Positions 1 to 64,000 of a stretch of 64,000 nt of DNA are shown here, piece by piece; within the stretch, counting starts at the first letter, position 1, and each line of letters starts with the position of its first letter. The notes beneath the pieces were generated by a model. The model was given only the letters and a program-made list of their open reading frames with translations. It was not told the DNA's origin and did not search any database. A program made the translations under genes and the position numbers. This DNA comes from a virus (taxonomy: Duplodnaviria; Heunggongvirae; Uroviricota; Caudoviricetes), in IMG/VR virus record IMGVR_UViG_3300011338_000526. One strand, given 5' to 3'.

Positions 1-1
1 G

Positions 2-1408
2 CAAGCTGAGTATGCAAAGCATAAGGATGCTGCTACAGAGGCATACAAGAGCACGGGCAGTGATGTACTTGAGGCTCTTAGCAAACATGACGCGACGATC
101 AAGCCATACATCAATCAAACTGTAAGAGATGGGACGACTCCGAACGCTAAAGATTACACAAAGTATCTACAGGACAAGCGAGACAAGGAAACGTCAAAGC
201 TAAAGACCGAGACTGCTAAGCAAAAGAAAGCCGATCAATATAACACGCTGATTGATGACATTGAAGGTAATCAAAGGCAATATAAGTCAGCTTTCGAGCT
301 TCATCATCACCTACAAAAAGCCAAGGATGTTCTCGTTAACGCTCTTGGCAATCCGACTGACTTTGAACACACAGTCGGCGGTAAGCAAGTCAAGCCGGAA
401 GGGTTTGTTTCGATTAGAGACGGCAAGCCAACAAAGCTGGTTGACAGAGCCGAATTCAGCCGCTTAAACTTCGCCAATAACAGAGGCAAGGCTGAGCCAG
501 ATGCTACTCCGCCAGCTGATGATGAAGTGCATCATGTGTTCGCTTTCGGTAGAATGAATCCGCCAACGATTGGTCATGCTGCGCTTGTTGACAAGGTTAA
601 GGAGCTAGCTGCAGCCAAGAAGGCTGGTCACTCTATTGTAATCTCTCACTCTCAAGACCCAGAGAAGAATCCGCTATCAGCTGAGCAGAAGCTTAAGCAT
701 GCGAAGAGAATGTTCCCGTCAACGAATATCACAACAGCGACAGATGAAGCTCCTACATTCATTCATCAGCTAAAGAAGCTGCATCAGAAAGGTGTTACCA
801 ACGCAACGATGGTAGCTGGTTCCGATCGAGTTGATGAGTATAAGAAGCTACTGGACAAATACAACGGTCCCGGTGGCGAGTTCAACTTCAAAAAGATCGA
901 CGTCGTATCAGCCGGAGAGCGCGATCCTGATGCCGAGGGCGTGAGCGGTATGTCAGCATCTAAGATGCGCGCGCATGCTATAACAAATAAGTTCTCCGAG
1001 TTCAAGAAGGGTATTCCTGCGCATGTTCATCCGGAACACGCCAAGGAACTGTTCAACGACGTTCGTAAAGGAATGGACATTCATATCGGTCCAGAGACTT
1101 CAGGTATCTCCCTTGCTCGCTATGCAAAGCGCAATGATCCTATTGGCGTGAAGGCTCGAGCAGAGCAGCAAAGAAGAACGACGACGAAAAAAGTCGCACC
1201 AAAGAAAAAGGTTGTGAAGGAAGAAGTCACAACAGCTGATGTTCGCGGAATGGGCTACGCGTCTGGCAATCCGGATATTAAAGATGATGCTATTCAAAAT
1301 TACCATAATACGAACGTATCCATGGCTGATACGCACAATGATCTACTAAACAAGGTTTTGCATAAGATGTATCTTGCGCGCAATTCTACGCTCGGAGGGT
1401 CTAGATAA
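2..1408 (+). CDS. 5'-partial ORF: K/D-rich N-terminal region fused to a cytidylyltransferase-like (NMN-adenylyltransferase-like) nucleotidyltransferase domain
   Basis: Frame 2 is open from the window edge into the 527..1408 ORF, so the gene starts upstream. Motif FGRMNPPTIGH (HxGH-type) matches NadM/NMNAT-family cytidylyltransferase fold. Confidence 0.5.
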   Translation, partial: QAEYAKHKDAATEAYKSTGSDVLEALSKHDATIKPYINQTVRDGTTPNAKDYTKYLQDKRDKETSKLKTETAKQKKADQYNTLIDDIEGNQRQYKSAFELHHHLQKAKDVLVNALGNPTDFEHTVGGKQVKPEGFVSIRDGKPTKLVDRAEFSRLNFANNRGKAEPDATPPADDEVHHVFAFGRMNPPTIGHAALVDKVKELAAAKKAGHSIVISHSQDPEKNPLSAEQKLKHAKRMFPSTNITTATDEAPTFIHQLKKLHQKGVTNATMVAGSDRVDEYKKLLDKYNGPGGEFNFKKIDVVSAGERDPDAEGVSGMSASKMRAHAITNKFSEFKKGIPAHVHPEHAKELFNDVRKGMDIHIGPETSGISLARYAKRNDPIGVKARAEQQRRTTTKKVAPKKKVVKEEVTTADVRGMGYASGNPDIKDDAIQNYHNTNVSMADTHNDLLNKVLHKMYLARNSTLGGSR

Positions 1409-1409
1409 T

Positions 1410-2096
1410 ATGCTCTATGAAGTCAGACTAAGAACCGATATCTCGAAAAAGGCGACTGGATTCGCACACAAGAAGTTTTTGAACAAGCCAATCGAAAGCG
1501 TTCAGCGAGATTTCAACAAGACCGCCAACAAAAAACTAAAACATCACTCGACGATGGAGGACGGCAGACACGTCTACACTGGAATCGACAACGATGGCCA
1601 TCATCACTTCATGACAACCAATCATGAAGGTAAAGTAGACTCTTCTGTGTCAGCAATCAAGAGAGGTAAGGCTCATGATATTGATATGGCTGTTGCTAAT
1701 CCTGGTACTGGTGTCCATAAGCTATATCATCATCTCATAACAAAGCATGATCACATCTTGACTTCCAAGGAACAATCTCCTGGAGGTGTTGCGATCTGGA
1801 AAAAGATGCGCAAGATGGGCGGCGTCAACATTCATGGATACCACAAGCGAGCAGGTCAAGGCGAAGGAATAGATATCATAAAGCATCCAGAAGATGCGTA
1901 TGTCACAGACAAAGAGAAGCGCGACTTCTTGAAGACCAAAGGCGGAAGTAGAGCTCTCCGTAAGTCAGAGTATGCTCATCTCAAGAAGCAGCAGGACATG
2001 ATTGTCGTCGCTCATAAGAACAAAAACATTCGACCTATGAAGGAAAGCGCCACTGCAACGCTTCTTCGGGTCATCAGAGAATCGAAGGAAAACTGA
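1410..2096 (+). CDS. His-rich hypothetical protein
   Basis: ORF with GGAGGG 10 nt upstream of ATG 1410. His clusters (HHHFMTTNH, HKLYHHLITKHDH). The 1374 start would overlap the previous gene by 35 nt. Confidence 0.5.
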   Translation: MLYEVRLRTDISKKATGFAHKKFLNKPIESVQRDFNKTANKKLKHHSTMEDGRHVYTGIDNDGHHHFMTTNHEGKVDSSVSAIKRGKAHDIDMAVANPGTGVHKLYHHLITKHDHILTSKEQSPGGVAIWKKMRKMGGVNIHGYHKRAGQGEGIDIIKHPEDAYVTDKEKRDFLKTKGGSRALRKSEYAHLKKQQDMIVVAHKNKNIRPMKESATATLLRVIRESKEN

Positions 2097-2099
2097 CCC

Positions 2100-3425
2100 A
2101 TGGCTCAGTTTAGAAAAGACACGCACCAATACCTCAATGACGGAAAGACCATCTTCGAAGTCGTGATGCTTGCCGACCAATACGGAAGCCTTGTAGGTCC
2201 GGCAAACCCATCAGGAACAGCGGTCGATGCTTTCGGGCGCGCGAGAGTATCAATGCCTCTTACATTGTTTGATTCGTCGCACCGTTATAAGGACAATGGT
2301 CTTTGGTCAACATCAAACACCCCAGGCACAACATACACACATAACGCAAATGCTGGTTTGATGGAGTTGAATATTCCCACTACAAACAATGCGGAAATCG
2401 TGCGCGAGACAACAAAGGTCTTTTCATACCAACCTGGCAAATCCCTTCAGATTCTGAGCACATTTGTAATGAATCCAGCAAAGACAGGATTGAGGCAGAG
2501 AGTTGGTTACTTTGGCGCGCAGAACGGTGTATATCTAGAGCTTGATAGTACTACTGATGGTTCAACCCTCAACTTCGTTGAGAGGTCATTTGTAACTGGT
2601 GTTATGACTGAGACTAGAGTAGCGCAGGCTAACTGGAATAAAGATACACTTCTCGGCAATGTCAGTTCTAGTCCTTCTGGCATTACACTAGACATTTCAA
2701 AAGCTCAAATCATGTTCGCGGACATCGAGTGGCTGGGTCTCGGTACTGTGCGCTGCGGGTTTGTTATCAATGGACAGCTAATCCACTGCCACTCGTTCCA
2801 CCACGCCAATCTTATTCAATCAACATACATGACAACGGCAAGTCTACCACTGAGGTATGAAATTAAGAACAACGCTACTACAGCTAGTGCTAGCACAATG
2901 AAGCAGGTTTGCTCGACTGTTATTTCTGAAGGCGGTTACGAGCTGCGCGGCGATCAGTGGTCTATTGGCACACCTGTTCAAACACCCAAGATAATGACCA
3001 CAGCAGGCACATATTACCCGATTGTTTCTCTTCAATTGAAGTCAACAAATCTCGACGCTGTTGTTATTTTGACTGCACTGTCCATTCTAGGTGTTCATAA
3101 CAACGCTGCGAGCGTCGCATGGAGAGTTGTGAGAGGAGGCACATTAACGTCACCTTCTTGGCAGCCTGGAAGCGGTAATAGCTCCGTAGAATATGACTTG
3201 TCCGCTACGGCAATAAGCGGAGGGCAGGTTTTGGCGTTTGGTTATTTGAGCATCACAAACCAAGCCTCGCAGGGAATCGATATTTTGAAAGAGGCTCTGT
3301 TCAAGTTTCAGCTGCAGCGAAATGGTCTGACAAACACGCCCGAGCCAATAACAATCGCCATGTCAGCATCTGTTAATGGTGTTGGCGCACTTGCTTCCAT
3401 GGACTGGGAAGAAGTCACTAGGTAA
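2100..3425 (+). CDS. beta-rich virion structural protein (putative)
   Basis: 441-aa S/T/N-rich ORF tightly packed in late-promoter-bearing structural block. N-terminal motif DAFGRARVSMPLTLFD. Confidence 0.4.
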   Translation: MAQFRKDTHQYLNDGKTIFEVVMLADQYGSLVGPANPSGTAVDAFGRARVSMPLTLFDSSHRYKDNGLWSTSNTPGTTYTHNANAGLMELNIPTTNNAEIVRETTKVFSYQPGKSLQILSTFVMNPAKTGLRQRVGYFGAQNGVYLELDSTTDGSTLNFVERSFVTGVMTETRVAQANWNKDTLLGNVSSSPSGITLDISKAQIMFADIEWLGLGTVRCGFVINGQLIHCHSFHHANLIQSTYMTTASLPLRYEIKNNATTASASTMKQVCSTVISEGGYELRGDQWSIGTPVQTPKIMTTAGTYYPIVSLQLKSTNLDAVVILTALSILGVHNNAASVAWRVVRGGTLTSPSWQPGSGNSSVEYDLSATAISGGQVLAFGYLSITNQASQGIDILKEALFKFQLQRNGLTNTPEPITIAMSASVNGVGALASMDWEEVTR

Positions 3426-3431
3426 ATGTTT

Positions 3432-3439
3432 TTATAAAT
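3432..3439 (+). promoter_or_regulatory. T4-type late promoter TATAAATA
   Basis: Exact TATAAATA 23 nt upstream of ATG 3462. Confidence 0.45.
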
Positions 3440-3461
3440 AGCCCATATTAGAGGACCAATC

Positions 3462-4055
3462 ATGTCTGACATAGAAGAGAATAAAAAGCTACCAGGATTG
3501 TGGGCAAACATCCACGCCAAGAGAAAGCGCATTGCATCTGGTTCGGGCGAGCGCATGCGCAAGCCAGGAGCTCCTGGCGCGCCAACCGATGCCGCGCTCA
3601 AGGCATCTCAAACGGAAGCGGCTGAACCGCATTCAACTGACATGAATAAGCCATCATCAAGATTTGATGGGTCAAAGGAGTTGGTCGCCACTTACAAGAA
3701 AGCGACTCCGGGAGAAAGTAGAGCCTTCAAGGCTGTAAAGGAAGTCGTTCGCGAAGCTCTAGGTGATTGCCCATGCGGAGGCGATTGCGGTTGCGGCGGA
3801 TCAAAAAAGATTGATGAGGCTGAATATCAGGGTCGCAAGGTCCAACTTGGTAAGCCTATGGCTGGCGACGTAAAGAAGTCAAAGGTGTTCGTCAAGAACG
3901 AAAAGGGTAGCGTTGTCAAGGTCAATTTCGGCGACAAGAATATGACGATCAAGAAGAATATTCCGGCGCGTAGAAAGAGCTTCAGAGCAAGACACGGCTG
4001 CGATAATCCTGGTCCGAGAACAAAGGCTAGATACTGGAGCTGCAAAGCGTGGTAA
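3462..4055 (+). CDS. basic Lys-rich protein with CPCGGDCGCGG Cys cluster
   Basis: 197-aa ORF after late promoter. Cys cluster and basic C-terminus. Confidence 0.5.
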   Translation: MSDIEENKKLPGLWANIHAKRKRIASGSGERMRKPGAPGAPTDAALKASQTEAAEPHSTDMNKPSSRFDGSKELVATYKKATPGESRAFKAVKEVVREALGDCPCGGDCGCGGSKKIDEAEYQGRKVQLGKPMAGDVKKSKVFVKNEKGSVVKVNFGDKNMTIKKNIPARRKSFRARHGCDNPGPRTKARYWSCKAW

Positions 4056-4082
4056 TCTCATTTCAAAACGGAGTAATAGAAA

Positions 4083-4517
4083 ATGGATGATTTGATTCAA
4101 CAGATGAAGGCTTGCCTTGCCAGCACATTTGCTTTTTATCTTAAGGCGCAAAACTTCCACTGGAACATTGAGGGACCTAACTTCCCGCAGTATCATGAGC
4201 TGTTCTCCAATGTTTATGAGGATGCGTTTGGCGCTGTTGATGCTATCGCCGAGCAAATCAGAACGCTTGATGCATACGCTCCTGGATCTATGTCTAGGTT
4301 CTTGACTCTTTCGATCATTGACGAGCAGCTGAACATTCCAGAAGCTAAGAAGATGGTTTCCGAGCTTGAGTCTGACAATAAGAATCTGATCAATTTGCTC
4401 GCCAAGACATACGCTCTAGCCGAAAAGTATAACAGACTGGCGATTTCAAATTTCCTGCAGGACCGTATTCAAGCTCACGAAAAGCAAGGTTGGATGTTGA
4501 GAGCAACGAGCAAGTAA
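4083..4517 (+). CDS. Dps-like ferritin-fold protein
   Basis: FYLKAQNFHWNIEGPNFPQYHELFSNVYEDAFGAVDAIAEQIRTLDAYA aligns with the Dps signature (KQAHWNMRGANFIAVHEM...DTMAERAVQLGG). Confidence 0.65.
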   Translation: MDDLIQQMKACLASTFAFYLKAQNFHWNIEGPNFPQYHELFSNVYEDAFGAVDAIAEQIRTLDAYAPGSMSRFLTLSIIDEQLNIPEAKKMVSELESDNKNLINLLAKTYALAEKYNRLAISNFLQDRIQAHEKQGWMLRATSK

Positions 4518-6578
4518 ATGAGAGACATTAGGGCGATCCTTGAAGGTATTGTAAGTCAATCCAAACCAATGGGTTCGGGCAGCGCAGCCTTCAGACATAG
4601 TTCGTCATCTGGCGCCAAAGGTCCGGAACATGGGATTGATGTTGGCGCTCATAGAAATTACGACCATGAAGTTAGAGCAAAAAATAAGAGTCTTGACGAC
4701 GCCAAGAAGCGCGAACAGACCGTCGAGAAACGTAATAGAGAAGCTGAACAGCGCCAAAAGGAAACCGCAAAAATGGCTAAGGAAGAAACAGTAACAGAAG
4801 CAAAGAAGTTTGTGTTTGACAAGCCTCAATCTCATATGGTCAAGGCTTACGACAAGCGCGACACTTCTGACTTACATGATATGCACAAGAGATGGTCTGC
4901 AGATCATTCGAAGCCAAAGAACAATCCTGAGACAAGCGAGAAGCTTCTAGCAGTTCACCATGTGCTGAAGAGTCGTGGCGAGAACGTTGGTGAGCTTCCA
5001 AAGCACAAGAACCTCGGATTGACTATGCATGAAGAGACCGTCAATGAAATTTTTGGTTTCGGCAAAAAGAAAAGCGAGCCCGAGCAAAGTTTACACAACA
5101 AAGATCTACCGAGACATCCGGACAATAATAAAGCTAAAGAATGGATGACGTCTAGACTTAATCATGCATTGAAGCACGCGCCAGATAAAGCACATCTTTT
5201 GTTTTCCCCGGCGTCGGGAGATTATATGCCTTTAAATGTTCATGTAGGTTCTAGCTGGAAAAAAGAGCACGAAGATCATTACAGAGAACTAAAAAAGAAG
5301 CACCCCGATCTGGTTCAAAAAGCAAAGAAAGATATGGAAACCAATGGTCCTTACTCGCAATCGAGAGTGGGCGATCACCAAGATTACCACGGCGTAAAAT
5401 TACGAGAAGAGACAAACTCAGAAAAGCGCATGACAATCAAGAACGTTGCTCGTCCTAACGATGCTGCTCCTACATCAGAAAAATCAACGCTGGCAAAGAC
5501 TGGCGAAATCAAAACAAAAATCGTAGAGGAAAAACCAACAATGTCTATGCCAAACTTCGGGCTTTCACAAAGCCTGATCAACGCTGCTCGTCAGATTGTC
5601 GAGAAGAAGCAAGAAGACGATGGCGTTGACGCCAAGAAGATGACTGGCGGAAATACTGTTGTTGATACAGATCCAGAAACTAACGATAAGGTCGAAGACG
5701 CCGATAGCAAGCCAGCAAAGAAGAAGTCCCACACGGTTCCAAAGACCGATAAGGAAAAGAAGCTTGCAGCTCTTGCTTCGCCAAAAGACAAGATCACACA
5801 CAAGGATGTGATGGTTGGTCGCGGCGTTGTTAGAAAGGAAGAAGTTGAGCTTTCAGCTGAAGAAATTGCGCGCATTGAAGCCATTGCCGCTCAACTCGAT
5901 GAAGCCAAGCCAACAATGGTATCTTCTCCCATTCGTGGTGCAAATCAGGACCAGAGCGGCTTTGGTACCAAGGGCTCAACAGCTGACTACACGATCTCTG
6001 ATTCCAAGAAGATGAAGGAAGAACTTTCATCAAAGGAAAAGATGAAGCGCGGAATGTACAACAAGGAAGAAGTTGAGCTTGAAGAAGCTTCAATGTCTAG
6101 TGGTCAGAAAACGGCATATAGAATGGGCATGACACATGGCGCGAAGGGCGCGAAGAAGATCGACGCTTCAAAGTCGTTCGGACCCCATGCTGATTATTAC
6201 CACAGAGGATATACTCAGGGTAAAGATAGCGAAGAATGGCACGAAAAACAGCGCGCGCGCAAGGAAGAAGTTGAGCTTGAAGAGGGTCGTGGTCGCCCAA
6301 GAAAGAATCCACTTCCACCTGGCAAGCAAGCAGAGGAAGGTGACGACACGCACAAGCATCCAATGCAGCAGCTAGAGAAGATTGCTCACTCCGTTGAAGG
6401 CAATGAGCCGCACTTCGAGCACAAGGATGGATCAAAGACTAAGGTTGGCAAGAACCTCGCCAGACACATGGTTGTGACTCATAACTCGATGAAGACAACT
6501 CAGGAAAAGAACAACTTCGCCGACAAGCTGCATGCTAATCGCGACTCAATGAGATCAGAGATGGGCAAGCACTTCTAA
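4518..6578 (+). CDS. highly charged K/E-rich protein with KEEVELEE repeats
   Basis: 686 aa. Three copies of aaggaagaagttgagctt (5834, 6062, 6260). Low-complexity charged sequence. Confidence 0.55.
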   Translation: MRDIRAILEGIVSQSKPMGSGSAAFRHSSSSGAKGPEHGIDVGAHRNYDHEVRAKNKSLDDAKKREQTVEKRNREAEQRQKETAKMAKEETVTEAKKFVFDKPQSHMVKAYDKRDTSDLHDMHKRWSADHSKPKNNPETSEKLLAVHHVLKSRGENVGELPKHKNLGLTMHEETVNEIFGFGKKKSEPEQSLHNKDLPRHPDNNKAKEWMTSRLNHALKHAPDKAHLLFSPASGDYMPLNVHVGSSWKKEHEDHYRELKKKHPDLVQKAKKDMETNGPYSQSRVGDHQDYHGVKLREETNSEKRMTIKNVARPNDAAPTSEKSTLAKTGEIKTKIVEEKPTMSMPNFGLSQSLINAARQIVEKKQEDDGVDAKKMTGGNTVVDTDPETNDKVEDADSKPAKKKSHTVPKTDKEKKLAALASPKDKITHKDVMVGRGVVRKEEVELSAEEIARIEAIAAQLDEAKPTMVSSPIRGANQDQSGFGTKGSTADYTISDSKKMKEELSSKEKMKRGMYNKEEVELEEASMSSGQKTAYRMGMTHGAKGAKKIDASKSFGPHADYYHRGYTQGKDSEEWHEKQRARKEEVELEEGRGRPRKNPLPPGKQAEEGDDTHKHPMQQLEKIAHSVEGNEPHFEHKDGSKTKVGKNLARHMVVTHNSMKTTQEKNNFADKLHANRDSMRSEMGKHF

Positions 6579-6591
6579 TAGCGAGTTATTA

Positions 6592-6599
6592 TAAATACA
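6592..6599 (+). promoter_or_regulatory. T4-type late promoter TATAAATA
   Basis: TATAAATA 27 nt upstream of ATG 6626. Confidence 0.45.
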
Positions 6600-6625
6600 A
6601 AAAACCATTTCTAGGAGTAAATCAA

Positions 6626-7597
6626 ATGCCACTATGGGGTAGAAACGACCAAGCTGTTACTGCAAGCAGCATAACAACGAGGGAGTCTTCTAACGGAGCT
6701 CCCATCGGAACGTATACAGCCGTAAAGGCTGGCGGCGGCGCTAATGCGCACTTCGGTAATACATCGTCAGGATCAAGAGCAGCAACGGATGTTGCTATGT
6801 TCAACAATGCAACGCCAAACGCATTCCTATCCGGACAAGCAGTGGGCGTGTTCGGTCTTGATGCAAGCGAAACTGCGATATCTTCGGGCAATCTAGCATT
6901 CGGTAGAGTAACTTTCGGCGGATCTGGATATAGCGCCAACGCTACTGTTACGATTGTACCGACAAATAGCGGAACAAGCGGCGGAGCTGCAAACGCTTTC
7001 GCTAATACTACAGCAGGTGTTGGCGGTCACATCGATGAAATTAGAATCTCCGCGCCAGGGTCAGGTTATATCACAAACCCAACAATTACTATTTCAGCAC
7101 CAACACCATTAAACATCACAGCCAATACAACTGGTGTAAACAACACTGCTGATGTTCTGCTTCTAGCTACAGCAAACTCGCGTTTCCAGGCAGGCGATAG
7201 ATTGTTCTATGGAGTGCCAACTGGCAATACAGCAATTCCGAATCTTGTCGGAAACACATTTTACTTCGTAACGTTTGCTAACACAACGTCATTTGCGCTG
7301 TCGACAACTCCAGGCGGACCGAATGTAGATATTGCCACAACGGTTGCAGTTACGGGTGAAACACACACAGTTACGGGCGAAACCGCTACTGGTGTGATTG
7401 TCACCAATGGTGCAAAGAACAAGGGTGTTGCCCATGCTGGCTGGGTTATCAGAAAAGAAGGTACTGGCGGACGCGCAGGTCGCGTTCAGTATGAAACTCT
7501 AGTAGCCATGGGATCTCTTGGTCAGCAAGGTGCTGCATACGGCACCGCAGCAACGGTTGCTGACTCGGCGGGCGATGATGCAGTTCACCTTCCTTAA
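6626..7597 (+). CDS. Gly/Thr/Ala/Asn-rich fiber-like structural protein
   Basis: 323-aa low-complexity beta-rich composition after late promoter. Confidence 0.5.
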   Translation: MPLWGRNDQAVTASSITTRESSNGAPIGTYTAVKAGGGANAHFGNTSSGSRAATDVAMFNNATPNAFLSGQAVGVFGLDASETAISSGNLAFGRVTFGGSGYSANATVTIVPTNSGTSGGAANAFANTTAGVGGHIDEIRISAPGSGYITNPTITISAPTPLNITANTTGVNNTADVLLLATANSRFQAGDRLFYGVPTGNTAIPNLVGNTFYFVTFANTTSFALSTTPGGPNVDIATTVAVTGETHTVTGETATGVIVTNGAKNKGVAHAGWVIRKEGTGGRAGRVQYETLVAMGSLGQQGAAYGTAATVADSAGDDAVHLP

Positions 7598-7629
7598 TAT
7601 TTGATACTACCAACTGAAGGTATTTTAAA

Positions 7630-9603
7630 ATGGCTGATAATGCAAAAAAGATATCTGAACTTCTCGTCGCCAATACTCTATCTGATGAGGATAGAGTATT
7701 GGCGCTTGTCAACCCATCTGGTTCAGCCAATACTCGAACAATTACGCTAGAAAATTTCACCAAGTCACTAACCAGACCCGTGACGGTAGTTACAAATACA
7801 TCGTTTACAGCTAATTCTTCACATGACATTTTAATTTGTCGACCTACTGAAAATTCAACTATTATCTTTCCTGCCGCGTCTGCTAATGGAAAATCATACA
7901 CAGTAAAGTATGCAAATGGTGCTGGTACTATTACGGTCCAGTCAAATACGGCTGGCAGATTAGAAAATCCTTCGACTGGTGCACTGGGCGATACATATGT
8001 TCTGACAACAGGGCAAGCTCATTCCTGGGCTTACAACAATGGTTTTTATCTCTATCTAGGCACACCATCAGCAGCAGTAACAGATGGGCTTGCCAATTCC
8101 GCAGCACATATAGCCAATACTAGTAATCCGCACGCGGTGACTGCGGCGCAAGTGGGAGCTATGCCGGTATATACAACCCGCGCTGCCGCTATTGCAGCGA
8201 ACATTCCTGCGATTGTAACCACGTTGCGTCTACTCGGCTACTACACTGCCGGAGACCTCGGTGGCGCCATGTATGTGCGGCGCGGTTCTCAGCCAGCACA
8301 TGCACTTTGGTTTCGGAGTGTAGACGGAGCGTGGTGGGAGATTAACGAACCGCGTGTGACGTCACGCATGGCGGGCTGCCGCCACGTCGAAGATGGATCG
8401 TTCAACGACACGCAAGCTTGGCGTGACCTGATGGGATATGCGCAGATCACGAGCACGCGCGTGGTATATGCCAGCCCAGGCGGCAGCTATGTGACGGGGC
8501 GTATTACAATTCCCAGGGACTGTAAGCTGGTAGCTGAGCCTGGTGGATGGATGTATGGTCGCTGGCCAGCTGGTAAGTCAATTTCGTGGATTTATGCCTA
8601 CCCTGGTGCGTTTCCAACAAGTGAAGGGGCAATTGTAAACGTAGAAAGCAACGCTGTTCTTGAAGGGCTTTTGATTGCCGGAATCACTGATGTAGATTGT
8701 ATCCGTCTGCAGACCTGGGACGGCACCGCTTGGGTGCGAAGCGATATGCCGTCTTTGTATCGTATCCAGACGATTGGCGGACGATATGGCATCAATTCCA
8801 CAGCGCTAAACGCGCGCGTGTTTGACGTACTTTCCGTTGCTGGTGGCCAAGTAACTTCGGCGATCGGAAACGAAGCATGTATGTTCTTCGGCGGAAGCGA
8901 TCTAGAAGCCGCCAACCTCGTAGGCGCATCAGGCTCTTACAACGGGCTTTCTTTCGTCGGTATTCGTCACATGGTTAAGGGCGCTATTGGTGAATGGTGT
9001 GGAACTGGCGGTTTCAATCTTTTTCAGTGCACTGCCTGCGATTTTTCCGATATAAATGTTGACCGTATTGGCGGACCTGGAGTCTCGCTCAATAATGTCG
9101 CGTCGACTCGCCTCCAAGTTCGTGTAAGGCGTTCTGCTATTTCTTATAGTAGCGCGAACCTACGCTTTGACGGACCTGTAAATCAAAGCTTGATTGAATA
9201 CTTCGGCGAAACGACCGGAATTGATGACAGCGGGCGATATAATGCCTATTTCAATATTGGTACAACACCGACTAACACATTCAACATTTCGACTCTAACA
9301 GATTATACCGACGCAGCGAGTCTTCTTGTGCTGGAAAACGGCGTTCCTTTGGTAGCTAGCACTGACTATACGCTTAGTGGTGCTACGGTAACTACAACAT
9401 CAAATAAATCCAACTGCATCATTCAGATTTTGGTGCGCTCGTTTGCAGCGCCCACAGTCGCGTTCGCTGTTACCGCATCAGGTGCACTGTTCTCCAGCAC
9501 AACAGTGCGTGGTCGACAGGACGGAGGCAAGGGCGGCATCGGCGGGGGGCTTTATCTCGACAACAACACGCAGACGGCTATTGCGCCTATTAGGGTAACA
9601 TAA
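7630..9603 (+). CDS. tail fiber / tailspike-like protein
   Basis: 657 aa, S/T/G/N-rich with beta-helix-like repeats. Adjacent to fiber-like gene. Confidence 0.5.
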   Translation: MADNAKKISELLVANTLSDEDRVLALVNPSGSANTRTITLENFTKSLTRPVTVVTNTSFTANSSHDILICRPTENSTIIFPAASANGKSYTVKYANGAGTITVQSNTAGRLENPSTGALGDTYVLTTGQAHSWAYNNGFYLYLGTPSAAVTDGLANSAAHIANTSNPHAVTAAQVGAMPVYTTRAAAIAANIPAIVTTLRLLGYYTAGDLGGAMYVRRGSQPAHALWFRSVDGAWWEINEPRVTSRMAGCRHVEDGSFNDTQAWRDLMGYAQITSTRVVYASPGGSYVTGRITIPRDCKLVAEPGGWMYGRWPAGKSISWIYAYPGAFPTSEGAIVNVESNAVLEGLLIAGITDVDCIRLQTWDGTAWVRSDMPSLYRIQTIGGRYGINSTALNARVFDVLSVAGGQVTSAIGNEACMFFGGSDLEAANLVGASGSYNGLSFVGIRHMVKGAIGEWCGTGGFNLFQCTACDFSDINVDRIGGPGVSLNNVASTRLQVRVRRSAISYSSANLRFDGPVNQSLIEYFGETTGIDDSGRYNAYFNIGTTPTNTFNISTLTDYTDAASLLVLENGVPLVASTDYTLSGATVTTTSNKSNCIIQILVRSFAAPTVAFAVTASGALFSSTTVRGRQDGGKGGIGGGLYLDNNTQTAIAPIRVT

Positions 9604-9604
9604 C

Positions 9605-9934
9605 ATGGCATTACTTGGAGAAATCATTGTTCCTGTTCATCTGGGAGACCGCGTTGAATCTGTGCGGCTTGCATATGGTGCTACCTATTGGCGAGTGGCT
9701 GAAGTAAAGCTATCGCCTATCCCCGGTCATGTAGAGGCTGTGCTATGGGCTTACCCGGACGCGGAGATGCGGCTTGCAGGAGGTCCGGCGACCGGAGAGC
9801 GATCCATCCATGTGCCGCGTAGCGCGCTAGGACAAGACTGGACTGAGCCAACGTTACCATCTGCGCGCGAAGTCTATATAGCTCTTATGTCCATGGGACG
9901 CTCGGATCTAGTTGGTCTAATGCCTGATGAATAA
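9605..9934 (+). CDS. hypothetical protein
   Basis: ORF with overlapping start (TAACATG). Confidence 0.45.
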   Translation: MALLGEIIVPVHLGDRVESVRLAYGATYWRVAEVKLSPIPGHVEAVLWAYPDAEMRLAGGPATGERSIHVPRSALGQDWTEPTLPSAREVYIALMSMGRSDLVGLMPDE

Positions 9935-9991
9935 GACCTCGTTGAATTAAAAACTTTGCAATAGCGCAATGAAAAATAATGGTGTATTAAA

Positions 9992-10384
9992 TTGGATCAG
10001 TTGACTGATGAAAATTTCTTAGTCTATTGCGCTAAAGTCTACGATAATCCAGGTATGACATCGACCGAAGAGTTCATTGAAGACCTGGATCGTATCAAGT
10101 ACATTAAGAAGTTAATAACACGTTACACAGAAACTGGAGAGTTGAAAGAGCGGTTGATTCTAAACCACTTGATCACTCTCCACAACTGTTTCAACAGTCA
10201 CCTGGCAAAGATTCTCTATTGTAAAGCGGAAAAGCAGTTCGAATACATCAAACCTTTTTTGATTCTAATCAATGCGTTGCCGGAAGAAATAAATAACGTC
10301 GGAAATCATAAGAAAGTCTACACAGACGGCATACCGCTAGACGTCAACATCGTAAAAGCTCTACGGAAGATAAACAATGGATAA
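9992..10384 (+). CDS. hypothetical protein
   Basis: 130-aa ORF. Confidence 0.45.
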   Translation: MDQLTDENFLVYCAKVYDNPGMTSTEEFIEDLDRIKYIKKLITRYTETGELKERLILNHLITLHNCFNSHLAKILYCKAEKQFEYIKPFLILINALPEEINNVGNHKKVYTDGIPLDVNIVKALRKINNG

Positions 10385-10546
10385 ACCAATTAAAGAAGAT
10401 TCGGCTTCTGTAGGAGCTTTCAATGCGGCAGGTGGCGGCAGCGTAGACGGGATTGGCGTCGGTCCGAAGGGCGAGCCAGGAGTGACTCCCAAGAAAAAAA
10501 AACTCCGCGTGTTGTTCCCAATCCTAAAAAGACAGGCGATGAGATA
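10376..10546 (+). CDS. small ORF (56 aa) containing A9 homopolymer
   Basis: ATG overlapping previous stop. Product MDKPIKEDSASVGAFNAAGGGSVDGIGVGPKGEPGVTPKKKKLRVLFPILKRQAMR. Stop overlaps ATG 10547 (TAATG). Confidence 0.25.
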
Positions 10547-10903
10547 ATGGCTGAAGATCGTTTAGACAAAATTGATGATGCGATTCAAAGACTGGCTGTT
10601 GTAGCTGGGGATCTTTCAAAAATGTTGGCGGTTCACGAACACCGAATCGCCTATCAAGAAAAAACTGCTGAGACCATTGTGGCTTCTATGGAAAAGCGCA
10701 GAGAAGAAGTTGATACTATTTTAAAAGACGTCTACTCAACGCTCAGAAGCGAAGTCTCCGCGCTGCGCGAGAATTCGACCAAACAGCATGATGAACAGAA
10801 CGTGAAGATCGAAGCGATTCAAAAGACATTGTGGATGGCTGTTGGCGCGGCGACCTTGGCTAGCTGGGCAATTCCAATTTTATTGAATAAGTTCATACAC
10901 TGA
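10547..10903 (+). CDS. coiled-coil protein with C-terminal TM segment
   Basis: 118 aa. C-terminus WMAVGAATLASWAIPILL is hydrophobic. Confidence 0.5.
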   Translation: MAEDRLDKIDDAIQRLAVVAGDLSKMLAVHEHRIAYQEKTAETIVASMEKRREEVDTILKDVYSTLRSEVSALRENSTKQHDEQNVKIEAIQKTLWMAVGAATLASWAIPILLNKFIH

Positions 10904-10911
10904 AAAAGGAC

Positions 10912-10939
10912 TTGACTTTTTCCTAGAACCCAGTATAAT
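10912..10939 (+). promoter_or_regulatory. sigma70-type early promoter module CTTGACTT-N16-TATAAT
   Basis: TTGACT 10912-17, TATAAT 10934-39. Upstream of primase. Confidence 0.55.
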
Positions 10940-10969
10940 CACTATGTGATAATGATATGGGTGTAAATT

Positions 10970-11995
10970 ATGGATTGGTTAGAGTCAAAGTACTTGGGTA
11001 TGGTGTCGAACCGACTGCGAAACTACAAACGCAAGTCAGGAACACTGTATTGTTTCTCTTGTCCGTTTTGCGGCGATTCCGAGACAGATCGGAAGAAGGC
11101 TAGAGGCTATGTGTATACCAAGAAGGGTAGCACTATGTTTCACTGCCACAACTGCAATGTCACCCATAACTTCAACAACTTCTTAAAGAATCTAGATTTC
11201 CAACTGTATTCGGAATTTAGCATTGAGAAGCTGAAAGACAACAAGCCAACTCAACAAAAAGAGCTTGAAGACTTCGTCGCTAAAATGAAGACCCCTGTGT
11301 TCCTACAATCAGGTCCGCTCAAGGGGTTGAAGAAGATTAGTCAGTTGTCGACGAACCATCCTTGTAAGGTGTTCGTTGCTAATCGTTTGATTCCCAATCC
11401 CTTTCATGCCAAGATGTTCTTCTGTCCCAAGTTCTTCGCTTGGGCGAATGAGATCATTCCCGGTAAGTTCAGCGACGAGTCATTGCTTTATGATGAGCCA
11501 AGGTTGCTGATCCCCTTCTTCAATAAAGAGAAGGAGATGCATGCATTTCAAGGTAGGTCTCTTGATAGTAAGAGTAAGACTCGCTACATCACGATTGTCA
11601 ACGACGAAACTGCGCCGAAGGTGTATGGACTTGATGAAGTTGACTTCAATAAGAAGTATTACGTGTTTGAAGGACCGATTGACTCTATGTTCGTGCCAAA
11701 CTCAATCGCTACAGCTGGTGGCGACTTGATTTCGACAGTCAAGGATTTCCCGAAGAAGAACATGGTTGTCGTTTATGACAACGAACCCAGGTCAGTTGAG
11801 ACGAAGAAAAAGCTAGAGAAGGCGATCATCAACGGCTACAACGTTTGTATCTGGCCAACCAATCTGATTCATAAAGATGTCAATGATATGGCCATGGCTG
11901 GGCTGAGCACCGACTTCATTCGGTACATTATTGACACAAACACTTACAACGACTTGAGAGCTAAGTTGGCTCTCAACTCATGGAGCAAACAATGA
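10970..11995 (+). CDS. DNA primase, T4 gp61-like
   Basis: Zn-finger CPFCGDSETDRKKARGYVY...FHCHNCN matches T4 gp61 (CPVCGDSKTDQNKARGWYY...IHCYNCN). Toprim-like EGPIDS...DNE. Confidence 0.8.
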   Translation: MDWLESKYLGMVSNRLRNYKRKSGTLYCFSCPFCGDSETDRKKARGYVYTKKGSTMFHCHNCNVTHNFNNFLKNLDFQLYSEFSIEKLKDNKPTQQKELEDFVAKMKTPVFLQSGPLKGLKKISQLSTNHPCKVFVANRLIPNPFHAKMFFCPKFFAWANEIIPGKFSDESLLYDEPRLLIPFFNKEKEMHAFQGRSLDSKSKTRYITIVNDETAPKVYGLDEVDFNKKYYVFEGPIDSMFVPNSIATAGGDLISTVKDFPKKNMVVVYDNEPRSVETKKKLEKAIINGYNVCIWPTNLIHKDVNDMAMAGLSTDFIRYIIDTNTYNDLRAKLALNSWSKQ

Positions 11996-12204
11996 GCCTT
12001 GTGCATTATAAGACGCCCCCCGAAGATTGCGAGTGGAGTGTAGAATTTGTTGTGATTGAATTTTGGTCAGCCGCTTTAGACCCTGGTTCCTTCAAGTGCA
12101 TTGTCGCTACAACGTATCACGAGTCAGTTGCAGAAGATCTCGTTAAAGAAAATCGTTTGTACCGCACATGGGTCAAGGCTTACAGAATTTACTCGAAAGA
12201 TTAG
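11980..12204 (+). CDS. hypothetical protein
   Basis: 74-aa ORF overlapping primase end. Confidence 0.35.
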   Translation: MEQTMSLVHYKTPPEDCEWSVEFVVIEFWSAALDPGSFKCIVATTYHESVAEDLVKENRLYRTWVKAYRIYSKD

Positions 12205-12213
12205 GAGCAAACA

Positions 12214-12525
12214 ATGAGCCTTGATCGATTCTTCGCTAGCGAAGAGACCCTCTACAATATTCTTGTTGACTTGGAGACCAGAAAACGAATCAAGATTTCT
12301 GTTGCAGCCTACGCATATGAGCTTTTGAGCACGCCGATCATGTCTGACGAAGAATTCGATGCGCTTGCCTACAGCATTGATCTCAAGATCAATACAAGAC
12401 GACCCGATCTTGATGCTTGGTTCCGGCGTAACTTTGAACCTCACACGGGCATGTGGATCTATGGACATCCCGAGAAATCAAAGCTGTTGATCATAGCGAA
12501 GAACGTCATCAACAGCAAATTTTGA
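12214..12525 (+). CDS. hypothetical protein
   Basis: 103-aa ORF with AGGAG upstream. Confidence 0.4.
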   Translation: MSLDRFFASEETLYNILVDLETRKRIKISVAAYAYELLSTPIMSDEEFDALAYSIDLKINTRRPDLDAWFRRNFEPHTGMWIYGHPEKSKLLIIAKNVINSKF

Positions 12526-12552
12526 TCTCTATATAACTACTCGAATGAACGC

Positions 12553-12580
12553 TTGACTTTTCGGCGAGTCGAGGTATAAT
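12553..12580 (+). promoter_or_regulatory. early promoter module CTTGACTT-N16-TATAAT
   Basis: TTGACT 12553-58, TATAAT 12575-80. Upstream of thyX. Confidence 0.55.
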
Positions 12581-12608
12581 AAAGTTTACAAGCAATGGGA
12601 CCTATTCA

Positions 12609-13262
12609 ATGAATACAGCGAAGATTATTGCAGTAACCAATCCTATGATAGAGGGTGTAACGACAGCAGAACAACTGATTGCCTTTGCTGCGCGAGTGTC
12701 TAATCCATCAAATCAAAACAACGAGGAAACCAGTGAAAAGCTTCTCCGATATTGTATTAGAAACAAGCATTTCAGCGTATTTGAAATGGTCAACGTTGTT
12801 ATGCAAATTGACACAACTCGGGACATTGCCCGCCAGATTCTACGCCATCGTTCATTCTCGTTTCAAGAATTTTCCCAACGTTATGCTGATCCTACAAAGG
12901 ATCTCGGCTTTGTAACTCGCGAAGCTCGCCTTCAGGATAAGAAGAACCGCCAGAACTCTGTAGAGGTTGATGACACTTCATTACAAGAAGAGTGGGAAGA
13001 TCATCAGCAGTTCTTGATCGAGCAAACAACATCGATTTACGATTGGGCGATCCAGAACGGCATCGCCAAGGAGCAAGCTCGAGCAGTTCTTCCTGAAGGT
13101 CTGACATGCTCTCGCATGTATATGAATGGTACGCTGCGTAGCTGGATTCATTTCTGCGAGCTGAGAATGGGTAACGGTACTCAGAAGGAGCACATGGAAG
13201 TTGCTAAGAGTGCTTGGAGTGAGTTGAGTTTGTATTTTAAGTTTTTAACAGAACAAAAGTAA
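12609..13262 (+). CDS. thyX: flavin-dependent thymidylate synthase ThyX
   Basis: RHRSFSFQEFSQRY (ThyX RHR..S motif). 217 aa. Confidence 0.8.
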   Translation: MNTAKIIAVTNPMIEGVTTAEQLIAFAARVSNPSNQNNEETSEKLLRYCIRNKHFSVFEMVNVVMQIDTTRDIARQILRHRSFSFQEFSQRYADPTKDLGFVTREARLQDKKNRQNSVEVDDTSLQEEWEDHQQFLIEQTTSIYDWAIQNGIAKEQARAVLPEGLTCSRMYMNGTLRSWIHFCELRMGNGTQKEHMEVAKSAWSELSLYFKFLTEQK

Positions 13263-13265
13263 GGA

Positions 13266-15560
13266 ATGCCTATGATTAGAGTTCAAAAGAGAGACGGTCG
13301 GCTAGAACCAATGGATCTAAACAAGTTCCATCGCGTTGTGGCTTGGGCTTGTGATGGACTGAGTAACGTCTCTGAATCGGAGATCGAGCTTAAGTCCCAC
13401 GTTCAGTTCTATGATAAGATTAAGTCGACCAATATTCACGAGACGCTAATCAAGGCTGCTTCCGAACTTATTTCAGAAGACACCCCGAACTACCAATTCG
13501 TAGCATCTCGACTGATCAATTACAATCTCCGCAAGGAAGTGTATGGTCAGCCGGAGCCTTGGGAGTTGACTAATCACGTTATTGAGGTTGTTAGCCAAGG
13601 ATACTATGATACAGAGATCCTCGCTCAATATAATAATGATGAGATGGGTTGGCTCAATAAGCAAATCGATCATGATCGAGACTTCCAGATTGTGTACGCT
13701 GGAATGGAGCAGTTCCGTGGCAAGTATCTGATTAAGAACCGAGTGACCGGTCAGTTCTACGAGACGCCTCAGATGGCGTACATGCTGATTGCCATGACTC
13801 TGTTCCGGAACTACGAGAAGTCAACTCGTCTGAAGTGGGTCAAGGACTTCTATGATGCTATCTCTACATTCGAGATCTCTCTGCCGACACCTATCATGGC
13901 AGGTCTTCGTAGCCCTCAGAAGCAATTCTCATCTTGCGTATTGATCGAAACGGACGATTCGCTTGACTCTATCTTCACAACTGCACATGCGATTGGAAAA
14001 TATGTCTCACAAAAAGCTGGTATTGGCATCGGCGCTGGTCGCATTCGTGCTATTGGTTCTGCCATTCGTAATGGAGACGCTAGCCATACTGGCGTTATTC
14101 AATTTTATAAGCACTTTCAAACTGCAGTAAAGTCCTGCAGTCAAGGCGGAGTTCGCGGTGGCGCTGCAACTCTTCACTATCCTATTTGGCATCTTGAAGT
14201 TGAAGACCTTCTTGTGTTGAAGAACAACAAGGGCGTTGAAGACAACCGAGTTCGCCACCTGGACTATTCCGTTCAGTTCAATAAGGTGATGTACGAGCGA
14301 CTTCTCACTGATGGCAATATCACGCTGTTCAGCCCGAATGACGTTCCCGAGCTCTATGATGCGTTCTTCGTCGATAACGACCGATTCAGAATGCTGTATG
14401 AAGATGCGGAGAACAATCCGAAAATCAGAAAGAAGACTGTTTCGGCACTTGAGCTGTTCTCGGCGTTTCTTCAAGAGCGCAAAGACACAGGTCGCATTTA
14501 CCTGATGAACGTAGATCATGCAAACGATCATGGCTCGTTTGATAAGGTCTTGGCACCAATTCGTATGTCAAACCTTTGTCAAGAAGTTGACTTGCCAACC
14601 AAGCCTCTAAATAATTTGAATGATGGAAGCGGCGAAATCTCGCTTTGCACGCTTTCGGCTATCAATTGGGGAAAGATCCGTGATCCTAGAGACTTTGAAC
14701 GTCCTTGCACTCTTGCTGTCCGTGCTTTGGATGAGCTTCTTGACTACCAAGACTATCCGGTCGAAGCGGCGAGGAGATCGACTATGTCAAGAAGACCGCT
14801 TGGAGTTGGCATTATCAATCTTGCTTACTGGCTTGCTCGCAACGATCTTTCTTATCAGAACATTGATTCTGTAGGGCTTCAAAAGATTCATGAATACGCC
14901 GAGGCTTGGTCTTACTATCTGATCAAGGCATCGGCTGATCTTGCATTCGAGAAGGGTCAGTGCCCGTTCTCGCATGAGACGAAGTACCATACTGGCACGC
15001 TTCCTATCGACACTTACAAGAAAGAAGTTGACGAACTGGCAGAGCCGACTTATAATATGGACTGGGGTTCGCTTCGCCTTCAGCTTGGACAAACTGGTAT
15101 TCGCAACTCAACTCTAATGGCTTTAATGCCTTCCGAGACATCAGCGCAGCTGAGCAATGCAACTAATGGCATTGAGCCGCCACGTTCGCTTGTGTCAATC
15201 AAGGTTTCTAAGGACGGTGTGCTTAAGCAAGTTGTTCCTGAAGTCCGCAAGCTCAAGAATAAGTATGACCTTCTGTGGGATCAGAAGTCGCCGGAAGGTT
15301 ACTTGAAGATTTGCGCTGTGCTGCAGAAGTTCATTGATCAGGGAATCTCCGTCAACACCAGCTACAATCCTAAGTTCTATGAGAATGAAGAGATCCCTCT
15401 GTCCGACTTGATCAAGCACATTGTCATGTTCTATCGCTATGGCGGAAAGCAGCTATACTATTTCAACGTAGCGGATGGCGCGGGCGAGCAAGAAGTTCAA
15501 CCCGAGCTCGGTCAGTCTGCCGTTGACGACGAAGAAGATTGTGCGTCCTGTAAGATCTAA
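13266..15560 (+). CDS. nrdA: ribonucleotide reductase class Ia alpha subunit
   Basis: 764 aa. ATP-cone-like N-terminus. Conserved RNR large-subunit motifs. No intein or intron interruption. Confidence 0.9.
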   Translation: MPMIRVQKRDGRLEPMDLNKFHRVVAWACDGLSNVSESEIELKSHVQFYDKIKSTNIHETLIKAASELISEDTPNYQFVASRLINYNLRKEVYGQPEPWELTNHVIEVVSQGYYDTEILAQYNNDEMGWLNKQIDHDRDFQIVYAGMEQFRGKYLIKNRVTGQFYETPQMAYMLIAMTLFRNYEKSTRLKWVKDFYDAISTFEISLPTPIMAGLRSPQKQFSSCVLIETDDSLDSIFTTAHAIGKYVSQKAGIGIGAGRIRAIGSAIRNGDASHTGVIQFYKHFQTAVKSCSQGGVRGGAATLHYPIWHLEVEDLLVLKNNKGVEDNRVRHLDYSVQFNKVMYERLLTDGNITLFSPNDVPELYDAFFVDNDRFRMLYEDAENNPKIRKKTVSALELFSAFLQERKDTGRIYLMNVDHANDHGSFDKVLAPIRMSNLCQEVDLPTKPLNNLNDGSGEISLCTLSAINWGKIRDPRDFERPCTLAVRALDELLDYQDYPVEAARRSTMSRRPLGVGIINLAYWLARNDLSYQNIDSVGLQKIHEYAEAWSYYLIKASADLAFEKGQCPFSHETKYHTGTLPIDTYKKEVDELAEPTYNMDWGSLRLQLGQTGIRNSTLMALMPSETSAQLSNATNGIEPPRSLVSIKVSKDGVLKQVVPEVRKLKNKYDLLWDQKSPEGYLKICAVLQKFIDQGISVNTSYNPKFYENEEIPLSDLIKHIVMFYRYGGKQLYYFNVADGAGEQEVQPELGQSAVDDEEDCASCKI

Positions 15561-15578
15561 CTTATGATTCTTCAATTA

Positions 15579-15610
15579 AATCCGCCGGTCCCTTTGAAAA
15601 CTCCTAAGGG
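15579..15610 (+). promoter_or_regulatory. 10-bp stem-loop between nrdA and nrdB
   Basis: ccggtccctt / aagggaccgg with 11-nt loop. Not followed by a T-run. Confidence 0.3.
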
Positions 15611-15761
15611 ACCGGCACTAGCGCATTTCCTAATTGACTACGGCATTGAACACAATTTGATGTGGGTTTGTTTTCAGCAACAAACCGGCGAATGTTGGAC
15701 TTGGGATAACAAAGACATTCGTGCAGAAAAGAACATAACATCAGGAAGGATTATCGACTAA

Positions 15762-16886
15762 ATGACTTACAGCGTTTTCGATGCTAACAACAAGCGAGAA
15801 TTTGCAAGTGCTAAGTGCTTTCTTGATGACCCAGTTACTATTGCTCGGTATGATCGTCAGAAGTATCCTATCTTCGAGAAGCTGATCAATCAGCAGCTTG
15901 GTTTCTTCTGGCGTCCAGAGGAAGTTGAAGTCACGCGTGATGCTAAGGACTTCAAGGCTCTGACAAAGCATGAGCAGCACATCTTCACAAGCAATCTCAA
16001 GCGACAGATCCTTCTTGACTCTGTTCAGGGTCGTTCACCGAACATTGCCTTCCTGCCGATTGCTTCGCTACCAGAGATTGAGACTTGGATCTCCACGTGG
16101 GCTTTTTCTGAAACGATTCACTCTCGCTCATATAGTCACATCATTCGCAATGTCTACTCCGATCCATCGAAGGTGTTTGATGAGATGATGGACATAGCTG
16201 AGATTGTTGATTGTGCCAAGGACATCTCAAAGTACTATGATCAGTTAATTGAGATGAATGGTGATATGAATAATCCTCATGAGCCGTACATGTGGTGGTC
16301 ATGTAAAGCAGATAATCCAAAGTACGAGCACAAGAAAGCTCTGTGGCTTTCTCTGATGTCAGTCAACATCCTTGAAGGGATTCGCTTCTATGTGAGCTTT
16401 GCTTGCTCATGGGCATTTGCTGAAGTCAAGAAGATGGAAGGCAACGCCAAGATCATTAAGCTGATTGCTCGTGATGAAAACCTTCACCTTGCTGCTACTC
16501 AGCACATGCTCAAGATCCTTCCTCAAGATGATCCTGACTTTGCACTGATTCGTGATGAGACCAAGGCTGAATGTTCCAAGATGTTCTTGGATGCTGCCAA
16601 TCAGGAAAAGACATGGGCTGACTATCTGTTCAAGGACGGCTCTATGATTGGCTTGAATAAGGTTCTACTTGATGAATACGTTGAGTGGATCACTAATCGT
16701 CGTCTGCAGGCTGTCGGGTTGCCCCTACTATATAAGACCGGATCAAATCCGTTACCCTGGACACAGAAGTGGATCAGCGGCGGAGAAGTCCAAGTAGCCC
16801 CACAAGAAACGCAGCTAACGAGTTATATCGTGGGCGGGGTTAAAAAAGATGTTTCAAGTTCATCGCTGAAAGGTTTATCACTATGA
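15762..16886 (+). CDS. nrdB: ribonucleotide reductase class Ia beta subunit
   Basis: 374 aa. Di-iron ligand motifs (EVTRD..., ENLHL...) of R2. Confidence 0.85.
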   Translation: MTYSVFDANNKREFASAKCFLDDPVTIARYDRQKYPIFEKLINQQLGFFWRPEEVEVTRDAKDFKALTKHEQHIFTSNLKRQILLDSVQGRSPNIAFLPIASLPEIETWISTWAFSETIHSRSYSHIIRNVYSDPSKVFDEMMDIAEIVDCAKDISKYYDQLIEMNGDMNNPHEPYMWWSCKADNPKYEHKKALWLSLMSVNILEGIRFYVSFACSWAFAEVKKMEGNAKIIKLIARDENLHLAATQHMLKILPQDDPDFALIRDETKAECSKMFLDAANQEKTWADYLFKDGSMIGLNKVLLDEYVEWITNRRLQAVGLPLLYKTGSNPLPWTQKWISGGEVQVAPQETQLTSYIVGGVKKDVSSSSLKGLSL

Positions 16887-17149
16887 GTTGGAGTTCAGGT
16901 TCTAGACTATTTGCCGGCATCGCCGAAATTATTGCAGAAACTATCTCGGATGAGAGCGAGCGAAAGATTCTCTATAAGGGAATGATTGCAGAGTTCGAAT
17001 CTTTTGATTGCGATACATTGTTTGAATGTAGAGACATCGACCATGTTCTTGACGACCTTCTGGATGAAATCTACGAGCCAATAGAAGGCGAGGATATCGA
17101 CGATGATGATGAAGAAGAGTGGCCAGATGGAGGACGCGAAGACTTCTGA
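16883..17149 (+). CDS. small acidic protein
   Basis: 88 aa with DIDDDDEEEWPDGGREDF tail. Start overlaps nrdB stop. Confidence 0.45.
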   Translation: MSWSSGSRLFAGIAEIIAETISDESERKILYKGMIAEFESFDCDTLFECRDIDHVLDDLLDEIYEPIEGEDIDDDDEEEWPDGGREDF

Positions 17150-17156
17150 CTAAGTA

Positions 17157-17180
17157 GAGGAGAAAGGAAACTCCTCTATG
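17157..17180 (+). promoter_or_regulatory. hairpin sequestering RBS and start of GIY-YIG gene
   Basis: gaggag-aaaggaaa-ctcctc, then t, then ATG 17178. Confidence 0.45.
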
Positions 17181-17618
17181 ACATGGATTTATGAAGCGAA
17201 ACCGATTGACGAATCAAAACTAGATCAGTACGTCGGCTTCGTTTATTGCATTACCAATCTTGTCGATGACAGAAAATACATCGGCAAGAAGCTATTGAAG
17301 TTCAAGAAAAGCAAAATCGTCAAGGGCAAGAAGAAAAAGATTCTTGTTGAGTCTGACTGGAAGAAGTACTGGGGTTCGAACAAGCAGCTGATAGCGGATG
17401 TTCAAGAGCTCGGGGAAGATAAGTTTGTTCGGGAAATCCTCACTCTCTGTAAGAGCAAGAGCGAATGCAATTATTGGGAAGCGAAGTTCCAATTTCAACT
17501 TGGCGTTATCGAATCTGATAAGTATTATAATGAATGGATACAATGTAAGATTCACAAGGCGCACATTAAAAAGCTTGACTTCTCCGATAGAGAGGGTATA
17601 ATGAGGGTGACCTGTTAG
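17178..17618 (+). CDS. GIY-YIG homing endonuclease (Seg-like)
   Basis: GFVYCITNLVDDRKYIGKK matches GIY-x10-YIG motif. Freestanding after nrdB. Confidence 0.65.
   Translation: MTWIYEAKPIDESKLDQYVGFVYCITNLVDDRKYIGKKLLKFKKSKIVKGKKKKILVESDWKKYWGSNKQLIADVQELGEDKFVREILTLCKSKSECNYWEAKFQFQLGVIESDKYYNEWIQCKIHKAHIKKLDFSDREGIMRVTC
17585..17612 (+). promoter_or_regulatory. early promoter module CTTGACTT-N16-TATAAT (inside end of GIY-YIG ORF)
   Basis: TTGACT 17585-90, TATAAT 17607-12. Confidence 0.5.
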
Positions 17619-17648
17619 TCAAACGAACGGAAAGAAGTAGTATGTGCG

Positions 17649-18110
17649 ATGAACATCGACGAAGTTAAAGCCTACATCACCAACTCATCTTCAAACTCAA
17701 AGATTTACATCGGTTCTGATTCCGAAAGATTCAAGAACGGCGGTAAGTGGTATGCTGACTACGCTACGGTTGTAGTCATTCACATCGATGGTAAGCGTGG
17801 TTGTAAGGTGTTCGGCGAAGTAACAAGAGAGCTAGACTATGATCGAAAGGTCAGCCGTCCAGCCCTCAGACTTATGAATGAGGCGTACAAGGTTCAAGCT
17901 CTCTATTCGGAGCTACAGGATGTCATCGGCGAGCGGTTTTGCGAGCTACACCTTGACATCAATCCGGACGAACGCTATGGTTCGTCGTGCGTAGTCACTC
18001 AGGCGATTGGCTATATAATAGGTACTTGCAACATTGAACCAAAGGTAAAGCCTTTCGCGTTTGCTGCTAGCATTGCTGCAGATCGTTACAAGGGATTGAC
18101 AGCAGCGTAA
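17649..18110 (+). CDS. hypothetical protein (weak RNase H-like D/E pattern)
   Basis: 153 aa. IYIGSDSE...NGGKWYADYATVVV resembles the start of RNase HI, but only loosely. Confidence 0.4.
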   Translation: MNIDEVKAYITNSSSNSKIYIGSDSERFKNGGKWYADYATVVVIHIDGKRGCKVFGEVTRELDYDRKVSRPALRLMNEAYKVQALYSELQDVIGERFCELHLDINPDERYGSSCVVTQAIGYIIGTCNIEPKVKPFAFAASIAADRYKGLTAA

Positions 18111-18143
18111 CGCTGTCTACGAAACAGATTAGGAGATCAAACT

Positions 18144-18641
18144 TTGCAAAAGCGCATTCTAATCGCGCTTTTGAGTTTGGGCGTTTTATTATACTGCAGC
18201 AACACGCTGGCAGTTCAGAACAACATTGTAGTGACTACGGAGGAACGTGTAGTCGGTGCACAAACCGACGCAAACGAATCATCGACTATTGATTCGACCA
18301 GTAACGCCCCAACTCAAAAGGTAAGCGACAACGACGCTGCCGACAATGTGCATACTGTGATACGAAGGTATAATGCACATGCATCTTGGTATAGACATGG
18401 CAGGATTACAGCCAACGGCGAAAGATTCTACCCGCTAGGTATGACCGCAGCCCACAAGTCTTTGCCATTCGGCACAATAGTCAGGTTCACTAACCCAGAC
18501 AACGGTCTAAGCATAACTGTAAGAATCAATGATCGAGGTCCATTCATTCGAGGTCGAGATTTCGATCTTTCTCTCGGAGCGGCTCGAGCTCTTGACATGG
18601 AGCAAAGAGGTGTGATGAGGCTCAGAGTTGAGATTATGTAA
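18144..18641 (+). CDS. secreted RlpA-like double-psi beta-barrel lytic transglycosylase
   Basis: Signal peptide [39 protein letters not shown]...[19 protein letters not shown] matches RlpA DPBB domain. Confidence 0.65.
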
Positions 18642-18723
18642 CGATCAGCCGACTATATAATGCAGTCGGTCAAAAGACGTGGAATTACAAATGAGTTTAT
18701 TGAGATATTTGAAAGGAAAGATT

Positions 18724-19158
18724 ATGGCAAGACCAAAGGGTAGTAAGAATAAGGTTGTTGAGCAGCCTAAGGAATTTGACTATGAAAGGGATGATGCGTT
18801 GATTGATGGCGCATATCAAACGACCATGATTACGTCCGCAGAAGCCAGACCAGCGCCTCGGTCTATCGAGGAACAACCGAATTACGTCACGATTCCGCAG
18901 AAGCAACCCGATACGCAATTAATGCGGAGTATCCCCGCATATGCTCCTACAGAAACTCTGTTCTTGGTCGAAGGTGATGTGCAGCTGTCTTCGCGCGTGC
19001 CAGGGCGAGGTTCTATGGTTGCTAAGCAAACCAGACTCGTCAACGCAACAAGCGACGCTCAAGCCATCCAGAAGTTTTCTGCGTACTTCAACAACCTCAG
19101 TGATGCCGAATCCTTTTACACGGTGGTTCGTGCAGCTGCCATGGAAACAATCAATTGA
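18724..19158 (+). CDS. hypothetical protein
   Basis: ATG 18724 with GAAAGGAAAG upstream. Confidence 0.45.
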   Translation: MARPKGSKNKVVEQPKEFDYERDDALIDGAYQTTMITSAEARPAPRSIEEQPNYVTIPQKQPDTQLMRSIPAYAPTETLFLVEGDVQLSSRVPGRGSMVAKQTRLVNATSDAQAIQKFSAYFNNLSDAESFYTVVRAAAMETIN

Positions 19159-19415
19159 TGTTAGTCGAGCTGTATACTAAGGACGATTGTTCTTATTGCC
19201 AGATGGCGAAGGTTGCGCTCAAGAACGCAGGTCATGGCTTCTCCGAACTAAAGCTTAATCGGGACTTCAGCAGAGAACAAATCCTAGAAAGATTTCCGTC
19301 CGCCAAGACATTCCCGATTATAGTTGTTGACGGGTTCTACATAGGCGGCTATAATGCTTTGACGGAGCACTTGTCTCGCCAAAACAACTCAAGTCAAATT
19401 TTGCTTAACGAATAG
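19158..19415 (+). CDS. glutaredoxin (NrdC/NrdH-like)
   Basis: CSYC redox motif in thioredoxin-fold context. 85 aa. Confidence 0.7.
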   Translation: MLVELYTKDDCSYCQMAKVALKNAGHGFSELKLNRDFSREQILERFPSAKTFPIIVVDGFYIGGYNALTEHLSRQNNSSQILLNE

Positions 19416-19425
19416 GAGATACATA

Positions 19426-19701
19426 ATGTATAACCGCGACACTCTACTGAAGGATCTGCGAGCTAATTTGCTTGAGGTCCACTTCACTAAGGCGAACGGC
19501 GAAAATCGCGTCATGCGCTGCACTCTTCAAGCCAACATGCTCCCCGAAAGTTATCGAGCTGATCCTGATGAACAAAAGCAAGAGAAGAACTTTCACAAGG
19601 AAAATCCTGATGTGATTGCTGTTTGGGACACCGAAGCTGCTGCTTGGCGTTCTTTCCGAATTGACTCTGTATATTATTGCGAAGCCAAGAGCGGCTTTTA
19701 A
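19426..19701 (+). CDS. hypothetical protein
   Basis: 91-aa ORF. Confidence 0.45.
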   Translation: MYNRDTLLKDLRANLLEVHFTKANGENRVMRCTLQANMLPESYRADPDEQKQEKNFHKENPDVIAVWDTEAAAWRSFRIDSVYYCEAKSGF

Positions 19702-19712
19702 GGATTAACGAT

Positions 19713-20105
19713 ATGGAAGAAGAACGTCACTGGGGCTATCATGCCATTCTAGATGCAGCTGGTTGTAATCATAACGCTATCACCAGCTATGACAACGTCT
19801 ATGCATTTGCCAAGCAGTTGGTGAAGGACATCGACATGGTAGCCTACGGCGAGCCTCAGATTGTCAACTTCGGTAGCGGAGACAAGGCTGGCTTCACGCT
19901 CGTGCAGCTGATCGAAACATCTAACATCTGCGCGCACTTTGTCAACGAACTTGATCACATGTATCTGGATGTCTTCAGCTGCAAGCCATTCGACGAGCGT
20001 GTAGTCGAGGATCTCGTTGTGCGGTACTTCGGCGCTAAGACGATCCGCCGCGCTTTCATCAAGCGTCAGGCTATGCTTGATGTTGAAGAGTCCGCGAAAA
20101 ATTAA
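19713..20105 (+). CDS. S-adenosylmethionine decarboxylase, pyruvoyl type (SpeH-like)
   Basis: FTLVQLIETSNICAHFVNE...YLDVFSCK aligns with SpeH [20 protein letters not shown]...AIDLFTCG. Confidence 0.6.
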   Translation: MEEERHWGYHAILDAAGCNHNAITSYDNVYAFAKQLVKDIDMVAYGEPQIVNFGSGDKAGFTLVQLIETSNICAHFVNELDHMYLDVFSCKPFDERVVEDLVVRYFGAKTIRRAFIKRQAMLDVEESAKN

Positions 20106-20113
20106 TAGCGGAA

Positions 20114-20143
20114 CATACACGTTACGTAACGTGTATGATTTAT
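20114..20143 (+). terminator. 24-nt perfect palindrome then T-rich tail (putative terminator/operator)
   Basis: catacacgttacgtaacgtgtatg, followed by atttatt. Confidence 0.35.
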
Positions 20144-20156
20144 TGAGAGATCTGTA

Positions 20157-21209
20157 ATGATTGACAATTTTGACTTGATGGAGACAAACGAGATCTCCAA
20201 TTCTAACGCCAATGGCGGTACAGAAATGTATATGAGATTTCTGTATAACGGCAGGATACCCCGAGAACTGCTTGAGAACGTCCAAATCGTCCCGAGCCGC
20301 CTGCGTCAACTGAAAGAAGACAAGATCAGAATTTGGTTCGAACATAATCTCCCCAACGATCCGGAGAGTATGAAACCTTTCGCTGACGCCAATCTCAAGG
20401 AAAGCTTCCAAAAATTCGTTTTCGTTTCTGATTGGCAATATCAATCGTTCATCAACCATGTTGGCGCGCCGTATTCCCCGAAGTGTTCTGTTATAGGAGG
20501 CGGTGTAGATTGTATCGAATCATTTTCGATGAATCCGGATCTTCCTGTAAAACCGGATGCGAAGGAAAGAGTGAATATTTCTTATCACACAACTCCTCAT
20601 CGCGGTCTTGAATTGCTTATCCCGGTTTTCTTAAAGCTGGCTGAAGAAGATAAGCGCATACACCTACACGTTCATTCATCTTTTAAGATGTATGGATGGG
20701 GCGCTCGCGACGAGCAATATGAAGAGATATTCAATATTTGTAAGACCCACCCGCAGATCACTTATCATGGGTTCACGAAGTATGAGGATTTGATTAAGAA
20801 ACTAGAAAACGAATACCACATTTTCGCTTATCCTAATATTTGGCCAGAGACTATGTGTCGCGCTCTTGTCGAGAGTATGTACTACGGGCTTGATTGCGTT
20901 CATCCCAATTTTGCTGCTTTACCGGACACATCGGGCGGGTTGAATAAGTACATGTACAACGGATCTCTCGATCACAACGAACACGCCAATCTTCACTACA
21001 TCAATTTGAAAAACGCTATTGAAGATTGTAGACAGTCTGATAGCAGCCGCATTGATCGGTTAAGATTCAACCGTCGGTATGTTCAAAATCGTTACAGTGC
21101 GGAAGTCGCGTATGACAAATGGATTAAGATTCTTCGAGAATTGAACGAACAATACCCTACAGTCCAATCTCGTGCCGCTCAAAAGAAATTCTTCGTGTAT
21201 AGGACTTAA
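20157..21209 (+). CDS. hypothetical protein (possible glycosyltransferase)
   Basis: 350-aa ORF. Weak GT-like features. Confidence 0.4.
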   Translation: MIDNFDLMETNEISNSNANGGTEMYMRFLYNGRIPRELLENVQIVPSRLRQLKEDKIRIWFEHNLPNDPESMKPFADANLKESFQKFVFVSDWQYQSFINHVGAPYSPKCSVIGGGVDCIESFSMNPDLPVKPDAKERVNISYHTTPHRGLELLIPVFLKLAEEDKRIHLHVHSSFKMYGWGARDEQYEEIFNICKTHPQITYHGFTKYEDLIKKLENEYHIFAYPNIWPETMCRALVESMYYGLDCVHPNFAALPDTSGGLNKYMYNGSLDHNEHANLHYINLKNAIEDCRQSDSSRIDRLRFNRRYVQNRYSAEVAYDKWIKILRELNEQYPTVQSRAAQKKFFVYRT

Positions 21210-21264
21210 GGTCGACCGTCGTATTCAAGCGGAGTTCGGGCGCGATAAAACTTAAAAATAAAGC

Positions 21265-21292
21265 TTGACTTCTATAGAAAAAAAGGTATAAT
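21265..21292 (+). promoter_or_regulatory. early promoter module. Downstream gene apparently leaderless
   Basis: TTGACT 21265-70, TATAAT 21287-92. ATG 21299 only 6 nt after -10. Confidence 0.5.
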
Positions 21293-21298
21293 ACGTAT

Positions 21299-21676
21299 AT
21301 GGACATTGCCAATAACGTCATCGCGTTTCCGGGTAAAAACCTTCGAGGTCCTCAAACGATCGAGGAGGTTACAGACACTTTGGATTTAGTTCGGCAGGTC
21401 CATATACAGGAGACTTTGGAGTTGATCGTTCCTATGCTGTTCGATAACATCTCTCATGCAGGATTCAACCCCGATGAAGAAGATGAGAATGCACTATTGA
21501 AGCATGGGGCTATGGTTGTAGAGGCAGTCAGATCGTTCCTTTGTAAGGTATCTGGCATTGAACATCCTCTACAGATTATCGCAGAGAACCTGTTCGAGCA
21601 AGTTGACGCTGATGGCAATCTAGAAGTCTCTGACAAAGTCAAAATAGTAATAACCCCAAATGATGGAAAGTCGTAG
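21299..21676 (+). CDS. hypothetical protein
   Basis: 125-aa ORF. Confidence 0.45.
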   Translation: MDIANNVIAFPGKNLRGPQTIEEVTDTLDLVRQVHIQETLELIVPMLFDNISHAGFNPDEEDENALLKHGAMVVEAVRSFLCKVSGIEHPLQIIAENLFEQVDADGNLEVSDKVKIVITPNDGKS

Positions 21677-21678
21677 AC

Positions 21679-22356
21679 TTAGATGGTCGGACCCTTTCGT
21701 TCAGCCCAACGAGCAATTTGAGAGTCTCTCATTTTCCGCTTCGTCTCTTCGGAATGAACCACACCCTTCTTAGCTTTGTTGTGAGGCGATCTGTCTTTAA
21801 TTGAAATTGTTTTGCAATTATCAAAATGCCAACGTTTCATTGCTGAGGAATTCTTTCCCATATGCCCGCAATGGGGGCAGACTGACCCTAATAAAAAATT
21901 GTGAGAACCATCTTCTATTCTTTTACTAGCGTTCTTTTTTTGCATTTCGTTGTTTAACAGATGATGCGTGCCATCCGCGACTCGTCTGCGATTTGAGATA
22001 GTTTGAGACGCGCCTGTTAGCCAATGATGAGTTCCGTTTTGTACTCTTTCTTTGGCAGCTTTGCTGGCCATCTCAGACACTCTTTTAGTGTCGTTATCCA
22101 TTCTGAGTGCTATCAGAGCGCAAGCTCTATGATCGCCTTGGCGTAGATGAATTTCGTAATGTTCTTCTATGGGTACGGCGATAAGATTAGATGGATCGTT
22201 ATTTCTGTGATTGCCATCTTTGTGATGTATATCGTAGGATCTTCCCTTATCATCTTTGGGGATATTGCCGAAATGTTTGCGGTATACAGTTCGATGAGAA
22301 TTGTTTTCGCGGCGGGGCTTATTATAAGTATTCATGGCTGATGTTCCTTCTAACAT
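21679..22356 (-). CDS. HNH homing endonuclease
   Basis: HHKDGNHRNNDPSNL HNH motif plus C-terminal Cys pairs. Inverted orientation between plus-strand genes. Confidence 0.7.
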   Translation of the reverse strand: MLEGTSAMNTYNKPRRENNSHRTVYRKHFGNIPKDDKGRSYDIHHKDGNHRNNDPSNLIAVPIEEHYEIHLRQGDHRACALIALRMDNDTKRVSEMASKAAKERVQNGTHHWLTGASQTISNRRRVADGTHHLLNNEMQKKNASKRIEDGSHNFLLGSVCPHCGHMGKNSSAMKRWHFDNCKTISIKDRSPHNKAKKGVVHSEETKRKMRDSQIARWAERKGPTI

Positions 22357-22439
22357 TAGAGTCAGTGGAGTTCGTACCTCGCGACTGACAGCTCTATTTA
22401 TAACAACTAACTGCTCAAGGAGAGCGTGTTATTATTATT

Positions 22440-23285
22440 ATGGATTTTTCTCAAGTGATGTTGAGTAATATCATGGTCCAGCTGGGCAACCACACCAACG
22501 CAGAGATTGAAGAATCAATGTGTCGCCATATGGTGCTCAATTCCATTAGGTCTTTCAAGACCAAGTTTGGCGATGAATATGGTGAGTTAGTGATAGCGAC
22601 AGATTCGAAAAATTATTGGCGTCGTCAGCTGTTCCCTTACTACAAGGCGAACCGTAAGAAGAATCAGGCGACCTCCGAACTCAACTGGAAGGCAATCTTT
22701 GAGTGCTTGAATAAGGTCCGCGAGGAACTCAAGCTTGTCTTTCCATATCGAGTGATCGACATTGAACAGGCTGAGGCTGATGATGTCATCGGCACTCTCT
22801 GCCGCGAATTTGGCAACACCAACGAGAAGATTCTGATCCTGTCTGGTGATAAAGACTTCATCCAGCTGCAGCGTTATATCAACGTCAGGCAGTATGATCC
22901 TGTGCGCAAGAAGTATATCACTCACAACAACCCTGATAAGTTCCTCAAGGAGCATATCATTAAGGGCGACTCCGGCGATGGTGTTCCCAACTTCCTCAGC
23001 CCGGATAACTGCCTGGTTGTGGGTGAGCGGCAGAAACCTATCACTGCTAAGAAGCTTGAGGTTTGGGTTGATCAGGATCCGGAACGGTTCTGCACTGAGC
23101 TGATGCTGCGCAACTATAAGCGTAACGAACAACTGATCGACCTAAGTATGATTCCGGAGCACATTTCCAAGAGCATCATGGAAAGCTTCACCAATCAAAA
23201 AGGAAAGAAGGCTAATAAGTTGATGGACTACTTTATCGCTAACCGTTTGAAGAACCTGATGGAAAGTCTGGGAGATTTCGTATGA
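22440..23285 (+). CDS. RNase H / 5'-3' flap endonuclease (T4 rnh-like)
   Basis: PIN-like and H3TH motifs: ELVIATDSKNYWRR, ADDVIGTL, ILSGDKDFIQL. Confidence 0.75.
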   Translation: MDFSQVMLSNIMVQLGNHTNAEIEESMCRHMVLNSIRSFKTKFGDEYGELVIATDSKNYWRRQLFPYYKANRKKNQATSELNWKAIFECLNKVREELKLVFPYRVIDIEQAEADDVIGTLCREFGNTNEKILILSGDKDFIQLQRYINVRQYDPVRKKYITHNNPDKFLKEHIIKGDSGDGVPNFLSPDNCLVVGERQKPITAKKLEVWVDQDPERFCTELMLRNYKRNEQLIDLSMIPEHISKSIMESFTNQKGKKANKLMDYFIANRLKNLMESLGDFV

Positions 23286-23710
23286 TGAAGTTGAGTGTGT
23301 CGGAGATCCTGAAGAAGGCATCTCTGATTGAAGATGAAAATCAAAGGATCGACTGGCTTCGTCACAACAACAGCGTCGCCCTCGAAAGCGTCCTGCGTGG
23401 CGCATATGATTCTACAATCAAGTGGCTGCTTCCCGAAGGATCGCCTCCGTATAAGCCAAGCGAGCTGGTCGATCAGCAACACATCTTGTACGCCGAATCT
23501 CGTAAGCTTTACCTGTTCATTGAGGGTGGCAATCCTAATCTCAATCCGCTACGCCGAGAAGCTCTGTTCGTTCAGCTACTTGAGGCTGTAGATCCTGAAG
23601 ACGCGAAGCTTTTGCTGGCTGTCAAGGATAAGAAGATCCCCTATCCGCACATCTCTCCCGAGTTTGTCCGCAAGGCGTTTCCGGGAATCCTGCACGAGGC
23701 GCAAGTCTAA
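23282..23710 (+). CDS. hypothetical protein
   Basis: 142-aa ORF. Confidence 0.5.
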   Translation: MMKLSVSEILKKASLIEDENQRIDWLRHNNSVALESVLRGAYDSTIKWLLPEGSPPYKPSELVDQQHILYAESRKLYLFIEGGNPNLNPLRREALFVQLLEAVDPEDAKLLLAVKDKKIPYPHISPEFVRKAFPGILHEAQV

Positions 23711-23714
23711 TACA

Positions 23715-23897
23715 ATGAGTAAGTCTAAGCCTAAGATCGGCGGTCGCAAGGACTGGAACGATAATGAAGATGATTACTACTACGTCGACGCTAAGGAATT
23801 GAAGCAGCGACGTAGAGAAAAGCGAATGAAGAATTTGATTCGCTCTAAGAATGTTGACAGACTTATGGAGATGGATGATGACAATGACTACGACTGA
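23715..23897 (+). CDS. small charged protein
   Basis: MSKSKPKIGGRKDW... with acidic tail. Confidence 0.4.
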   Translation: MSKSKPKIGGRKDWNDNEDDYYYVDAKELKQRRREKRMKNLIRSKNVDRLMEMDDDNDYD

Positions 23898-24069
23898 TGT
23901 TGAGCAAATTCTCGGAGACATCGACGAAGCTTATGGGCAGGTCGCTGTGTCAATCTACAAGCTTTGCAAGATGGGCGAAGACGAACAAGCAGTGAATGAG
24001 TTAAGCATATTCATAGCTATGCTGAACGAAGACCTTAACCGAATTCAAAACAAGATCGACAGGAAGTAA
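23884..24069 (+). CDS. small hypothetical protein
   Basis: ATG 23884 with GGAG 12 nt upstream. Overlaps previous gene by 14 nt. Confidence 0.3.
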   Translation: MTTTDVEQILGDIDEAYGQVAVSIYKLCKMGEDEQAVNELSIFIAMLNEDLNRIQNKIDRK

Positions 24070-24075
24070 GAGCGA

Positions 24076-24327
24076 ATGCCATCCTACTCATTCAAGAACC
24101 TAAATACTGGCGAGGAATTCATAACCGTCATGTCGATGGCTGAAAGGGAGGAGTACGTAAAGACTAACCCGCACATCCAGCAACAACTGATCGCTGCTCC
24201 AGCCCTCGGTGATTCGATTCGAATGGGGATGGTCAAGCCTCCCGACTCTTTCAGAGACATTTTGCGAGAAGTAAAGAAGAAGAATTCAAAGGGGTTTTCT
24301 CGAAGTACGATCAACACATTTGATTGA
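24076..24327 (+). CDS. hypothetical protein
   Basis: 83-aa ORF. Confidence 0.45.
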   Translation: MPSYSFKNLNTGEEFITVMSMAEREEYVKTNPHIQQQLIAAPALGDSIRMGMVKPPDSFRDILREVKKKNSKGFSRSTINTFD

Positions 24328-25094
24328 GGAATTTAATGCCAGCAGCAACCCAACAAAAAAGAATTTCTAGAAAAGAAAAACGGGTACAAAAAGAAAATCA
24401 AGAAGCTGTCAAAGAAAAATTCAACTTTACACTCCGGAGAATCACTCCGCTAACTGATAATCAACGACTAACATTCGACAACTACGAAAGTAATAAACAC
24501 TTGCTACTGATAGGAACAGCCGGTACAGGCAAATCCTTCCTGTCAATTTATCTTGGTATGCAAGACATCATGGAAGAACAGACGCATAAGAAGATGGTAA
24601 TCATCCGCAGCGTCGTTCCTACAAGAGACATGGGCTTCCTTCCTGGCAATAACAAGGAAAAGTCCAAAGTCTATGAAGCTCCCTACTACTCGATCTTCTC
24701 GGAGATCTTCGGTAGAGGTGATGCGTACGAGTATCTCAAAAACAAAAATGTAGTCGAGTTCATGACAACCTCATTCGTTCGAGGTATCACACTCAACAAC
24801 TGTATCATCGTCGTTGATGAAATTCAGAACATGACAGCTAATGAATTACATTCTGTTTTCACTAGAATTGGTAAGAATTGTAGAGTTGTGTTTGCTGGCG
24901 ACATTAAACAGAACGACTTGAGCGGTAAGCGAGAACAATCAGGCTTTAAGGACTTCTTTAAAGTCCTTGACGAAATGAGAGACTTTAGTACAATAGAGTT
25001 TACGAGGGAGGATATCGTTCGTTCCGACCTAGTGAAGTCATACATCATTGCGCGAGAAAAGCTTGAGGAAAAGGGCTTGGTCGCTTCATTGTAA
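24324..25094 (+). CDS. phoH: PhoH-like ATPase
   Basis: Walker A LLIGTAGTGKSF. PhoH-like layout. Confidence 0.8.
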   Translation: MRNLMPAATQQKRISRKEKRVQKENQEAVKEKFNFTLRRITPLTDNQRLTFDNYESNKHLLLIGTAGTGKSFLSIYLGMQDIMEEQTHKKMVIIRSVVPTRDMGFLPGNNKEKSKVYEAPYYSIFSEIFGRGDAYEYLKNKNVVEFMTTSFVRGITLNNCIIVVDEIQNMTANELHSVFTRIGKNCRVVFAGDIKQNDLSGKREQSGFKDFFKVLDEMRDFSTIEFTREDIVRSDLVKSYIIAREKLEEKGLVASL

Positions 25095-25110
25095 AGAGGA
25101 TGTTTTTGTT

Positions 25111-25434
25111 ATGGATGACATTGTTGAGCGTTTAGCTGATGCTAAAATTACAACATCGGCTAGAGCGAGAGATGAGCATGATGCGGAAGTTTACGCCGCT
25201 CTCGGAGACGCTTCGGATGAAATCGAGCGTCTCCGAGACAAGTGTGATAAGCAGGCTCGTATCATTCAGCAGGCTTATCCCGAATATTGCCCCGACGTGT
25301 ATTTCATTACAGGACATGCAGGCAACGAAGATTCTAACGGCATGCCAGAAGAGATTTACGTGTGTCCGTCATATGGCGTCGACTGGATTATGGTTTACAA
25401 GCGTACAGACAAGACAAGCGGTCCCGAGTGGTGA
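25111..25434 (+). CDS. hypothetical protein
   Basis: ATG 25111 with AAGAGGA upstream. Confidence 0.45.
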   Translation: MDDIVERLADAKITTSARARDEHDAEVYAALGDASDEIERLRDKCDKQARIIQQAYPEYCPDVYFITGHAGNEDSNGMPEEIYVCPSYGVDWIMVYKRTDKTSGPEW

Positions 25435-25655
25435 GATGGCAAGATGATTGTGTGGTAGAACGTATCTTCACTCAAACTGGAGATACTAACTATCCAGGCG
25501 GTCAGCATGCCGGAACACCCCGCTCCAGTATACGAGTTACCCATACACCATCGGGAATTATGGTGCAGTGCGGCGAGTTGAATTCGCCGCATAAGAACAA
25601 AATGCTCTGCATGGAGATGCTTGAGTGGGCTATGATTAAAACGGGAGTCATATGA
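25431..25655 (+). CDS. mini GGQ-domain protein (class I release factor / ArfB peptidyl-tRNA hydrolase domain)
   Basis: YPGGQHAGTPRSSIRVTHTPSGIMVQCGELNSPHKNKMLCMEM matches RF GGQ domain GGQHVNKT.SAVRITHIPTGIVV.CQ..RSQHKNK. Only GTG starts available (GTGGTGA overlap with upstream stop). Frame also open back to 25362. Confidence 0.55.
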   Translation: MRWQDDCVVERIFTQTGDTNYPGGQHAGTPRSSIRVTHTPSGIMVQCGELNSPHKNKMLCMEMLEWAMIKTGVI

Positions 25656-25873
25656 TGAGATACTACAGCCATAACGTATATGATGAGAATCATCCTGATC
25701 TCGGCTACGTTGATACGAAGTCCGAGCAGGAGATCATAAACGAGTACTGGCCATACTGGTACGATAAGATGTGCGAGAAGTTTGGCAAGTCTCTTATTGA
25801 CAACAACTACTCAATTGAGGATTGCCTCGACGACTGGGTAGTGGCTAACTGGGCATGGGAAGTGAAAGAATGA
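25652..25873 (+). CDS. hypothetical protein
   Basis: 73-aa ORF. Confidence 0.45.
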   Translation: MMRYYSHNVYDENHPDLGYVDTKSEQEIINEYWPYWYDKMCEKFGKSLIDNNYSIEDCLDDWVVANWAWEVKE

Positions 25874-25920
25874 GCGAAGAATTTCTGGGCGTGGGAGGTG
25901 AAAGAATGAGCGAAGAATTT
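25857..25920 (+). repeat. 36-nt tandem duplication of a translation-initiation region (SD+ATG+first codons)
   Basis: gggaagtgaaagaATGagcgaagaattt, then gggaggtgaaagaATGagcgaagaattt. Confidence 0.6.
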
Positions 25921-26187
25921 AAATCGATTATGGAAAGCTCTGGTATGGCTCTTTGGAGCGCATACTTGGACAAGAAGATGGAGCTTGAAGACGCCGAGGA
26001 TCGTATCGAGCTGTTAGAAACTGCGTTGCGTAAGTTGCTGACGTTAGTAGATGCATGTAAGATGGTTGAAAAAGGCGCTGGAGCAATGGCCATCGATGCA
26101 CAGATCAGACGATCTGTCTACTTGAACGTGCCAGCATATCCTTTCGAAGAAGCGCGAGAAGCATTGGAAAGAATTAGTCATGAATGA
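25906..26187 (+). CDS. hypothetical protein (alt start 25855/25870)
   Basis: ATG in second repeat copy with GGAGGTG SD. Confidence 0.4.
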   Translation: MSEEFKSIMESSGMALWSAYLDKKMELEDAEDRIELLETALRKLLTLVDACKMVEKGAGAMAIDAQIRRSVYLNVPAYPFEEAREALERISHE

Positions 26188-26446
26188 TATTGTAGAGCGG
26201 TTGCTCAACCCGTTCCCAAGCAACCGCGATGCCGAGCGGCGAGAAGCTGCAGAAGAAATTGAACGGCTGCGGGAGGCTCAGGAAGAAGTGATTACTGTTA
26301 CCGCTGATCTCATCGCTCGTCGCAATATGGAGTGCGCGGGATGCTGCGGTCCTTCTGCGAAAGAGGATGAATATGAAGGTTATTTGGACGAAGCAAAAAG
26401 AGAAATCCGAGACGCCATCCTCAGAGAGAGATATAATGTCGATTGA
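26180..26446 (+). CDS. hypothetical protein
   Basis: 88-aa ORF. Confidence 0.4.
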   Translation: MNDIVERLLNPFPSNRDAERREAAEEIERLREAQEEVITVTADLIARRNMECAGCCGPSAKEDEYEGYLDEAKREIRDAILRERYNVD

Positions 26447-26828
26447 TTATGATAAGCTTGTAGAGAAGTACGACTATCAGACCAAGCTAGATATCGCAGC
26501 TTGGGTTATCTCTAAGATTGACGAGCATGGAAACGATCCAGGTTCGTTCAGGGGTCTCATTTACGGTCTACTCGGTTTCAGTATGGATGCATATGTGCCT
26601 CTGTATGAAGCAGGCGGTATGAACATCACAAACGAGCTGGACTATGAACGTCCAGGAGCTCTCTTGAAATTGATTGAAGAGCAAAGGATCGAGAACATTG
26701 AACTGAAACGTTTCTCTAATGTTTGCGATGAGCCTGGCTGTTTCAGATATGCTAGTTGCGGTTGGCCAAGCGAAGCTGGCTACAGAAGAACCTGTTATGA
26801 ACACTCTAATTTTGAAAAGAGCAAGTGA
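26436..26828 (+). CDS. hypothetical protein
   Basis: ATG 26436 overlapping upstream stop. Confidence 0.4.
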   Translation: MSIDYDKLVEKYDYQTKLDIAAWVISKIDEHGNDPGSFRGLIYGLLGFSMDAYVPLYEAGGMNITNELDYERPGALLKLIEEQRIENIELKRFSNVCDEPGCFRYASCGWPSEAGYRRTCYEHSNFEKSK

Positions 26829-27280
26829 TGAAGAATTGGGATTCCTACTTTATGGAGATGGCTACTTTGGTAGCATCGAAGTCGAAGGATCGGTCAACCA
26901 AGGTTGGCTGTGTGATCGTTGGTCCTAACAACGAAGTCCGTTCGACGGGATACAATGGATTCTGTAGGGGAGTTGATGATGACAATTATGATCGTCATGA
27001 GCGCCCAGAGAAGTATCTTTGGACAGAGCATGCGGAGCGCAATGCTATCTTCAATGCTGCGAGGAATGGCATTCGCATGGAAGACTGCACGGCATACACT
27101 ACAATGTTCCCCTGCAGTGATTGCGCTCGGTCGTTCATTCAGTCTGGTATTCGCCGGATTGTCACTCGTCCGATTCGTCAGAACACCAAGATCCCCACTC
27201 ATAGCTACACGACTTCAATGAACATGATGAATGAAGTAGGTATGTACGTTGATATGATCTACGAGGACGAGAGTGTTTAA
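26825..27280 (+). CDS. dCMP deaminase
   Basis: HAERNAI ... PCSDCA zinc-binding cytidine/deoxycytidylate deaminase motifs. Confidence 0.8.
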   Translation: MMKNWDSYFMEMATLVASKSKDRSTKVGCVIVGPNNEVRSTGYNGFCRGVDDDNYDRHERPEKYLWTEHAERNAIFNAARNGIRMEDCTAYTTMFPCSDCARSFIQSGIRRIVTRPIRQNTKIPTHSYTTSMNMMNEVGMYVDMIYEDESV

Positions 27281-27953
27281 CACAAAGAGAACTAAAGAGT
27301 TCCTACACAGCTTCATCAATCTCCCGGATCTAGAAACGACGGAGATTGGAGGCAAGAGACATTACGTTACGCCAATGGGCAACTTCCCTTCCGTGACTAC
27401 GGTCATAGGAGAGAGGTTGCCCAAAGACGGTTTGGTGGCTTGGCGCGAACGAGTCGGCGAGGAAGAAGCCAACAAAGTGATGAATCAGGCTGCGCATAGA
27501 GGGACAGCAATTCACTCTATCTGCGAAAACTACCTGATGAACATTGAATATAGAAAGGGCGTGATGCCCTTTGATCTTGATACGTTCTCTCGTATCAGAC
27601 CTCACCTTGATCGCAATGTAGGATCGATCTATGGTATTGAGGTTCCGCTTTGGTCGGCTCAACTCAAGACAGCTGGTAGAACAGACCTTCTGGCTGGTTG
27701 GGATGGGATCAACTCTGTCATTGACTTCAAGACGTCTAGACGAGTGAAGACTGAGGATCATATTGAAGGTTACTTCATCCAGGCAACCTGTTATGGAATG
27801 ATGGCGGAGGAGCTTACTGGGTTGAAGTTCCCTCAGATCGTTGTCATCATTGCAGTTGATCATGAAGATTCTCAAATATTTGTGAAAAGGTCAGAAGATT
27901 ATTACGATCGAATGTTTAAGATTTTTGGCGACAATTATCGAAATGAAATCTAG
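27273..27953 (+). CDS. PD-(D/E)XK family nuclease (RecB/Cas4-like exonuclease fold)
   Basis: GRTDLLAGWDG...IDFKTS D-x(n)-(D/E)xK arrangement. AIHSICENY. Confidence 0.55.
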   Translation: MFNTKRTKEFLHSFINLPDLETTEIGGKRHYVTPMGNFPSVTTVIGERLPKDGLVAWRERVGEEEANKVMNQAAHRGTAIHSICENYLMNIEYRKGVMPFDLDTFSRIRPHLDRNVGSIYGIEVPLWSAQLKTAGRTDLLAGWDGINSVIDFKTSRRVKTEDHIEGYFIQATCYGMMAEELTGLKFPQIVVIIAVDHEDSQIFVKRSEDYYDRMFKIFGDNYRNEI

Positions 27954-28076
27954 TCATATTCGATTTATTTGTAGAGCTTTTTTCGCAATGGGAACACTGA
28001 TAGAGCGTCGTGCTGTGTTTTCTTTGTTCGTCAAGCGCAGAGACTTATATGTCAACAGGGTTCTAGAAATCTTCGC

Positions 28077-28110
28077 ATAAAAAAAGGCGCTAATTAGCGC
28101 CTTTTTATAA
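28077..28110. terminator. bidirectional rho-independent terminator
   Basis: A-run, aggcgc-taatta-gcgcct, T-run. Confidence 0.7.
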
Positions 28111-28113
28111 ATA
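28106..28113 (+). promoter_or_regulatory. T4-type late promoter TATAAATA upstream of HNH gene
   Basis: TATAAATA 26 nt before ATG 28139. Confidence 0.4.
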
Positions 28114-28138
28114 GTCGTACGATATATGGGAGATTTCT

Positions 28139-28483
28139 ATGACTATTTTACAAGAAAGAGAAGTTCCTTTTTGCAAAAGCTGCGGTGTAGAACCTGCAGC
28201 TAAACAAGGCATTTCTAAATTAGGATATCAAAAATACAGATCGGTTTGTCATTGGTGCCATAAGAACAAAAGACCGCACTTACTTTACCGTTCTTATAAG
28301 AAAGAGTCTTGTGAGGAATGCGGGTTCTTGGCTGTCAATAGATGTCAACTTGACGTAGATCACAAGGATGGGAACCATTCAAATCACGATCCTGACAACC
28401 TCGTGACCCTTTGCGCTAATTGCCACAGATTGAAAACTTACTTAAAAAAAGAAAATACGAACCTACGATGCAGGTCAGTCTAG
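28139..28483 (+). CDS. HNH homing endonuclease
   Basis: DVDHKDGNHSNHDPDNLVTLCANCH. Confidence 0.7.
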   Translation: MTILQEREVPFCKSCGVEPAAKQGISKLGYQKYRSVCHWCHKNKRPHLLYRSYKKESCEECGFLAVNRCQLDVDHKDGNHSNHDPDNLVTLCANCHRLKTYLKKENTNLRCRSV

Positions 28484-28660
28484 GTTGTAGTCGTATGCGT
28501 TACGCTCTTTGTTCCAGGTGACGCCTTTGTAGTTTTTGGGATCATATGTCTGCGACACCTTACGAGGTTTGATCTCGGGCGTCGCAGACTTGTATGGTTC
28601 TTTTTTATTAGTCGCCTTACTCACGATGTTGTGTATGACTTTATTAACTCGATCTGACAT
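28475..28660 (-). CDS. small Lys-rich protein
   Basis: 61-aa ORF at end of reverse-strand island. Confidence 0.3.
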   Translation of the reverse strand: MSDRVNKVIHNIVSKATNKKEPYKSATPEIKPRKVSQTYDPKNYKGVTWNKERNAYDYNLD

Positions 28661-28701
28661 GATGCCCCCATAAGTTTTAACTATTTATGAGGGTTGGAAC
28701 C

Positions 28702-29160
28702 TCAGTCGTGTTCAAATTCTTCAACGTCGGCACCATCCTTATGAACGCGAACCCAGACGCCTTCGCCATACGCTGCACGGAGCACTTCTTCTGGCATACT
28801 AGCCATGATGCGCTGCATAGTATCCATAGCTATACTCAAAGCTTCATCTTCAACCGTTACACCCCAATCGTTGATCAAACCTTCATCACCTTCGCCCCAT
28901 GCAACTTCACGCTCGTTGAGTTCGGTATGTGAAGTGGTAGTGAACCACATATCATTCATACTAAAGACGCATTCTTCGCCATCATTAAAATGTGGTGTAT
29001 ACTGAGTCCAGTGGATCGTCTTAACCTTCGGGAACTCTTCGAAGAATGCAGCGAACACCTTGTTCATCTCAACTCGCATTGTGTCTTGTAGACCTTTTGC
29101 AAGCTGTTCAAACTTCGCGAGAGTGCCATTAATGTTGGTTGCAGTATCATTAAAGCTCAT
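28702..29160 (-). CDS. acidic hypothetical protein
   Basis: 152-aa ORF. Confidence 0.45.
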   Translation of the reverse strand: MSFNDTATNINGTLAKFEQLAKGLQDTMRVEMNKVFAAFFEEFPKVKTIHWTQYTPHFNDGEECVFSMNDMWFTTTSHTELNEREVAWGEGDEGLINDWGVTVEDEALSIAMDTMQRIMASMPEEVLRAAYGEGVWVRVHKDGADVEEFEHD

Positions 29161-29164
29161 AATA

Positions 29165-29530
29165 TTAATCCTTATCTACTGGTTGTGGTTTAGACTCTTC
29201 AGAATACTTAGCGACCTTGCCGCCCATCCATTGCTCGATCGGCATTCCAGAGAAGCACTTTTCAAGCGTAGGGATGAACCCGAGGTCTTCGATGATGTGA
29301 GCCTCAGCTACATCACGGACGTGCACGGTCTTGTTATCCGAGTTTGTGATCGTATGACCAAAGACTCGCTCTGCGATGAAGCAGCCTACGGAGTTATGTA
29401 GGACCATGCGATGACGGATATCAGGCAGAGCCATCTTAGTGCAATCCATGAAATCATGAATCGCGATATAGTCTTCGGCTACGCCACCAAACTTCTTTGC
29501 GCTGATTCGCGCATGCACCATAGGCTTCAT
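29165..29530 (-). CDS. hypothetical protein
   Basis: Start at ATG 29530 (ATGA overlap with upstream stop). Confidence 0.45.
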   Translation of the reverse strand: MKPMVHARISAKKFGGVAEDYIAIHDFMDCTKMALPDIRHRMVLHNSVGCFIAERVFGHTITNSDNKTVHVRDVAEAHIIEDLGFIPTLEKCFSGMPIEQWMGGKVAKYSEESKPQPVDKD

Positions 29531-29847
29531 GTTTTTGGACTCCACAACTTTGCAAACTTCAGAACGTTCGGCAACTGATCATTTTCGCAAGGGATAGGGA
29601 TAGCACAGATTTTAATGCCATCAAGAGTCTTGCTCTCGTGACCAAGATAAGTGCCCTCGATAGCAGCGATCTTATCAAATTCCTTGCGATTGACACGTAC
29701 AACACACTTCTTGAAACTGTTGATCAGCCAATCAAGATACTGCGGGTTGTGCTGAAATACTAGATGAGCACCTAGAACACCATGTGCTACGACCGTGGGG
29801 ACGATGTGATCGGGAGTTTCATCTAGAATAGCGATATACAGTTTCAT
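29527..29847 (-). CDS. PTH2-like (peptidyl-tRNA hydrolase 2 fold) protein, tentative
   Basis: MKLYIAILDETPDHIVPTVVAHGVLGAH...KCVVRVNRKEFDKI...ICAIPIPCEN parallels PTH2 KMVIVVRSDIKMGKGKIAAQVAHAA...KIIVKVNSLDEI...CLGIGPAPEN. Catalytic residues not clearly conserved. Confidence 0.35.
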   Translation of the reverse strand: MKLYIAILDETPDHIVPTVVAHGVLGAHLVFQHNPQYLDWLINSFKKCVVRVNRKEFDKIAAIEGTYLGHESKTLDGIKICAIPIPCENDQLPNVLKFAKLWSPKT

Positions 29848-29848
29848 C

Positions 29849-30235
29849 TTAGTCGACCTCAACCTCTTGAACAAAATAAGTTGCGCAATAATCATTCACA
29901 CTACGGGCGATCTTACGCAGATCATCATCGGTGAAAATACCATGTTGGGCAGCGCGCGAGATCTCGCGAGATTCTTCCCAACCAATATAGCCATCACGGA
30001 GCTCAAATCCACGATCTTTGAACACCTGAAGTGCTTCCGAACCATGATCGAATGCAGCTGTTTCAGATAGATATTCGAGGTCTCCTTCCTTGAAACCCTC
30101 AACCATCATATCAATTGCTGCTTGGTTAGCTGCAGCCAGAGACGTATAGGCTCGTACTGCATTGCCGCCTTCCGTCACTTCATAATTGCTGTCGTCATAC
30201 TCAAAGCTACGACGCTGAATCACATATACTTTCAT
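29849..30235 (-). CDS. hypothetical protein
   Basis: 128-aa ORF. Confidence 0.45.
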   Translation of the reverse strand: MKVYVIQRRSFEYDDSNYEVTEGGNAVRAYTSLAAANQAAIDMMVEGFKEGDLEYLSETAAFDHGSEALQVFKDRGFELRDGYIGWEESREISRAAQHGIFTDDDLRKIARSVNDYCATYFVQEVEVD

Positions 30236-30247
30236 TGCTAAATTCCT

Positions 30248-30565
30248 CTATTTCGAATTCTTAGGTTTGGGTAATTTCCACCACTGCGTAGCGAGCATCC
30301 ATAGAACCTTCAAAGCTCCTTTTCGAGCTCTCCATGTATCAGTTTCTAAAGGATCTCCTGCCATAGTTGCGATATACGCTTCTCGGCAGTGGCCATCCCA
30401 GAATGCACTATCAATCCATGCCTCAGCTTCCGTTTCATCGCGTGCATGCGCAAGAGCTGAGATTGTCCACTTTCTTCCATCATCAGGCGCTTTAAAAATG
30501 GTCGAAGCTGCATAGCGGTTGATTGAAAGAAGTCTACGCATAGCCCAATCAATAATAGGTGTCAC
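30248..30565 (-). CDS. hypothetical protein
   Basis: 105-aa ORF. Confidence 0.45.
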   Translation of the reverse strand: MTPIIDWAMRRLLSINRYAASTIFKAPDDGRKWTISALAHARDETEAEAWIDSAFWDGHCREAYIATMAGDPLETDTWRARKGALKVLWMLATQWWKLPKPKNSK

Positions 30566-30927
30566 TTATTCACCTCCATTGCCATCAATCCAAGATTACA
30601 CCAATTTGGTTCTACAATATGACCAACGGAGTAGATCTTACCACTCCATCCTTCTTCGCGCTCAACACGCACATACTTGCCCTCGAGGTCTTCCCAGCAT
30701 GTCACGCCAACAGCTTCTAGGAGAGAGCGAATGGCTTCAATACCAAAGGCACTGCCTACTCGCTTCTTGGTTTCCTTGTTGTAGCTGTCAAAAGCATAGC
30801 CACCGTAACCTTGACCCGAACCACCATAGTCAAGAGTAATCATGAATGTCATGATACCATGATCCTCAATACCAAGCATGGTGGACTCGATACGAGCGTT
30901 TACAATTTCAGAAGCCATAATTTTCAA
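30562..30927 (-). CDS. hypothetical protein
   Basis: 121-aa ORF. Confidence 0.45.
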   Translation of the reverse strand: MKIMASEIVNARIESTMLGIEDHGIMTFMITLDYGGSGQGYGGYAFDSYNKETKKRVGSAFGIEAIRSLLEAVGVTCWEDLEGKYVRVEREEGWSGKIYSVGHIVEPNWCNLGLMAMEVNK

Positions 30928-31571
30928 TCCACGTAAAATTGACGTTGTAGGGAAACTTCGTTCCGTCCCATATCATAAACTGATTCTACGAAAAAGTCAA
31001 TCGTAGAATTGGGCAGCTTGAAACCCTTTTCGCGATACTTCAGAAGCCTCTTGAACGTTGCGTTAGGATGCGTCGCCGTATTAAGAGTGAGTTCCTTCTT
31101 ACGCACATCGCGGATAGCCTTGCGATCGGTATAGACATGTGTGCCATTATACGCAAAGCGACCTGCATTGATATCAAAAGTTGCAAGCAAATGCTCTGCG
31201 TGTATGTAGAAGTCCTTTGTGATGAGCTGCACCTTGATATACTGGCTACCTGCAAGCTTGGGAGCCAGATCGTTGAAGTCAGGCTCGGCGACCTTGAGAT
31301 AGGTTGTCAGCTCACCCTTCGGGCACTTGAAGATCACATGGAAGCCATTGCTTTCCAAGCTCACCGCAGCCTCAGCAGCCCGAAGTTGGTTCGAAAAGAA
31401 CAAGTCAAAGTCACAGAGAACATCCTGCTTGTCAATCAAACCACGCAGAGCGCCGCCAGCCAACCAGCACGTCCCTCGGTCGGTCTCTCCCACGACACCT
31501 TCCATAGCCAGAAGATCGTGGATGCGAGAGTCCTTGATTCGCCAAAGGATCTTATCTGTAAACTTAAGCAC
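30924..31571 (-). CDS. short nucleotidyltransferase of the CCA-adding / poly(A) polymerase head-domain family
   Basis: AGGALRGLIDKQDVLCDFDLFF matches GGAVRDxLLGxxxKDxDxxV. Later ATFDINAGRF matches RRDLTINAL. Only 215 aa, head plus neck. Confidence 0.55.
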   Translation of the reverse strand: MLKFTDKILWRIKDSRIHDLLAMEGVVGETDRGTCWLAGGALRGLIDKQDVLCDFDLFFSNQLRAAEAAVSLESNGFHVIFKCPKGELTTYLKVAEPDFNDLAPKLAGSQYIKVQLITKDFYIHAEHLLATFDINAGRFAYNGTHVYTDRKAIRDVRKKELTLNTATHPNATFKRLLKYREKGFKLPNSTIDFFVESVYDMGRNEVSLQRQFYVD

Positions 31572-31582
31572 TTAGATTCTCC

Positions 31583-32404
31583 TTATCGAATCCCAGGAAG
31601 GTTGATGAAAGGAACACCGGAAGTAGCAGCCGGCAGCTGACCATTCCACTTCTGCGCAGCCATGTACTGGACCAACTCAGGAGTCACGGAAGCAGCCACG
31701 ATTCGGTTAGCAGCAGCCTGACCCTCAGCCTCAATACGTTGACGCTCAGCTTCCTGTCGAGCCGTCTCTACCTGCTGACGGCGCTGCTCAGTCTCCTGAC
31801 CGGCAGAGATTCGGCGGTTGATGGCTTCAACGACTCGTGCATCAAGACGGAACTGACCAACTGCGTAGATGTTGTCAACCATAATACCATGAGGACTCAT
31901 TCGCGCTTGAACAGCCTTCAGAACCTCATCCATGAAAGCGTTCTTACCGTCACCGATAATGTCTTCGATACGGCGAGTAGAGGCAGCACTCACAAGAGCA
32001 TCCCGAACCTCGTTACGAAGAGTCTGGCGAGTGATTTCCATCGCACCCATACGATAGCGCTGGAAGATATCAGGAATTCGGTTGCGATCAAACACATACT
32101 GCACACCGAAGTCGCCATTAATGTTGGCACCTTCACGAGACTGAATATCGATCGACTCATTGGTGGGACTCTGGCTGGTATTAGCAGCATCCCAGACGTA
32201 GTTTTGAACGAACGTCGGGAACGTATAGAGTCGCTCAGTGAAGCCAATCCAGTGGCGACCCGGCTCGAGCAGATTACGCTGCACACCACGCTCACCGCCA
32301 GAAGTGGTCACCTTCACGCCCACCTGACCCGGCTCGACGTAATCACAAGCCACTGTAGAAAGAGCGAGAACACTCACGGCAGTCATCTTAGCAAAACGAT
32401 TCAT
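31583..32404 (-). CDS. SPFH/band-7 (HflC/stomatin-like) lipoprotein
   Basis: Lipobox ...LALSTVAC. Band-7 core and C-terminal coiled-coil QETEQRRQQVETARQEAERQRIEAE. Confidence 0.7.
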   Translation of the reverse strand: MNRFAKMTAVSVLALSTVACDYVEPGQVGVKVTTSGGERGVQRNLLEPGRHWIGFTERLYTFPTFVQNYVWDAANTSQSPTNESIDIQSREGANINGDFGVQYVFDRNRIPDIFQRYRMGAMEITRQTLRNEVRDALVSAASTRRIEDIIGDGKNAFMDEVLKAVQARMSPHGIMVDNIYAVGQFRLDARVVEAINRRISAGQETEQRRQQVETARQEAERQRIEAEGQAAANRIVAASVTPELVQYMAAQKWNGQLPAATSGVPFINLPGIR

Positions 32405-32405
32405 A

Positions 32406-32618
32406 TTAAAGATCCTTCACAATGGAAATGATTTGTTGAACGCAGAACAGGAGGCTGAGAATAATCACTGCCAGAGCAGTGGGAAGAAACAGCCAGATAA
32501 AAGGACTCTCGATAGCAAAGATGGCGGGCAGAAGCATACCCATACCTCCAAAAGCAATCATAATCCCTGCGAAGCTATAAGTCAACAACTTAATTGTGGT
32601 CTTGTAACTAATTTTCAC
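32406..32618 (-). CDS. 2-TM small membrane protein (NfeD-like partner of SPFH)
   Basis: 70 aa, two hydrophobic helices. Translationally coupled downstream of SPFH gene. Confidence 0.5.
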   Translation of the reverse strand: MKISYKTTIKLLTYSFAGIMIAFGGMGMLLPAIFAIESPFIWLFLPTALAVIILSLLFCVQQIISIVKDL

Positions 32619-32884
32619 GATTCATTATCCTTTACAACGTTAATAAGACGGCGGAACTCGTTAGCGTCACAATCCCCATATTGACAGGGCAGCGACACCA
32701 TACGTTCAGCTAAGGCAATGAGTAGGTCATCCTTCGCTTGTCTGACTTCTTCTACTTTCATAGCTTCTTCGTTGCGCTTTGCTCGATCTCTGCATGCCTC
32801 GCACTCGAGCCGATCCCATACACATAGATTAAAGCAGCCACGGTTCTGACAGCGCCCAGTGATTTTACTCGGCATCAGTTGCAA
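32615..32884 (-). CDS. Cys-rich zinc-ribbon-like small protein
   Basis: CxxxGC...CxxC...C pattern. 89 aa. Confidence 0.45.
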   Translation of the reverse strand: MQLMPSKITGRCQNRGCFNLCVWDRLECEACRDRAKRNEEAMKVEEVRQAKDDLLIALAERMVSLPCQYGDCDANEFRRLINVVKDNES

Positions 32885-33129
32885 CCTCTCGCAAGAGGGC
32901 TGGCGGCGATCATGGCGCGGTATCGCTCTTCATGCGCGCCTGCGTGGTTCATGCCGGGTGTCCAAGCCCGCATCGCTGCGTCAAGCATCGGGTTTGTCAC
33001 CTCCCTCGGCACTACCACGTATCCCGCCGCCTCGATTGCGGCGAGGGCGGCGGCGGGTAGATCATCACCACGCATGCGAGCGCCATTCAGTGCATCGCCC
33101 ACAATCGCCACCAACTTCGCGCGCGTCAT
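32875..33129 (-). CDS. hypothetical protein (GC-rich sub-island)
   Basis: 84-aa ORF in locally high-GC DNA. Confidence 0.4.
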   Translation of the reverse strand: MTRAKLVAIVGDALNGARMRGDDLPAAALAAIEAAGYVVVPREVTNPMLDAAMRAWTPGMNHAGAHEERYRAMIAASPLARGCN

Positions 33130-33482
33130 GGTGTAGTCTCCTTGGGCAGCAGGGCGAGGATGGCTTCTGAAATTTCAGCAGGAGGGCAGCCGTTCTTCCA
33201 AGCTTCGTGAGCCGCAGCCGCTGCATCCTTCGCGCCTCGCGCGTAGCCGGTGGCGTCGGCGGCGTCGGCTTGCTTGCCCAACTCCCATCCACGCTTTTGC
33301 CAGTCATCGCTTTGCAGTTTCCACGCATCCCTCTCCCGCTCCGCCGCATCCAGCTCGGAGCGGAGGGCGCGCAAGGTGGCGGCTGAAAGTTGCAAACCGT
33401 CATAATTCAGACGTTCTGCCAACCGCTCCACCGCCTCTCGGCTCGTATCAATATCCATTTCAAAATTCCTTTCTGTTACCAA
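33126..33482 (-). CDS. hypothetical coiled-coil protein (GC-rich sub-island)
   Basis: 118-aa ORF. Confidence 0.4.
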   Translation of the reverse strand: MVTERNFEMDIDTSREAVERLAERLNYDGLQLSAATLRALRSELDAAERERDAWKLQSDDWQKRGWELGKQADAADATGYARGAKDAAAAAHEAWKNGCPPAEISEAILALLPKETTP

Positions 33483-33688
33483 CGACGACGATAAACAGGG
33501 CGCCCATAGTAGCGAGGCGCATGATAGCGCGGAGCGTAATACCTCGGCGCAACATAGACAGGTGCCCGATAGACTGGCGCCACGTAGTGATAAGAAGGCG
33601 GGGGCGAATGCACGGTCAGAGTCCCATCAGGATAGACCGTGCAAGCTGAAAGACCAGCCAGCGCTACGATTGCTAAAAGCCTCTTCAT
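33476..33688 (-). CDS. small lipoprotein with YxAPRYY tandem repeats
   Basis: MKRLLAIVALAGLSAC lipobox. VYRAPVYVAPRYYAPRYHAPRYYGRPVYRRRW. Confidence 0.4.
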   Translation of the reverse strand: MKRLLAIVALAGLSACTVYPDGTLTVHSPPPSYHYVAPVYRAPVYVAPRYYAPRYHAPRYYGRPVYRRRW

Positions 33689-33689
33689 A

Positions 33690-33929
33690 TCAGCTCCCAC
33701 CATACACGTAGTGAAGAGCTTCGTCTTGAGCAGACGTCGGATAAGAGGCTTCGGGTTCGCGAAAGCCTTCGTTATCCTTATGATCCAACCAGTCCTGGAA
33801 GAATTTGGCATCCCAATGAGGGAACCTTACCCACGCCATTCGCTGGGCTCGCTCGAGAGACTCAGCTACAATCACGACCATGCCGAACGACCAATCCTGC
33901 AAGACGCCTTCAAACACGAAAACTTGCAT
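33690..33929 (-). CDS. hypothetical protein
   Basis: 79-aa ORF. Stop adjacent to lipoprotein ATG. Confidence 0.4.
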   Translation of the reverse strand: MQVFVFEGVLQDWSFGMVVIVAESLERAQRMAWVRFPHWDAKFFQDWLDHKDNEGFREPEASYPTSAQDEALHYVYGGS

Positions 33930-33942
33930 ATCAATTCTCCTC

Positions 33943-34134
33943 TTAGCGCATGAAGTGGCGGATGATCTTCATCTCACTCTCAGTGATCGGACCATCCCAG
34001 TGACCCGCATACGGAGTGTCGATCTCGGCGACACGCTCAGCGATCTGCGAAAGCAGATTGGACTTGCGATCATCCGGGTGAGCCTTGGCGGCTGCCTCGA
34101 TGCGCTGCACGATTTCGTAGATCTTCACGTTCAT
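33943..34134 (-). CDS. small hypothetical protein
   Basis: Start at second ATG, with AAAGG RBS. Promoter module upstream. Confidence 0.4.
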   Translation of the reverse strand: MNVKIYEIVQRIEAAAKAHPDDRKSNLLSQIAERVAEIDTPYAGHWDGPITESEMKIIRHFMR

Positions 34135-34161
34135 GATCTTGCCTTTCGTTTTCATAAGCTC

Positions 34162-34190
34162 ATCATACCCCTAAGATGAAAATAAGTCAA
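34162..34190 (-). promoter_or_regulatory. early promoter module on reverse strand
   Basis: Reverse complement reads tccTTGACTTattttcatcttaggggTATGAT. Confidence 0.5.
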
Positions 34191-34211
34191 GGATGTTTTT
34201 ATTAAAAAGTG

Positions 34212-34427
34212 TTAATCTTCGTCCACAAACCTCAACTGCACTTCGCGGACGCGAGCACCAGTGTCGGGCATGGGTTCGCCGCGCTCCCAATAATGGCGAG
34301 GGTCCAGCTGTTTGATGGCAGCAGCCTTGGAGACCCAGACTCCCGCGCTCTGTAAGTTTTCAGTAGAAGGTTGACCGCGAGTCTTATTAGCAAAACTTCC
34401 GTCAGCCAGCTGAATCACATAAGGCAT
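34212..34427 (-). CDS. small hypothetical protein
   Basis: ATG 34427 with AAAGGAA RBS, downstream of promoter. Confidence 0.4.
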   Translation of the reverse strand: MPYVIQLADGSFANKTRGQPSTENLQSAGVWVSKAAAIKQLDPRHYWERGEPMPDTGARVREVQLRFVDED

Positions 34428-34454
34428 CTCAGTTCCTTTCGATCTTATAAAACC

Positions 34455-34483
34455 ATCATAACCCGGTTTCAAAAATAAGTCAA
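34455..34483 (-). promoter_or_regulatory. early promoter module on reverse strand
   Basis: Reverse complement reads agtccTTGACTTatttttgaaaccgggtTATGATggttttataagatc. Confidence 0.5.
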
Positions 34484-34486
34484 GGA

Positions 34487-34687
34487 CTATTTTGCTTCGG
34501 GATAGAGGTAATCCATCTCGCCGGTCTCCTTCATCCGGCGAAGCTGCCGAGCTACGAGCGAGGCGATCTTGCCGTCGCGCGAGAGCCCGACGGCAAGGCA
34601 GCGATCCAACAGAGCCAACTCAGAGTCCGTCAGCATATAGCGGAGTTCTTTTTCGAAAGCGGTCATTTCAATTTCCTTCGTCATCAT
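34487..34687 (-). CDS. small hypothetical protein
   Basis: ATG 34687 directly after -10 (possibly leaderless). Confidence 0.4.
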   Translation of the reverse strand: MMTKEIEMTAFEKELRYMLTDSELALLDRCLAVGLSRDGKIASLVARQLRRMKETGEMDYLYPEAK

Positions 34688-34693
34688 ATTATC

Positions 34694-34731
34694 ATCATAC
34701 CTCAGGTTTGAAATTAAAGCAAGGAAATTAA
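34694..34731 (-). promoter_or_regulatory. promoter variant ccTTGCTTTA-N-TATGAT (MotA-box-like)
   Basis: Reverse complement reads tccttgctttaatttcaaacctgaggtatgat. Confidence 0.35.
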
Positions 34732-34753
34732 AAACCAACGATTTCAATCACTT

Positions 34754-35115
34754 AGGTCTTAACCCATTGAAATCGTTGGGTAATGTTTTTTGAGCCGATC
34801 AAAGATTTTTCTAAAATCAAGCGATTTCAATGACTTAGCGAAAATCGGCTCTCTCGTTGATCTAGATACGGTTGAGCCGGTATTCTCCCGGTTTAGATCA
34901 ACGAGAGCGGCTAAAACCCGTAAGTCACTGATTTTACAAGACTTTTTAAATTCGCCGAAAAATAAAAAACCTTGTGATTACTGTGACTTAGCGGAAGCCT
35001 CACGCGAGCGATGCCTTAAAACGGGAAGAATCTAAGATCGGCTCAAAAAACATTACCCAACGATTTCAACCACTTAGGTTCGCCGCCGAGCTAAGTCGTT
35101 GATTTCCTTCAAAAA
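34754..35115. repeat. palindrome/iteron-rich element: 34-bp perfect inverted repeats flanking ~235 bp with six ACTTAG-core iterons
   Basis: IR 34788-34821 vs 35057-35090. 14-bp hairpin 34756-34800. Iterons at 34770, 34853, 34945, 35004, 35092, 35110. Confidence 0.6.
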
Positions 35116-35123
35116 GATAATCC

Positions 35124-35152
35124 TTGACCTTTTTTCAAAAATGAGGTATGAT
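35124..35152 (+). promoter_or_regulatory. early promoter module (TTGACC variant)
   Basis: tccTTGACCt-N17-TATGAT. Confidence 0.5.
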
Positions 35153-35176
35153 GGTTTTATCAAGAGGAGAGAGAAA

Positions 35177-35266
35177 ATGACTCAGGCGGTTTTGAACGTT
35201 CTCGGCGGTCTCGGTTTCGCGGCTGCGCTCTATGGTTTCACTGCCGTCCTCTTCCTGGTCGGCTGA
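35177..35266 (+). CDS. 29-aa hydrophobic micro-protein (single TM)
   Basis: GAGGAGAGAGAAA-ATG. MTQAVLNVLGGLGFAAALYGFTAVLFLVG. Hidden inside a spurious 100-aa ORF. Confidence 0.25.
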   Translation: MTQAVLNVLGGLGFAAALYGFTAVLFLVG

Positions 35267-35277
35267 AGGAGAAAAGT

Positions 35278-35451
35278 ATGTATCTCGTGAGCTTTACCAA
35301 CATGGGCTACTCGAAGGAATTCGCGAGCCAGGATTCGGCGATCACCTATATGAAGCGTGCGTGCTTCGAGGCGGTCCTGATGACGCCGAAAGGCGAACGG
35401 ATCGGCGAGTTCCGCCCGATCTCCGGCGAATTTATTTTTCAAAATCGCTGA
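35278..35451 (+). CDS. 57-aa hypothetical protein
   Basis: GAAGGAGAAAAGT-ATG. Ends just before next promoter module. Confidence 0.3.
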   Translation: MYLVSFTNMGYSKEFASQDSAITYMKRACFEAVLMTPKGERIGEFRPISGEFIFQNR

Positions 35452-35460
35452 AGATAGTCC

Positions 35461-35489
35461 TTGACTTATTTTTAAATCTAAGGTATGAT
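35461..35489 (+). promoter_or_regulatory. early promoter module
   Basis: agtccTTGACTT-N17-TATGAT. Confidence 0.55.
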
Positions 35490-35517
35490 GTTTTTATAAG
35501 ATCGAAAGGAACGAAAA

Positions 35518-35733
35518 ATGATTCAGAAGAATGAAGTTTTGCGGCTGATCGCCAGCATCAAGTTTTGTGAGTTCAGCGAAAATGATTGGCTGGTTTTTCA
35601 GGGCTGCACGTCCGAAAACCCTATGATCGGCGAGAACGACGATTATCTGGTGATCCTTGATGGCGACGTCGTCTGCGTTTTGACCAATGATTTCGACAGC
35701 GAACAGCAGATGTTTTTCCTTCGGGACTACTGA
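35518..35733 (+). CDS. small hypothetical protein
   Basis: 71 aa. RBS AAAGGAACGAAAA. Confidence 0.45.
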   Translation: MIQKNEVLRLIASIKFCEFSENDWLVFQGCTSENPMIGENDDYLVILDGDVVCVLTNDFDSEQQMFFLRDY

Positions 35734-35742
35734 AGATAGTCC

Positions 35743-35770
35743 TTGACTTAATTCCCGAAACCCAGTATAA
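35743..35770 (+). promoter_or_regulatory. early promoter module
   Basis: agtccTTGACTT-N16-TATAAT. Confidence 0.55.
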
Positions 35771-35802
35771 TCATTAATGTGATGATGATAAAGGAATCAA
35801 AG

Positions 35803-36225
35803 ATGCGAATTGAAACCACTAATTCCTGGCGAGTGCGGGTTCCGGCTGGCACCTACTTGCTGGGCGATCCCTGCTACGCTGTTCCCGACAATCTCTGGGA
35901 TGAAGCTGGCCAGTCTTGCGATTGGTGGCAGTCTAATCCCGTCGCGACCGTTACTGTCGAGGGCAAAGAATACAAGATCCTCGGTTTCGGTACAGCTCAC
36001 GGCGATGGTTGCTACAATTGCCGTGACGGAATCGAATATCCTGTCGACGCTGGGTTGATTGGTCTGGTTCCCATTGAGCTCGCCAATCCCCAAGATCCCG
36101 ATTTTCCCCTCAATAGTCTCGTTGTATTTGATCGCGAGACTCTGTGCACGAACGACGACGGTGTTATGCGGTTCGGCAACATTCACATCGACACCAAGAA
36201 TCAAGAAGAAGAAGAGGAATATTAA
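35803..36225 (+). CDS. Cys-containing hypothetical protein with acidic tail
   Basis: ATG 35803 with AAGGAA. Poly-E C-terminus. Confidence 0.5.
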   Translation: MRIETTNSWRVRVPAGTYLLGDPCYAVPDNLWDEAGQSCDWWQSNPVATVTVEGKEYKILGFGTAHGDGCYNCRDGIEYPVDAGLIGLVPIELANPQDPDFPLNSLVVFDRETLCTNDDGVMRFGNIHIDTKNQEEEEEY

Positions 36226-36227
36226 AG

Positions 36228-36536
36228 ATGAACGCAATTGAAATTCTTCTGAATGACTCGCGAGGGGTGTATATTCCCCAGAACTTCGCTGAGAATTTCG
36301 TTATGAGCGATTGGGGTGTCGGCGACGATACTCGAGATATTCTTCTCGCCGGTCCGACTTCCGAAAACGAATGGTACTGGGAAGCCTGGGAACAGGTTCT
36401 TAACAACGCTTCTTACGTCGATGCCACAGGTAATAAGTGGCACCTGTCGCAGGAAGGCGACCTGTTCGCTTACTGCGTTGAGCTCATGAGCGCCCGAGAA
36501 TACGCTGACTTTTTCGGCACCGAGATCGAAGATTAA
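36228..36536 (+). CDS. hypothetical protein
   Basis: ATG 36228 after AGGAAT. 102 aa. Confidence 0.5.
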   Translation: MNAIEILLNDSRGVYIPQNFAENFVMSDWGVGDDTRDILLAGPTSENEWYWEAWEQVLNNASYVDATGNKWHLSQEGDLFAYCVELMSAREYADFFGTEIED

Positions 36537-36557
36537 TCTTTTTTAACAAAATAGCCC

Positions 36558-36586
36558 TTGACTTATTTTTAAAACCAGGGTATGAT
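36558..36586 (+). promoter_or_regulatory. early promoter module
   Basis: gcccTTGACTT-N17-TATGAT. Confidence 0.55.
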
Positions 36587-36611
36587 GGTTTTATAAGATG
36601 AGGAGATAGAG

Positions 36612-36761
36612 ATGATCGAATTCTTTAAGATGGGATATGATGCGTTCTGGAAGGGCGATAGGTGCCCCGAGGACGCGAGCCCAGAACAGGCTATCGAATG
36701 GAAGCGCGGATGGGATGAGGCTGTCCATTGCGTCATGAAGAAAGAATATGCGTTCGATTAA
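36612..36761 (+). CDS. ribosome modulation factor (RMF)-like 49-aa protein, tentative
   Basis: GYDAFWKGDRCPEDASPEQAIEWKRGWDEA fits the E. coli RMF core GYQAGIAGRSKEMCPYQTLNQRSQWLGGWREA. Confidence 0.4.
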   Translation: MIEFFKMGYDAFWKGDRCPEDASPEQAIEWKRGWDEAVHCVMKKEYAFD

Positions 36762-36766
36762 TCTTT

Positions 36767-37186
36767 TTAAAAACATTTTTTGTTATGATGCCCGAAGAAA
36801 GAGGGCACTGAAGTTTCTTTTCTACAACCCAAACAAGAGATCCTAACATAGTTTGGGTTGTTTCTTTTCCCCAAATTGCTTTTTATCGCTGCTAGTTTTC
36901 CTTTTTCTGATTGCATCTTAGAATCGTACACTCCCGTTTTTCTTTCTTTTTGTTTTCTGTGAGTGTCGCGAGCGTTCTTAGATAACAATCTAGCAAAACC
37001 TTCTTTGTAGGTTATTTGCGAATTTAATAATTGGTAAGACCAAAGATCTTCGATTTTGCCGTGTTTTTTATAGAGCTCTAGATGAGCTTCAGCGTGGTCT
37101 TCGACCGTTAGTTTGATTAAATTATCTTCGTCGTCCGTTCCTCCCATATGTTTTGGGATGATATGGTGGACGTGGTAAATAGTCAT
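36767..37186 (-). CDS. HNH homing endonuclease
   Basis: HHIIPKHMGGTDDEDNLIKLTVEDHAEAH. C-terminal CxxC...HH..C. Confidence 0.65.
   Translation of the reverse strand: MTIYHVHHIIPKHMGGTDDEDNLIKLTVEDHAEAHLELYKKHGKIEDLWSYQLLNSQITYKEGFARLLSKNARDTHRKQKERKTGVYDSKMQSEKGKLAAIKSNLGKRNNPNYVRISCLGCRKETSVPSFFGHHNKKCF
36834..36880 (+). terminator. 11-bp stem-loop plus T-rich tail (terminator of cassette array). Lies inside the HNH ORF 3' end
   Basis: acaacccaaac...gtttgggttgt ttcttttcc. Confidence 0.4.
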
Positions 37187-37268
37187 TGCTGATACCTCCT
37201 GATAGGTGTTAGAGCCTGTGGGAGCGCCAACTCCGCGACAGGCGCTTTCTATTTATAGAAAAAAACGC

Positions 37269-37297
37269 TTGACTTCTTTCCGAAACTCAGTTATAAT
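37269..37297 (+). promoter_or_regulatory. early promoter module
   Basis: cgcTTGACTT-N17-TATAAT. Confidence 0.55.
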
Positions 37298-37329
37298 GAT
37301 TTTATTGAAACGAAGGAGATAAAGTTTAA

Positions 37330-38304
37330 ATGGCTCACAATCTTGAAATGTTGGCTGACGGCACTGCTTCTATGGCGTACGCCTACGAAACTCCTGCAGA
37401 CGTGCCTTGGCATAATTTGGGGAAGCGAGTGGCTCCCGACCTGACTCCCGAGCAGATGCTCGAAGCTGCCGGTCTCAACTGGGAAGTCGAAAAGGTTGAA
37501 GCCTTCGCCAAGGTTGGCGGTAAGAACGTCTCTGTTGATCGTTCCGCTCTGGTTCGTACGAGCGACAACAAGATCCTCGGCGTCGTGTCGAACGACTGGA
37601 ATCCCGTGCAGAACGCGGAAGCCTTCGAGTTCTTCAACGACTTTATCGCTGAGGGCGATATGGAGATGCATACGGCTGGTTCGCTCGGTGACGGTCAGAT
37701 CGTCTGGGCGCTTGCCAAGGTGAAGTCTGGCTTCTCGCTGTTCAATGGCGATGAGGTCGAGTCCTACCTGCACTTCACCAACTTCCACAAGTACGGTTTC
37801 TCGACCGACGTTCGGTTCACTCCGATCCGCGTGGTCTGCAATAACACACTGACGCTGTCGCTCAACACCAAGGTTGAGAAGATGGCTAAGATCAGCCACC
37901 GTCGTGTGTTCAATGGCGACAGCGTCAAGCTTATGCTCGGTGTGGCTGAAGAGAAGCTTCAGAAGTATAAGGAGATGGCTCAGTTCCTCGGCTCTAAGCG
38001 TGCCTCGAACGAGAACATTGTGGACTACTTCAAGCGCGTGTTCCCGGTATCGGGCAGCAACGAGAAGTCGAAGAAGGAGATGTCGAAGAATGCTGGCATC
38101 GCACTCGGTATCCTTGAGACCCAGCCTGGCGCTGAGTTCGCTCGTGGCACCTGGTGGCAGGCGTTCAACTCGGTCACCTACCTGACCGATCACCTTGCCG
38201 GTCGCACGACTGACACTCGTCTGACCTCGGCTTGGTATGGTTACCATAAGAACCTTAAGACGAAGGCTCTTGAGACTGCAATCGAGATGGCGGAGGCTTC
38301 GTGA
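37330..38304 (+). CDS. DUF932-family protein
   Basis: N-terminus MAHNLEMLADGTASMAYAYETPADVPWHNLG is typical of DUF932. Confidence 0.6.
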   Translation: MAHNLEMLADGTASMAYAYETPADVPWHNLGKRVAPDLTPEQMLEAAGLNWEVEKVEAFAKVGGKNVSVDRSALVRTSDNKILGVVSNDWNPVQNAEAFEFFNDFIAEGDMEMHTAGSLGDGQIVWALAKVKSGFSLFNGDEVESYLHFTNFHKYGFSTDVRFTPIRVVCNNTLTLSLNTKVEKMAKISHRRVFNGDSVKLMLGVAEEKLQKYKEMAQFLGSKRASNENIVDYFKRVFPVSGSNEKSKKEMSKNAGIALGILETQPGAEFARGTWWQAFNSVTYLTDHLAGRTTDTRLTSAWYGYHKNLKTKALETAIEMAEAS

Positions 38305-38410
38305 GCCAGTCATTCACCAGCTGGTGGGTCGACAACTATATCGGGTGGGGGGAATTTCGTTCCCCGCCCACCGGACCTATGCCGGTGCCTACGCCGGACA
38401 ATAAAAGTCC

Positions 38411-38439
38411 TTGACTTATCGTCTCAGATAGGTTATTAT
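38411..38439 (+). promoter_or_regulatory. early promoter module
   Basis: agtccTTGACTT-N17-TATTAT. Confidence 0.5.
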
Positions 38440-38463
38440 AAATCTATAAGATGAAGGAGTGAT

Positions 38464-39612
38464 ATGATGGCTGGTCGTCGTAACCTTAACGCGCTGAAGA
38501 AGACCAAGAAGGTGGTTGCTGGCAAGTCGGTCCAGTACATTACCGACATCCGTCATATGGGCGAAGAGCCCGAGCTGAATGGCAAGATCATCAATGATAA
38601 GCTCCTCAGCCGCACCTTCAACTGGTATAACTACATGTGCTCGCGGGTTCATGCTCGCGAGTATCTTGAGACCTATCTGCAGGCTAACAAGCGCAATGAC
38701 GACCTGAAGTTGCTCAAGAAGGTTCCCGACGTCTGGATCAACCTGCAGGCTGGTTGGTTGGCTCGCATCGTCAATCGTGGCGGTATCCTTAGCGACAACT
38801 ACGTTGAGCGTCTTGAGCTGCGTCTTACTGAGACTCTCGAGAAGGCTAACATCAAGTCAGAAGAATCGGCTACCGAAGAAAAGAAGCCTACGGCAGCTGT
38901 CATTTCGATTCAGGATCGGGTGAAGGACAAAGTTTCAAACTTCATCTCCGAATTTGAGAAGGCTATCGACGAACAGGGTTGGACCCTGTCCATGTATGAT
39001 TGGTTGCAGAACAAGGAGATCCCTACAAGCCTTGCCAATAAGATCGCGGAGTTCTATAAGCCTATCGCCGAAGAGGCTACTCGGCTTATCGGTAAGCGTT
39101 GCGATCCTTCGCTGAAGGAAGGCTATTCGAAGTATACGGCTGAACAGCTCAAGCAGCGCACTGCATTTTATGAAAGCATACTGTCCGATTGCGCTCGCCA
39201 CGCTGGCAACGTCAAGAAGCAGCGCGCTGTGCGTAAGAAGAAGGTCGTGACTGTAGACAAGAAGCTGAAGAATTTTAAGTTTCAGAAGGAGTGCGCTGAG
39301 TTCAAGGTCGTGTCGATCAATCCGGAAAAGATCGTCGGCGCGCAGGAACTGATCACGTTCAACACCAAGTATAAGACCCTGACTCAATTCTTCGTGGGTC
39401 TCGATAATGTAGGTTTGGACGTGAAGGGCACGACCATTCTGAATTACGACGAAGAGAAGAGCAAGACCTATCGTATCGGACGCAAGACCGAGGAGCACCT
39501 TGAGACTGCTTTGCGCGGCGGTAAGCGAGCCTTCGCTAAGATGCTGGGAGCGTTGAAGACCTGCACGCTTCAACATAGGATTAACGACAACACCATTCTA
39601 CTGAAGGTATAA
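38464..39612 (+). CDS. hypothetical protein
   Basis: 382 aa. GAAGGAG RBS. Confidence 0.5.
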   Translation: MMAGRRNLNALKKTKKVVAGKSVQYITDIRHMGEEPELNGKIINDKLLSRTFNWYNYMCSRVHAREYLETYLQANKRNDDLKLLKKVPDVWINLQAGWLARIVNRGGILSDNYVERLELRLTETLEKANIKSEESATEEKKPTAAVISIQDRVKDKVSNFISEFEKAIDEQGWTLSMYDWLQNKEIPTSLANKIAEFYKPIAEEATRLIGKRCDPSLKEGYSKYTAEQLKQRTAFYESILSDCARHAGNVKKQRAVRKKKVVTVDKKLKNFKFQKECAEFKVVSINPEKIVGAQELITFNTKYKTLTQFFVGLDNVGLDVKGTTILNYDEEKSKTYRIGRKTEEHLETALRGGKRAFAKMLGALKTCTLQHRINDNTILLKV

Positions 39613-39619
39613 ATAAATC

Positions 39620-39874
39620 ATGAGTGAATACACAACCATCGACAAGCGACGAGTTCAAATCCCTGAGCGTAGGAAGAATAAGAACGGCGACGATATGGGT
39701 CTCGAGCCTTCTTACGGTTACTACCAAGAGCTTGTGACCCCGTGGGGTGCTGTTGAGCGATGCTACGTCGTTACTGTTCCCGGTCTCTCGGGCGAGAAGC
39801 AGAAGTACGCTAGTGTGTATAAGCCAGTCACCAATCCAAACGTGCAGTGGTCTGTGTTTGAAGTTTTCGCTTGA
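39620..39874 (+). CDS. hypothetical protein
   Basis: 84-aa ORF. 3' end overlaps -35 of tRNA promoter. Confidence 0.4.
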   Translation: MSEYTTIDKRRVQIPERRKNKNGDDMGLEPSYGYYQELVTPWGAVERCYVVTVPGLSGEKQKYASVYKPVTNPNVQWSVFEVFA

Positions 39875-39898
39875 CTTAAGTCGGAGCTGATATATAAT
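39871..39898 (+). promoter_or_regulatory. early promoter module driving tRNA-Arg
   Basis: cgcTTGACTT-N16-TATAAT, ending 8 nt before the tRNA 5' end. Confidence 0.55.
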
Positions 39899-39905
39899 AG
39901 TGTTA

Positions 39906-39982
39906 TGGTCCCGTAGCTCAGCTGGACAGAGCAACAGACTTCTAATCTGTGGGTCGCACGTTCGAGTCGTGCCGGGATCTCC
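39906..39982 (+). tRNA. tRNA-Arg (anticodon UCU), 3' CCA encoded
   Basis: Cloverleaf by hand: acceptor GGTCCCG/CGGGATC, anticodon arm ACAGA-CTTCTAA-TCTGT, T-arm GGTTCGAGTCC-like, discriminator T then CCA. Confidence 0.8.
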
Positions 39983-40006
39983 AATATCAAATCATAGGAA
40001 CATGTC

Positions 40007-40297
40007 GTGAGCCTTATCATATCAACCATTGTTTGTATTGTGTTGTTGATCATCGCTAAGGAAGTGGCTGTTAGTCTAGTCGCTGCAATGATTATCAAGT
40101 GCGACAATTTCTATGATTTCATCGATCGTCTGCTTGAGATGGTCTACGCGAAGTTGACGGTTGTGTTATTGGCTTGGTTCGTTTTTGGGGAAGCATCGTT
40201 ATATGTTTCCTTTTTCGCGCTAGCAATGTTCGTCACGCTCCATCGTATCGACCTCGAAGACATCGAAGAGAGGTTTGACGAGCTGAAGAATCTATAA
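40007..40297 (+). CDS. small membrane protein (GTG start)
   Basis: 3 hydrophobic segments. AGGAA 8 nt upstream of GTG. Confidence 0.4.
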   Translation: MSLIISTIVCIVLLIIAKEVAVSLVAAMIIKCDNFYDFIDRLLEMVYAKLTVVLLAWFVFGEASLYVSFFALAMFVTLHRIDLEDIEERFDELKNL

Positions 40298-40300
40298 CTT

Positions 40301-40373
40301 GCGCCTGTAGCTCAACGGTCAGAGCGGATTGCTCATAACAATTTGGTTGCGGGTTCAAGTCCTGCCAGGCGCA
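40301..40373 (+). tRNA. tRNA-Met/Ile2-type (anticodon CAU), no encoded CCA
   Basis: Acceptor GCGCCTG/CAGGCGC. Anticodon loop CTCATAA. T-arm GGTTCAAGTCC. Confidence 0.75.
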
Positions 40374-40392
40374 CTAATTGAAGGAAGTAACA

Positions 40393-40572
40393 ATGAACAT
40401 TTTAGTGACCTTAGTGATTGCATTCATGATGAATGGATCTCCTCAGACTGCCTATTTCGATGCAGCTTCGGTCGAATCATGCTTGCAAGATATGGAAATT
40501 GCTACAGTTGCTGTCCGAAATCAGGGCGGCGAGGTGGTTGGTGCGATCTGTGTGGTTCGCCCCGAGCGATGA
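40393..40572 (+). CDS. small protein with hydrophobic N-terminus
   Basis: AAGGAAG RBS. 59 aa. Confidence 0.35.
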   Translation: MNILVTLVIAFMMNGSPQTAYFDAASVESCLQDMEIATVAVRNQGGEVVGAICVVRPER

Positions 40573-40754
40573 GTGTTGTTGTTCCAACTTGCGAGAATTG
40601 CAAGCACTCGGTTCCTGCAGTCGCTCAGAGGATTGAATGTCGCCGCTTTCCTCCGGCAACCAATCCCAACTTTAGCGCACCAGGATCATTTCCTCTTGTA
40701 TATGGCTCGTGGTGGTGCGGCGAGTATCAACAGAAGAAGGATGGTGAGTGGTAA
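40569..40754 (+). CDS. small zinc-ribbon-like protein
   Basis: ATGA overlap. CENCKH...CRRF. Confidence 0.35.
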   Translation: MSVVVPTCENCKHSVPAVAQRIECRRFPPATNPNFSAPGSFPLVYGSWWCGEYQQKKDGEW

Positions 40755-41023
40755 TGCCAAAGTATGTCATTGAGGCTCTTAGCCAATATCGGATGGTGTA
40801 TGTGGTGGAGGCTGAATGTGTTGAACACGCCGAAGATTCCGTTCACATGGGCGATGCTACAGAGTTCGGTCAAATGCACTTGGGCGAAATGATTGTATCG
40901 TCTCGCACAATTGACGATGCAGAGTGTTTGCGTCTATCCGCCGAGCTGAATAGCTATCTCGGAGATTGGACAGAAGAGCAACTGCTCGCGCGAGTTTACA
41001 AGGTGAACAAGAATGAAGGTTAA
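40754..41023 (+). CDS. hypothetical protein
   Basis: TAATG overlap start. Confidence 0.4.
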   Translation: MPKYVIEALSQYRMVYVVEAECVEHAEDSVHMGDATEFGQMHLGEMIVSSRTIDDAECLRLSAELNSYLGDWTEEQLLARVYKVNKNEG

Positions 41024-41615
41024 CTTAGGTCCGTATAGGGACTGGATCGGTCCCTATCAAATCTCCAGGAAGTTTGAGTGGCTGCTTGGTGAAGATCGAG
41101 CAGACAAGCTTGGCGACTGGATTGCCAGCACAAAGATCAATGACTTTTGCGCATGGCTCGATAAAAAGAAGAAGCGCAGGTTGAATGTCCGTATCGATAA
41201 TTACGATACTTGGAGCGCCGACCATACGCTTGCGTTGATCATACATCCTCTTCTCGTCGCGATGAAGGACAACAAGTATGGTTCCCCATTCATCGATGAT
41301 GAGGATGTCCCTGAGCACATTCGTTCAACAGCTGCGAAGCCCATCGGCAATGATTATGATGTGGATGAATTTCATCATGATCGTTGGGAATGGGCGCTGA
41401 ATGAGATGATCTGGACCTTCGAACAGTATACAAACGAACATCGCTACGATCAGTTTGATTCTGGCGAGGTTGATATGTCTTTTGATTCGGGCAATCTCGC
41501 ATACGGTCCGAACCATACGCACAAAACGAACGTTCTGGCTAAGACAGCATACCAATTGCGACTAAAGAATGGTCGTATGCTGTTCGCAAAATATTATGAA
41601 AGTCTTTGGAGCTGA
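41013..41615 (+). CDS. hypothetical protein
   Basis: 200-aa ORF. Confidence 0.45.
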   Translation: MKVNLGPYRDWIGPYQISRKFEWLLGEDRADKLGDWIASTKINDFCAWLDKKKKRRLNVRIDNYDTWSADHTLALIIHPLLVAMKDNKYGSPFIDDEDVPEHIRSTAAKPIGNDYDVDEFHHDRWEWALNEMIWTFEQYTNEHRYDQFDSGEVDMSFDSGNLAYGPNHTHKTNVLAKTAYQLRLKNGRMLFAKYYESLWS

Positions 41616-41620
41616 TTTGA

Positions 41621-41878
41621 ATGAACATTGATACCGCTATCGACAACATTACCACTATGCCGGCAAAGTTCCTTTCGTTCTCGGCTGACATTCGTACGCT
41701 CTGCTCTGAGAAGCATATGGAATATATCGAAGCTGTCGTTCATTGGTGTGATATCAACAACGTCGAAGTTGAGTTAGCTGCTCTATTGGTAGAAAAGGAT
41801 CCTTTGATGAAGTCCATGATTCAGACGGAGGCTGAGGATCTTCACATTCTAAAGAAGACCGCAAAGCTGCCGGTATAA
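41621..41878 (+). CDS. hypothetical protein
   Basis: 85-aa ORF. Confidence 0.4.
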   Translation: MNIDTAIDNITTMPAKFLSFSADIRTLCSEKHMEYIEAVVHWCDINNVEVELAALLVEKDPLMKSMIQTEAEDLHILKKTAKLPV

Positions 41879-41881
41879 CGT

Positions 41882-42466
41882 ATGACTCCGTTTGAAGTGT
41901 ATCGAGACTACCTGGCGCTTCGAAATCATTTCAACTCTAGCTCATACGATTACTTTAAATACAACGGGAAGAGCGGCGCCAAGGGCGATTCGTTTGATAA
42001 GAGGAAGGACAAGTTCTTCTTCGAGAAGATGGCGAAGCATCGAGACCCTCACGGTTTCATGCTTGCCAACTTCGTTCATGATCCAAAAACATGGATCAGA
42101 GACATGGCATACTCCGATTCAGCTGAGAGAGTCTACCTGGACTGGTTAAAACGAAAAGATAGTTTGACTTACGTCTTGACGAACGATCTAAGCAAACTAG
42201 AGTTTCCTTTCGACGGCAATTTCGTGGTGAAAGACGGGCAACATAGCTATGTTTTGGTTTTATTGCTGGGCGGCGAGATCAGCCTTGAATCCGTTTGCAT
42301 TTTGGCGGATCTAGTTGGATGTTTTAATTATTGGGACAAACGCCTGAAGGACGACGTTGTCTGGCAGGAGGTTGGTCAAAGGATTAGGAAGTACACGCCA
42401 TTTATCCGGTACGATCGAGACAAAGTGAAAAAAATAATAGTGTCTACTGTAGGAGATAATGAATGA
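41882..42466 (+). CDS. hypothetical protein
   Basis: 194-aa ORF. Confidence 0.45.
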   Translation: MTPFEVYRDYLALRNHFNSSSYDYFKYNGKSGAKGDSFDKRKDKFFFEKMAKHRDPHGFMLANFVHDPKTWIRDMAYSDSAERVYLDWLKRKDSLTYVLTNDLSKLEFPFDGNFVVKDGQHSYVLVLLLGGEISLESVCILADLVGCFNYWDKRLKDDVVWQEVGQRIRKYTPFIRYDRDKVKKIIVSTVGDNE

Positions 42467-43173
42467 ATTTAAACCCTATGCTACAGCAATGCGGCTTGCT
42501 AAAACATCAGGTTGGTAATATCGAACAATGGGTCTGGCCAAAATCAGATAACATCACGTTCGACATCATACTCCAAGACTGGATTCATACGATCAGACCG
42601 TATCTAGAATCAACGTTTGGGTCGACGGCGAGGAGCGGTACAGTCATACAAGCTGGTGGCAATTGCGGGGTTTATCCTCTTCTCTACACCGAGTTCTTCA
42701 AAAATGTCATCACCTTCGAGCCAGATCCTCTAAGTTTCTTTTGTCTGGTGAATAATTGTCAGATACCGGGCGTTGTTAAGATTAATGCCGCATTGTCCGA
42801 CAAGGGCGAGAACATCGTTATGCGAGAAGTCGCTGCTGGCAATCGAGGGATGAACAAAGTGAATTCGGTTGACGATGAATCTTCGCAGACAGAACTTGAA
42901 GTCATCCCAGCGATTGCGCTGGATAGCATGAAGTACATCGCCCTCAAATTGATTCAACTCGATTTAGAGGGGTATGAAATTAAAGCTATCGACGGGGCTA
43001 TCAACACGATTCAAGAACACAAGCCCATAATCATTTTGGAGTGCGGCAACGATAAGGATGCGGAAAACATTTCGTACCATAACCAGGTCGTGGATAAGAT
43101 GGCAACTATAGGTTATAAGAAGATCAAGCAACTAAATCGTCTAGATGTAATCTTCACGCCAATCAGTGCTTGA
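42463..43173 (+). CDS. FkbM-family SAM-dependent methyltransferase
   Basis: VIQAGGNCGVYPL...FEPDP...LDLEGYE pattern typical of FkbM methyltransferases. Confidence 0.55.
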   Translation: MNLNPMLQQCGLLKHQVGNIEQWVWPKSDNITFDIILQDWIHTIRPYLESTFGSTARSGTVIQAGGNCGVYPLLYTEFFKNVITFEPDPLSFFCLVNNCQIPGVVKINAALSDKGENIVMREVAAGNRGMNKVNSVDDESSQTELEVIPAIALDSMKYIALKLIQLDLEGYEIKAIDGAINTIQEHKPIIILECGNDKDAENISYHNQVVDKMATIGYKKIKQLNRLDVIFTPISA

Positions 43174-43198
43174 CTTTTCGGCGATACTAGCGTAGTAT
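43170..43198 (+). promoter_or_regulatory. early promoter module (weaker -10)
   Basis: tgcTTGACTT-N17-TAGTAT. Confidence 0.35.
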
Positions 43199-43269
43199 AA
43201 GTAATGTTGGAGGTAAACTCCAATGCACATACAAATCATACAAACATACAATTATACGGAGAATACAAA

Positions 43270-44193
43270 ATGGTAGATTTTTCTAAGCTCAAGTCTCAGT
43301 CTGGTAAGGCTTCTTTGGAGAAGCTGACCAGCGAACTCGCAAAGCTCAATCAGTCGGCTGATGGCGGTAAGGATAATCGCTTCTGGTATCCCAACGTCGA
43401 CAAGGCGGGTAATGGCTTTGCTGTTATTCGTTTCCTCCCAGCTCCTGGCGATGAGGAAGTTCCGTTCATTCGGATGTTCGAGCACGGGTTCAAGGGTCCG
43501 ACCGGATCCTGGTACATCGAAAACTCTCTGACCACTATCGGTAAGACCGATCCCGTGTCGGAGATGAACAGCCAGCTTTGGAATATGTCCAGCGACGATG
43601 AGTCGCCGACACGTAAGCAGGCTCGTGCACAGAAGCGTAAGCTGAATTACATCTGCAACATCTACGTTATTCAGGATCAGGCTAACCCTGAGAACAATGG
43701 TAAGGTGTTTCTGTTCAAGTTCGGCAAGAAGCTCTATGACAAGCTGAATGATGCTATGCATCCTCAGTTCCCGGGCGACGTTCCGATGAATCCGTTCGAT
43801 ATGTGGGCTGGCGCCGACTTCAAGCTGAAGATTCGTAACGTTGATGGTTATCGTAACTATGATAAGTCTGAGTTCTCTTCTCCCGCTCCTATGTTCGATG
43901 GCGACGACGATCGTCTCGAGTCTATCTGGAAGCTGGAGCATTCGCTTCAAGACTTCCTTGCTCCGAGCAACTTCAAGACCTACGAAGAGCTCAAGGCGAA
44001 GCTGAACAAGGTTCTTGGTCTGAATCAGAATGGCACTATGGCTCCGGCAGCTGCTCGCCAGGCTGCTGCTCAAAAGAGCCAGGACGAGGATGATCTGCCT
44101 TGGACGCCTCCTAAGACGGAACGTTCTGCGGCTGCTCCTTCTGCTGACGAAGACGACGAGGATATGGCGTTCTTCAAGAAGCTGGCTAGCTAA
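43270..44193 (+). CDS. ssDNA-binding protein, T4 gp32-like
   Basis: AGNGFAVIRFLPAP, HGFKGP and PENNGKVFLFKFGKKLYDK match T4 gp32 (AGNGQAVIRFLPSK, HGFKK, PENEGKVFKYRFGKKIWDK). Acidic C-terminus. Confidence 0.8.
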   Translation: MVDFSKLKSQSGKASLEKLTSELAKLNQSADGGKDNRFWYPNVDKAGNGFAVIRFLPAPGDEEVPFIRMFEHGFKGPTGSWYIENSLTTIGKTDPVSEMNSQLWNMSSDDESPTRKQARAQKRKLNYICNIYVIQDQANPENNGKVFLFKFGKKLYDKLNDAMHPQFPGDVPMNPFDMWAGADFKLKIRNVDGYRNYDKSEFSSPAPMFDGDDDRLESIWKLEHSLQDFLAPSNFKTYEELKAKLNKVLGLNQNGTMAPAAARQAAAQKSQDEDDLPWTPPKTERSAAAPSADEDDEDMAFFKKLAS

Positions 44194-44195
44194 CG

Positions 44196-44384
44196 ATGGG
44201 GATCTACTACGAGTACGCGATCGTTCATGGTCGCGTACTGGTTTGGTGGCATGACATGATCCGTGGCTTGCCACACTCAAAGTGGATCGAAGGCGAAGAA
44301 GCAGAATGGTTTTTGGAGCGTTACAATAAGAGAGATTTCGAACACCAGTCTGATCTAGCCCGATTGGTTAAGATCAAGGACTAA
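44196..44384 (+). CDS. small hypothetical protein
   Basis: 62-aa ORF. Confidence 0.4.
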   Translation: MGIYYEYAIVHGRVLVWWHDMIRGLPHSKWIEGEEAEWFLERYNKRDFEHQSDLARLVKIKD

Positions 44385-44385
44385 A

Positions 44386-44416
44386 GGAAAAGGGAGCTTC
44401 GGCTCCCTTTTTTTTA
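44386..44416. terminator. bidirectional rho-independent terminator
   Basis: aagggagc-ttcg-gctccctt, then T8. Sits between convergent genes. Confidence 0.7.
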
Positions 44417-46825
44417 TGCCACCATGTTGAACAGTCTAGAGTAACGCAAGGCTGCATCAGGCGGTTCAAGCTCGCCAGGATTGTTAGGATCTATTGCAGG
44501 TGCGCTGGGCGAGGAAGGCGAAGAAGGCGCAGCTGCGTTTTGCGTTGGCGTTGATGTGGCAGGAGGCGTTCTAGTAGCAGCTTCGTCCGCAGTTGAAGCT
44601 CTAGAAACAGCCGCTCCCGAAGAAGGAGTCGAAGGCATAGCAGCCGCGACAGGAGAAGAAGATGGACTTGCAGCTGCTGGCGCGGAACCAGATGCTGATA
44701 CAGGCGGCGTTGACACTTGCGTAGCAGCCGGAGCAGCGCCTCCGCCACCACCGCCTCCCGAAGCTGCTGCTGCGGGTTTTCCCATGTGTTCGTCAAGAGC
44801 TGGTTTAGCCCACTGAGGTATGCTCCCAGCTTTATAATCCGGACCCCATACGCGTTTTGATCCTGTATCGAAGTGCAAGAATCCTGGTCTATAGACGCCA
44901 ATTCCCCCTATACCCTTTTCAGAAGCCACCTTGATCAAGTTTATTGTATCTTGTTCGTTACCGGAAAACTGAACGTCAACAGCATCTCCGGTTAAGTGTT
45001 TAGAACCTTCAGCGCCGCCAGCTCTAGAGTTTCTACCCGCGTCTCTGAATCCGCTTGTGACTATCAGTTTTTTGCCGAACGCCGATTGAACGCTCTTCGT
45101 CTTTTCTGCCACGTCAGGTTTAATTCTTTGATCGACGCCGCCAGCAAAATCAAGTCCCGAAAGATTTGCTGCTCCTGACTGAGTAGCATCACCGCCGCTT
45201 GCAGGTTGATTACTTGTTGGCGCGGGAGAAGATCCGCCTGATGGAACGGCTGAAGGAGAGCTTCCCCCTCCGCCGCCCATTGGGGCGGGAAGGCTAGTTG
45301 CGGTTGCAGGCGTATCCGGAGAGTATTCAAACCTATCAGCCTTGAATACGATTTTCTTGGCTTTGATATGTAACAGGTTTTTGGTGTCAAATCCGGTAGC
45401 GTTAGGAGTTGAAATAGGCATTGCAGCTGAGGGCGTTCGGCTCCCGGAAGTTTGCGCGGCAGGAGTGGGGGCTGAATTTGCAGATCTTGTTGTTGGTGAT
45501 GCCCGCGTCGCCATCGGCGTCGCTCCGGCAGTTCTCGCGGGAGATGTTGATGTGGGGGTAGAAGGCGCGGGCGTCGCGGTAGGATTTCTTACTCGGTTGA
45601 CAAGACCCATTAATTCTTGAATATTTAAATCGCGCACTTTTTCTCGCGCCGTCGCTTCTGGCATTAAATCGTCAGCGGCTCTAGCTTCTTGCAAGAATTG
45701 CTGATACCTTGGATGGCTTTGTTCAGAGCTTGAACCCATCAATCTTGCAAGTTGCATAAACCGCAGATAAACCGCTCTATCAACTTCCGTGTTATCGATT
45801 TTAAATTTGCCATCGGCGTTAGAATACTCAACGAGAAGATTTCCGGCAGCTCCTCTGTATTGGAATTTACCGCTTCCTTCTGCCATTAATTCTGCATCCG
45901 CGTCGGAGCCAGCGTTTGGAGCTCTACCGCTCGGCGTCGCGTTTCCGCCGCCAGCTGCCAAAATTGCTGCGCCGCCAGCGACCGTTACTCCCGCACCAAT
46001 CATTTTGTTTCTATTAGATACAGTTGGCGGCGCAGCTGCTGGAGGCGGCGACGAAGCGGGAGTCGGTCTTGGGGGTATTGCTGGCGGCGGCGTAGTTCTT
46101 GGCGCGGCAGTTGTTACCGGCGGAGTTGTCGTCGCTGACGGTGTGTTCGCGGGCGGTCTATTGTTGCTTGCGTTATTAACTTGTTGATTACCAGCGGATT
46201 GATTCCCGGTTCCTGGCGCTGGGGTCGGTTGAGCGGGCGACGGTCTGTTGCTAGAACTCGCGGATCCAAGTATTTGTCGTAATATTAAATTTGATCGATT
46301 GCCGCTTTCGACGATACTATCAAGCAAATCGGAAGAGTGTTCAATTTCTTTTGAATAACCGAGGATAGAAGCGTTTGTTTCCGCCGCCGCTTTAGACTGG
46401 CTCTCGAATTTGTTCTTGACAAATCCCATAAACTTCCCGATGTTGGGGAATATCTTATTGAACGCGGCAGTCCCGAGATCGAGCGATCCCTCGCCAGCTT
46501 TCTTTGTAGCGGATTTGAACGTCACATTTTCAGATGAATCGATATCGGGTTTGACTTTAGAGACAGCGTCGTTACCATCAACAACGAGCATAGAGTCACC
46601 CTTGTCAATCTTATTCTTCGAGGGCAGCTTCTTTTTAGGCTTGTTGCCAAGCTCTGTGATGTTTTTCAGATACTCTTTCACGTTATCGGGAGTGAGATTC
46701 ATACCTTGTAGCGTATCCATACCAACCTGTTTGATATACTGCTCGACATCGTCGTCAGTGACCTCTCCGGTCTTCATTATGCGCTTTTGCATAGCTGCGC
46801 TGGGAATTTTGCTTTTCATTGCCAT
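44414..46825 (-). CDS. large virion-associated protein with peptidase M15 (zinc D-Ala-D-Ala carboxypeptidase-like) domain and P/A/T-rich linkers
   Basis: SKHLTGDAVDV ... GFLHFD (H-x6-D ... H-x-D zinc ligands of M15). Long low-complexity regions. Confidence 0.6.
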   Translation of the reverse strand: MAMKSKIPSAAMQKRIMKTGEVTDDDVEQYIKQVGMDTLQGMNLTPDNVKEYLKNITELGNKPKKKLPSKNKIDKGDSMLVVDGNDAVSKVKPDIDSSENVTFKSATKKAGEGSLDLGTAAFNKIFPNIGKFMGFVKNKFESQSKAAAETNASILGYSKEIEHSSDLLDSIVESGNRSNLILRQILGSASSSNRPSPAQPTPAPGTGNQSAGNQQVNNASNNRPPANTPSATTTPPVTTAAPRTTPPPAIPPRPTPASSPPPAAAPPTVSNRNKMIGAGVTVAGGAAILAAGGGNATPSGRAPNAGSDADAELMAEGSGKFQYRGAAGNLLVEYSNADGKFKIDNTEVDRAVYLRFMQLARLMGSSSEQSHPRYQQFLQEARAADDLMPEATAREKVRDLNIQELMGLVNRVRNPTATPAPSTPTSTSPARTAGATPMATRASPTTRSANSAPTPAAQTSGSRTPSAAMPISTPNATGFDTKNLLHIKAKKIVFKADRFEYSPDTPATATSLPAPMGGGGGSSPSAVPSGGSSPAPTSNQPASGGDATQSGAANLSGLDFAGGVDQRIKPDVAEKTKSVQSAFGKKLIVTSGFRDAGRNSRAGGAEGSKHLTGDAVDVQFSGNEQDTINLIKVASEKGIGGIGVYRPGFLHFDTGSKRVWGPDYKAGSIPQWAKPALDEHMGKPAAAASGGGGGGGAAPAATQVSTPPVSASGSAPAAASPSSSPVAAAMPSTPSSGAAVSRASTADEAATRTPPATSTPTQNAAAPSSPSSPSAPAIDPNNPGELEPPDAALRYSRLFNMVA

Positions 46826-46827
46826 GT

Positions 46828-49314
46828 TTATGAAGCCCGAGCTAATTGATCGAATGTTGAAAGAAGTCTAGTTGTTAGAGCGACATCACCGCCGCTTCCG
46901 CCAGGCGTCGAAGTTTGACGCGTTTGAGGCGCAGCAGGTTGCTGACTTCGTTGCGCGACTTGTTGTTGATTAAACTCAGCTGCCATTCTTTGAGTGTTTG
47001 AAGTCTGTTCTCTATCAGCCGAGACTCTAGCTGTCGACGCTTCGGCGAGCGTAGCACCAGCCGCTGGCGCGGTCGGCGCAGAAGCAGCAGCGGTTGCTGC
47101 GTTCGTCGGACCGCTTATGCGGACTGTTTGCCCGGCTCTAAATCCTTCAACTCTTTCCATAGACGCTAGCATTGTTGTTCTTTGCTGAGCGTTTAAAGAA
47201 GCGAGAGGGGTGCTTGGGCTCACGCCGAGGGCGGCTGACACGGTTTGAATATAGTTTGCCGTGTTGTTTTCCGAGGGAGGCGCGTATCTAGCAATCGCTT
47301 GTTCTATAGACAGACCGGCGTAACCTCTACCTTCGAACAAGAGTGCCTCTTTGGCTCTTCTACCGTCTTCATACGTCGGAAAGATAGCGAATCTAGGATC
47401 GCCAGCTATGGCTCCGTAGCGACGAGCAAAATCTCCGAACTCAATATTACCTGGATTGTTATTGCGCCAGTTTCTCGCTCCCGATCTTCTTTCTTTTGTC
47501 CCATCCGCCAATTCAACAACATTGAAACCAGGTCCAATTTCGGCGACTCTTGCTATAGATCCAGGAGCAGCGCCCTGTCCCGGCGTTCCTGTAGATCCAG
47601 CGGTCGCGGACCTTTGAGGAGTTGCGCCCGAAGTGCCGCCAAGCGAATCTCCGCCAACACGCATAGCAGTAGTACCAGCTGCAGCCGACATTACACCAGC
47701 GCCGGAACCAGGCGTCAAATTGATCCCGCTAAGAGAATCTCCGCCAACACGCATAGCAGTAGTACCAGCTGCAGCCGACATTACACCAGCGCCGGATCCA
47801 GCTGCGCCCGCGTGTATATGAGCGGAATTCCCAGTTGACATGGGTTGTATGCTGGACGAAATACTTGGCTGACTCACGAGCGTTGATGGTTGTTGACCAT
47901 CAAACTCGATTACTTCAGCTTCGTATATAATCTGATCGAAATCGTATACTAAACTGCTACCTTCAACTCTTATCGGAGAATCCTCTACGTTTTGCGCGGA
48001 GGTCGATTCTGTAGGATAGGGATGAACATGGTCGTCCATTACCTTAGGACCGGTAGAAACTTTCTCAGCCGTAGAAGGTTTTGGGGCAGTTACAGTAACT
48101 TCAATCTCGCCCGAAGGTTCTGATTCGCCTTCTCCAACCGGCATTGGAGGAACATCGACAGGAACTGGGACTTCCGCTGGCGTTGCCGGCGCAGCTGGGG
48201 TTGCTGGTGCTGGCGACATTACAGGAGCTGTCGGTGTTGCTGCAGGCAGAGCTGTTGGCGCGACTAACGGCGGCGCTGTTGGCGTAGCTGGTCCCTCCGT
48301 TGGCGCAGCTGGCGCAGGCGGCGTGACTGGCGCGCTAATTCTAGATGCATCAGCGACGGAAACAGGATTTCTTGCATTGTACGCAGTTAATTCGTTGCGT
48401 ACGTTTTCGACTGCGTTTCTGTTTCGCGGAGTATTTGATCTCTGCAGTCTTTGTTCAGCCTGCGCGAGCCTCTGCATTATATCCTGACGTCTGGGATCTT
48501 CAAGATTTTCCGAAAGACCAGCCTGTTCTCTCAGCTGCGCCGACTGTTGCGCTTGAGCGGCTTGCACCGGTTGTTCAGCCGCAGTCAGATTCTGAGTTTC
48601 GCCCATCTGGCTGACGTCGCCAAGGTTTTCCCTGGCAGCTTCTTGTTGACGAGCAGCTGTTGTATCGTCTTCCGGGAGAGGATCGCCTTCGCCCGCAGTC
48701 TCTTGCTCATCTTCGGATAGATTATTAAACTCGTTCCAAAGCTGATACAACAGCATCGCATCGGACCCGAACATAGCTGCAGCTACCAACCAACCTGCTA
48801 TCGGAACTGTAGCTAAAAATGCACTCGCTACTAGCTTAGTGGCGACCCTGGCGTAAAGTCTATTGGCTCTCCTTTTAACGAAGTCTACGAACCGACTCCA
48901 TTTAGATGATCTAGCCGATCTTTGTTGATTTGGGCGAGGTCTGTTTCTTCTATCTAAATCAATGTCGCCAAGGTCCGGGAATCCGCCGACCGCTGCTGCT
49001 GACCCAGCCTGACTGCCTTTATAAACGACAAGTAGTTGTTCTAGTAACCTGTTGAGCTCAGTCTGGTTGTCGTATATGGCGCTGAGTTTTTCATTACTCA
49101 GCTGCAACTCCGCATGAACGGACGAATTGATTATTCTAGAATCTGTATCTAACCTATCTCGCTCAGGCTTTGAACCGCCGAGCTTGTTCATGAATCTCCC
49201 GAGAGCAGGAAACATCTTATTGAACGCAGCTGTTCCCAGATTCGACGATTGCCGAAAAGCGTTTCTCGCTGCGCCTGGTTCTCTACGATTAGCAGATGGT
49301 AACGGTCTGTCCAT
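46828..49314 (-). CDS. large virion protein (tape-measure/ejection-protein-like) with internal 96-bp tandem repeat
   Basis: 828 aa, P/A/T-rich. Motif RNNNPGNIEFGD. Exact 62-nt repeat at 47645 and 47741. Confidence 0.55.
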   Translation of the reverse strand: MDRPLPSANRREPGAARNAFRQSSNLGTAAFNKMFPALGRFMNKLGGSKPERDRLDTDSRIINSSVHAELQLSNEKLSAIYDNQTELNRLLEQLLVVYKGSQAGSAAAVGGFPDLGDIDLDRRNRPRPNQQRSARSSKWSRFVDFVKRRANRLYARVATKLVASAFLATVPIAGWLVAAAMFGSDAMLLYQLWNEFNNLSEDEQETAGEGDPLPEDDTTAARQQEAARENLGDVSQMGETQNLTAAEQPVQAAQAQQSAQLREQAGLSENLEDPRRQDIMQRLAQAEQRLQRSNTPRNRNAVENVRNELTAYNARNPVSVADASRISAPVTPPAPAAPTEGPATPTAPPLVAPTALPAATPTAPVMSPAPATPAAPATPAEVPVPVDVPPMPVGEGESEPSGEIEVTVTAPKPSTAEKVSTGPKVMDDHVHPYPTESTSAQNVEDSPIRVEGSSLVYDFDQIIYEAEVIEFDGQQPSTLVSQPSISSSIQPMSTGNSAHIHAGAAGSGAGVMSAAAGTTAMRVGGDSLSGINLTPGSGAGVMSAAAGTTAMRVGGDSLGGTSGATPQRSATAGSTGTPGQGAAPGSIARVAEIGPGFNVVELADGTKERRSGARNWRNNNPGNIEFGDFARRYGAIAGDPRFAIFPTYEDGRRAKEALLFEGRGYAGLSIEQAIARYAPPSENNTANYIQTVSAALGVSPSTPLASLNAQQRTTMLASMERVEGFRAGQTVRISGPTNAATAAASAPTAPAAGATLAEASTARVSADREQTSNTQRMAAEFNQQQVAQRSQQPAAPQTRQTSTPGGSGGDVALTTRLLSTFDQLARAS

Positions 49315-49316
49315 TA

Positions 49317-49625
49317 TTACCTCCCGGCGATTTTTTCTTGTCCGCGAGTGTAAGCAGTTACACCAAGGATAGCGCCGAACGCTACGTGAATCATTCCGCC
49401 GTTAGAAAGAGTTAGACTAGCCCATGGAGTATAAGCGATATTGATGCCTATAGTTGCGCAGACTGCAGGAGACAGTATCATCATCATTGGGAAGATAATG
49501 AAATCGAACGCGCACATGATCATGTATAGCCAACCCATTGACGGACGCCAATATGACTTGATCCAGTTTTCGTTTTGAATCCCAAGCTGATGCTTTGTGA
49601 TTTCCGAGTCGACTTCGCCAGACAA
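49317..49625 (-). CDS. membrane protein (possible holin-like)
   Basis: 102 aa with 3 hydrophobic helices. First gene after late promoter. Confidence 0.45.
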   Translation of the reverse strand: MSGEVDSEITKHQLGIQNENWIKSYWRPSMGWLYMIMCAFDFIIFPMMMILSPAVCATIGINIAYTPWASLTLSNGGMIHVAFGAILGVTAYTRGQEKIAGR

Positions 49626-49664
49626 TTTCGCTTCCTCTGCTCTAGGCGTTAATTATTGCAGGCT

Positions 49665-49672
49665 GCAATCAA
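49665..49672 (-). promoter_or_regulatory. T4-type late promoter TATAAATA (reverse strand)
   Basis: Reverse complement of tatttata is tataaata. Confidence 0.4.
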
Positions 49673-49674
49673 CG

Positions 49675-49708
49675 TATTTATAATAAAAAAGGAAGATCAA
49701 CGTTGGCG
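49675..49708 (-). terminator. rho-independent terminator (reverse strand)
   Basis: ggaagatca-N10-tgatcttcc, with T-run in reverse orientation. Confidence 0.55.
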
Positions 49709-49860
49709 CTGATCTTCCAATTCCTTCAGGTAGTTCAAGAGAAGCTCAACGAAAAGATCTCTCTCGAAGGGGATTAAGTTTTCTACATCGGTGACCGAAT
49801 ACTTGTGATGTTGAACCAATGAGAACATCGAAAGATAATAGTTCTCTAGCGTGTTATGGC

Positions 49861-50574
49861 TCAAACCAACGTAAAAAAATCAGCGAGCGAAGTTAGCTCA
49901 ATCACCCTATCATTACCATTCTTGTTTTTGTATTCTAACTTATGTAGTATCTTGGGTACGTTAGTCATGAATTGTTGAATCTTTTCGAAGACATCAACGC
50001 CAAAGTCATCCAGGAATGCCTCAATTTCTTCCTTAGTGTAATCGGAAGGATCGTATATATCTTCTCCATCGTAGATCTTATCAATACAACGGATGATGAG
50101 TTCGTAGAAAACGTCATCTCCTGCAGCCATGAAAGTTTCATCGTTGAAAATGGATGCGGAAGGATACCGCATCTGAATTCCCATCTCGTTTGTGATCTTG
50201 ATGACCTTTTCAATCTTTTCCGGGAACTGAACCTTTACGTCCTTTAGATCGATCTGAAATTCGTAGATTTCTTGATCCTCATTGTCTCTGTAAGACAACT
50301 TGACGATGTTGTTCACCGAGATTGACCTCAGTTGAATAAACAAATACTCAATATCGAATATGGCTAGACGGTCTACATCAAGAGAGTCGTTCAAGGCGCA
50401 GTTGTTAACAACCTGCTTGACAGCTCTCAGAACGTCGGCTGAGTCTTCCGAACTCTTTGCCATAAGAAGGATCTTTTCTTCCTTGACTAGGAAAGGTCTG
50501 AAAGGTTCCTTCTTTCCTGTTGAGGGAACAACGAATTCAAAGATTGGGTGTTTGATCTTTGGTAGCGAAGGCAT
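49861..50574 (-). CDS. hypothetical structural protein
   Basis: 237-aa ORF in structural block. Confidence 0.45.
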   Translation of the reverse strand: MPSLPKIKHPIFEFVVPSTGKKEPFRPFLVKEEKILLMAKSSEDSADVLRAVKQVVNNCALNDSLDVDRLAIFDIEYLFIQLRSISVNNIVKLSYRDNEDQEIYEFQIDLKDVKVQFPEKIEKVIKITNEMGIQMRYPSASIFNDETFMAAGDDVFYELIIRCIDKIYDGEDIYDPSDYTKEEIEAFLDDFGVDVFEKIQQFMTNVPKILHKLEYKNKNGNDRVIELTSLADFFTLV

Positions 50575-50602
50575 TATGTAACTCCATTATTTAAAATTGA
50601 TA

Positions 50603-51397
50603 TTAGCGACCTATAACTGTTTGATCCGGTTGTAAAGTCAATCCGCTTCCGCCAGGAGCAGATTGCCTTCCTAGTCTAGCGTTACTTGCGTCCCTCGATA
50701 TCTGAGGGTATTGAGGACCTCCGCCAGTCGAAGCTTCAGTCGAACTAGAATACTCTCGCGGTCTAGGCGATTCCGTTTGCTGAGGTATCACTTGCGCGGA
50801 GGTTGTAGGTCCAATTTGAGCCCCAGATTCGAACGCGCCAACGCCGTAACTTTCGAAGTACCATTCTTTGAACGAGAACCTGACCGAAAACTCGTACAGC
50901 TTGTTATTTTCGCTCCAAGATAATCCCACGTCACTCAGAGAAGTTGGGAAAGCTTCTTTCAACTTAATCAGGTTGACCAGGTTCCCGTTGTTATCGAAGA
51001 CGTAGATCTGAACTTCGGTTTCATAGTACTTCTTGTACTCAACTTTGTAACTGGCTTGACTTCCGCCGGTCGCTCCTGTGTAATCAAAGATACCGTTCAT
51101 CCAGACCGTAAAGTGCTTCCAAAGAGCATTTCTTTCGGTGTCTACAAACGTAATACTAATTTCGTTGAAGTTGACATTGGTCGGGAACTTTTGTTGAGGT
51201 CCGACGCCATACCTGAAAGTGTTCTGCATGTCGAAGTTGACGCCAGGAATCCTGACCGAGCTAGCTCTGTATTCGTAAATTCGGCTAATTTCAGTCGCAC
51301 CGAATATTGCGGGAGACTTAAGTCTAACCATGAACTTGTTAGTCTGGACAGTTCCGAATCTGTTGATATGAGATGAGAAGTTTGCTATGTTAAACAT
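50603..51397 (-). CDS. tail tube-like protein (T4 gp19-like N-terminus), tentative
   Basis: Start MFNIANFSS... by TAATG overlap. Beta-rich, with disordered C-terminus. Confidence 0.4.
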   Translation of the reverse strand: MFNIANFSSHINRFGTVQTNKFMVRLKSPAIFGATEISRIYEYRASSVRIPGVNFDMQNTFRYGVGPQQKFPTNVNFNEISITFVDTERNALWKHFTVWMNGIFDYTGATGGSQASYKVEYKKYYETEVQIYVFDNNGNLVNLIKLKEAFPTSLSDVGLSWSENNKLYEFSVRFSFKEWYFESYGVGAFESGAQIGPTTSAQVIPQQTESPRPREYSSSTEASTGGGPQYPQISRDASNARLGRQSAPGGSGLTLQPDQTVIGR

Positions 51398-51996
51398 TAG
51401 ATCATCTCTCTTGATTCGCGCCAGACTTTTTCTGCGGACGCTTTCCTGAATTTCTCTGTTGGTAGCATTAAGGCTGCATCCCAATTCTTCGGCTCAATAT
51501 TTAGGAAGTTGCTTTGGACATGATCAGAAAGGTAATGCTTCAGGCATGGTTTGAAGTAACGAAATCTAGAAGCTGAACTCAACACCTGATACGACACCTT
51601 GAGCTTCGTCGTGTCATTGTATTTGTTGTTGTTTAAGATTTGATAGAGCGAGTCCATCAGCTTTGCTCTCAATACAGGAGGCAAGTAGTGAAGGTTGATT
51701 CCCAGGAAGCCGCCCGCAGCTGGACCCACGACGAAGATCAGCGGGAACAAATCGTAGTATGGCAAAGTCTCTTTGTGCTTCGGATCATAGAAGAATGTAT
51801 ACATCTTGCCGATGGACTTCTCATCAATCGTGTTTACGACATTCTCTTTGTCGTTTAACATTCTGTTGCGATTGACTGATGTAACATCCTGAGCGGCATT
51901 TCTGAACCAAGTGCGCGCATCCCTCTGCCGAACTGAATCATCAATTCCTTCGGCTTTTCCTCTTTGCGATAACTGCTGAAAAATATATGATGCCAT
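51397..51996 (-). CDS. hypothetical protein
   Basis: Start MASYIFQQ by overlap with upstream stop. Confidence 0.45.
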   Translation of the reverse strand: MASYIFQQLSQRGKAEGIDDSVRQRDARTWFRNAAQDVTSVNRNRMLNDKENVVNTIDEKSIGKMYTFFYDPKHKETLPYYDLFPLIFVVGPAAGGFLGINLHYLPPVLRAKLMDSLYQILNNNKYNDTTKLKVSYQVLSSASRFRYFKPCLKHYLSDHVQSNFLNIEPKNWDAALMLPTEKFRKASAEKVWRESREMI

Positions 51997-52469
51997 TACC
52001 CGTAGATGTCTTTCTCTGTCATGATGACAAACTTCCAACCTTTGTCTTTGCAGTATTCTTCAGCCGCAGCCCACTTTGCGCTGTTCGTTCCCCAGGTGAA
52101 TACTTCGTTCAGGTATCTCTTGTTGACCTTTGATTGCTTCTTGGGCTCTTTGGTTTGCGCTAGGGGTTTGACTTCAATCAGTAGCGTCTCATTCAAGCCT
52201 TGTTTGTTCCTTGTATTTATAAGAAAATCCGGAAAGTATCTGTGAACCTTACCATCAATCGGGGAACGATATGGTATGATTGTCTCTTCCGACTTCCACC
52301 AAATAACATCGGCGCGTTCATCGAAGTAAGACATCAGGCGCAGTTCCCAACTAGAACGATACACAATGTTGGTGGGGTCGCCCTTATACTTTTGTGGATT
52401 GCGCGGTTTGAAATAACCCTGATAGTACTTTGCCATCTTCTCACCGTCATTATAAATAGAATGAACCAC
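51996..52469 (-). CDS. PD-(D/E)XK nuclease-like protein
   Basis: PDFLI...LIEVK motif. Confidence 0.45.
   Translation of the reverse strand: MVHSIYNDGEKMAKYYQGYFKPRNPQKYKGDPTNIVYRSSWELRLMSYFDERADVIWWKSEETIIPYRSPIDGKVHRYFPDFLINTRNKQGLNETLLIEVKPLAQTKEPKKQSKVNKRYLNEVFTWGTNSAKWAAAEEYCKDKGWKFVIMTEKDIYG
52451..52458 (+). promoter_or_regulatory. T4-type late promoter TATAAATA
   Basis: 32 nt upstream of ATG 52490. Divergent from reverse-strand gene. Confidence 0.4.
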
Positions 52470-52489
52470 TATTTATAAAGAGGAAGAGT

Positions 52490-53563
52490 ATGGCGGCGAA
52501 TAATTTAGCAACGGCTGTAGGGAGAGGTATCGGACAGGCGGGCAATTTTATTGCCGGCGCAGCTACGCCAGCGCGCCTCGGAATACTTGCTGCTGGCGCC
52601 GCAGCTTTCACTGTAGTGGATGCCGGAATTCTATACAGTCGACGTTCGACCATGGCTGGAGCGTATCAAAATCAGCTTATGTTCCCATCCGATCTCGTGC
52701 AGCCGAACATTAGAAACTTTTACATGTCGTTCAATTTTCAAATGTATGAAAAGAGAAGTATCGCCAACAGCCCGTTCTTGCGGTCCCAAGGAACGGTTCG
52801 TTTACCCGTTCCTAAAAATATTAGAGACAACTCGTCCGTATCATACGGCACACCTACTCTGAGTCCTGTGGTTGGTGGCGTATTAGAGGGAATTGTCGGT
52901 AGTAGCCCCACGGGTAGTGGCTTCCTAGGCGGGTTGGGTACAATAGTTGATCGCGCTGGCGGAGCTTTGGCGGCTGGCGCCTCTGGCGCTGCGGTCATGG
53001 CAGCTCAGGCTGCAGACGCTGGAACGGGTATTTTACCTGCAGTATCAGCTTACACGGGATTGGCTGTAAATCCGTACCAGACAGTGTTGTTTGAAAAACC
53101 AGAATTCAAAACTCATGACTTTTCTTGGGAACTTATGCCTCGAGATGAAAATGAATCGAGAATCGTCAGAGACATTATAAGAACATTTCAATTCCATATG
53201 TCTCCGGGCGTGAGCGATGGCGCTGGTTTATTTTTCTCTTTCCCGAGCATGGTGATAGTAAGTTTGTTCCCGAGCAGCGAATTCCTCTACAGATTCAAAC
53301 CTTGCGTTATTACGTCGTTCAGCGTCAACTACGCATCGGGGTCGTCGCCGTCCTTTTTTAAGAGAACCAACGCACCAGCTTCGGTAACTATCAGCTTAAA
53401 TCTAAAAGAAATCGAATACTGGACGAACAAAGACTACGATCCAAACAACCCAACCAATGTATTCGATGACGATGCCGCATTGGCCACGAACGCAGCAAGA
53501 GTAACGCGGAATCAGGCAGCTGCCAGAAGAACGAACGAATCCAGTTTTCCGGGACAAGATTAA
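52490..53563 (+). CDS. baseplate/tail structural protein
   Basis: 357 aa, G/A-rich. First gene of baseplate operon. Confidence 0.45.
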   Translation: MAANNLATAVGRGIGQAGNFIAGAATPARLGILAAGAAAFTVVDAGILYSRRSTMAGAYQNQLMFPSDLVQPNIRNFYMSFNFQMYEKRSIANSPFLRSQGTVRLPVPKNIRDNSSVSYGTPTLSPVVGGVLEGIVGSSPTGSGFLGGLGTIVDRAGGALAAGASGAAVMAAQAADAGTGILPAVSAYTGLAVNPYQTVLFEKPEFKTHDFSWELMPRDENESRIVRDIIRTFQFHMSPGVSDGAGLFFSFPSMVIVSLFPSSEFLYRFKPCVITSFSVNYASGSSPSFFKRTNAPASVTISLNLKEIEYWTNKDYDPNNPTNVFDDDAALATNAARVTRNQAAARRTNESSFPGQD

Positions 53564-53566
53564 AAA

Positions 53567-54442
53567 ATGGCTGAAAAGTACTTCGATAAGTTTCAAATCA
53601 TCAGCTACGCGAACACAATTGCGCGCAACATCACTCAGCGTGCCGTTGTGTTGAACTCTGTCTACAACAGCCCAATCTTTTACTACGCGTACGACATTCA
53701 ACAGGGCGAGCGCGCAGACAACATCTCTGATCGCTACTACAAAGATGAATACATGGACTGGATCCTTCGTCTGACAAATAAGGTTGTTGATCCGTATTAC
53801 GATTGGTATCTTGACGAGACGACATTCAAGGACTTCCTTGTAAAAAAGTACGGATCGTATTCGTCTGCCATGTCTAAGGTTAAGTATTACAGAAACAATT
53901 GGTATACAAGCCCGGATCTTATCACGCAATCGCAATATGATTCGCTCGTTGACAGCCTCAAGAAGTTCTTTGAAGCAGTATACTCCGATGTCTACTACTC
54001 AACGACTCCGCTGGGCTACAGAAGAAAACAGATTGATTGGAAAAAGACGACCAATAACATCGTCAGATACAATTGCAACGGCGCAAACTTTACCGCTGAC
54101 GAGATCATCGATGTATACAGAAACAATGAGAAGCTCGGCGGCGGGCAAGTGTGCAGCAAGAGCAATACATCGTTGACTATTCAACACACATCGGGCGTCG
54201 TGACTGATGACACGGGGGCGTTTACGTTTACCGTCAGAGGCAGAGAGTCTTCGGCGAATCAAGTATACACAAACGCCACTCTAGTTATCAGCAACATACC
54301 GGCGACGGAGATTAACTACTGGGAACCTGTATACTTGTATGATTATGAGAACGAAATCAATGAAAACAACAAGTCAATCCAGGTCTTGAAGAGCGAGTAC
54401 TCCGGTCAGATAGCGACTGAATTAAAAAGATTGATGAGATAA
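53567..54442 (+). CDS. baseplate/tail structural protein
   Basis: 291-aa ORF. Confidence 0.45.
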   Translation: MAEKYFDKFQIISYANTIARNITQRAVVLNSVYNSPIFYYAYDIQQGERADNISDRYYKDEYMDWILRLTNKVVDPYYDWYLDETTFKDFLVKKYGSYSSAMSKVKYYRNNWYTSPDLITQSQYDSLVDSLKKFFEAVYSDVYYSTTPLGYRRKQIDWKKTTNNIVRYNCNGANFTADEIIDVYRNNEKLGGGQVCSKSNTSLTIQHTSGVVTDDTGAFTFTVRGRESSANQVYTNATLVISNIPATEINYWEPVYLYDYENEINENNKSIQVLKSEYSGQIATELKRLMR

Positions 54443-54445
54443 TGT

Positions 54446-55681
54446 ATGGCAAATAATCTGTCTATCGGCGACGCGCTTGTATCAAATCTGATTTTGACTT
54501 CTCAGCGAGGCAGTCTTAATCTTACTCGATCGTTTGTGTCCGCGTCAATCTATGAGAGCATATTCACTCCAGGCATAGTGTGCGATATTACAGTGCTTGA
54601 TACACAGGATTTGATCGGCACTCTTCGTTTGCTTGGCGATGAGACAGTTCGTTTTGAATTCAAAAGCCCCAATATGAAAGCTGCCGAATTCACGTTCGCG
54701 TTATATGAGCTTGGCGATCAACAACAGCTACCAAGTCAAAGAGCCAAGACATACGTGTTGAAATGCGTTTCGGAAGAAGCCATGTACGCGCAAACCAACT
54801 ACGTGCAAAAGAGCTACACCGATCTTTGTTCGAATGTGGTAAAGGATATTTGCGATCGTTATCTGTTCACTAAAAAGAGACTTGAGATTGAAGAGACGCG
54901 AGGCGTACAAGACATTTTGATTCCTAACAAAAGCCCGTATGATGCTATCAAAATGGTGAGGTCGAGATCTGTATCGGCTGAGGACAACAAATCTTCATCT
55001 TACTTGTTTTTCGAAGCAAGAGAAAACGAGAGACAGATCCTCAGATTCTGCACGCTTGAGCATAGGTTTGCGACCGACCCAGTGAAACAGTTCAAACAGT
55101 CTGGCGCTATTAATATCAACTCGCTCAGTACTGAACAAGACAATAACATTCTGTCATTCTCTATTCCTCAGCAGTTCTCGTCAATTGATAAAATCTCTCC
55201 GGGAGGAACGACTAGAATCACGACGTTCAACTTCACTACATGGGAATTCGAATCAAGCGATGTAAAGACTTCGGATAGAGATTACAAGGATGGCGGTTCC
55301 GGGACAGCAACATCAACAGCATTCGCAAATCGATATTTGAATGCTAGAATTCCTCCGCAGTCATTCATTCCCGTTGATATCTCGCAAAGAGCGGCAACTT
55401 ACATCGCTGAGGCAACTTCTGATTTCCAATCCTACCTCGGTCAAATTATGCAGAACGCATTGAAGATAAGAGTTCCCGGCGACACTCAGCTGACTGCTGG
55501 TGTCACTATCAATTGTTCTCTACCAAACAGATCTGCAACGACCGGCAATATGAAACAAGACCCATTGATGTCGGGTAAGTTTTTGATCTCTAGAATACAT
55601 CATAAGATTGGAATGGCGCAGGAAAGACCAAGGTACACATGTATCGTTGAGGGTCTCAAGGGCAGATTTGAGGAGGCATAA
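54446..55681 (+). CDS. baseplate structural protein (hub-like?)
   Basis: 411-aa ORF. Confidence 0.45.
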   Translation: MANNLSIGDALVSNLILTSQRGSLNLTRSFVSASIYESIFTPGIVCDITVLDTQDLIGTLRLLGDETVRFEFKSPNMKAAEFTFALYELGDQQQLPSQRAKTYVLKCVSEEAMYAQTNYVQKSYTDLCSNVVKDICDRYLFTKKRLEIEETRGVQDILIPNKSPYDAIKMVRSRSVSAEDNKSSSYLFFEARENERQILRFCTLEHRFATDPVKQFKQSGAININSLSTEQDNNILSFSIPQQFSSIDKISPGGTTRITTFNFTTWEFESSDVKTSDRDYKDGGSGTATSTAFANRYLNARIPPQSFIPVDISQRAATYIAEATSDFQSYLGQIMQNALKIRVPGDTQLTAGVTINCSLPNRSATTGNMKQDPLMSGKFLISRIHHKIGMAQERPRYTCIVEGLKGRFEEA

Positions 55682-55684
55682 TCA

Positions 55685-57463
55685 ATGACAGAACGTAATT
55701 TTGGTCGCGCGACTAACTCGTTTATTGCCGAGGTCGCTGATGTAAACGATCCGCATCAGGCTGGACGAGTCCGTATTAGAATCTATGGTCGTCACGATGA
55801 CAGGACTAACATTCCTGATTCAGCGCTGCCTTTCGCGCAAGTAATTCAACCCGTAACATCCGCCGCTAACGGAAGAATGGGAACGGCTCCTGTTGGTTTG
55901 ACTGTCGGGTCGAAGGTCATCGGTGTATGGATTGATGCCGATCAACAGCTTCCGGTGATTCATGGGACTGTTGGAAGAGCGGGCGATCCTATACAAGGTC
56001 AGACGGTCAACGGCGCTCCTGCTGTTAATACAGCAACAGGTAGCGTTCCTAGTTCAAGCCAAGGTATTCCAAGTAATCCATACAGTGCGTTGAATACCAA
56101 TAGAGTTTCTATCTCCGATATTGACAGCGGTCAGACCGACGCGACATCAACGAACGTAACCGAAGGAACGGTCATAACCGTCGTAGTCGAAGCGCAGATG
56201 GCCAATGCCACTCTACCTACAACCGCGTCCGCAGATAAAGAGAACGACGACGATGTTTTAGATATAGTCAAGGCTGTAGATCCTCTCGGTAGAATGTCGT
56301 CCATTCCCTGTTTGAATTCGAGTCTTCTGTCGGTAAATTCAATCCTAGATTTCCTTGGCGGTCTTGTTGGCAACGTAATATCCGGAATTACCAATACAAT
56401 CGTTCAAGGAATTCGTAACGCGCTGCTCGGTTTAGCTCAGAAGATCGGTATCTTTAAGCTTCTAGGAATGTTGAATTCGGCAATATCCGGCGTTCGTTCA
56501 ATACAGAATCTAATCAATGCGTTGAACGTTCAGGTTTGCGGAGTCAACCTCATCAACCAAGGTTTGTTCGACACAGCTAATTACGTGATGGCTTCAGTTA
56601 TCGGCGGATTGAACGCGGCTGTGTCGGGAATTGTCGGCGGTATTAATACAGTATTGAATACAGCTACAGGCGCAGTGACTGCTGCAGCGGACGCAATCTC
56701 GGATACAGCTAACATAGCTTTGAACTCTCTAGTATCAAGTGTTGCTTCAATCCCGGCAGCTGCAGTCGCTACACTCACATCCTCGAAGCCGATGGACAAC
56801 TTTATCGCAAAAGAGCCCCCGGCAAGTTATATTCAACAGTATTACTCTATCGATGAAGATCCTTACCCAGGATATATAGAGTGGAAGGATCCGTCGTCCC
56901 CAGATCTCGCTCCTGTATACACGTCGCGCGACGGTCAGCCAAACTTCTTGAACGCCAAACAACACACGGAGTATGCAGCCTCTAATCACTTTACTTCTAC
57001 AATTGGAAACGCGCTCTTGAGCGGTCAGCCTTTAACATTTGATGTTCTAACCAAAGCAGTGTCTAGCAGTATAAACTTCACGCAAGGTTTTGCTCTCGCC
57101 AAGGTATTGGGCGCTGGATTTAGCGCGTCGTCGATTATTGGTTTAGCAGCCGCTTTGATTCCGACTATCGCATCGGGCGTTCAATCCGTCTTTCAACCTG
57201 CCCTCGCGCAATCATCATATACGGCTGACAGCTCATCAGAAGCTATGAGCGGATATCTTCGCACGCAGGCGATCTCTCAAAGACAAAGTACGCAGATGCG
57301 CGCCGGTCTTTTATCTAATTCGCCTCCTACTATTCCGCCCAGAAGCAGAGAGGAACTTGAAGAAGATGCGCGGGCAATATTAGAGTCGGCTAACTTCTGG
57401 CGCGAGCGCAACGCGCAACGCGCGGCAGCGGGTTTACCCCCATTTTCTTCTCGTTTTGAATAA
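55685..57463 (+). CDS. baseplate central spike protein (gp5/gpV-like OB-fold N-terminus)
   Basis: RVRIRIYGRHDD...PFAQVIQP...GSKVIGVWIDADQQLPVIHGTVGRAG resembles gpV/gp5 N-terminal OB domain. Confidence 0.55.
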   Translation: MTERNFGRATNSFIAEVADVNDPHQAGRVRIRIYGRHDDRTNIPDSALPFAQVIQPVTSAANGRMGTAPVGLTVGSKVIGVWIDADQQLPVIHGTVGRAGDPIQGQTVNGAPAVNTATGSVPSSSQGIPSNPYSALNTNRVSISDIDSGQTDATSTNVTEGTVITVVVEAQMANATLPTTASADKENDDDVLDIVKAVDPLGRMSSIPCLNSSLLSVNSILDFLGGLVGNVISGITNTIVQGIRNALLGLAQKIGIFKLLGMLNSAISGVRSIQNLINALNVQVCGVNLINQGLFDTANYVMASVIGGLNAAVSGIVGGINTVLNTATGAVTAAADAISDTANIALNSLVSSVASIPAAAVATLTSSKPMDNFIAKEPPASYIQQYYSIDEDPYPGYIEWKDPSSPDLAPVYTSRDGQPNFLNAKQHTEYAASNHFTSTIGNALLSGQPLTFDVLTKAVSSSINFTQGFALAKVLGAGFSASSIIGLAAALIPTIASGVQSVFQPALAQSSYTADSSSEAMSGYLRTQAISQRQSTQMRAGLLSNSPPTIPPRSREELEEDARAILESANFWRERNAQRAAAGLPPFSSRFE

Positions 57464-57483
57464 TTTAAATTAGGATTTAGAAT

Positions 57484-58269
57484 ATGTCGGGATCAAACGA
57501 GGATAACAGACGCCATCCGCAGTCTACATTCGAGGCTCAGTATCCATACAACCAATCGACGATCACTCGAGGCGGTCATGAGATTCATATCAATGACACT
57601 CCGGATAAGGAGAGTCTGCGAATTGCTCATACAAAAGGTTCGTATGTAGAGATTGACAAAAAAGGTAGGACAACGATCAACTCTGTCGGTAAAGCATACT
57701 ACTACTTTTGCGATGGCTTTACGACCACTGTTGATGGTAATTACGACCTCAAAGTGAAGGGCGTGATGAATCTCAACGTTGACGGTTCTATTAGCGACAC
57801 GACTGCGGGTAACAGATACATTAACTCTAAAGGCAATCTAGTCGTTGGAGTGGGTAAGTCTTTGAAAGAAGAGGTGGTCGGTGATAAATACGAAAATGTG
57901 GGCGGCGTGCATTCCGTTATAGTTGACGAATCTCAATACAACACTGTCAAAGGCAACTCCGTTACTCAGATCAAAGGCTCAAAGAACGACATTTTAGAAA
58001 AGAATTGGGCTGTAACTTCTGGCCAGAATATTGAAATTATTAGCGCGGGCGTAATACGGTTCAAGTGTAAGAACTTCATCATTGATGCCGAAACGATCAC
58101 TCTTAATTCCGCTAGCGGACCTCTGATTATAACAGCCGAATCGTTATCCGCGAGCATGTCTGGAGCGACCAGGATCACCAGCGGAAGCGATACAACTATC
58201 CAATCTTCCACTGTTGATATTAATGGAGCGCCAGTGAAAATCAACGGCGTAGCCCAAACAGGAGACTAA
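57484..58269 (+). CDS. beta-helical baseplate spike/needle-like protein
   Basis: Repetitive V/I-x-G-x-x-x-x strands. Confidence 0.4.
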   Translation: MSGSNEDNRRHPQSTFEAQYPYNQSTITRGGHEIHINDTPDKESLRIAHTKGSYVEIDKKGRTTINSVGKAYYYFCDGFTTTVDGNYDLKVKGVMNLNVDGSISDTTAGNRYINSKGNLVVGVGKSLKEEVVGDKYENVGGVHSVIVDESQYNTVKGNSVTQIKGSKNDILEKNWAVTSGQNIEIISAGVIRFKCKNFIIDAETITLNSASGPLIITAESLSASMSGATRITSGSDTTIQSSTVDINGAPVKINGVAQTGD

Positions 58270-58271
58270 AA

Positions 58272-58694
58272 ATGTCGACTCGCGCAGACAACTTCACACA
58301 GACCAAGAAGATACCGGATCTGTTCTCTGACTTCCTCAACGACCTCACGCCACACCCTTTCACAAAGGATGTCGGTAGAGTCAAGAACGATCAGTCAATC
58401 AAGCAAGCCTTGAAGAACATCGTCCTGACTAATCTCGGAGAAAGATTCTATCAACCCAATATTGGATCAGACGTGTATCGCTCGTTGTTCGAGCCGAATG
58501 ATTCAATCATGGAAGAAAACTTGAAGTTCGACATTGAGAACGCTATTAGGTTCCATGAGCCCAGAGTCAGCATACTAAACGTCGAGGTCAACTCGTTCTC
58601 AGAAGAAGATCGCGTTGCCATCAATATTGTTTTTTCAATTATAAATAGTGTTCAAGTACAAAGCGTAAACCTGATTCTTAGAAGAGTTCGTTAA
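58272..58694 (+). CDS. baseplate wedge protein gp25/gpW-like
   Basis: IKQALKNIVLTNLGERFYQPNIGSDVYRSLFEPN matches gp25 lysozyme-like family signature. Confidence 0.7.
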   Translation: MSTRADNFTQTKKIPDLFSDFLNDLTPHPFTKDVGRVKNDQSIKQALKNIVLTNLGERFYQPNIGSDVYRSLFEPNDSIMEENLKFDIENAIRFHEPRVSILNVEVNSFSEEDRVAINIVFSIINSVQVQSVNLILRRVR

Positions 58695-60512
58695 ATGGCA
58701 AATAATTCAATCAGTCTGGTTGATCTTGATTTCGACACGCTAAAGCAAAATCTCAAGACATACCTCAAAGCGCAGCCACAGTTTACCGATTATGACTTCG
58801 ACGGTTCAAACATGTCTGTGCTGCTCGATGTATTGACGTACAACACTCATTTGAATGCGTTCTATATGAACATGGTTGCATCTGAGATGTTCCTCGACTC
58901 TGCTCAGCTACGTAACAGCGTCATCTCGAAATCAAAAGAACTCAACTACATACCGAGATCAGCTAAGTCCTCGGAGGCTGAGATTACAGTAAGTTTCCCT
59001 CAGTCTGGGCTGTCGGTTTTCGCAATTCCGTTCGGTACAAAGTTTACCGGCAGAGCAAGCAACGGAACGTTCACCTTCGCTACAGATCGTTCTTACGTAT
59101 TGTATCCGTCAGGTAATCGTTTCACAGGAAATGTTACCATTTACGAGGGCGGTTACTTCTCAGATGCGTTTGTGTATGACAGTTCAATTGAAGCGCAACG
59201 CTTCATTATGTCAAACGATAACATTGACACAGATTCCCTAACCATCCTAGTTTCCGAGAACGACGGACAAACGAATACATACTTCACAAGAGCTGAGAAT
59301 CTCTACGGACTGAATTCTAGTTCGACCGCGTATTTTCTACAAGCGACAGAAGACACTCGTTATGAGGTTGTATTTGGCGACGGCGTGTTAGGTCGCAAGC
59401 CAAATAACAGCGCACTCGTATACGCGACTTATAGAGTTTGCTCGGGATCAGATGCCGACGGTTCAACTAACTTCACGCTTGACGACAACCTGGGTCCAGT
59501 CAACGGCATTGGCGCAATCAATGCAAACATCACCGTCGTAAATCCTGGGTCGGGCGGAGCAGCTGCAGAGAGCATCGAGTCAATCAGATTCAATGCGCCA
59601 AGACATTACCAGACGCTCGGCAGAGCCGTGACTATGGACGATTACAAAACTCTAGTATTGAACAACTTCACCGAAGTTAAGGCTGTTAACGTATATGGCG
59701 GCGAGTCTGTGCAGGGTTCCGTTCAGTTCGGTAGAGTCTTTGTCGTGCCAGTCACTTTCTCGGGAGCGCCTCTTTCCGTGATCGAAAAGGACAATATCGA
59801 AGCGTTCCTAAGAGATAAGTGCACTATGGGTATCACACCAGTTGTTACGGATCCGGACTACCTGTATCTGATCGTTACAACGAAGGTCAAATACAACAGT
59901 GCATTGACTATCAACACACCATCTGACATCGCCGGTCTGGTGAGCGCAGCAATCAATACATATGATACGGATTCGCTAACTAACTTTGATATCGAATTCC
60001 AAACGTCTAGATTGGATGCCGCGATCAATGGAGCTGATACTAGTATCAGCAGCAACGAAACTACCGTCGTAATGAGAAAGAGCGTCGAAGTAGAACTGAA
60101 CGCTGAATCGTACATCGATGTAAACTACCGCAATCCTATTGTTCCTGGTTCATTCTCTTCGACGAAATTTATCTCGGGCAATAGGACTTTTCAGTATACG
60201 GATTACAACCATTTGAACAACACATTGTCTGTCAAGCAGATCTCGAATGGTAAAGTGGAGATAACGAATTCCTCGACAGCCGTTTACCTGAAGGATGTCA
60301 CTTCGCCGGGATACGAAACGTATTCAGTCGCGGGAACAATCAACTACGATACAGGCGTAATATCATTGAACAAAATTTCGATCGTAGGGTTTGTCGAATC
60401 AAGCTCGGTTGAGTTCTATGCTGCTCCATTGAATCTTGACATCAAGGCAGTCGATAACGACTTGATTCAGATTGATATTGAAAATCTAAACATTGATGTG
60501 GTGGCTATCTGA
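58695..60512 (+). CDS. baseplate wedge protein gp6/gpJ-like (Baseplate_J)
   Basis: N-terminal DYDFDGSNMSVLLDVLTYNTHLNAFYMNM typical of Baseplate_J. Confidence 0.7.
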   Translation: MANNSISLVDLDFDTLKQNLKTYLKAQPQFTDYDFDGSNMSVLLDVLTYNTHLNAFYMNMVASEMFLDSAQLRNSVISKSKELNYIPRSAKSSEAEITVSFPQSGLSVFAIPFGTKFTGRASNGTFTFATDRSYVLYPSGNRFTGNVTIYEGGYFSDAFVYDSSIEAQRFIMSNDNIDTDSLTILVSENDGQTNTYFTRAENLYGLNSSSTAYFLQATEDTRYEVVFGDGVLGRKPNNSALVYATYRVCSGSDADGSTNFTLDDNLGPVNGIGAINANITVVNPGSGGAAAESIESIRFNAPRHYQTLGRAVTMDDYKTLVLNNFTEVKAVNVYGGESVQGSVQFGRVFVVPVTFSGAPLSVIEKDNIEAFLRDKCTMGITPVVTDPDYLYLIVTTKVKYNSALTINTPSDIAGLVSAAINTYDTDSLTNFDIEFQTSRLDAAINGADTSISSNETTVVMRKSVEVELNAESYIDVNYRNPIVPGSFSSTKFISGNRTFQYTDYNHLNNTLSVKQISNGKVEITNSSTAVYLKDVTSPGYETYSVAGTINYDTGVISLNKISIVGFVESSSVEFYAAPLNLDIKAVDNDLIQIDIENLNIDVVAI

Positions 60513-63500
60513 TGTCGGATATCGAGAAGTTCGTATCGCCTTTCATTCCGCAGCAGTTCCCTGCTTTCTATAAAGAAGAGGGTCCAAACTTCATTGCGTT
60601 TGTCAAGGCTTACTATGAGTGGATGGAGTCAACGAATCAGGCTCTACAGCGTTCCAGATCACTGCTTGAGTATGCGGATATCGATACAACCGAGCAGGAG
60701 TTTCTTAAGTACTTTAGGAACACTTATCTTCATTCACTTCCAGAATCTATTATAGCGGACAAACGACTACTCGTCAAGCATATTCTTGACCTGTATCGTG
60801 CAAAGGGCACTCCTCGCGCGTATGAGTTGCTGTTCAGACTTATTTTCAACGAGGATATCGAGCTATACGTTCCCTCTAATTTTCTTTTCAAACCATCTGA
60901 CGGTGAGTGGACCGTTCCTAGATACATTGAGGTAACCGACAGCGATTATCTCGAGAAGCTAATTGGCAAACAGATTTACAACAGTAGCCGTAACGCAACA
61001 GCTGTTGTTGAATCTGTCAATCAGAAAGTCGTCAACAAAAGACTGTTCCACGTGCTGACTCTATCTTCAATAAAGGGTAGATTTAAATTCGGCGAGAAGA
61101 TTCTCTGCGCTTCTGTTCCTGAAATTACATTAGATAACGCGCCAAACGTGCTCGGTTCATTGACCGCGATTGCTATTGAAAATGGCGGTCTTGGCTTCGC
61201 TGCAGGCGATATCGTTGATGTAACCGGAGATGGAGTTGACGGCAAGGCTAGAATTGCAGCCGTAAGAGACGAGAACGGTAAAGTTAGTTTCCAATTAGAA
61301 AACGGCGGTAGCGGATACAGTTTAGATGGAACTGTCATCACTGTAGCCACTGCCTTGAATCTAATCATCGAAAATCCTGTCGGAACGTTTTCTAATGGTA
61401 ACGTTATCACGAGCTCGAACACTGCAGCCAACGGAACTCTCGTTTCCTCTAATTCGTCCCTTCTTAAGCTTATCGACTTCAGTCCAAGTCTGTCTTTCTA
61501 TCCTGGCGATACTGTCACAAATGGTTCTGGCGCGAGCGCGACCGTATCTAGAGTAACTGGCGGCGGTGGAACGGGCGCGTCGTTCGCTGTCGGAGGATTG
61601 GTTAACAAAGAAGTTATGTTAATCAATACAGACCTTATATCGGCTCAATTAGCTACAGTTCTAAACAATCCTTGGAATTTCGAAAAGTATGCGGCAGCTA
61701 ACCTAACTTCGACTATCGTCGAAACGTTGAACATCATCGAGAGAGAAGTCGGGACGATATCGTTCTTGTCGAGAATCAATCCGGGAACGGGTTATTCAGC
61801 TTCGCCATTCGTTAGCGTAGTTGAACCAATCGTTTCATCGCAAGCAATCGATGACGGTTTCGGCGGATTGAAAGGTCTAAACGCTGACGTGTCTACGAGC
61901 GTTGCCAACTCGAGCGGTATTGCGATGGCTGTAGAAGTTATCAATTCGGGGTTCGGTTTCCTGCCCGGCGAGAAAGTGTTTCTGTCTAGCCCAAATAATG
62001 CCGGTGTAGTGGTGACTGGCATTTCCGTAATTGATACGGATGGCGTCGGCGATGGTTATTGGAAGAATAACAAAGGCTTCGTCAGCGACATTATGAACAT
62101 ACAAGACAGCTACTACTACCAAGACTTCTCATATGAGATTTTGGTTGATAGAATGCTCTCTGTATACGAGAAGATTGTAAAGGATCTGATCCACCCATCT
62201 GGTATTGCACTGTTCGGTCGTTTCAGATTGAAGAACCAGGATCTCGGGGTTCCTTCTGAGCCGAAGTATTTTGATCTCGAAACTGCCGCTAGCGTTCCTG
62301 TGCCGCCGACCGACCTCATCACTTTGACTGATTACAATACGCTTACGCTGGCTAGAAATTCGGCAGCGACATACGTGAGAAGTTCAGACAATAATCTAAT
62401 TGAAGTGGGCGCTAACATAGCGCGCTTTGAGTCTCAAGGGTTGCTACTTGAAGGGCAACGGACAAATCGAGCCTTCAATCCGCGAGCCGAATATGCTACT
62501 ACTCCTACTTTCCCCACTATAACACCGCCAGTTAACTGGGGTTCGCTTCCAGGCGCTGTTCCTGGCCAATATATTGGGTACGCTACTATTGATGGTGTAA
62601 CTTGTATCTTGGCTCGTTGGACCGGTACACCATCAAGTCTTGGCGTTCAAACTTATACACCTGGCGGCTCTACTACCGGCATTAATGAGACTGGCGTGCC
62701 AGTCGGCACCAATGTAACAAATCAAGTTTACGTTTCGTTATACGCGGGATCGCTTACAAACTTATCAACTTTCACACTTAGATGCGACGTGGAAGGAGGG
62801 GGAACAATCTTCACCCCGAATTCTACTCTAACCAAAATTGTAAACACAAGGGTGTTGACGGGTACTACGTCCTCCACAGTGCTTCGTTGGAATTATCTTA
62901 ATACGACGGATCCCGTCGATTTTACGCTAGCAATCGGACTCCCGCAACGAGAGCATGCGAGCTTCGCCTCATCCACGATTCTTCCGCCTATAGGTACTAG
63001 AGCTCTTTCCACGCGTCTAACAGATGAATTATCAACGCCAATATCCGCTCTCGGAATACAGTCTAGCGGGCTTTGTACTATGGCTGGAACGTTCACTCTA
63101 CCTCAGCTTGGACTCGCTAGTTATTTTAATTTAATGGAAATCAATAACGGGAGCTTGAATGCTAGAGTGTGGGCGTATATAACAGGGCGTAGAAACCTTC
63201 TAGAATACACAGAACAATTTGACAATGCGGCGTGGACAAAGACTAATTATACCGTTGCTTCTGTAGGAAGCGGTAGATGGAAAATCATACCTGCTGTCGG
63301 TTCAGGATTAACGGGAAGTGTTAATCAGATACAGGCAGCGCGCCCCGATCAAATGCAAACACTATCTTTTCAGGCGCAATCAGATGGCGCTAATTTTATC
63401 TGCGTCAATGCAGGCGTTCAACCTAACCGTTTTGTATCAGTCTCGATTAATCTTACTAACGGGACAGCACAGCAAGCTTCTACAGGCGGAACAATCAGTT

Positions 63501-64000
63501 CAGTAACAATCACTCCTGCAGGATCCAGCTGGAATATTGTGATCGTATTCAATTTAAGTTCTGGGACCATTGGATCCACTATACATATAAGATCTTCTAC
63601 GACTGCTGTGACAGCGGGATCAGATCCCACATTTTCTGGAGACGGAACATCGGGGGTTATCGTTGGATATCCGCAGCTTGAATACGGCTCTACAGCCACA
63701 GCCTATCAGCGCGTCGGCAATGCCCTCGATGTGACCGAAACGGGTGTTGCGCCCGGTGCTGCTAGTGGGACGCTTGTGTTAGCGCGGACCACTGCCGGAG
63801 TAACATCGATAGTGCCTATTGGTAGCAACATAGCCGTAAATACAGAATTCCGTGTAGCAATCAGTCATGCCGGAAACGGGCGAGTTTCGGGAAGCTTCAA
63901 TGGCGGAGTTGTACAGACTCTAACAGGAGCTCCTACGTCGTATACAACAATGCGAGTGGGCTCTGGTTTCGGCGGCGATCAAGCCATGTTTGGGTATCAG
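60512..64000 (+). CDS. large baseplate/tail-fiber protein, 3'-partial
   Basis: Frame open from ATG 60512 (TGATG overlap) to the window end, over 1160 codons. Not in supplied ORF track because it lacks a stop. Confidence 0.6.
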   Translation, partial: MSDIEKFVSPFIPQQFPAFYKEEGPNFIAFVKAYYEWMESTNQALQRSRSLLEYADIDTTEQEFLKYFRNTYLHSLPESIIADKRLLVKHILDLYRAKGTPRAYELLFRLIFNEDIELYVPSNFLFKPSDGEWTVPRYIEVTDSDYLEKLIGKQIYNSSRNATAVVESVNQKVVNKRLFHVLTLSSIKGRFKFGEKILCASVPEITLDNAPNVLGSLTAIAIENGGLGFAAGDIVDVTGDGVDGKARIAAVRDENGKVSFQLENGGSGYSLDGTVITVATALNLIIENPVGTFSNGNVITSSNTAANGTLVSSNSSLLKLIDFSPSLSFYPGDTVTNGSGASATVSRVTGGGGTGASFAVGGLVNKEVMLINTDLISAQLATVLNNPWNFEKYAAANLTSTIVETLNIIEREVGTISFLSRINPGTGYSASPFVSVVEPIVSSQAIDDGFGGLKGLNADVSTSVANSSGIAMAVEVINSGFGFLPGEKVFLSSPNNAGVVVTGISVIDTDGVGDGYWKNNKGFVSDIMNIQDSYYYQDFSYEILVDRMLSVYEKIVKDLIHPSGIALFGRFRLKNQDLGVPSEPKYFDLETAASVPVPPTDLITLTDYNTLTLARNSAATYVRSSDNNLIEVGANIARFESQGLLLEGQRTNRAFNPRAEYATTPTFPTITPPVNWGSLPGAVPGQYIGYATIDGVTCILARWTGTPSSLGVQTYTPGGSTTGINETGVPVGTNVTNQVYVSLYAGSLTNLSTFTLRCDVEGGGTIFTPNSTLTKIVNTRVLTGTTSSTVLRWNYLNTTDPVDFTLAIGLPQREHASFASSTILPPIGTRALSTRLTDELSTPISALGIQSSGLCTMAGTFTLPQLGLASYFNLMEINNGSLNARVWAYITGRRNLLEYTEQFDNAAWTKTNYTVASVGSGRWKIIPAVGSGLTGSVNQIQAARPDQMQTLSFQAQSDGANFICVNAGVQPNRFVSVSINLTNGTAQQASTGGTISSVTITPAGSSWNIVIVFNLSSGTIGSTIHIRSSTTAVTAGSDPTFSGDGTSGVIVGYPQLEYGSTATAYQRVGNALDVTETGVAPGAASGTLVLARTTAGVTSIVPIGSNIAVNTEFRVAISHAGNGRVSGSFNGGVVQTLTGAPTSYTTMRVGSGFGGDQAMFGYQ

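Follow-up and report, generated by a model that had tools for sequence, protein, structure and literature searches.

A variable minus-strand gene island encoding a Gad2-family nucleotidyltransferase and a PTH2-fold protein in a T4-like metagenomic phage

Organization of the island

The DNA analysed, a 64-kb window (meaning here the whole stretch), belongs to the 155.8-kb genome of a T4-like metagenomic phage, whose background markers include gp5 and gp6 domains as well as gp59, RNaseH and PhoH. A GGQ mini-protein and two tRNAs are also encoded by this phage. ORF calling gave 18 minus-strand ORFs (g01 to g18) with no or minimal overlap at 28475–34747, set between an exonuclease/dCMP-deaminase module, of which the exonuclease is conserved, on one side and a DUF932 gene on the other (Table 1). 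The earlier note had described about 17 small genes running opposite to their surroundings, and the packed ORFs bear this out; the GC skew agrees, its negative values in the window being confined to 28–35 kb, as expected from the strand switch. The JGI gene calls on the identical contig comprise 17 genes, with the small lipoprotein gene g14 skipped. From g15 down to g01 the genes overlap or are separated by gaps of 1–41 nt. The GC content is heterogeneous, ranging from 42% to 64% (window, 47%; 0.469). Informative similarity was absent for 12 of the 18 genes, the PADLOC defence-system models gave no matches, and no ligase, kinase or phosphatase gene was found within the 64-kb window of the 155.8-kb genome.

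Table 1. Genes and other features of the island and its borders (positions in the window; L numbers denote loci in other phages)
Feature	Position	Strand	Evidence or remarks
HNH homing-type endonuclease, left border	28139..28483	+	Pfam HNH 3.7e-6; phrog_2255 7e-10
Weak terminator-like hairpin, end of minus-strand block	28460..28476	-	7-bp stem, T-rich tail
g01, basic, 61 aa	28475..28660	-	82% identical in L016 only
g02, strongly acidic (30 D/E vs 11 K/R), core island gene, 152 aa	28702..29160	-	phrog_9564, phrog_10375
g03, DUF6915 protein	29165..29545	-	Pfam DUF6915 1.2e-39
g04, PTH2-fold protein of a large phage family without a Pfam model, 106 aa	29527..29847	-	AlphaFold and Foldseek
g05, acidic (26 D/E vs 13 K/R), core-like, 128 aa	29849..30235	-	homologs in L001, L028, L029, L030 (28-43%)
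g06, Trp-rich, 105 aa	30248..30565	-	97% identical in L016 only
g07, ~118-121 aa	30562..30927	-	phrog_30930 4.5e-31; homologs in L016, L029, L030, L036
g08, Gad2-family nucleotidyltransferase, NTase-only short form, 215 aa	30924..31571	-	PF26128, hhalign, fold
g09, SPFH/Band 7 protein, 273 aa	31583..32404	-	Pfam Band_7 2e-22; phrog_200 'lipoprotein' 9.6e-69
g10, two-transmembrane partner, 70 aa	32406..32618	-	hydrophobicity; 1 nt upstream of SPFH gene
g11, Cys-rich, 86-89 aa	32615..32884	-	7 Cys in 86 aa
g12, 64% GC (0.643), 84 aa	32875..33129	-	weak phrog_5913 match; this genotype only
g13, coiled-coil-like, 59% GC, 110-118 aa	33126..33482	-	this genotype only
g14, small lipoprotein (MKRLLAIVALAGLSAC), Pro/Tyr/Arg-rich repeat tail, 70 aa	33476..33688	-	canonical lipobox
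g15, 79 aa	33690..33929	-	homologs in L001 (50%), L016 (94%)
g16, first gene of long polycistron, 70 aa	33943..34155	-	99% identical in L016, 66% in L001
Early-type promoter upstream of g16	34162..34190	-	TTGACT-17-TATGAT, extended conservation
g17, genotype-specific, 71 aa	34212..34427	-	start corrected from 34472
Early-type promoter upstream of g17	34455..34483	-	promoter scan, repeat comparison
g18, 66 aa	34487..34687	-	start corrected from 34747; 66-aa call in L019
Degenerate copy of early-type promoter, upstream of g18	34678..34725	-	inverted repeat I2; promoter scan
Right border: iteron and inverted-repeat region, divergent promoters on either side	34730..35100		repeats

Borders and promoters

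An HNH endonuclease followed by a terminator had been proposed as the left border, and of the two only the HNH gene stood up. Its ORF is convergent with g01, overlapping it by 9 nt; none of the 11 related loci has the gene, and in L016 a DUF7487 gene occupies its position. The accompanying hairpin lacks statistical support, since shuffled sequences yielded more terminator-like sites than the scan did. At the right border, the palindrome/iteron element and repeated promoters noted earlier were all found. The motif CGATTTCAAySACTTAG occurs there in three exact copies (0.04 expected) and a fourth, degenerate one, all in direct orientation, and exact copies were not found in any non-identical relative; a 45-nt inverted repeat lies at 34767–34811/35025–35069. 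This region may serve as an origin or as a regulatory switch.

Copies of an extended promoter sequence (TCCTTGACTTATTTT...GGTATGATG) lie at 34712, 34483 and 34190 (minus strand) and at 35124, 35461 and 36558 (plus strand); the degenerate minus-strand copy before g18 is mirrored by a plus-strand promoter at 35121–35168. Because the -10 box GGTATGATG translates as '...RYD...', several ORF starts are over-extended. The starts originally listed for g17 and g18 were rejected, as these ORFs would read through their own promoters.

Gene products

Protein g08 had been described as a CCA-adding/poly(A)-polymerase-family nucleotidyltransferase (NTase), which holds for its fold and not for its sequence family. 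Its model (pLDDT 88) is predicted to share the head and neck of class-II CCA-adding enzymes, the top Foldseek matches in the PDB being CC-, A- and CCA-adding enzymes (E 2e-7, TMq ~0.6, TMt at most 0.37). By sequence, in contrast, it belongs to the Gad2 family: PF26128:Gad2 is recorded for the exact protein and for all 25 of 25 homologs, the verified Brevibacillus Gad2 aligns over its residues 9–166 (hhalign probability 98%, E 2.2e-13; BLASTP E 3e-9), no PolyA_pol or RlaP Pfam match was obtained, and the hhalign alignment with E. coli Cca is limited to the GG motif. The family is large (4751 cluster representatives match, the best 150 being mostly 180–250 aa), and the GG...DxD residues are invariant. 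Whereas CCA-adding enzymes have 340–460 aa with a tRNA-binding body and tail, g08 has 215 aa and neither of these parts; it likewise lacks the C-terminal half of verified Gad2 (~400 aa), matching only its N-terminal ~160 residues. Experiments have shown that Gad2 counteracts Gabija (Yirmiya et al., bioRxiv 10.1101/2023.05.01.538930), and how it does so is still unknown (PMC12904381). Since the alignment covers only that N-terminal part, ascribing anti-Gabija activity to the short form is an extrapolation.

The PTH2-like assignment of g04 is likewise split between fold and active site. Its AlphaFold model (pLDDT 91.7) has PTH2 structures as all of its top 13 Foldseek PDB matches (2zv3, 1rlk, 1q7s, 3erj and 1xty among them; TMq 0.66–0.77, with an NMR model at rank 13 having TMq 0.59), and the three best PDB sequences in a profile search were also PTH2 (E 0.08–0.18). 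However, the column of the catalytic Lys of PTH2 is I/V in the g04 family, and no PTH2 Pfam match was found. The family, with more than 1062 cluster representatives and members in 197 cultured phages, is represented in several phage lineages by genes that often lie beside Rnl1 RNA ligase genes, PNKP genes or tRNA arrays: 1) Rnl1 is directly upstream of the g04 homolog in L046, L050 and L049; 2) among 80 IMG/VR loci of the family, Rnl1 lies within 6 kb in 18 and tRNA genes lie within that distance in 12 (raw counts); and 3) in Salmonella phage S116 the homolog is inside a tRNA array. In L109 a long Gad2-like NTase is located 1.6 kb from a g04 homolog.

Three of the 18 island proteins (g09, g10 and g14) are predicted envelope products. 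An SPFH lipoprotein with a two-transmembrane (2-TM) partner had been recognized before, and this reading was confirmed by the Band_7 match and by retention of the pair in another phage context. Owing to its N-terminal signal and Cys20, g09 is a putative lipoprotein, although its lipobox (STVAC) is non-canonical. Copies of g09 with 82% identity are found in a different phage context, L025 and L026 each have an analogous ~70-aa 2-TM ORF ending 1 nt before their SPFH gene, and the cassette is found elsewhere with no other island gene; judged from these sequences, g09 and g10 behave as a mobile two-gene cassette. SPFH genes are recurrent accessory ORFs among T4-like phages, including 44RR, Aeh1 and RB43 (PMC1524935). 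The lipoprotein g14 is conserved in L001 (72%) and L016 (86%).

Among the remaining products, g02 has homologs in 7 related loci (36–71% identity). Protein g03, with a probable start at 29530 (121 aa), is the best conserved of the island (78–96% identity), whereas the flanking exonuclease is only 61–92% identical in the same relatives; no similarity of g03 to PDB entries or to the HD-domain was detected, and in L033 and L037 its gene is 0–0.4 kb downstream of HAD_PNKP. The Cys-rich protein of the earlier description is g11, possibly a zinc ribbon, for which family profile searches gave no significant match. Gene g12 looks like a recent foreign acquisition, and the high GC contents of g12 and g13 (64% and 59%, compared with 47% in the window) point to a foreign source for both.

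Polymorphism among relatives

Comparison of synteny in related phages, proposed earlier as a check, revealed strong presence/absence polymorphism: the gene content of the locus differs in every relative sampled, and the distance between the flanks is 9.4 kb in the window, compared with 2.6 kb in L004, 5.5 kb in L001 and 9.7 kb in L030. In the presence/absence matrix of relatives, g04, g09 to g13, g17 and the HNH gene are restricted to this genotype. L016 has flanks 89–97% identical, yet 8 of the 18 genes are missing there and 4 different ones are present.

In sister phages, the same island houses a T4-type RNA healing/sealing kit of Rnl1, AAA_33 kinase and HAD_PNKP phosphatase, which is directly beside the NTase in three cases. 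L003 contains AAA_33 kinase, Rnl1 (5.9e-25) and HAD_PNKP (7.8e-31) genes, and L030 contains Rnl1, metallophosphoesterase and kinase genes. The order NTase–HAD_PNKP is found in L033, L036 and L037, followed in L033 and L037 by DUF6915, Rnl1, Metallophos and AAA_33. This association is seen in one phage clade only and may be due to common descent instead of a functional link. Kit and NTase occur together in L033 and L037, the kit without the NTase in L030 and L003, the NTase without the kit in the window and L016, and neither in L001. L016, L033, L036, L037 and L038 have g08 but no g04, and all combinations of NTase, PTH2-fold gene and kit exist among relatives; in cultured phages, the host genera of the 197 with g04 differ from those of the 14 with g08-like genes. 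Since all combinations occur and no other genotype of the comparison has g04, the NTase and the PTH2-fold gene are not a co-inherited pair, and the independent assortment of NTase, g04 and kit indicates a mosaic counter-defence island rather than one system of 17 genes.

Interpretation

The first hypothesis of the earlier note was a toolkit that repairs tRNA 3' ends or deacylates tRNA. On this reading the short NTase would rebuild trimmed CCA ends and the PTH2-like protein would strip off acyl-aminoacyl or peptidyl groups, with both acting jointly against tRNA-targeting defences. Points in its favour are the folds of both proteins, the sister-phage operon in which the NTase adjoins the PNKP phosphatase together with Rnl1 and kinase, the proximity of an NTase to a class-I LysRS and a PP-loop enzyme on a jumbo-phage contig, the neighbourhoods of g04 homologs, and the GGQ mini-protein, PhoH and two tRNAs of the same phage; moreover, comparative genomics has already established that phages can carry RNA-repair sets in which NTases and PTH2 are included (PMC7824862). 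Against it stand the sequence-based membership of g08 in Gad2, a family known for inhibiting a DNA-end-sensing system, the missing tRNA-binding parts, the replaced catalytic Lys of g04, the lack of co-inheritance, and a window devoid of repair partners, so that this toolkit appears doubtful. That the island is mainly membrane-directed, serving superinfection exclusion or host takeover with the soluble enzymes as incidental passengers, seems quite unlikely: the SPFH protein, its 2-TM partner and the canonical lipoprotein g14 are all present, and SPFH ORFs recur in T4-like phages, but few products are predicted at the envelope, the SPFH cassette is restricted to this genotype, and the conserved backbone (g02, g03, g05 and g07) is soluble. 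A single coherent system, with the NTase, the PTH2-fold protein, the SPFH/2-TM pair and the remaining products as subunits, is extremely improbable; tight packing on one strand, frequent overlaps and few internal promoters would suit it, but it is already contradicted by the synteny matrix, in which single genes or two-gene cassettes come and go independently, as well as by the uneven GC content and by the SPFH cassette found elsewhere on its own.

The locus is probably a hypervariable island of counter-defence and host-takeover cargo, kept at a fixed position in a T4-like phage clade, with genes exchanged independently. This corresponds to the alternative of a diverse anti-defense island, which the Gad2-family NTase and the locus polymorphism make the better supported reading; the label 'counter-defence' is extended to the whole island from a few of its members and from its behaviour as a variable locus. 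Transcription, opposite to that of the neighbours, would start from the repeated sigma-70-like early promoter copies before g18, g17 and g16, and beyond the g16 promoter a single tight polycistron would extend down to g01. The cargo comprises i) the backbone common to relatives, including the DUF6915 protein, ii) the Gad2-family NTase, with its GG...DxD catalytic head and neck kept, iii) the PTH2-fold protein, and iv) the mobile 2-TM/SPFH cassette, two or three putatively recent foreign genes of high GC content and the small lipoprotein. The NTase may modify the 3' end of a nucleic acid (or else a defence protein), thereby blunting a nuclease-type host defence such as Gabija; g04 may hydrolyse an ester of (peptidyl- or aminoacyl-)tRNA that has been damaged or modified, as part of the response to translation-targeting defences; and the membrane cassette may have an envelope role such as superinfection exclusion.

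Overall, the block is a rather conventional counter-defence island for a phage. It adds a new member to a known kind and yields two testable enzyme leads, the short Gad2 relative and the PTH2-fold protein.

Structure and borders of the island

The 18 ORFs of the island, numbered g01 to g18 from the left, lie in series on the minus strand, and the GC skew is negative over the stretch that contains them. The genes around the island are on the plus strand. Those on the left encode ribonucleotide reductase (RNR) subunits, PhoH, a 74-aa RF-1-domain protein, dCMP deaminase and a PD-(D/E)XK exonuclease, and those on the right include small ORFs, a gene for a DUF932/TIGR03299 protein, two tRNA genes and gp59. 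The reverse-strand block described in the earlier note, with an HNH endonuclease gene at its left and an iteron and promoter region at its right, was thus confirmed. T4-type replication and baseplate genes are present on the source contig, which is metagenomic and 155,781 bp long, and near-identical contigs were found in other samples. The JGI gene calls (3300011337, Ga0153702_1002) comprise 17 genes in the block; the 18th, g14, was not called. Its product is a lipoprotein with a canonical lipobox (signal MKRLLAIVALAGLSAC) and a tail of AP(V/R)Y-type repeats, and since the gene is kept in two relatives (L001 and L016) it was counted as real. A search with Rfam detected two tRNAs, both outside the island, and none inside it.

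On the left, the HNH endonuclease gene converges on g01, and a minus-strand hairpin with a T-rich tail found there is weak and without statistical support. At the right border, divergent early promoters enclose four units like CGATTTCAAySACTTAG and an inverted repeat of 45 nt. Three of the units match the motif exactly (0.04 expected), whereas the exact motif was not found in the non-identical relatives fetched; from its sequence, the region resembles an origin or a regulatory switch. Six copies of an extended sigma-70-like promoter, TCCTTGACTTATTTT-N-GGTATGATG, are present, and the conserved part of this early-type promoter spans about 45 nt. Several mechanically predicted ORFs were over-extended at the N-terminus because the -10 box GGTATGATG had been read through as "...RYD/GYD..."; they include g17 and g18 (71 and 66 aa after correction) and several plus-strand ORFs. 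Two further promoter-like sites lack the extended conserved flanks, lie inside coding sequence and were regarded as chance matches. From g16 to g01 the genes overlap or are spaced by 1–41 nt, and because of this tight spacing they look like one polycistron.

Coordinates of the features discussed (positions in the window unless a locus is named)
Feature	Position	Strand	Remark
RF-1-domain gene	25431-25655	+	74 aa
HNH endonuclease gene	28139-28483	+	left border
Hairpin	28476-28460	-	T-rich tail
Island	28475-34747	-	g01-g18
g03	29165-29545	-	DUF6915
g04	29527-29847	-	PTH2-like fold
g08	30924-31571	-	215 aa
g12 and g13	32875-33482	-	high GC
g14	33476-33688	-	70 aa
Promoter-like sites	31000, 32585		rejected
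Right border	34730-35100		repeat units, inverted repeat
Extended promoter, six copies	34190-36558	both	minus: ahead of g18, g17, g16; plus: 35124, 35461, 36558
Early-type promoter, conserved part, copies within	34162-36590	both	
Over-extended ORF (example)	35099-35266	+	
Second HNH endonuclease gene	36767-37186	-	139 aa; alone inside plus-strand block right of island
g08-identical protein, L018	10834-11481		
DUF7487 gene, L016	5058-5891		at site of window's HNH
Rnl1 gene divided by a DUF7487 gene, L050	2506-5011		
Short Gad2-like NTase locus, L034	2961-9000		
IMPDH, Rnl1 and PTH2-fold genes, L049	745-2655		
Long-form Gad2-like NTase, L109	3144-4340		about 398 aa
g04-family gene, L109	about 5956-6351		same strand as the NTase, 1.6 kb downstream

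Variation among related phages

Near and distant DNA searches with the island against 50,697 phage records returned no relatives, with two short pieces at chance level alone, and among cultured phages there is no close relative in DNA sequence. An initial scan of IMG/VR with a protein pattern for g08 also gave no match, and the related loci were obtained by protein-anchored searches of IMG/VR and assemblies. The conserved exonuclease gene is 2.6 kb from the DUF932 gene in L004, 5.5 kb in L001, 9.4 kb in the window and 9.7 kb in L030. A presence/absence matrix of 11 loci showed that g02 and g03 (7 loci each) form a backbone together with g05 and g07; g08 was present in five loci, while g04, g09 to g13, g17 and the HNH gene were limited to the genotype of the window. 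The closest relative, L016, has flanks 89–97% identical to those of the window, yet it lacks 8 of the 18 genes, has four others and carries a DUF7487 gene at the site of the HNH gene. A DUF7487 gene on the opposite strand was also seen in L050, where it divides the RNA ligase gene Rnl1 into two ORFs, which suggests a homing-endonuclease-like insertion. The GC contents of g12 and g13 are 64% and 59%, respectively, vs 47% for the window, and these two genes seem to have been acquired recently from a donor of high GC; g12 also contains the motif AAGYVVVPRE.

The block is therefore an accessory island, and the synteny comparison proposed in the earlier note revealed strong polymorphism in both flank spacing and gene content. 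Since the genes assort independently among the relatives, the idea of a single 17-gene system was dropped. T4-type genomes typically have variable pockets in which small early genes stand behind repeated promoters; these are known as hyperplastic (hypervariable) regions. Like these regions, the island is fixed between conserved modules, consists of small genes mostly without annotated function, varies in content between close relatives according to the 11-locus matrix, carries near-identical early promoters (six copies) before single small genes and has homing endonuclease genes at its edges. Unlike them, it is inverted as a whole relative to its neighbours and abuts an iteron/inverted-repeat element. 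Accessory ORFs, including SPFH genes, have been described in the T4-like phages 44RR, Aeh1 and RB43 (PMC1524935).

The nucleotidyltransferase g08

SPbeta-like Bacillus phages have Gad2 as their second anti-Gabija protein; it has 400 aa and a predicted nucleotidyltransferase (NTase) domain, and deletion of gad2 sensitises phage SPbetaL7 to Gabija (Yirmiya et al. 2023/2024). A precomputed match to the Gad2 family, PF26128 (E ≤ 1e-5), is on record for a protein identical to g08, as it is for 25 of 25 g08 homologs. No match to g08 was found in NCBIfam, among PDB sequences or, at E ≤ 0.1, in our local Pfam copy, which presumably lacks the PF26128 model. When the g08 family profile was aligned by hhalign with the verified Gad2 of Brevibacillus laterosporus (sequence from Suppl. 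Table 10 of the Gad2 paper), 153 columns were matched with a probability of 98% (E 2.2e-13), covering only residues 9–166 of Gad2, and BLASTP of g08 with the same protein gave E 3e-9. The aligned part is the NTase domain, and the Pol-beta-type motif GG...DxD is kept, with G39, G40, D54 and D56 invariant in 22 sequences. Like gad1 and gad2 of the SPbeta phages, g08 lies in a variable locus where counter-defence genes replace each other. Unlike the verified Gad2 proteins (394–400 aa), which in SPbetaL7 and Brevibacillus reach about 400 aa and include a C-terminal domain, it lacks the whole C-terminal half; it also belongs to a T4-like phage with a probably Gram-negative host, and an anti-Gabija role is putative.

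Short stand-alone Gad2-like forms constitute a large family of their own. An HMM scan of 1.84 billion representatives detected 4751 relatives of g08, and the best 150 of these are almost all 180–250 aa long. Viral forms in BFVD are both short and long, and long Gad2 forms are present in Vibrio and Shewanella phages. Considering the PF26128 match, the alignment to a verified Gad2 and the short length, g08 is assigned by sequence as an NTase-only short member of the Gad2 family. Two other contigs show Gad2-like genes in settings of their own. On a 304-kb contig of jumbo-phage size (L034), a short Gad2-like NTase gene is located between genes for a class-I lysyl-tRNA synthetase and a PP-loop protein (ATP_bind_3, TilS-like), with an AAA_33 kinase and a metallophosphoesterase nearby. 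In L109, a long-form Gad2-like NTase gene precedes a g04-family gene, this being the sole locus of 80 in which the two are neighbours.

The AlphaFold model of g08 (pLDDT 88) relates it to another group of enzymes. In the PDB, Foldseek placed CC-, A- and CCA-adding enzymes and poly(A) polymerase (3aql/3aqm) in all of the top 38 positions, at TMq of 0.43–0.65 (about 0.6 for the best, with E 2e-7). Like the class-II tRNA nucleotidyltransferases (PF01743), g08 has the head/neck fold (E 2e-7 to 1e-5, TMq 0.5–0.65) and GG...DxD, and by eye its FDINA stretch resembles motif B. Unlike them, it has no sequence-family match, and by eye the templating EDxxR is not conserved. The model covers the head and neck of CCA enzymes alone (target-normalised TM ≤ 0.37), and the 215 aa of g08 include neither the body nor the tail domain for the acceptor/T arm of tRNA. 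At E ≤ 0.1, Pfam gave no match of g08 to PF01743 (PolyA_pol head) or to PF10127, the RlaP family (PMC12776372). In hhalign with E. coli Cca, 12 columns were aligned (probability 1.4%), corresponding to the GG motif alone. Assignment of g08 by sequence as a CCA enzyme or RlaP was consequently rejected.

The PTH2-fold protein g04

No annotation was obtained for g04 from Pfam, PHROG functions or NCBIfam. Its family comprises more than 1062 clusters, and the best 120 matches are 65–100% identical to g04. With the AlphaFold model (pLDDT 91.7), the top Foldseek matches in the PDB were PTH2 proteins only (2zv3, 1rlk, human Bit1 1q7s, 3erj and 1xty), aligned over the full fold (108–119 columns; E 6e-5 to 3e-3, TMq 0.66–0.77). 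Three PTH2 proteins also ranked first, weakly (E 0.08–0.18), when the family profile was searched against PDB sequences, and Pfam gave no match to PTH2 (PF01981) at E ≤ 0.1. The catalytic Lys of the PTH2 motif GK-x-AAQ is K18 in S. solfataricus Pth2. In the HMMER alignment, K19 of Ta0108 in this column is opposite position 15 of the g04 family, which is I or V. The invariant residues of the family are D13, H22, H28, K47, C48, E56, E71 and C81. By this model the fold of g04 is that of PTH2, but its chemistry may be different.

Cultured phages with a g04 homolog number 197, Pakpunavirus and T5-like phages among them. In Salmonella phage S116, which is T5-like, the gene is embedded in the tRNA array. 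It follows exonuclease and HNH genes in phiPsa374 and in PaoP5, and the latter has Pnkp at a distance of 3 kb; a 259-aa protein of Acinetobacter phage ME3 has the homolog as its C-terminal half. A gene for a T4 Rnl1-type ligase is directly upstream of the homolog, or no more than 1.5 kb away, in four large metagenomic contigs. Among 80 g04 loci from IMG/VR, raw counts gave a same-strand Rnl1 gene at a distance of up to 6 kb in 18 (directly adjacent in five), Rnl1, kinase or PNKP phosphatase in 22, and tRNA genes in 12. In L049, an IMPDH gene with a match to the Hint (intein-type) domain adjoins a pair of Rnl1 and PTH2-fold genes. A literature search for phage-encoded peptidyl-tRNA hydrolase as an anti-defence protein gave nothing.

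The stand-alone RF-1-domain protein of the window, encoded among the early genes near PhoH, has an intact GGQ (NYPGGQHAG). It is a release-factor-type mini peptidyl-tRNA-hydrolase domain and may serve as a ribosome-rescue factor.

DUF6915, the SPFH cassette and other genes

The DUF6915 protein g03 is 78–96% identical across L001, L016, L028–L030, L033 and L037, whereas the core exonuclease is 61–92% identical in these loci, and by this comparison g03 is under stronger constraint than any other island gene. Many of its His, Asp and Glu residues are invariant, and in two relatives its homolog is 0–0.4 kb downstream of the HAD_PNKP gene. No structural or functional match to g03 was found, the DUF6915 profile had no match among PDB sequences, and a literature search for DUF6915 returned nothing. 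A split E. coli-type Cca, with g03 as its HD phosphohydrolase half, was considered and rejected, as hhalign to Cca was negative and there was no PDB match.

The SPFH protein g09 matches Band_7 (PF01145) above the gathering score (80.5 bits, cutoff 23.6; E 2e-22). Its N-terminus, MNRFAKMTAVSVLALSTVAC, has Cys20 with Thr at -3, which does not fit the strict lipobox pattern; phrog_200 is annotated as lipoprotein. An SPFH gene 82% identical to g09 was found in an unrelated phage context, again with an ORF for a 2-TM protein of about 70 aa located 1 nt upstream, and this recurrence marks the pair as a mobile two-gene cassette. As in bacterial SPFH/NfeD pairs (stomatin-type), a Band_7 protein with a putative N-terminal membrane or lipid anchor has a gene for a small membrane protein immediately upstream; unlike in those pairs, the partner of g09 is a 70-aa 2-TM protein without an NfeD match, and the pair is phage-borne and mobile. 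NCBIfam had no match to any island gene. PADLOC gave only noise-level matches over the island (NsnC 0.005, Csm2 0.0015), so that a phage-borne defence system is not supported.

RNA-repair genes in sister islands and the nature of the island

Several sister islands contain genes of T4-type RNA repair. In L003, a minus-strand block beside the exonuclease gene encodes an AAA_33 kinase, Rnl1 (PF09511, 5.9e-25), a deaminase and a HAD_PNKP phosphatase (7.8e-31), and L030 has Rnl1, metallophosphoesterase and kinase genes. HAD_PNKP follows the g08 homolog by 0.2–0.4 kb in L033, L036 and L037, and in L033 and L037 it is followed by DUF6915, a g02 homolog, Rnl1, Metallophos and AAA_33, then by the exonuclease in L037, while the L033 contig ends at AAA_33. 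In these two loci Rnl1 is in the same operon as the g08 homolog; it is absent from the window and L016. The Pnkp-Rnl1 kit of T4 type is present in L003, L030, L033 and L037, whereas tblastn of the L003 kit proteins against the 64-kb window detected an unrelated deaminase alone and no ligase, kinase or phosphatase. Both kit and NTase occur in L033 and L037, the kit alone in L030 and L003, the NTase alone in the window and L016, and neither in L001. Since all four combinations occur, the NTase is not obligatorily coupled to the kit.

The earlier note had offered two readings, a toolkit for tRNA 3'-end repair or deacylation and a diverse anti-defence island. The first would be a system of a known kind, because phage RNA-repair and ribosome-rescue sets comprising Rnl1/Rnl2/RtcB, kinases, HAD phosphatases, RlaP NTases, CCA-adding enzymes, Thg1 and PTH2 have been described, with a proposed role of phage PTH2 in releasing peptides from cleaved tRNAs (Iyer et al. 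2021, PMC7824862). The sister islands resemble such sets in combining Rnl1, a separate kinase, a HAD_PNKP phosphatase and an NTase, and the g04 family, PTH2-folded and linked to Rnl1, would fit the published idea of peptidyl clearing from cleaved tRNAs. In contrast to these sets, the window has no ligase, kinase or phosphatase, its NTase is by sequence neither RlaP nor a canonical CCA enzyme, and g04 has diverged too far to be matched by the PTH2 model of Pfam and has no Lys in the catalytic column. The island therefore holds, at most, fragments of a tRNA toolkit, and the diverse anti-defence reading fits best; the support for a tRNA theme is contextual, not direct. Most likely it is a mosaic cargo island, with a Gad2-family NTase, a non-canonical PTH2-fold hydrolase, a membrane cassette, DUF6915 and other genes. 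In such an island g08 would presumably have a nucleic-acid end or a defence protein as its target, and g04, as a putative hydrolase, charged tRNA that is damaged or modified.

Taken by itself, the island is ordinary, since variable early-gene pockets of T4-like phages and phage RNA-repair sets are already known. Its interest lies in the placement of a short NTase-only relative of Gad2, with the fold of a CCA enzyme, in a T4-like phage and beside PNKP and Rnl1 genes in sister genomes. The mechanism of Gad2 is listed as unknown in a 2026 review (PMC12904381), and the fold of g08 and its sister-genome neighbourhood supply a specific biochemical hypothesis. Gad2-family NTases could conceivably be trimmed derivatives of CCA-adding enzymes acting on nucleic-acid 3' ends, the short form being the ancestral working unit, which in T4-like phages would operate within an RNA-damage-response module (PNKP phosphatase, kinase, Rnl1, DUF6915 and a non-canonical PTH2-fold esterase), although we consider this unlikely. 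If it were true, Gad2 would work by end tailing or end repair, as opposed to the stoichiometric binding by Gad1, which would also suggest that OLD-family defence nucleases such as GajA of Gabija damage RNA or tRNA in vivo or are sensed through it; according to a report cited in the review, the Old nuclease of P2 cleaves tRNAs (PMC12904381). The g04 family, for which Pfam has no model, merits attention for its very large size, high conservation, PTH2 fold, changed active site and repeated links to Rnl1 or tRNA arrays. The locus is a natural swap site, and the alternative cargoes of the relatives can be mined for further counter-defence genes.

Follow-up and report, generated by a model that had tools for sequence, protein, structure and literature searches.

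The DNA analysed here, which we call the window, is the whole stretch of 64,000 nucleotides, and it comes from a T4-like phage: gp32, a gp5 OB domain, gp6 baseplate domains and NrdA are recognised by Pfam. The genes near the element under study match PHROGs and distant phages of the T4 superfamily, two tRNAs are present in the window, and, judged by protein similarity, the nearest isolates are phages of Proteobacteria. The element sits exactly at a divergence of transcription, with minus-strand genes on its left and plus-strand genes on its right, which confirms the junction between reverse and forward genes described in an earlier note made from the letters of this DNA.

Two near-consensus sigma-70 early promoters, facing outward, border the element. 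The early-promoter cassettes that stand before small ORFs on both sides form a family of 8-9, nearly identical to one another, to which these two promoters belong. The non-coding stretch between the two promoters is about 400 bp long, and about 360 bp of it are occupied by an array of seven copies of an asymmetric motif. The features are listed below; the sites are called IHF-type for a resemblance discussed later, "T" is the first base of their TCAA core, and scores in bits are those of a position-weight matrix for the motif, derived from relatives.

34490..34666, minus strand: first leftward early gene, 59 aa, MTAFEKEL...; its homologue is the first rightward gene of the related locus L001
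34694..34722, minus strand: leftward early promoter, -35 TTGCTT (34722-34717), 17-nt spacer, -10 TATGAT (34699-34694); mirror image of the right promoter, in a family of TTGACT-17-TATGAT sites
34730..34755, plus strand: IHF-type site 1, T of TCAA at 34744, 31.2 bits
34759..34784, minus strand: IHF-type site 2, T at 34770, 31.4 bits; tail-to-tail with site 1, forming the 14-bp hairpin 34735-34779
34767..34811, no strand: left arm of a 45-nt inverted repeat, made of the upstream half of site 2, its T/A-tract and GAGCCGATC
34790..35035, plus strand: 81-aa ORF with a TTG start, spurious
34813..34838, plus strand: IHF-type site 3, T at 34827, 32.9 bits
34847..34912, no strand: central palindrome, RNA fold of -35.6 kcal/mol, z -5.2; a GGTAT core is kept in relatives
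TTGATC 34857-34862, 18-nt spacer, TATTCT 34881-34886: weak promoter-like pair inside the central palindrome
34920..34945, minus strand: IHF-type site 4, T at 34931, 21.6 bits; ATCAG...TTAC, degenerate
34966..34991, plus strand: degenerate site 5, position 34980, 16.6 bits; TCAA core replaced by ACTG, with an intact copy in L085
35025..35069, no strand: right arm of the 45-nt inverted repeat, made of an A-tract and the upstream half of site 6
35052..35077, plus strand: IHF-type site 6, T at 35066, 29.8 bits
35091..35116, minus strand: IHF-type site 7, T at 35102, 24.7 bits; an exact WATCAANNNNTTR match, 22 bp from the -35 hexamer
35124..35152, plus strand: rightward early promoter, TTGACC, 17-nt spacer, TATGAT
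35178..35267, plus strand: first rightward early gene, a 29-aa hydrophobic peptide

Repeats and palindromes of the element

A repeat search of the element returns an inverted repeat with arms of 45 nucleotides (34767-34811 and 35025-35069) that are 93% complementary. Its core, 34767-34800 and 35036-35069, is the perfect 34-bp inverted repeat reported by the earlier note, whose positions, 34787-34821 and 35057-35090, were 21 nucleotides too high. The note took this repeat to flank the element: it encloses a segment of 235 bp and is internal to the element, not at its ends, and it is built from two copies of the motif in opposite orientation, A-tracts included. The element reaches outward to the mirror-image pair of promoters, which form an inverted repeat of their own (34678-34725 and 35121-35168).

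The hairpin with a stem of 14 bp, also described earlier, exists as well, with perfect arms at 34735-34748 and 34766-34779; it spans 34735-34779, not 34756-34800. Further imperfect palindromes are present, such as the one of 66 nucleotides at 34847-34912, in agreement with the nested palindromes that the note had described. Folded as single-stranded DNA, the 396 nucleotides of 34725-35120 reach -84 kcal/mol, against -40.9 +/- 3.6 for dinucleotide shuffles (z = -11.9), a self-complementarity that is strong because the element holds inverted copies of its sites and lies between mirror-image promoters. The GC content is 40% in the element and 47% in the window, and runs of at least five A or five T are enriched about 8-fold. 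These features of the element are far beyond chance. We propose that the 34-bp inverted repeat and the long hairpins are not functional units; they would have arisen from the inverted placing of the sites and from recurrent conversion or template switching between them.

The motif that had attracted attention, ACTTAG, was said to occur six times in both orientations. Both orientations are indeed found, but the exact count is five, at 34750, 34833, 34986 and 35072, and in reverse (CTAAGT) at 35091, versus 17 in the whole window. The hexamer is part of a longer repeat: a search for CGATTTCAATSACTTAG with up to 3 mismatches gives 4 matches, all in the element, where 0.48 are expected. The repeat unit is an asymmetric motif of 26 bp, AAAA-N3-AA-N2-A-WW-TCAA-N4-TTAG, with seven copies within 34730-35116. 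The position-weight matrix scores these seven copies, which it places at 34744-35102 and which lie within 373 bp, between 16.6 and 32.9 bits; in the rest of the 64 kb, it finds only two marginal matches, of 10.9 and 11.7 bits, and none of at least 12 bits.

The seven sites occur in both orientations, at spacings of 26, 57, 104, 49, 86 and 36 bp. One tail-to-tail pair stands against each promoter, three single sites occupy the centre, and A/T-tract spacers lie between them. Within the early-promoter family of the window, the motif is found upstream of the two innermost promoters only; the other early cassettes have neither the motif nor an obvious stem-loop.

The 81-aa ORF was already suspected to be spurious, and we reject it as a coding sequence. 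It is interrupted by in-frame stops in L085 and L109, the mismatches by codon position (24/23/32, 15/15/25 and 17/17/17) have no third-position bias, and more distant relatives have no long ORF in its place. The element contains no DnaA, CtrA, MotA-box or late-promoter motif, and its enrichment in GATC and GANTC is not convincing.

The array in related phages

The window carries a gene with a DUF932 domain 2.2 kb to the right of the element. Scanning IMG/VR with this protein yielded 80 loci, to which scans for the exact motif added others; the clusters of motif copies described next were located by a profile search and a motif scan. The earlier note had proposed to look for the repeat elsewhere in the genome and in relatives: the motif is confined to the element within the 64 kb, and the same array is present in about 20 diverged viral contigs, which share the layout of seven sites in about 360 bp at the same position. 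Two of them, L085 and L109, align with the window across the whole element at about 67% identity. Arrays of seven copies in 355-380 bp are found in L007-11, L015-17, L027, L084, L085, L109, L121, L135, L138, L145, L162 and L163. Each related locus has one cluster of motif copies, every full-length array that we read by sequence lies between outward-facing promoters, and the array is 0.6-2.2 kb upstream of the DUF932 gene wherever a contig carries one.

Compared by BLASTN with 50,697 GenBank phages, neither the element nor related elements had a homologue; the nearest isolates by DUF932 protein, Methylophilales phage Melnitz and Sinorhizobium phage phiM12, have no array in the regions examined; and two scans of metagenomes with window-specific 20-23-mers gave zero matches and no close relative. 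When genome contigs were scanned for the site pair, 8 isolated matches turned up in MAG contigs, with no arrays and no clue to the host. A degenerate pattern for the pair matches 54 viral stretches where about 1 is expected, most of them with a spacer of 12-13 bp according to a tally of the listed match lengths. We also searched the literature and found no description of such an array.

The spacing of the sites is constrained. Measured from T of TCAA to T of TCAA in a common orientation, the first spacing is 25-26 or 36, the second 55-57 or 66-67, and the third 103-115; the fourth and fifth together make 135-137 in 8 of the 9 variants and 127 in L010, and the last is 26 or 36. Each of the first two spacers thus takes two discrete values about 10 bp apart, and steps of this size suggest a constraint of helical phase.

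The sites are also coupled to the promoters. The copy nearest to a promoter always turns its A-tract side to it. In 16 independent promoter contexts, 22 bp separate the TCAA of this copy from the first base of the -35 hexamer; distances of 11-12 and 32 bp form minor classes, and that of 11-12 bp comprises, by manual count, the lineages of L015, L007, L023, L027, L084 and L033. Modules made of a site pair plus a promoter are found at three promoters of L004. In L081 and L093, pairs of the motif lie upstream of promoters in several intergenic regions, at more variable distances and often flanking GC-rich palindromes.

Some relatives have much shorter forms. The four closest by DUF932 (L001-3 and L005, 80-82% identity) have a single site pair between the promoters, and L004 has two. 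Since one pair suffices in the closest relatives, the central 300 bp or so are dispensable in some lineages.

The order of the genes near the element is not fixed: the first leftward gene of the window is the first rightward gene of L001 and vice versa, and the outer genes keep their sides. The whole array is inverted relative to DUF932 in the L015/L007 group, and the central block is apparently flipped in L027 and L084. The elements end in mirror-image copies of a promoter plus a site pair, which form imperfect inverted repeats of 45-103 nucleotides in L015, L027, L084 and L010, and the inversions are most simply read as recombination between these mirror-image promoter cassettes. The perfect 34-bp inverted repeat is lineage-specific, L085 being without it on one side. 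Redundant contigs of one type (L007-9, L015-17) show a single orientation.

Resemblance to IHF sites and to known systems

We collected 88 copies of the motif from 14 variants, using a seed that weights all ten of its specified positions equally. The near-invariant positions are TCAA-N4-TTA, with WW before TCAA. The information content is 1.45-1.91 bits in TCAA, 1.8-2.0 bits in the TTA at +8 to +10 (T of TCAA being position 0) and 0.6-1.1 bits in the N4 between them; upstream of TCAA, there is A at -3 and W at -2 and -1. Two further features appear at positions that lie outside the search pattern and are therefore unbiased: AA at -7/-6 in 62 of the 88 copies (70%, versus 13% in the background), exactly 9 bp from the AA of TCAA, and a tract of at least three A within -17 to -10 in 48 of the 88 (55%, versus 20%), positions -14 to -11 being A-rich.

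The canonical binding site of IHF consists of WATCAA, a TTR that follows it after four bases, two central AA steps at a distance of 9 bp, where prolines intercalate, and a tract of 4-6 A in its 5' half (PMC1874591). All four elements are present in the phage motif at the canonical offsets, with the A-tract at about -14 to -11, AA at -7/-6, WWTCAA at -2 to +3 and TTA at +8 to +10 (PMC1874591). The H' site of lambda attP, with WATCAANNNNTTR, its AA steps separated by 9 bp and an A-tract on the 5' side, shares all four at the same offsets. Like canonical sites, the phage motif is asymmetric and is found alone or in pairs; unlike them, it has A or T at -1, and its N4 and final G are semi-conserved. 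By sequence, these are candidate sites at which the IHF of a host that encodes it would bind and bend the DNA by about 160 degrees.

The strict WATCAANNNNTTR fits 35 of the 88 copies, and WWTCAANNNNTTR fits 66. The other copies, outside the strict IHF consensus, have T for A at one W position, and include four of the five strong copies of the window: there, site 7 is exact, sites 1, 2, 3 and 6 differ only by T for A at -1, and sites 4 and 5 are degenerate. Single elements of about 400 bp in L007-11, L023, L027 and L054 hold 3-5 strict WATCAANNNNTTR matches, where about 0.01 is expected. The N4 and the flanking bases are more uniform within one phage than IHF would require, which may be due to a binder specific to the phage or just to conversion between copies. 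Taken as a whole, the motif points to the host IHF, or to an IHF-like DNA bender, as the probable ligand, rather than to a phage-specific regulator. The earlier note had listed, among its candidates, a binding array for a regulator of the phage; a binding array is the right kind of answer, with the likely binder being another one. Neither the window nor the related loci contain a homologue of HU or IHF.

Regions whose several IHF sites fold the DNA into a defined higher-order complex are known: the lambda attP intasome, with 3 sites in about 240 bp, lambda cosB and the fim switch. The phage array resembles them in having several phased sites within a few hundred base pairs, and its spacer steps of about 10 bp would fit a higher-order folding. 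It differs in having seven sites, in lying between promoters and in belonging to a lytic-type T4-like phage. Neither inspection by eye nor a repeat finder revealed another set of repeated sites that could serve a recombinase or terminase, and the flanking ORFs screened gave no integrase or recombinase domain. Closer in position are the Pe/Pc operator region of Mu and lambda pL, where divergent early promoters have an IHF site between them or upstream, whose bending alters their activity, and where one or two IHF sites go with repressor operators; the phage array has seven sites and no repressor-type operator.

In origins of the iteron type (lambda ori, P1, pSC101, R6K gamma), tandem direct repeats are found with a Rep protein encoded next door and an adjacent unwinding element. 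The array shares with these origins its repeated sites of a protein-binding type, the putative involvement of IHF, its A/T-rich DNA and the ATPase gene that adjoins it in some relatives. However, tandem direct repeats at a regular spacing of about 22 bp, a Rep gene among the flanking ORFs screened and a marked unwinding element are all missing from the window.

Comparison can also be made with the PeSL cassettes of T4-type phages, in which an early promoter is associated with a stem-loop just upstream, in a plastic region of ORFans subject to gene shuffling (PMC2839356, PMC4122927). In the phages studied here, near-consensus early promoters are likewise repeated among small ORFans, with cassettes shuffled and inverted between relatives, and there is a stem-loop immediately before the promoter, made by the nearest site pair, though only at the two promoters that flank the array. 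Unlike PeSL, the array of seven sites is one fixed locus and not a dispersed cassette, and the papers on PeSL mention neither IHF nor the phage motif (PMC2839356, PMC4122927).

Function of the element

The palindromes of the element lend themselves to two readings. According to one, the element would encode a structured non-coding RNA, or act as a DNA cruciform or hairpin by its structure, as the z of -11.9 in the window, the values of -4 to -12 in 12 of the 13 variants folded (the exception being the short form L004) and the z of -5.2 of the central hairpin might suggest. That hairpin, however, is absent or non-significant in 6 of 12 relatives (L109, L084, L027, L007, L010 and L023), and where it is strong, in the window, L033, L094 and L015, it has a different sequence each time, without positionally matched compensatory changes. 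No Rfam family matches at its gathering score, the best being a CopA-like hit of 21.6 bits for a threshold of 60 (E 0.25, in scans that extended to E <= 1), and no conserved promoter or terminator brackets the hairpin. The folding that the earlier note had recommended thus reveals a strong self-complementarity but no conserved central structure, and we regard an action through RNA or cruciform as very improbable. The other reading is that of a MITE-like insertion, as the note had offered, or of a programmed, fimS-like promoter switch bounded by the 34-bp inverted repeat, which does surround a 235-bp segment with a weak promoter-like pair. Between the window and L001, the element and its nearest genes have opposite orientations with respect to the outer genes, and the flips of the array in the L015/L007 group and of the central block in L027 and L084 go in the same direction. 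Against this, the locus is single in the 64 kb and in each related contig, its flanks, GGTCTTAACCCA and CCACTTAGGTTC, contain no target-site duplication, the inverted repeat is lineage-specific and made of two site copies, and synteny is kept in relatives at 65-80% protein identity. Within about 4 kb, the 18 flanking ORFs screened contain no recombinase, transposase or initiator-like domain, only an HNH endonuclease; redundant contigs have one orientation only, and recombination between mirror-image promoter cassettes accounts for the inversions. The note had held that absence of the element at precise boundaries in close relatives would favour a mobile element: the short forms of L001-3 and L005 keep a site pair and do not end at the inverted repeat. 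A recombinase site of the hix/gix type was considered and rejected, since the geometry of its half-sites and the variable spacers, of 3 versus 13 bp, do not fit. These observations refute a MITE-like insertion, and a mobile or invertible element seems to us scarcely probable at all.

There remain two rival readings in which the sites would bind protein. The sites could be operators for a sequence-specific protein of the phage, a repressor of early shutoff or an activator, that happens to resemble the IHF consensus. The N4 and flanks are uniform within each phage and differ by lineage (TGAC/CCAC in the clade of the window, TGGG in that of L015), inverted pairs suit dimeric regulators, and arrays of the motif were not found in bacterial reference genomes. 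However, single asymmetric copies are as well conserved as pairs, most sites lie upstream of the core promoter without overlapping it, no conserved DNA-binding gene lies beside the array, whose neighbours turn over, and the same motif occurs in unrelated-looking contigs. Above all, the AA at -7/-6 and the 5' A-tract emerged at IHF offsets outside the search pattern, which is unlikely to be a coincidence; we therefore find this reading rather unlikely. The earlier note had also proposed an origin of replication with iterons. It may be that an IHF-folded region rich in A/T-tracts is unwound, or primed by R-loops, through the negative supercoiling and the transcripts of two strong divergent promoters, much as in the origins activated by transcription that are known in lambda, T7 and T4 (oriF and oriG). 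There is one long array per genome segment examined, with low GC, A5+/T5+ enrichment and a phased architecture; it lies at the strand switch, at a local minimum of cumulative GC skew, although gene orientation confounds the latter. In 8 relatives, the gene next to the array encodes an AAA+ ATPase of unknown function (phrog_1250), as expected for an initiator, but this gene is not in the 64-kb window, and the weak internal promoter-like pair is conserved, by reading, in 5 relatives. On the other hand, the copies do not form a tandem series of direct iterons, 9 variants are free of DnaA boxes at up to one mismatch, and the neighbouring ORFs screened have no Rep-like domain. The least stable part of the element is at the 99th percentile at 30-100 bp, yet outside the 8 least stable parts of the window, and at the 94th at 400 bp; the closest relatives keep a single site pair, and many promoters of L081, L093 and L004 have these motif pairs upstream. 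Several hallmarks of the iteron model are missing here; a lytic origin in the broader sense is possible but unlikely, and may be additional to a control of the promoters. A bolder variant, which we mention as something of a long shot, is that the seven sites form a wrapped, intasome-like body that would fire both early arms and serve as the primary origin of replication, by transcription-driven unwinding or R-loop priming, with the phrog_1250 ATPase of many relatives as loader or initiator.

The reading that we favour, giving it about an even chance, is that the element is the shared upstream control region of the two divergent early promoters, whose seven IHF-type sites would be folded by the host IHF or by an IHF-like bender. 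After infection, IHF, or an IHF-like protein that induces U-turns, would occupy the sites. The promoter-proximal site, on a fixed helical face beside the RNA polymerase, would bend the upstream DNA, and the array of about 360 bp would fold into a compact, phased nucleoprotein structure. The folded array would then set the activity of both diverging early transcription units, and possibly their coupling or insulation. The sequences themselves show what the motif contains, that it is unique to the element within the window, that the number, order and spacing of its copies are conserved, where they stand relative to the promoters, and that coding capacity and a conserved RNA structure are absent; we infer both IHF as the binder and the transcriptional output. 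Early promoters are used before any phage protein is made, and a host factor is accordingly to be favoured, though this too is deduction.

Some observations fit the control region less well. Where the offset is 11-12 bp, an IHF footprint, at 34 bp, would extend over the -35 hexamer, which suggests repression there, or a smaller protein. Moreover, if the closest relatives manage with one pair, the three central sites must add something further. Seven sites is, to our knowledge, far above the number at any known IHF-activated promoter; the IHF-assisted promoters, origins and recombination sites that we know of have one to three.

If IHF does bind, the array would surpass in density every natural array of canonical IHF sites that we know to have been described, and we know of none before it in a T4-like lytic phage. 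The spacing steps of about 10 bp offer a ready-made natural series of mutants for the study of phased DNA bending. If the element were also an origin, it would fill a gap, since we know of essentially no replication origins beyond that of T4 itself. IHF is essentially proteobacterial, and the array, if correctly interpreted, would thus provide both a cis-element marker for the clade and a clue to its hosts. It would also give a testable model in which an uncultured, widespread clade of freshwater phages recruits an architectural protein of the host at the first step of infection.

Promoter cassettes and an inversion around the proposed control region

The early-promoter cassettes of the window are nearly identical across about 70 nt, with the pattern tCC-TTGACTTATTTTTAAA..GGG-TATGAT-GgTTTTATAAGAtcGAAAGGA, and each follows on immediately from the stop codon that ends the small ORF before it. 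These cassettes resemble the promoter-early stem-loop (PeSL) cassettes of T4-type phages, but lack an obvious stem-loop.

Early-promoter cassettes in the window
34162-34190, minus strand
34455-34483, minus strand
35461-35489
35743-35771
36558-36586
37269-37297

On the 3' side of the -10 hexamer lies a conserved transcript leader, TATGAT-GATAAT-ATGATGA(A/C)GAAGG, found in the window at 34682-34699 (minus strand), with equivalent leaders in the related contigs L001, L015 and L027. Its ATGATG falls at about the predicted transcription start, with both the Shine-Dalgarno sequence and the true start codon lying 3' of it.

When the window is compared with its closest relative, L001, the genes directly adjoining the control region on either side have exchanged both sides and strands: the left-flank gene at 34490-34666 (minus strand) corresponds to L001:7854-8084 (plus strand), and the right-flank gene at 35278-35451 (plus strand) to L001:7475-7681 (minus strand). 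This exchange is a local inversion, bounded by mirror-image promoter cassettes.

Other genes and signals in the window

The early cassette array is transcribed forward except for an antisense ORF of 139 aa inside it (36767-37186, minus strand), which encodes an HNH endonuclease, probably a free-standing homing endonuclease. A 49-aa ORF (36612-36761, plus strand) bears a weak, sub-threshold likeness to the Pfam family RMF (ribosome modulation factor), at E 0.0036 and 17.8 bits where the cutoff is 27.9, and the leftward early island encodes a member of the SPFH/Band-7 family (phrog_200, which carries the annotation 'lipoprotein'; 31583-32404, minus strand). Genes for tRNA-Arg(TCT) and tRNA-Met(CAT) lie at 39907-39983 and 40301-40374; tRNA-Arg(TCT) is also present in Methylophilales phage Melnitz, which among isolates has the most similar DUF932 protein (54% identity). 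The T4 late-promoter consensus TATAAATA has eleven exact matches across the whole window, none of them inside the element.

The array and its motif in relatives

In eight relatives, a gene for an AAA+ ATPase of about 290 aa (phrog_1250) lies close to the array of IHF-type sites, and in several of these it is the first gene beside it. The protein has weak AAA_16/AAA_22 domain matches, and its N-terminus, MPRGVPKNGFR, resembles an AT-hook; the 64-kb window contains no homologue.

Genes for the phrog_1250 AAA+ ATPase
L085:2198-3064
L109:9338-10216
L007:2533-3408
L010:5244-6119
L033:5950-6810
L054:3141-3995
L094:5397-6230
L027:739-1141

In two other viral contigs, at L081:4360-9490 and L093:9680-13911, the IHF-type motif of the array occurs as pairs around GC-rich palindromes, for example GGGGCCCC. 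The pairs are found in many intergenic regions, 5' of TTGACT promoters, and seem to represent the motif in a dispersed, cassette form.
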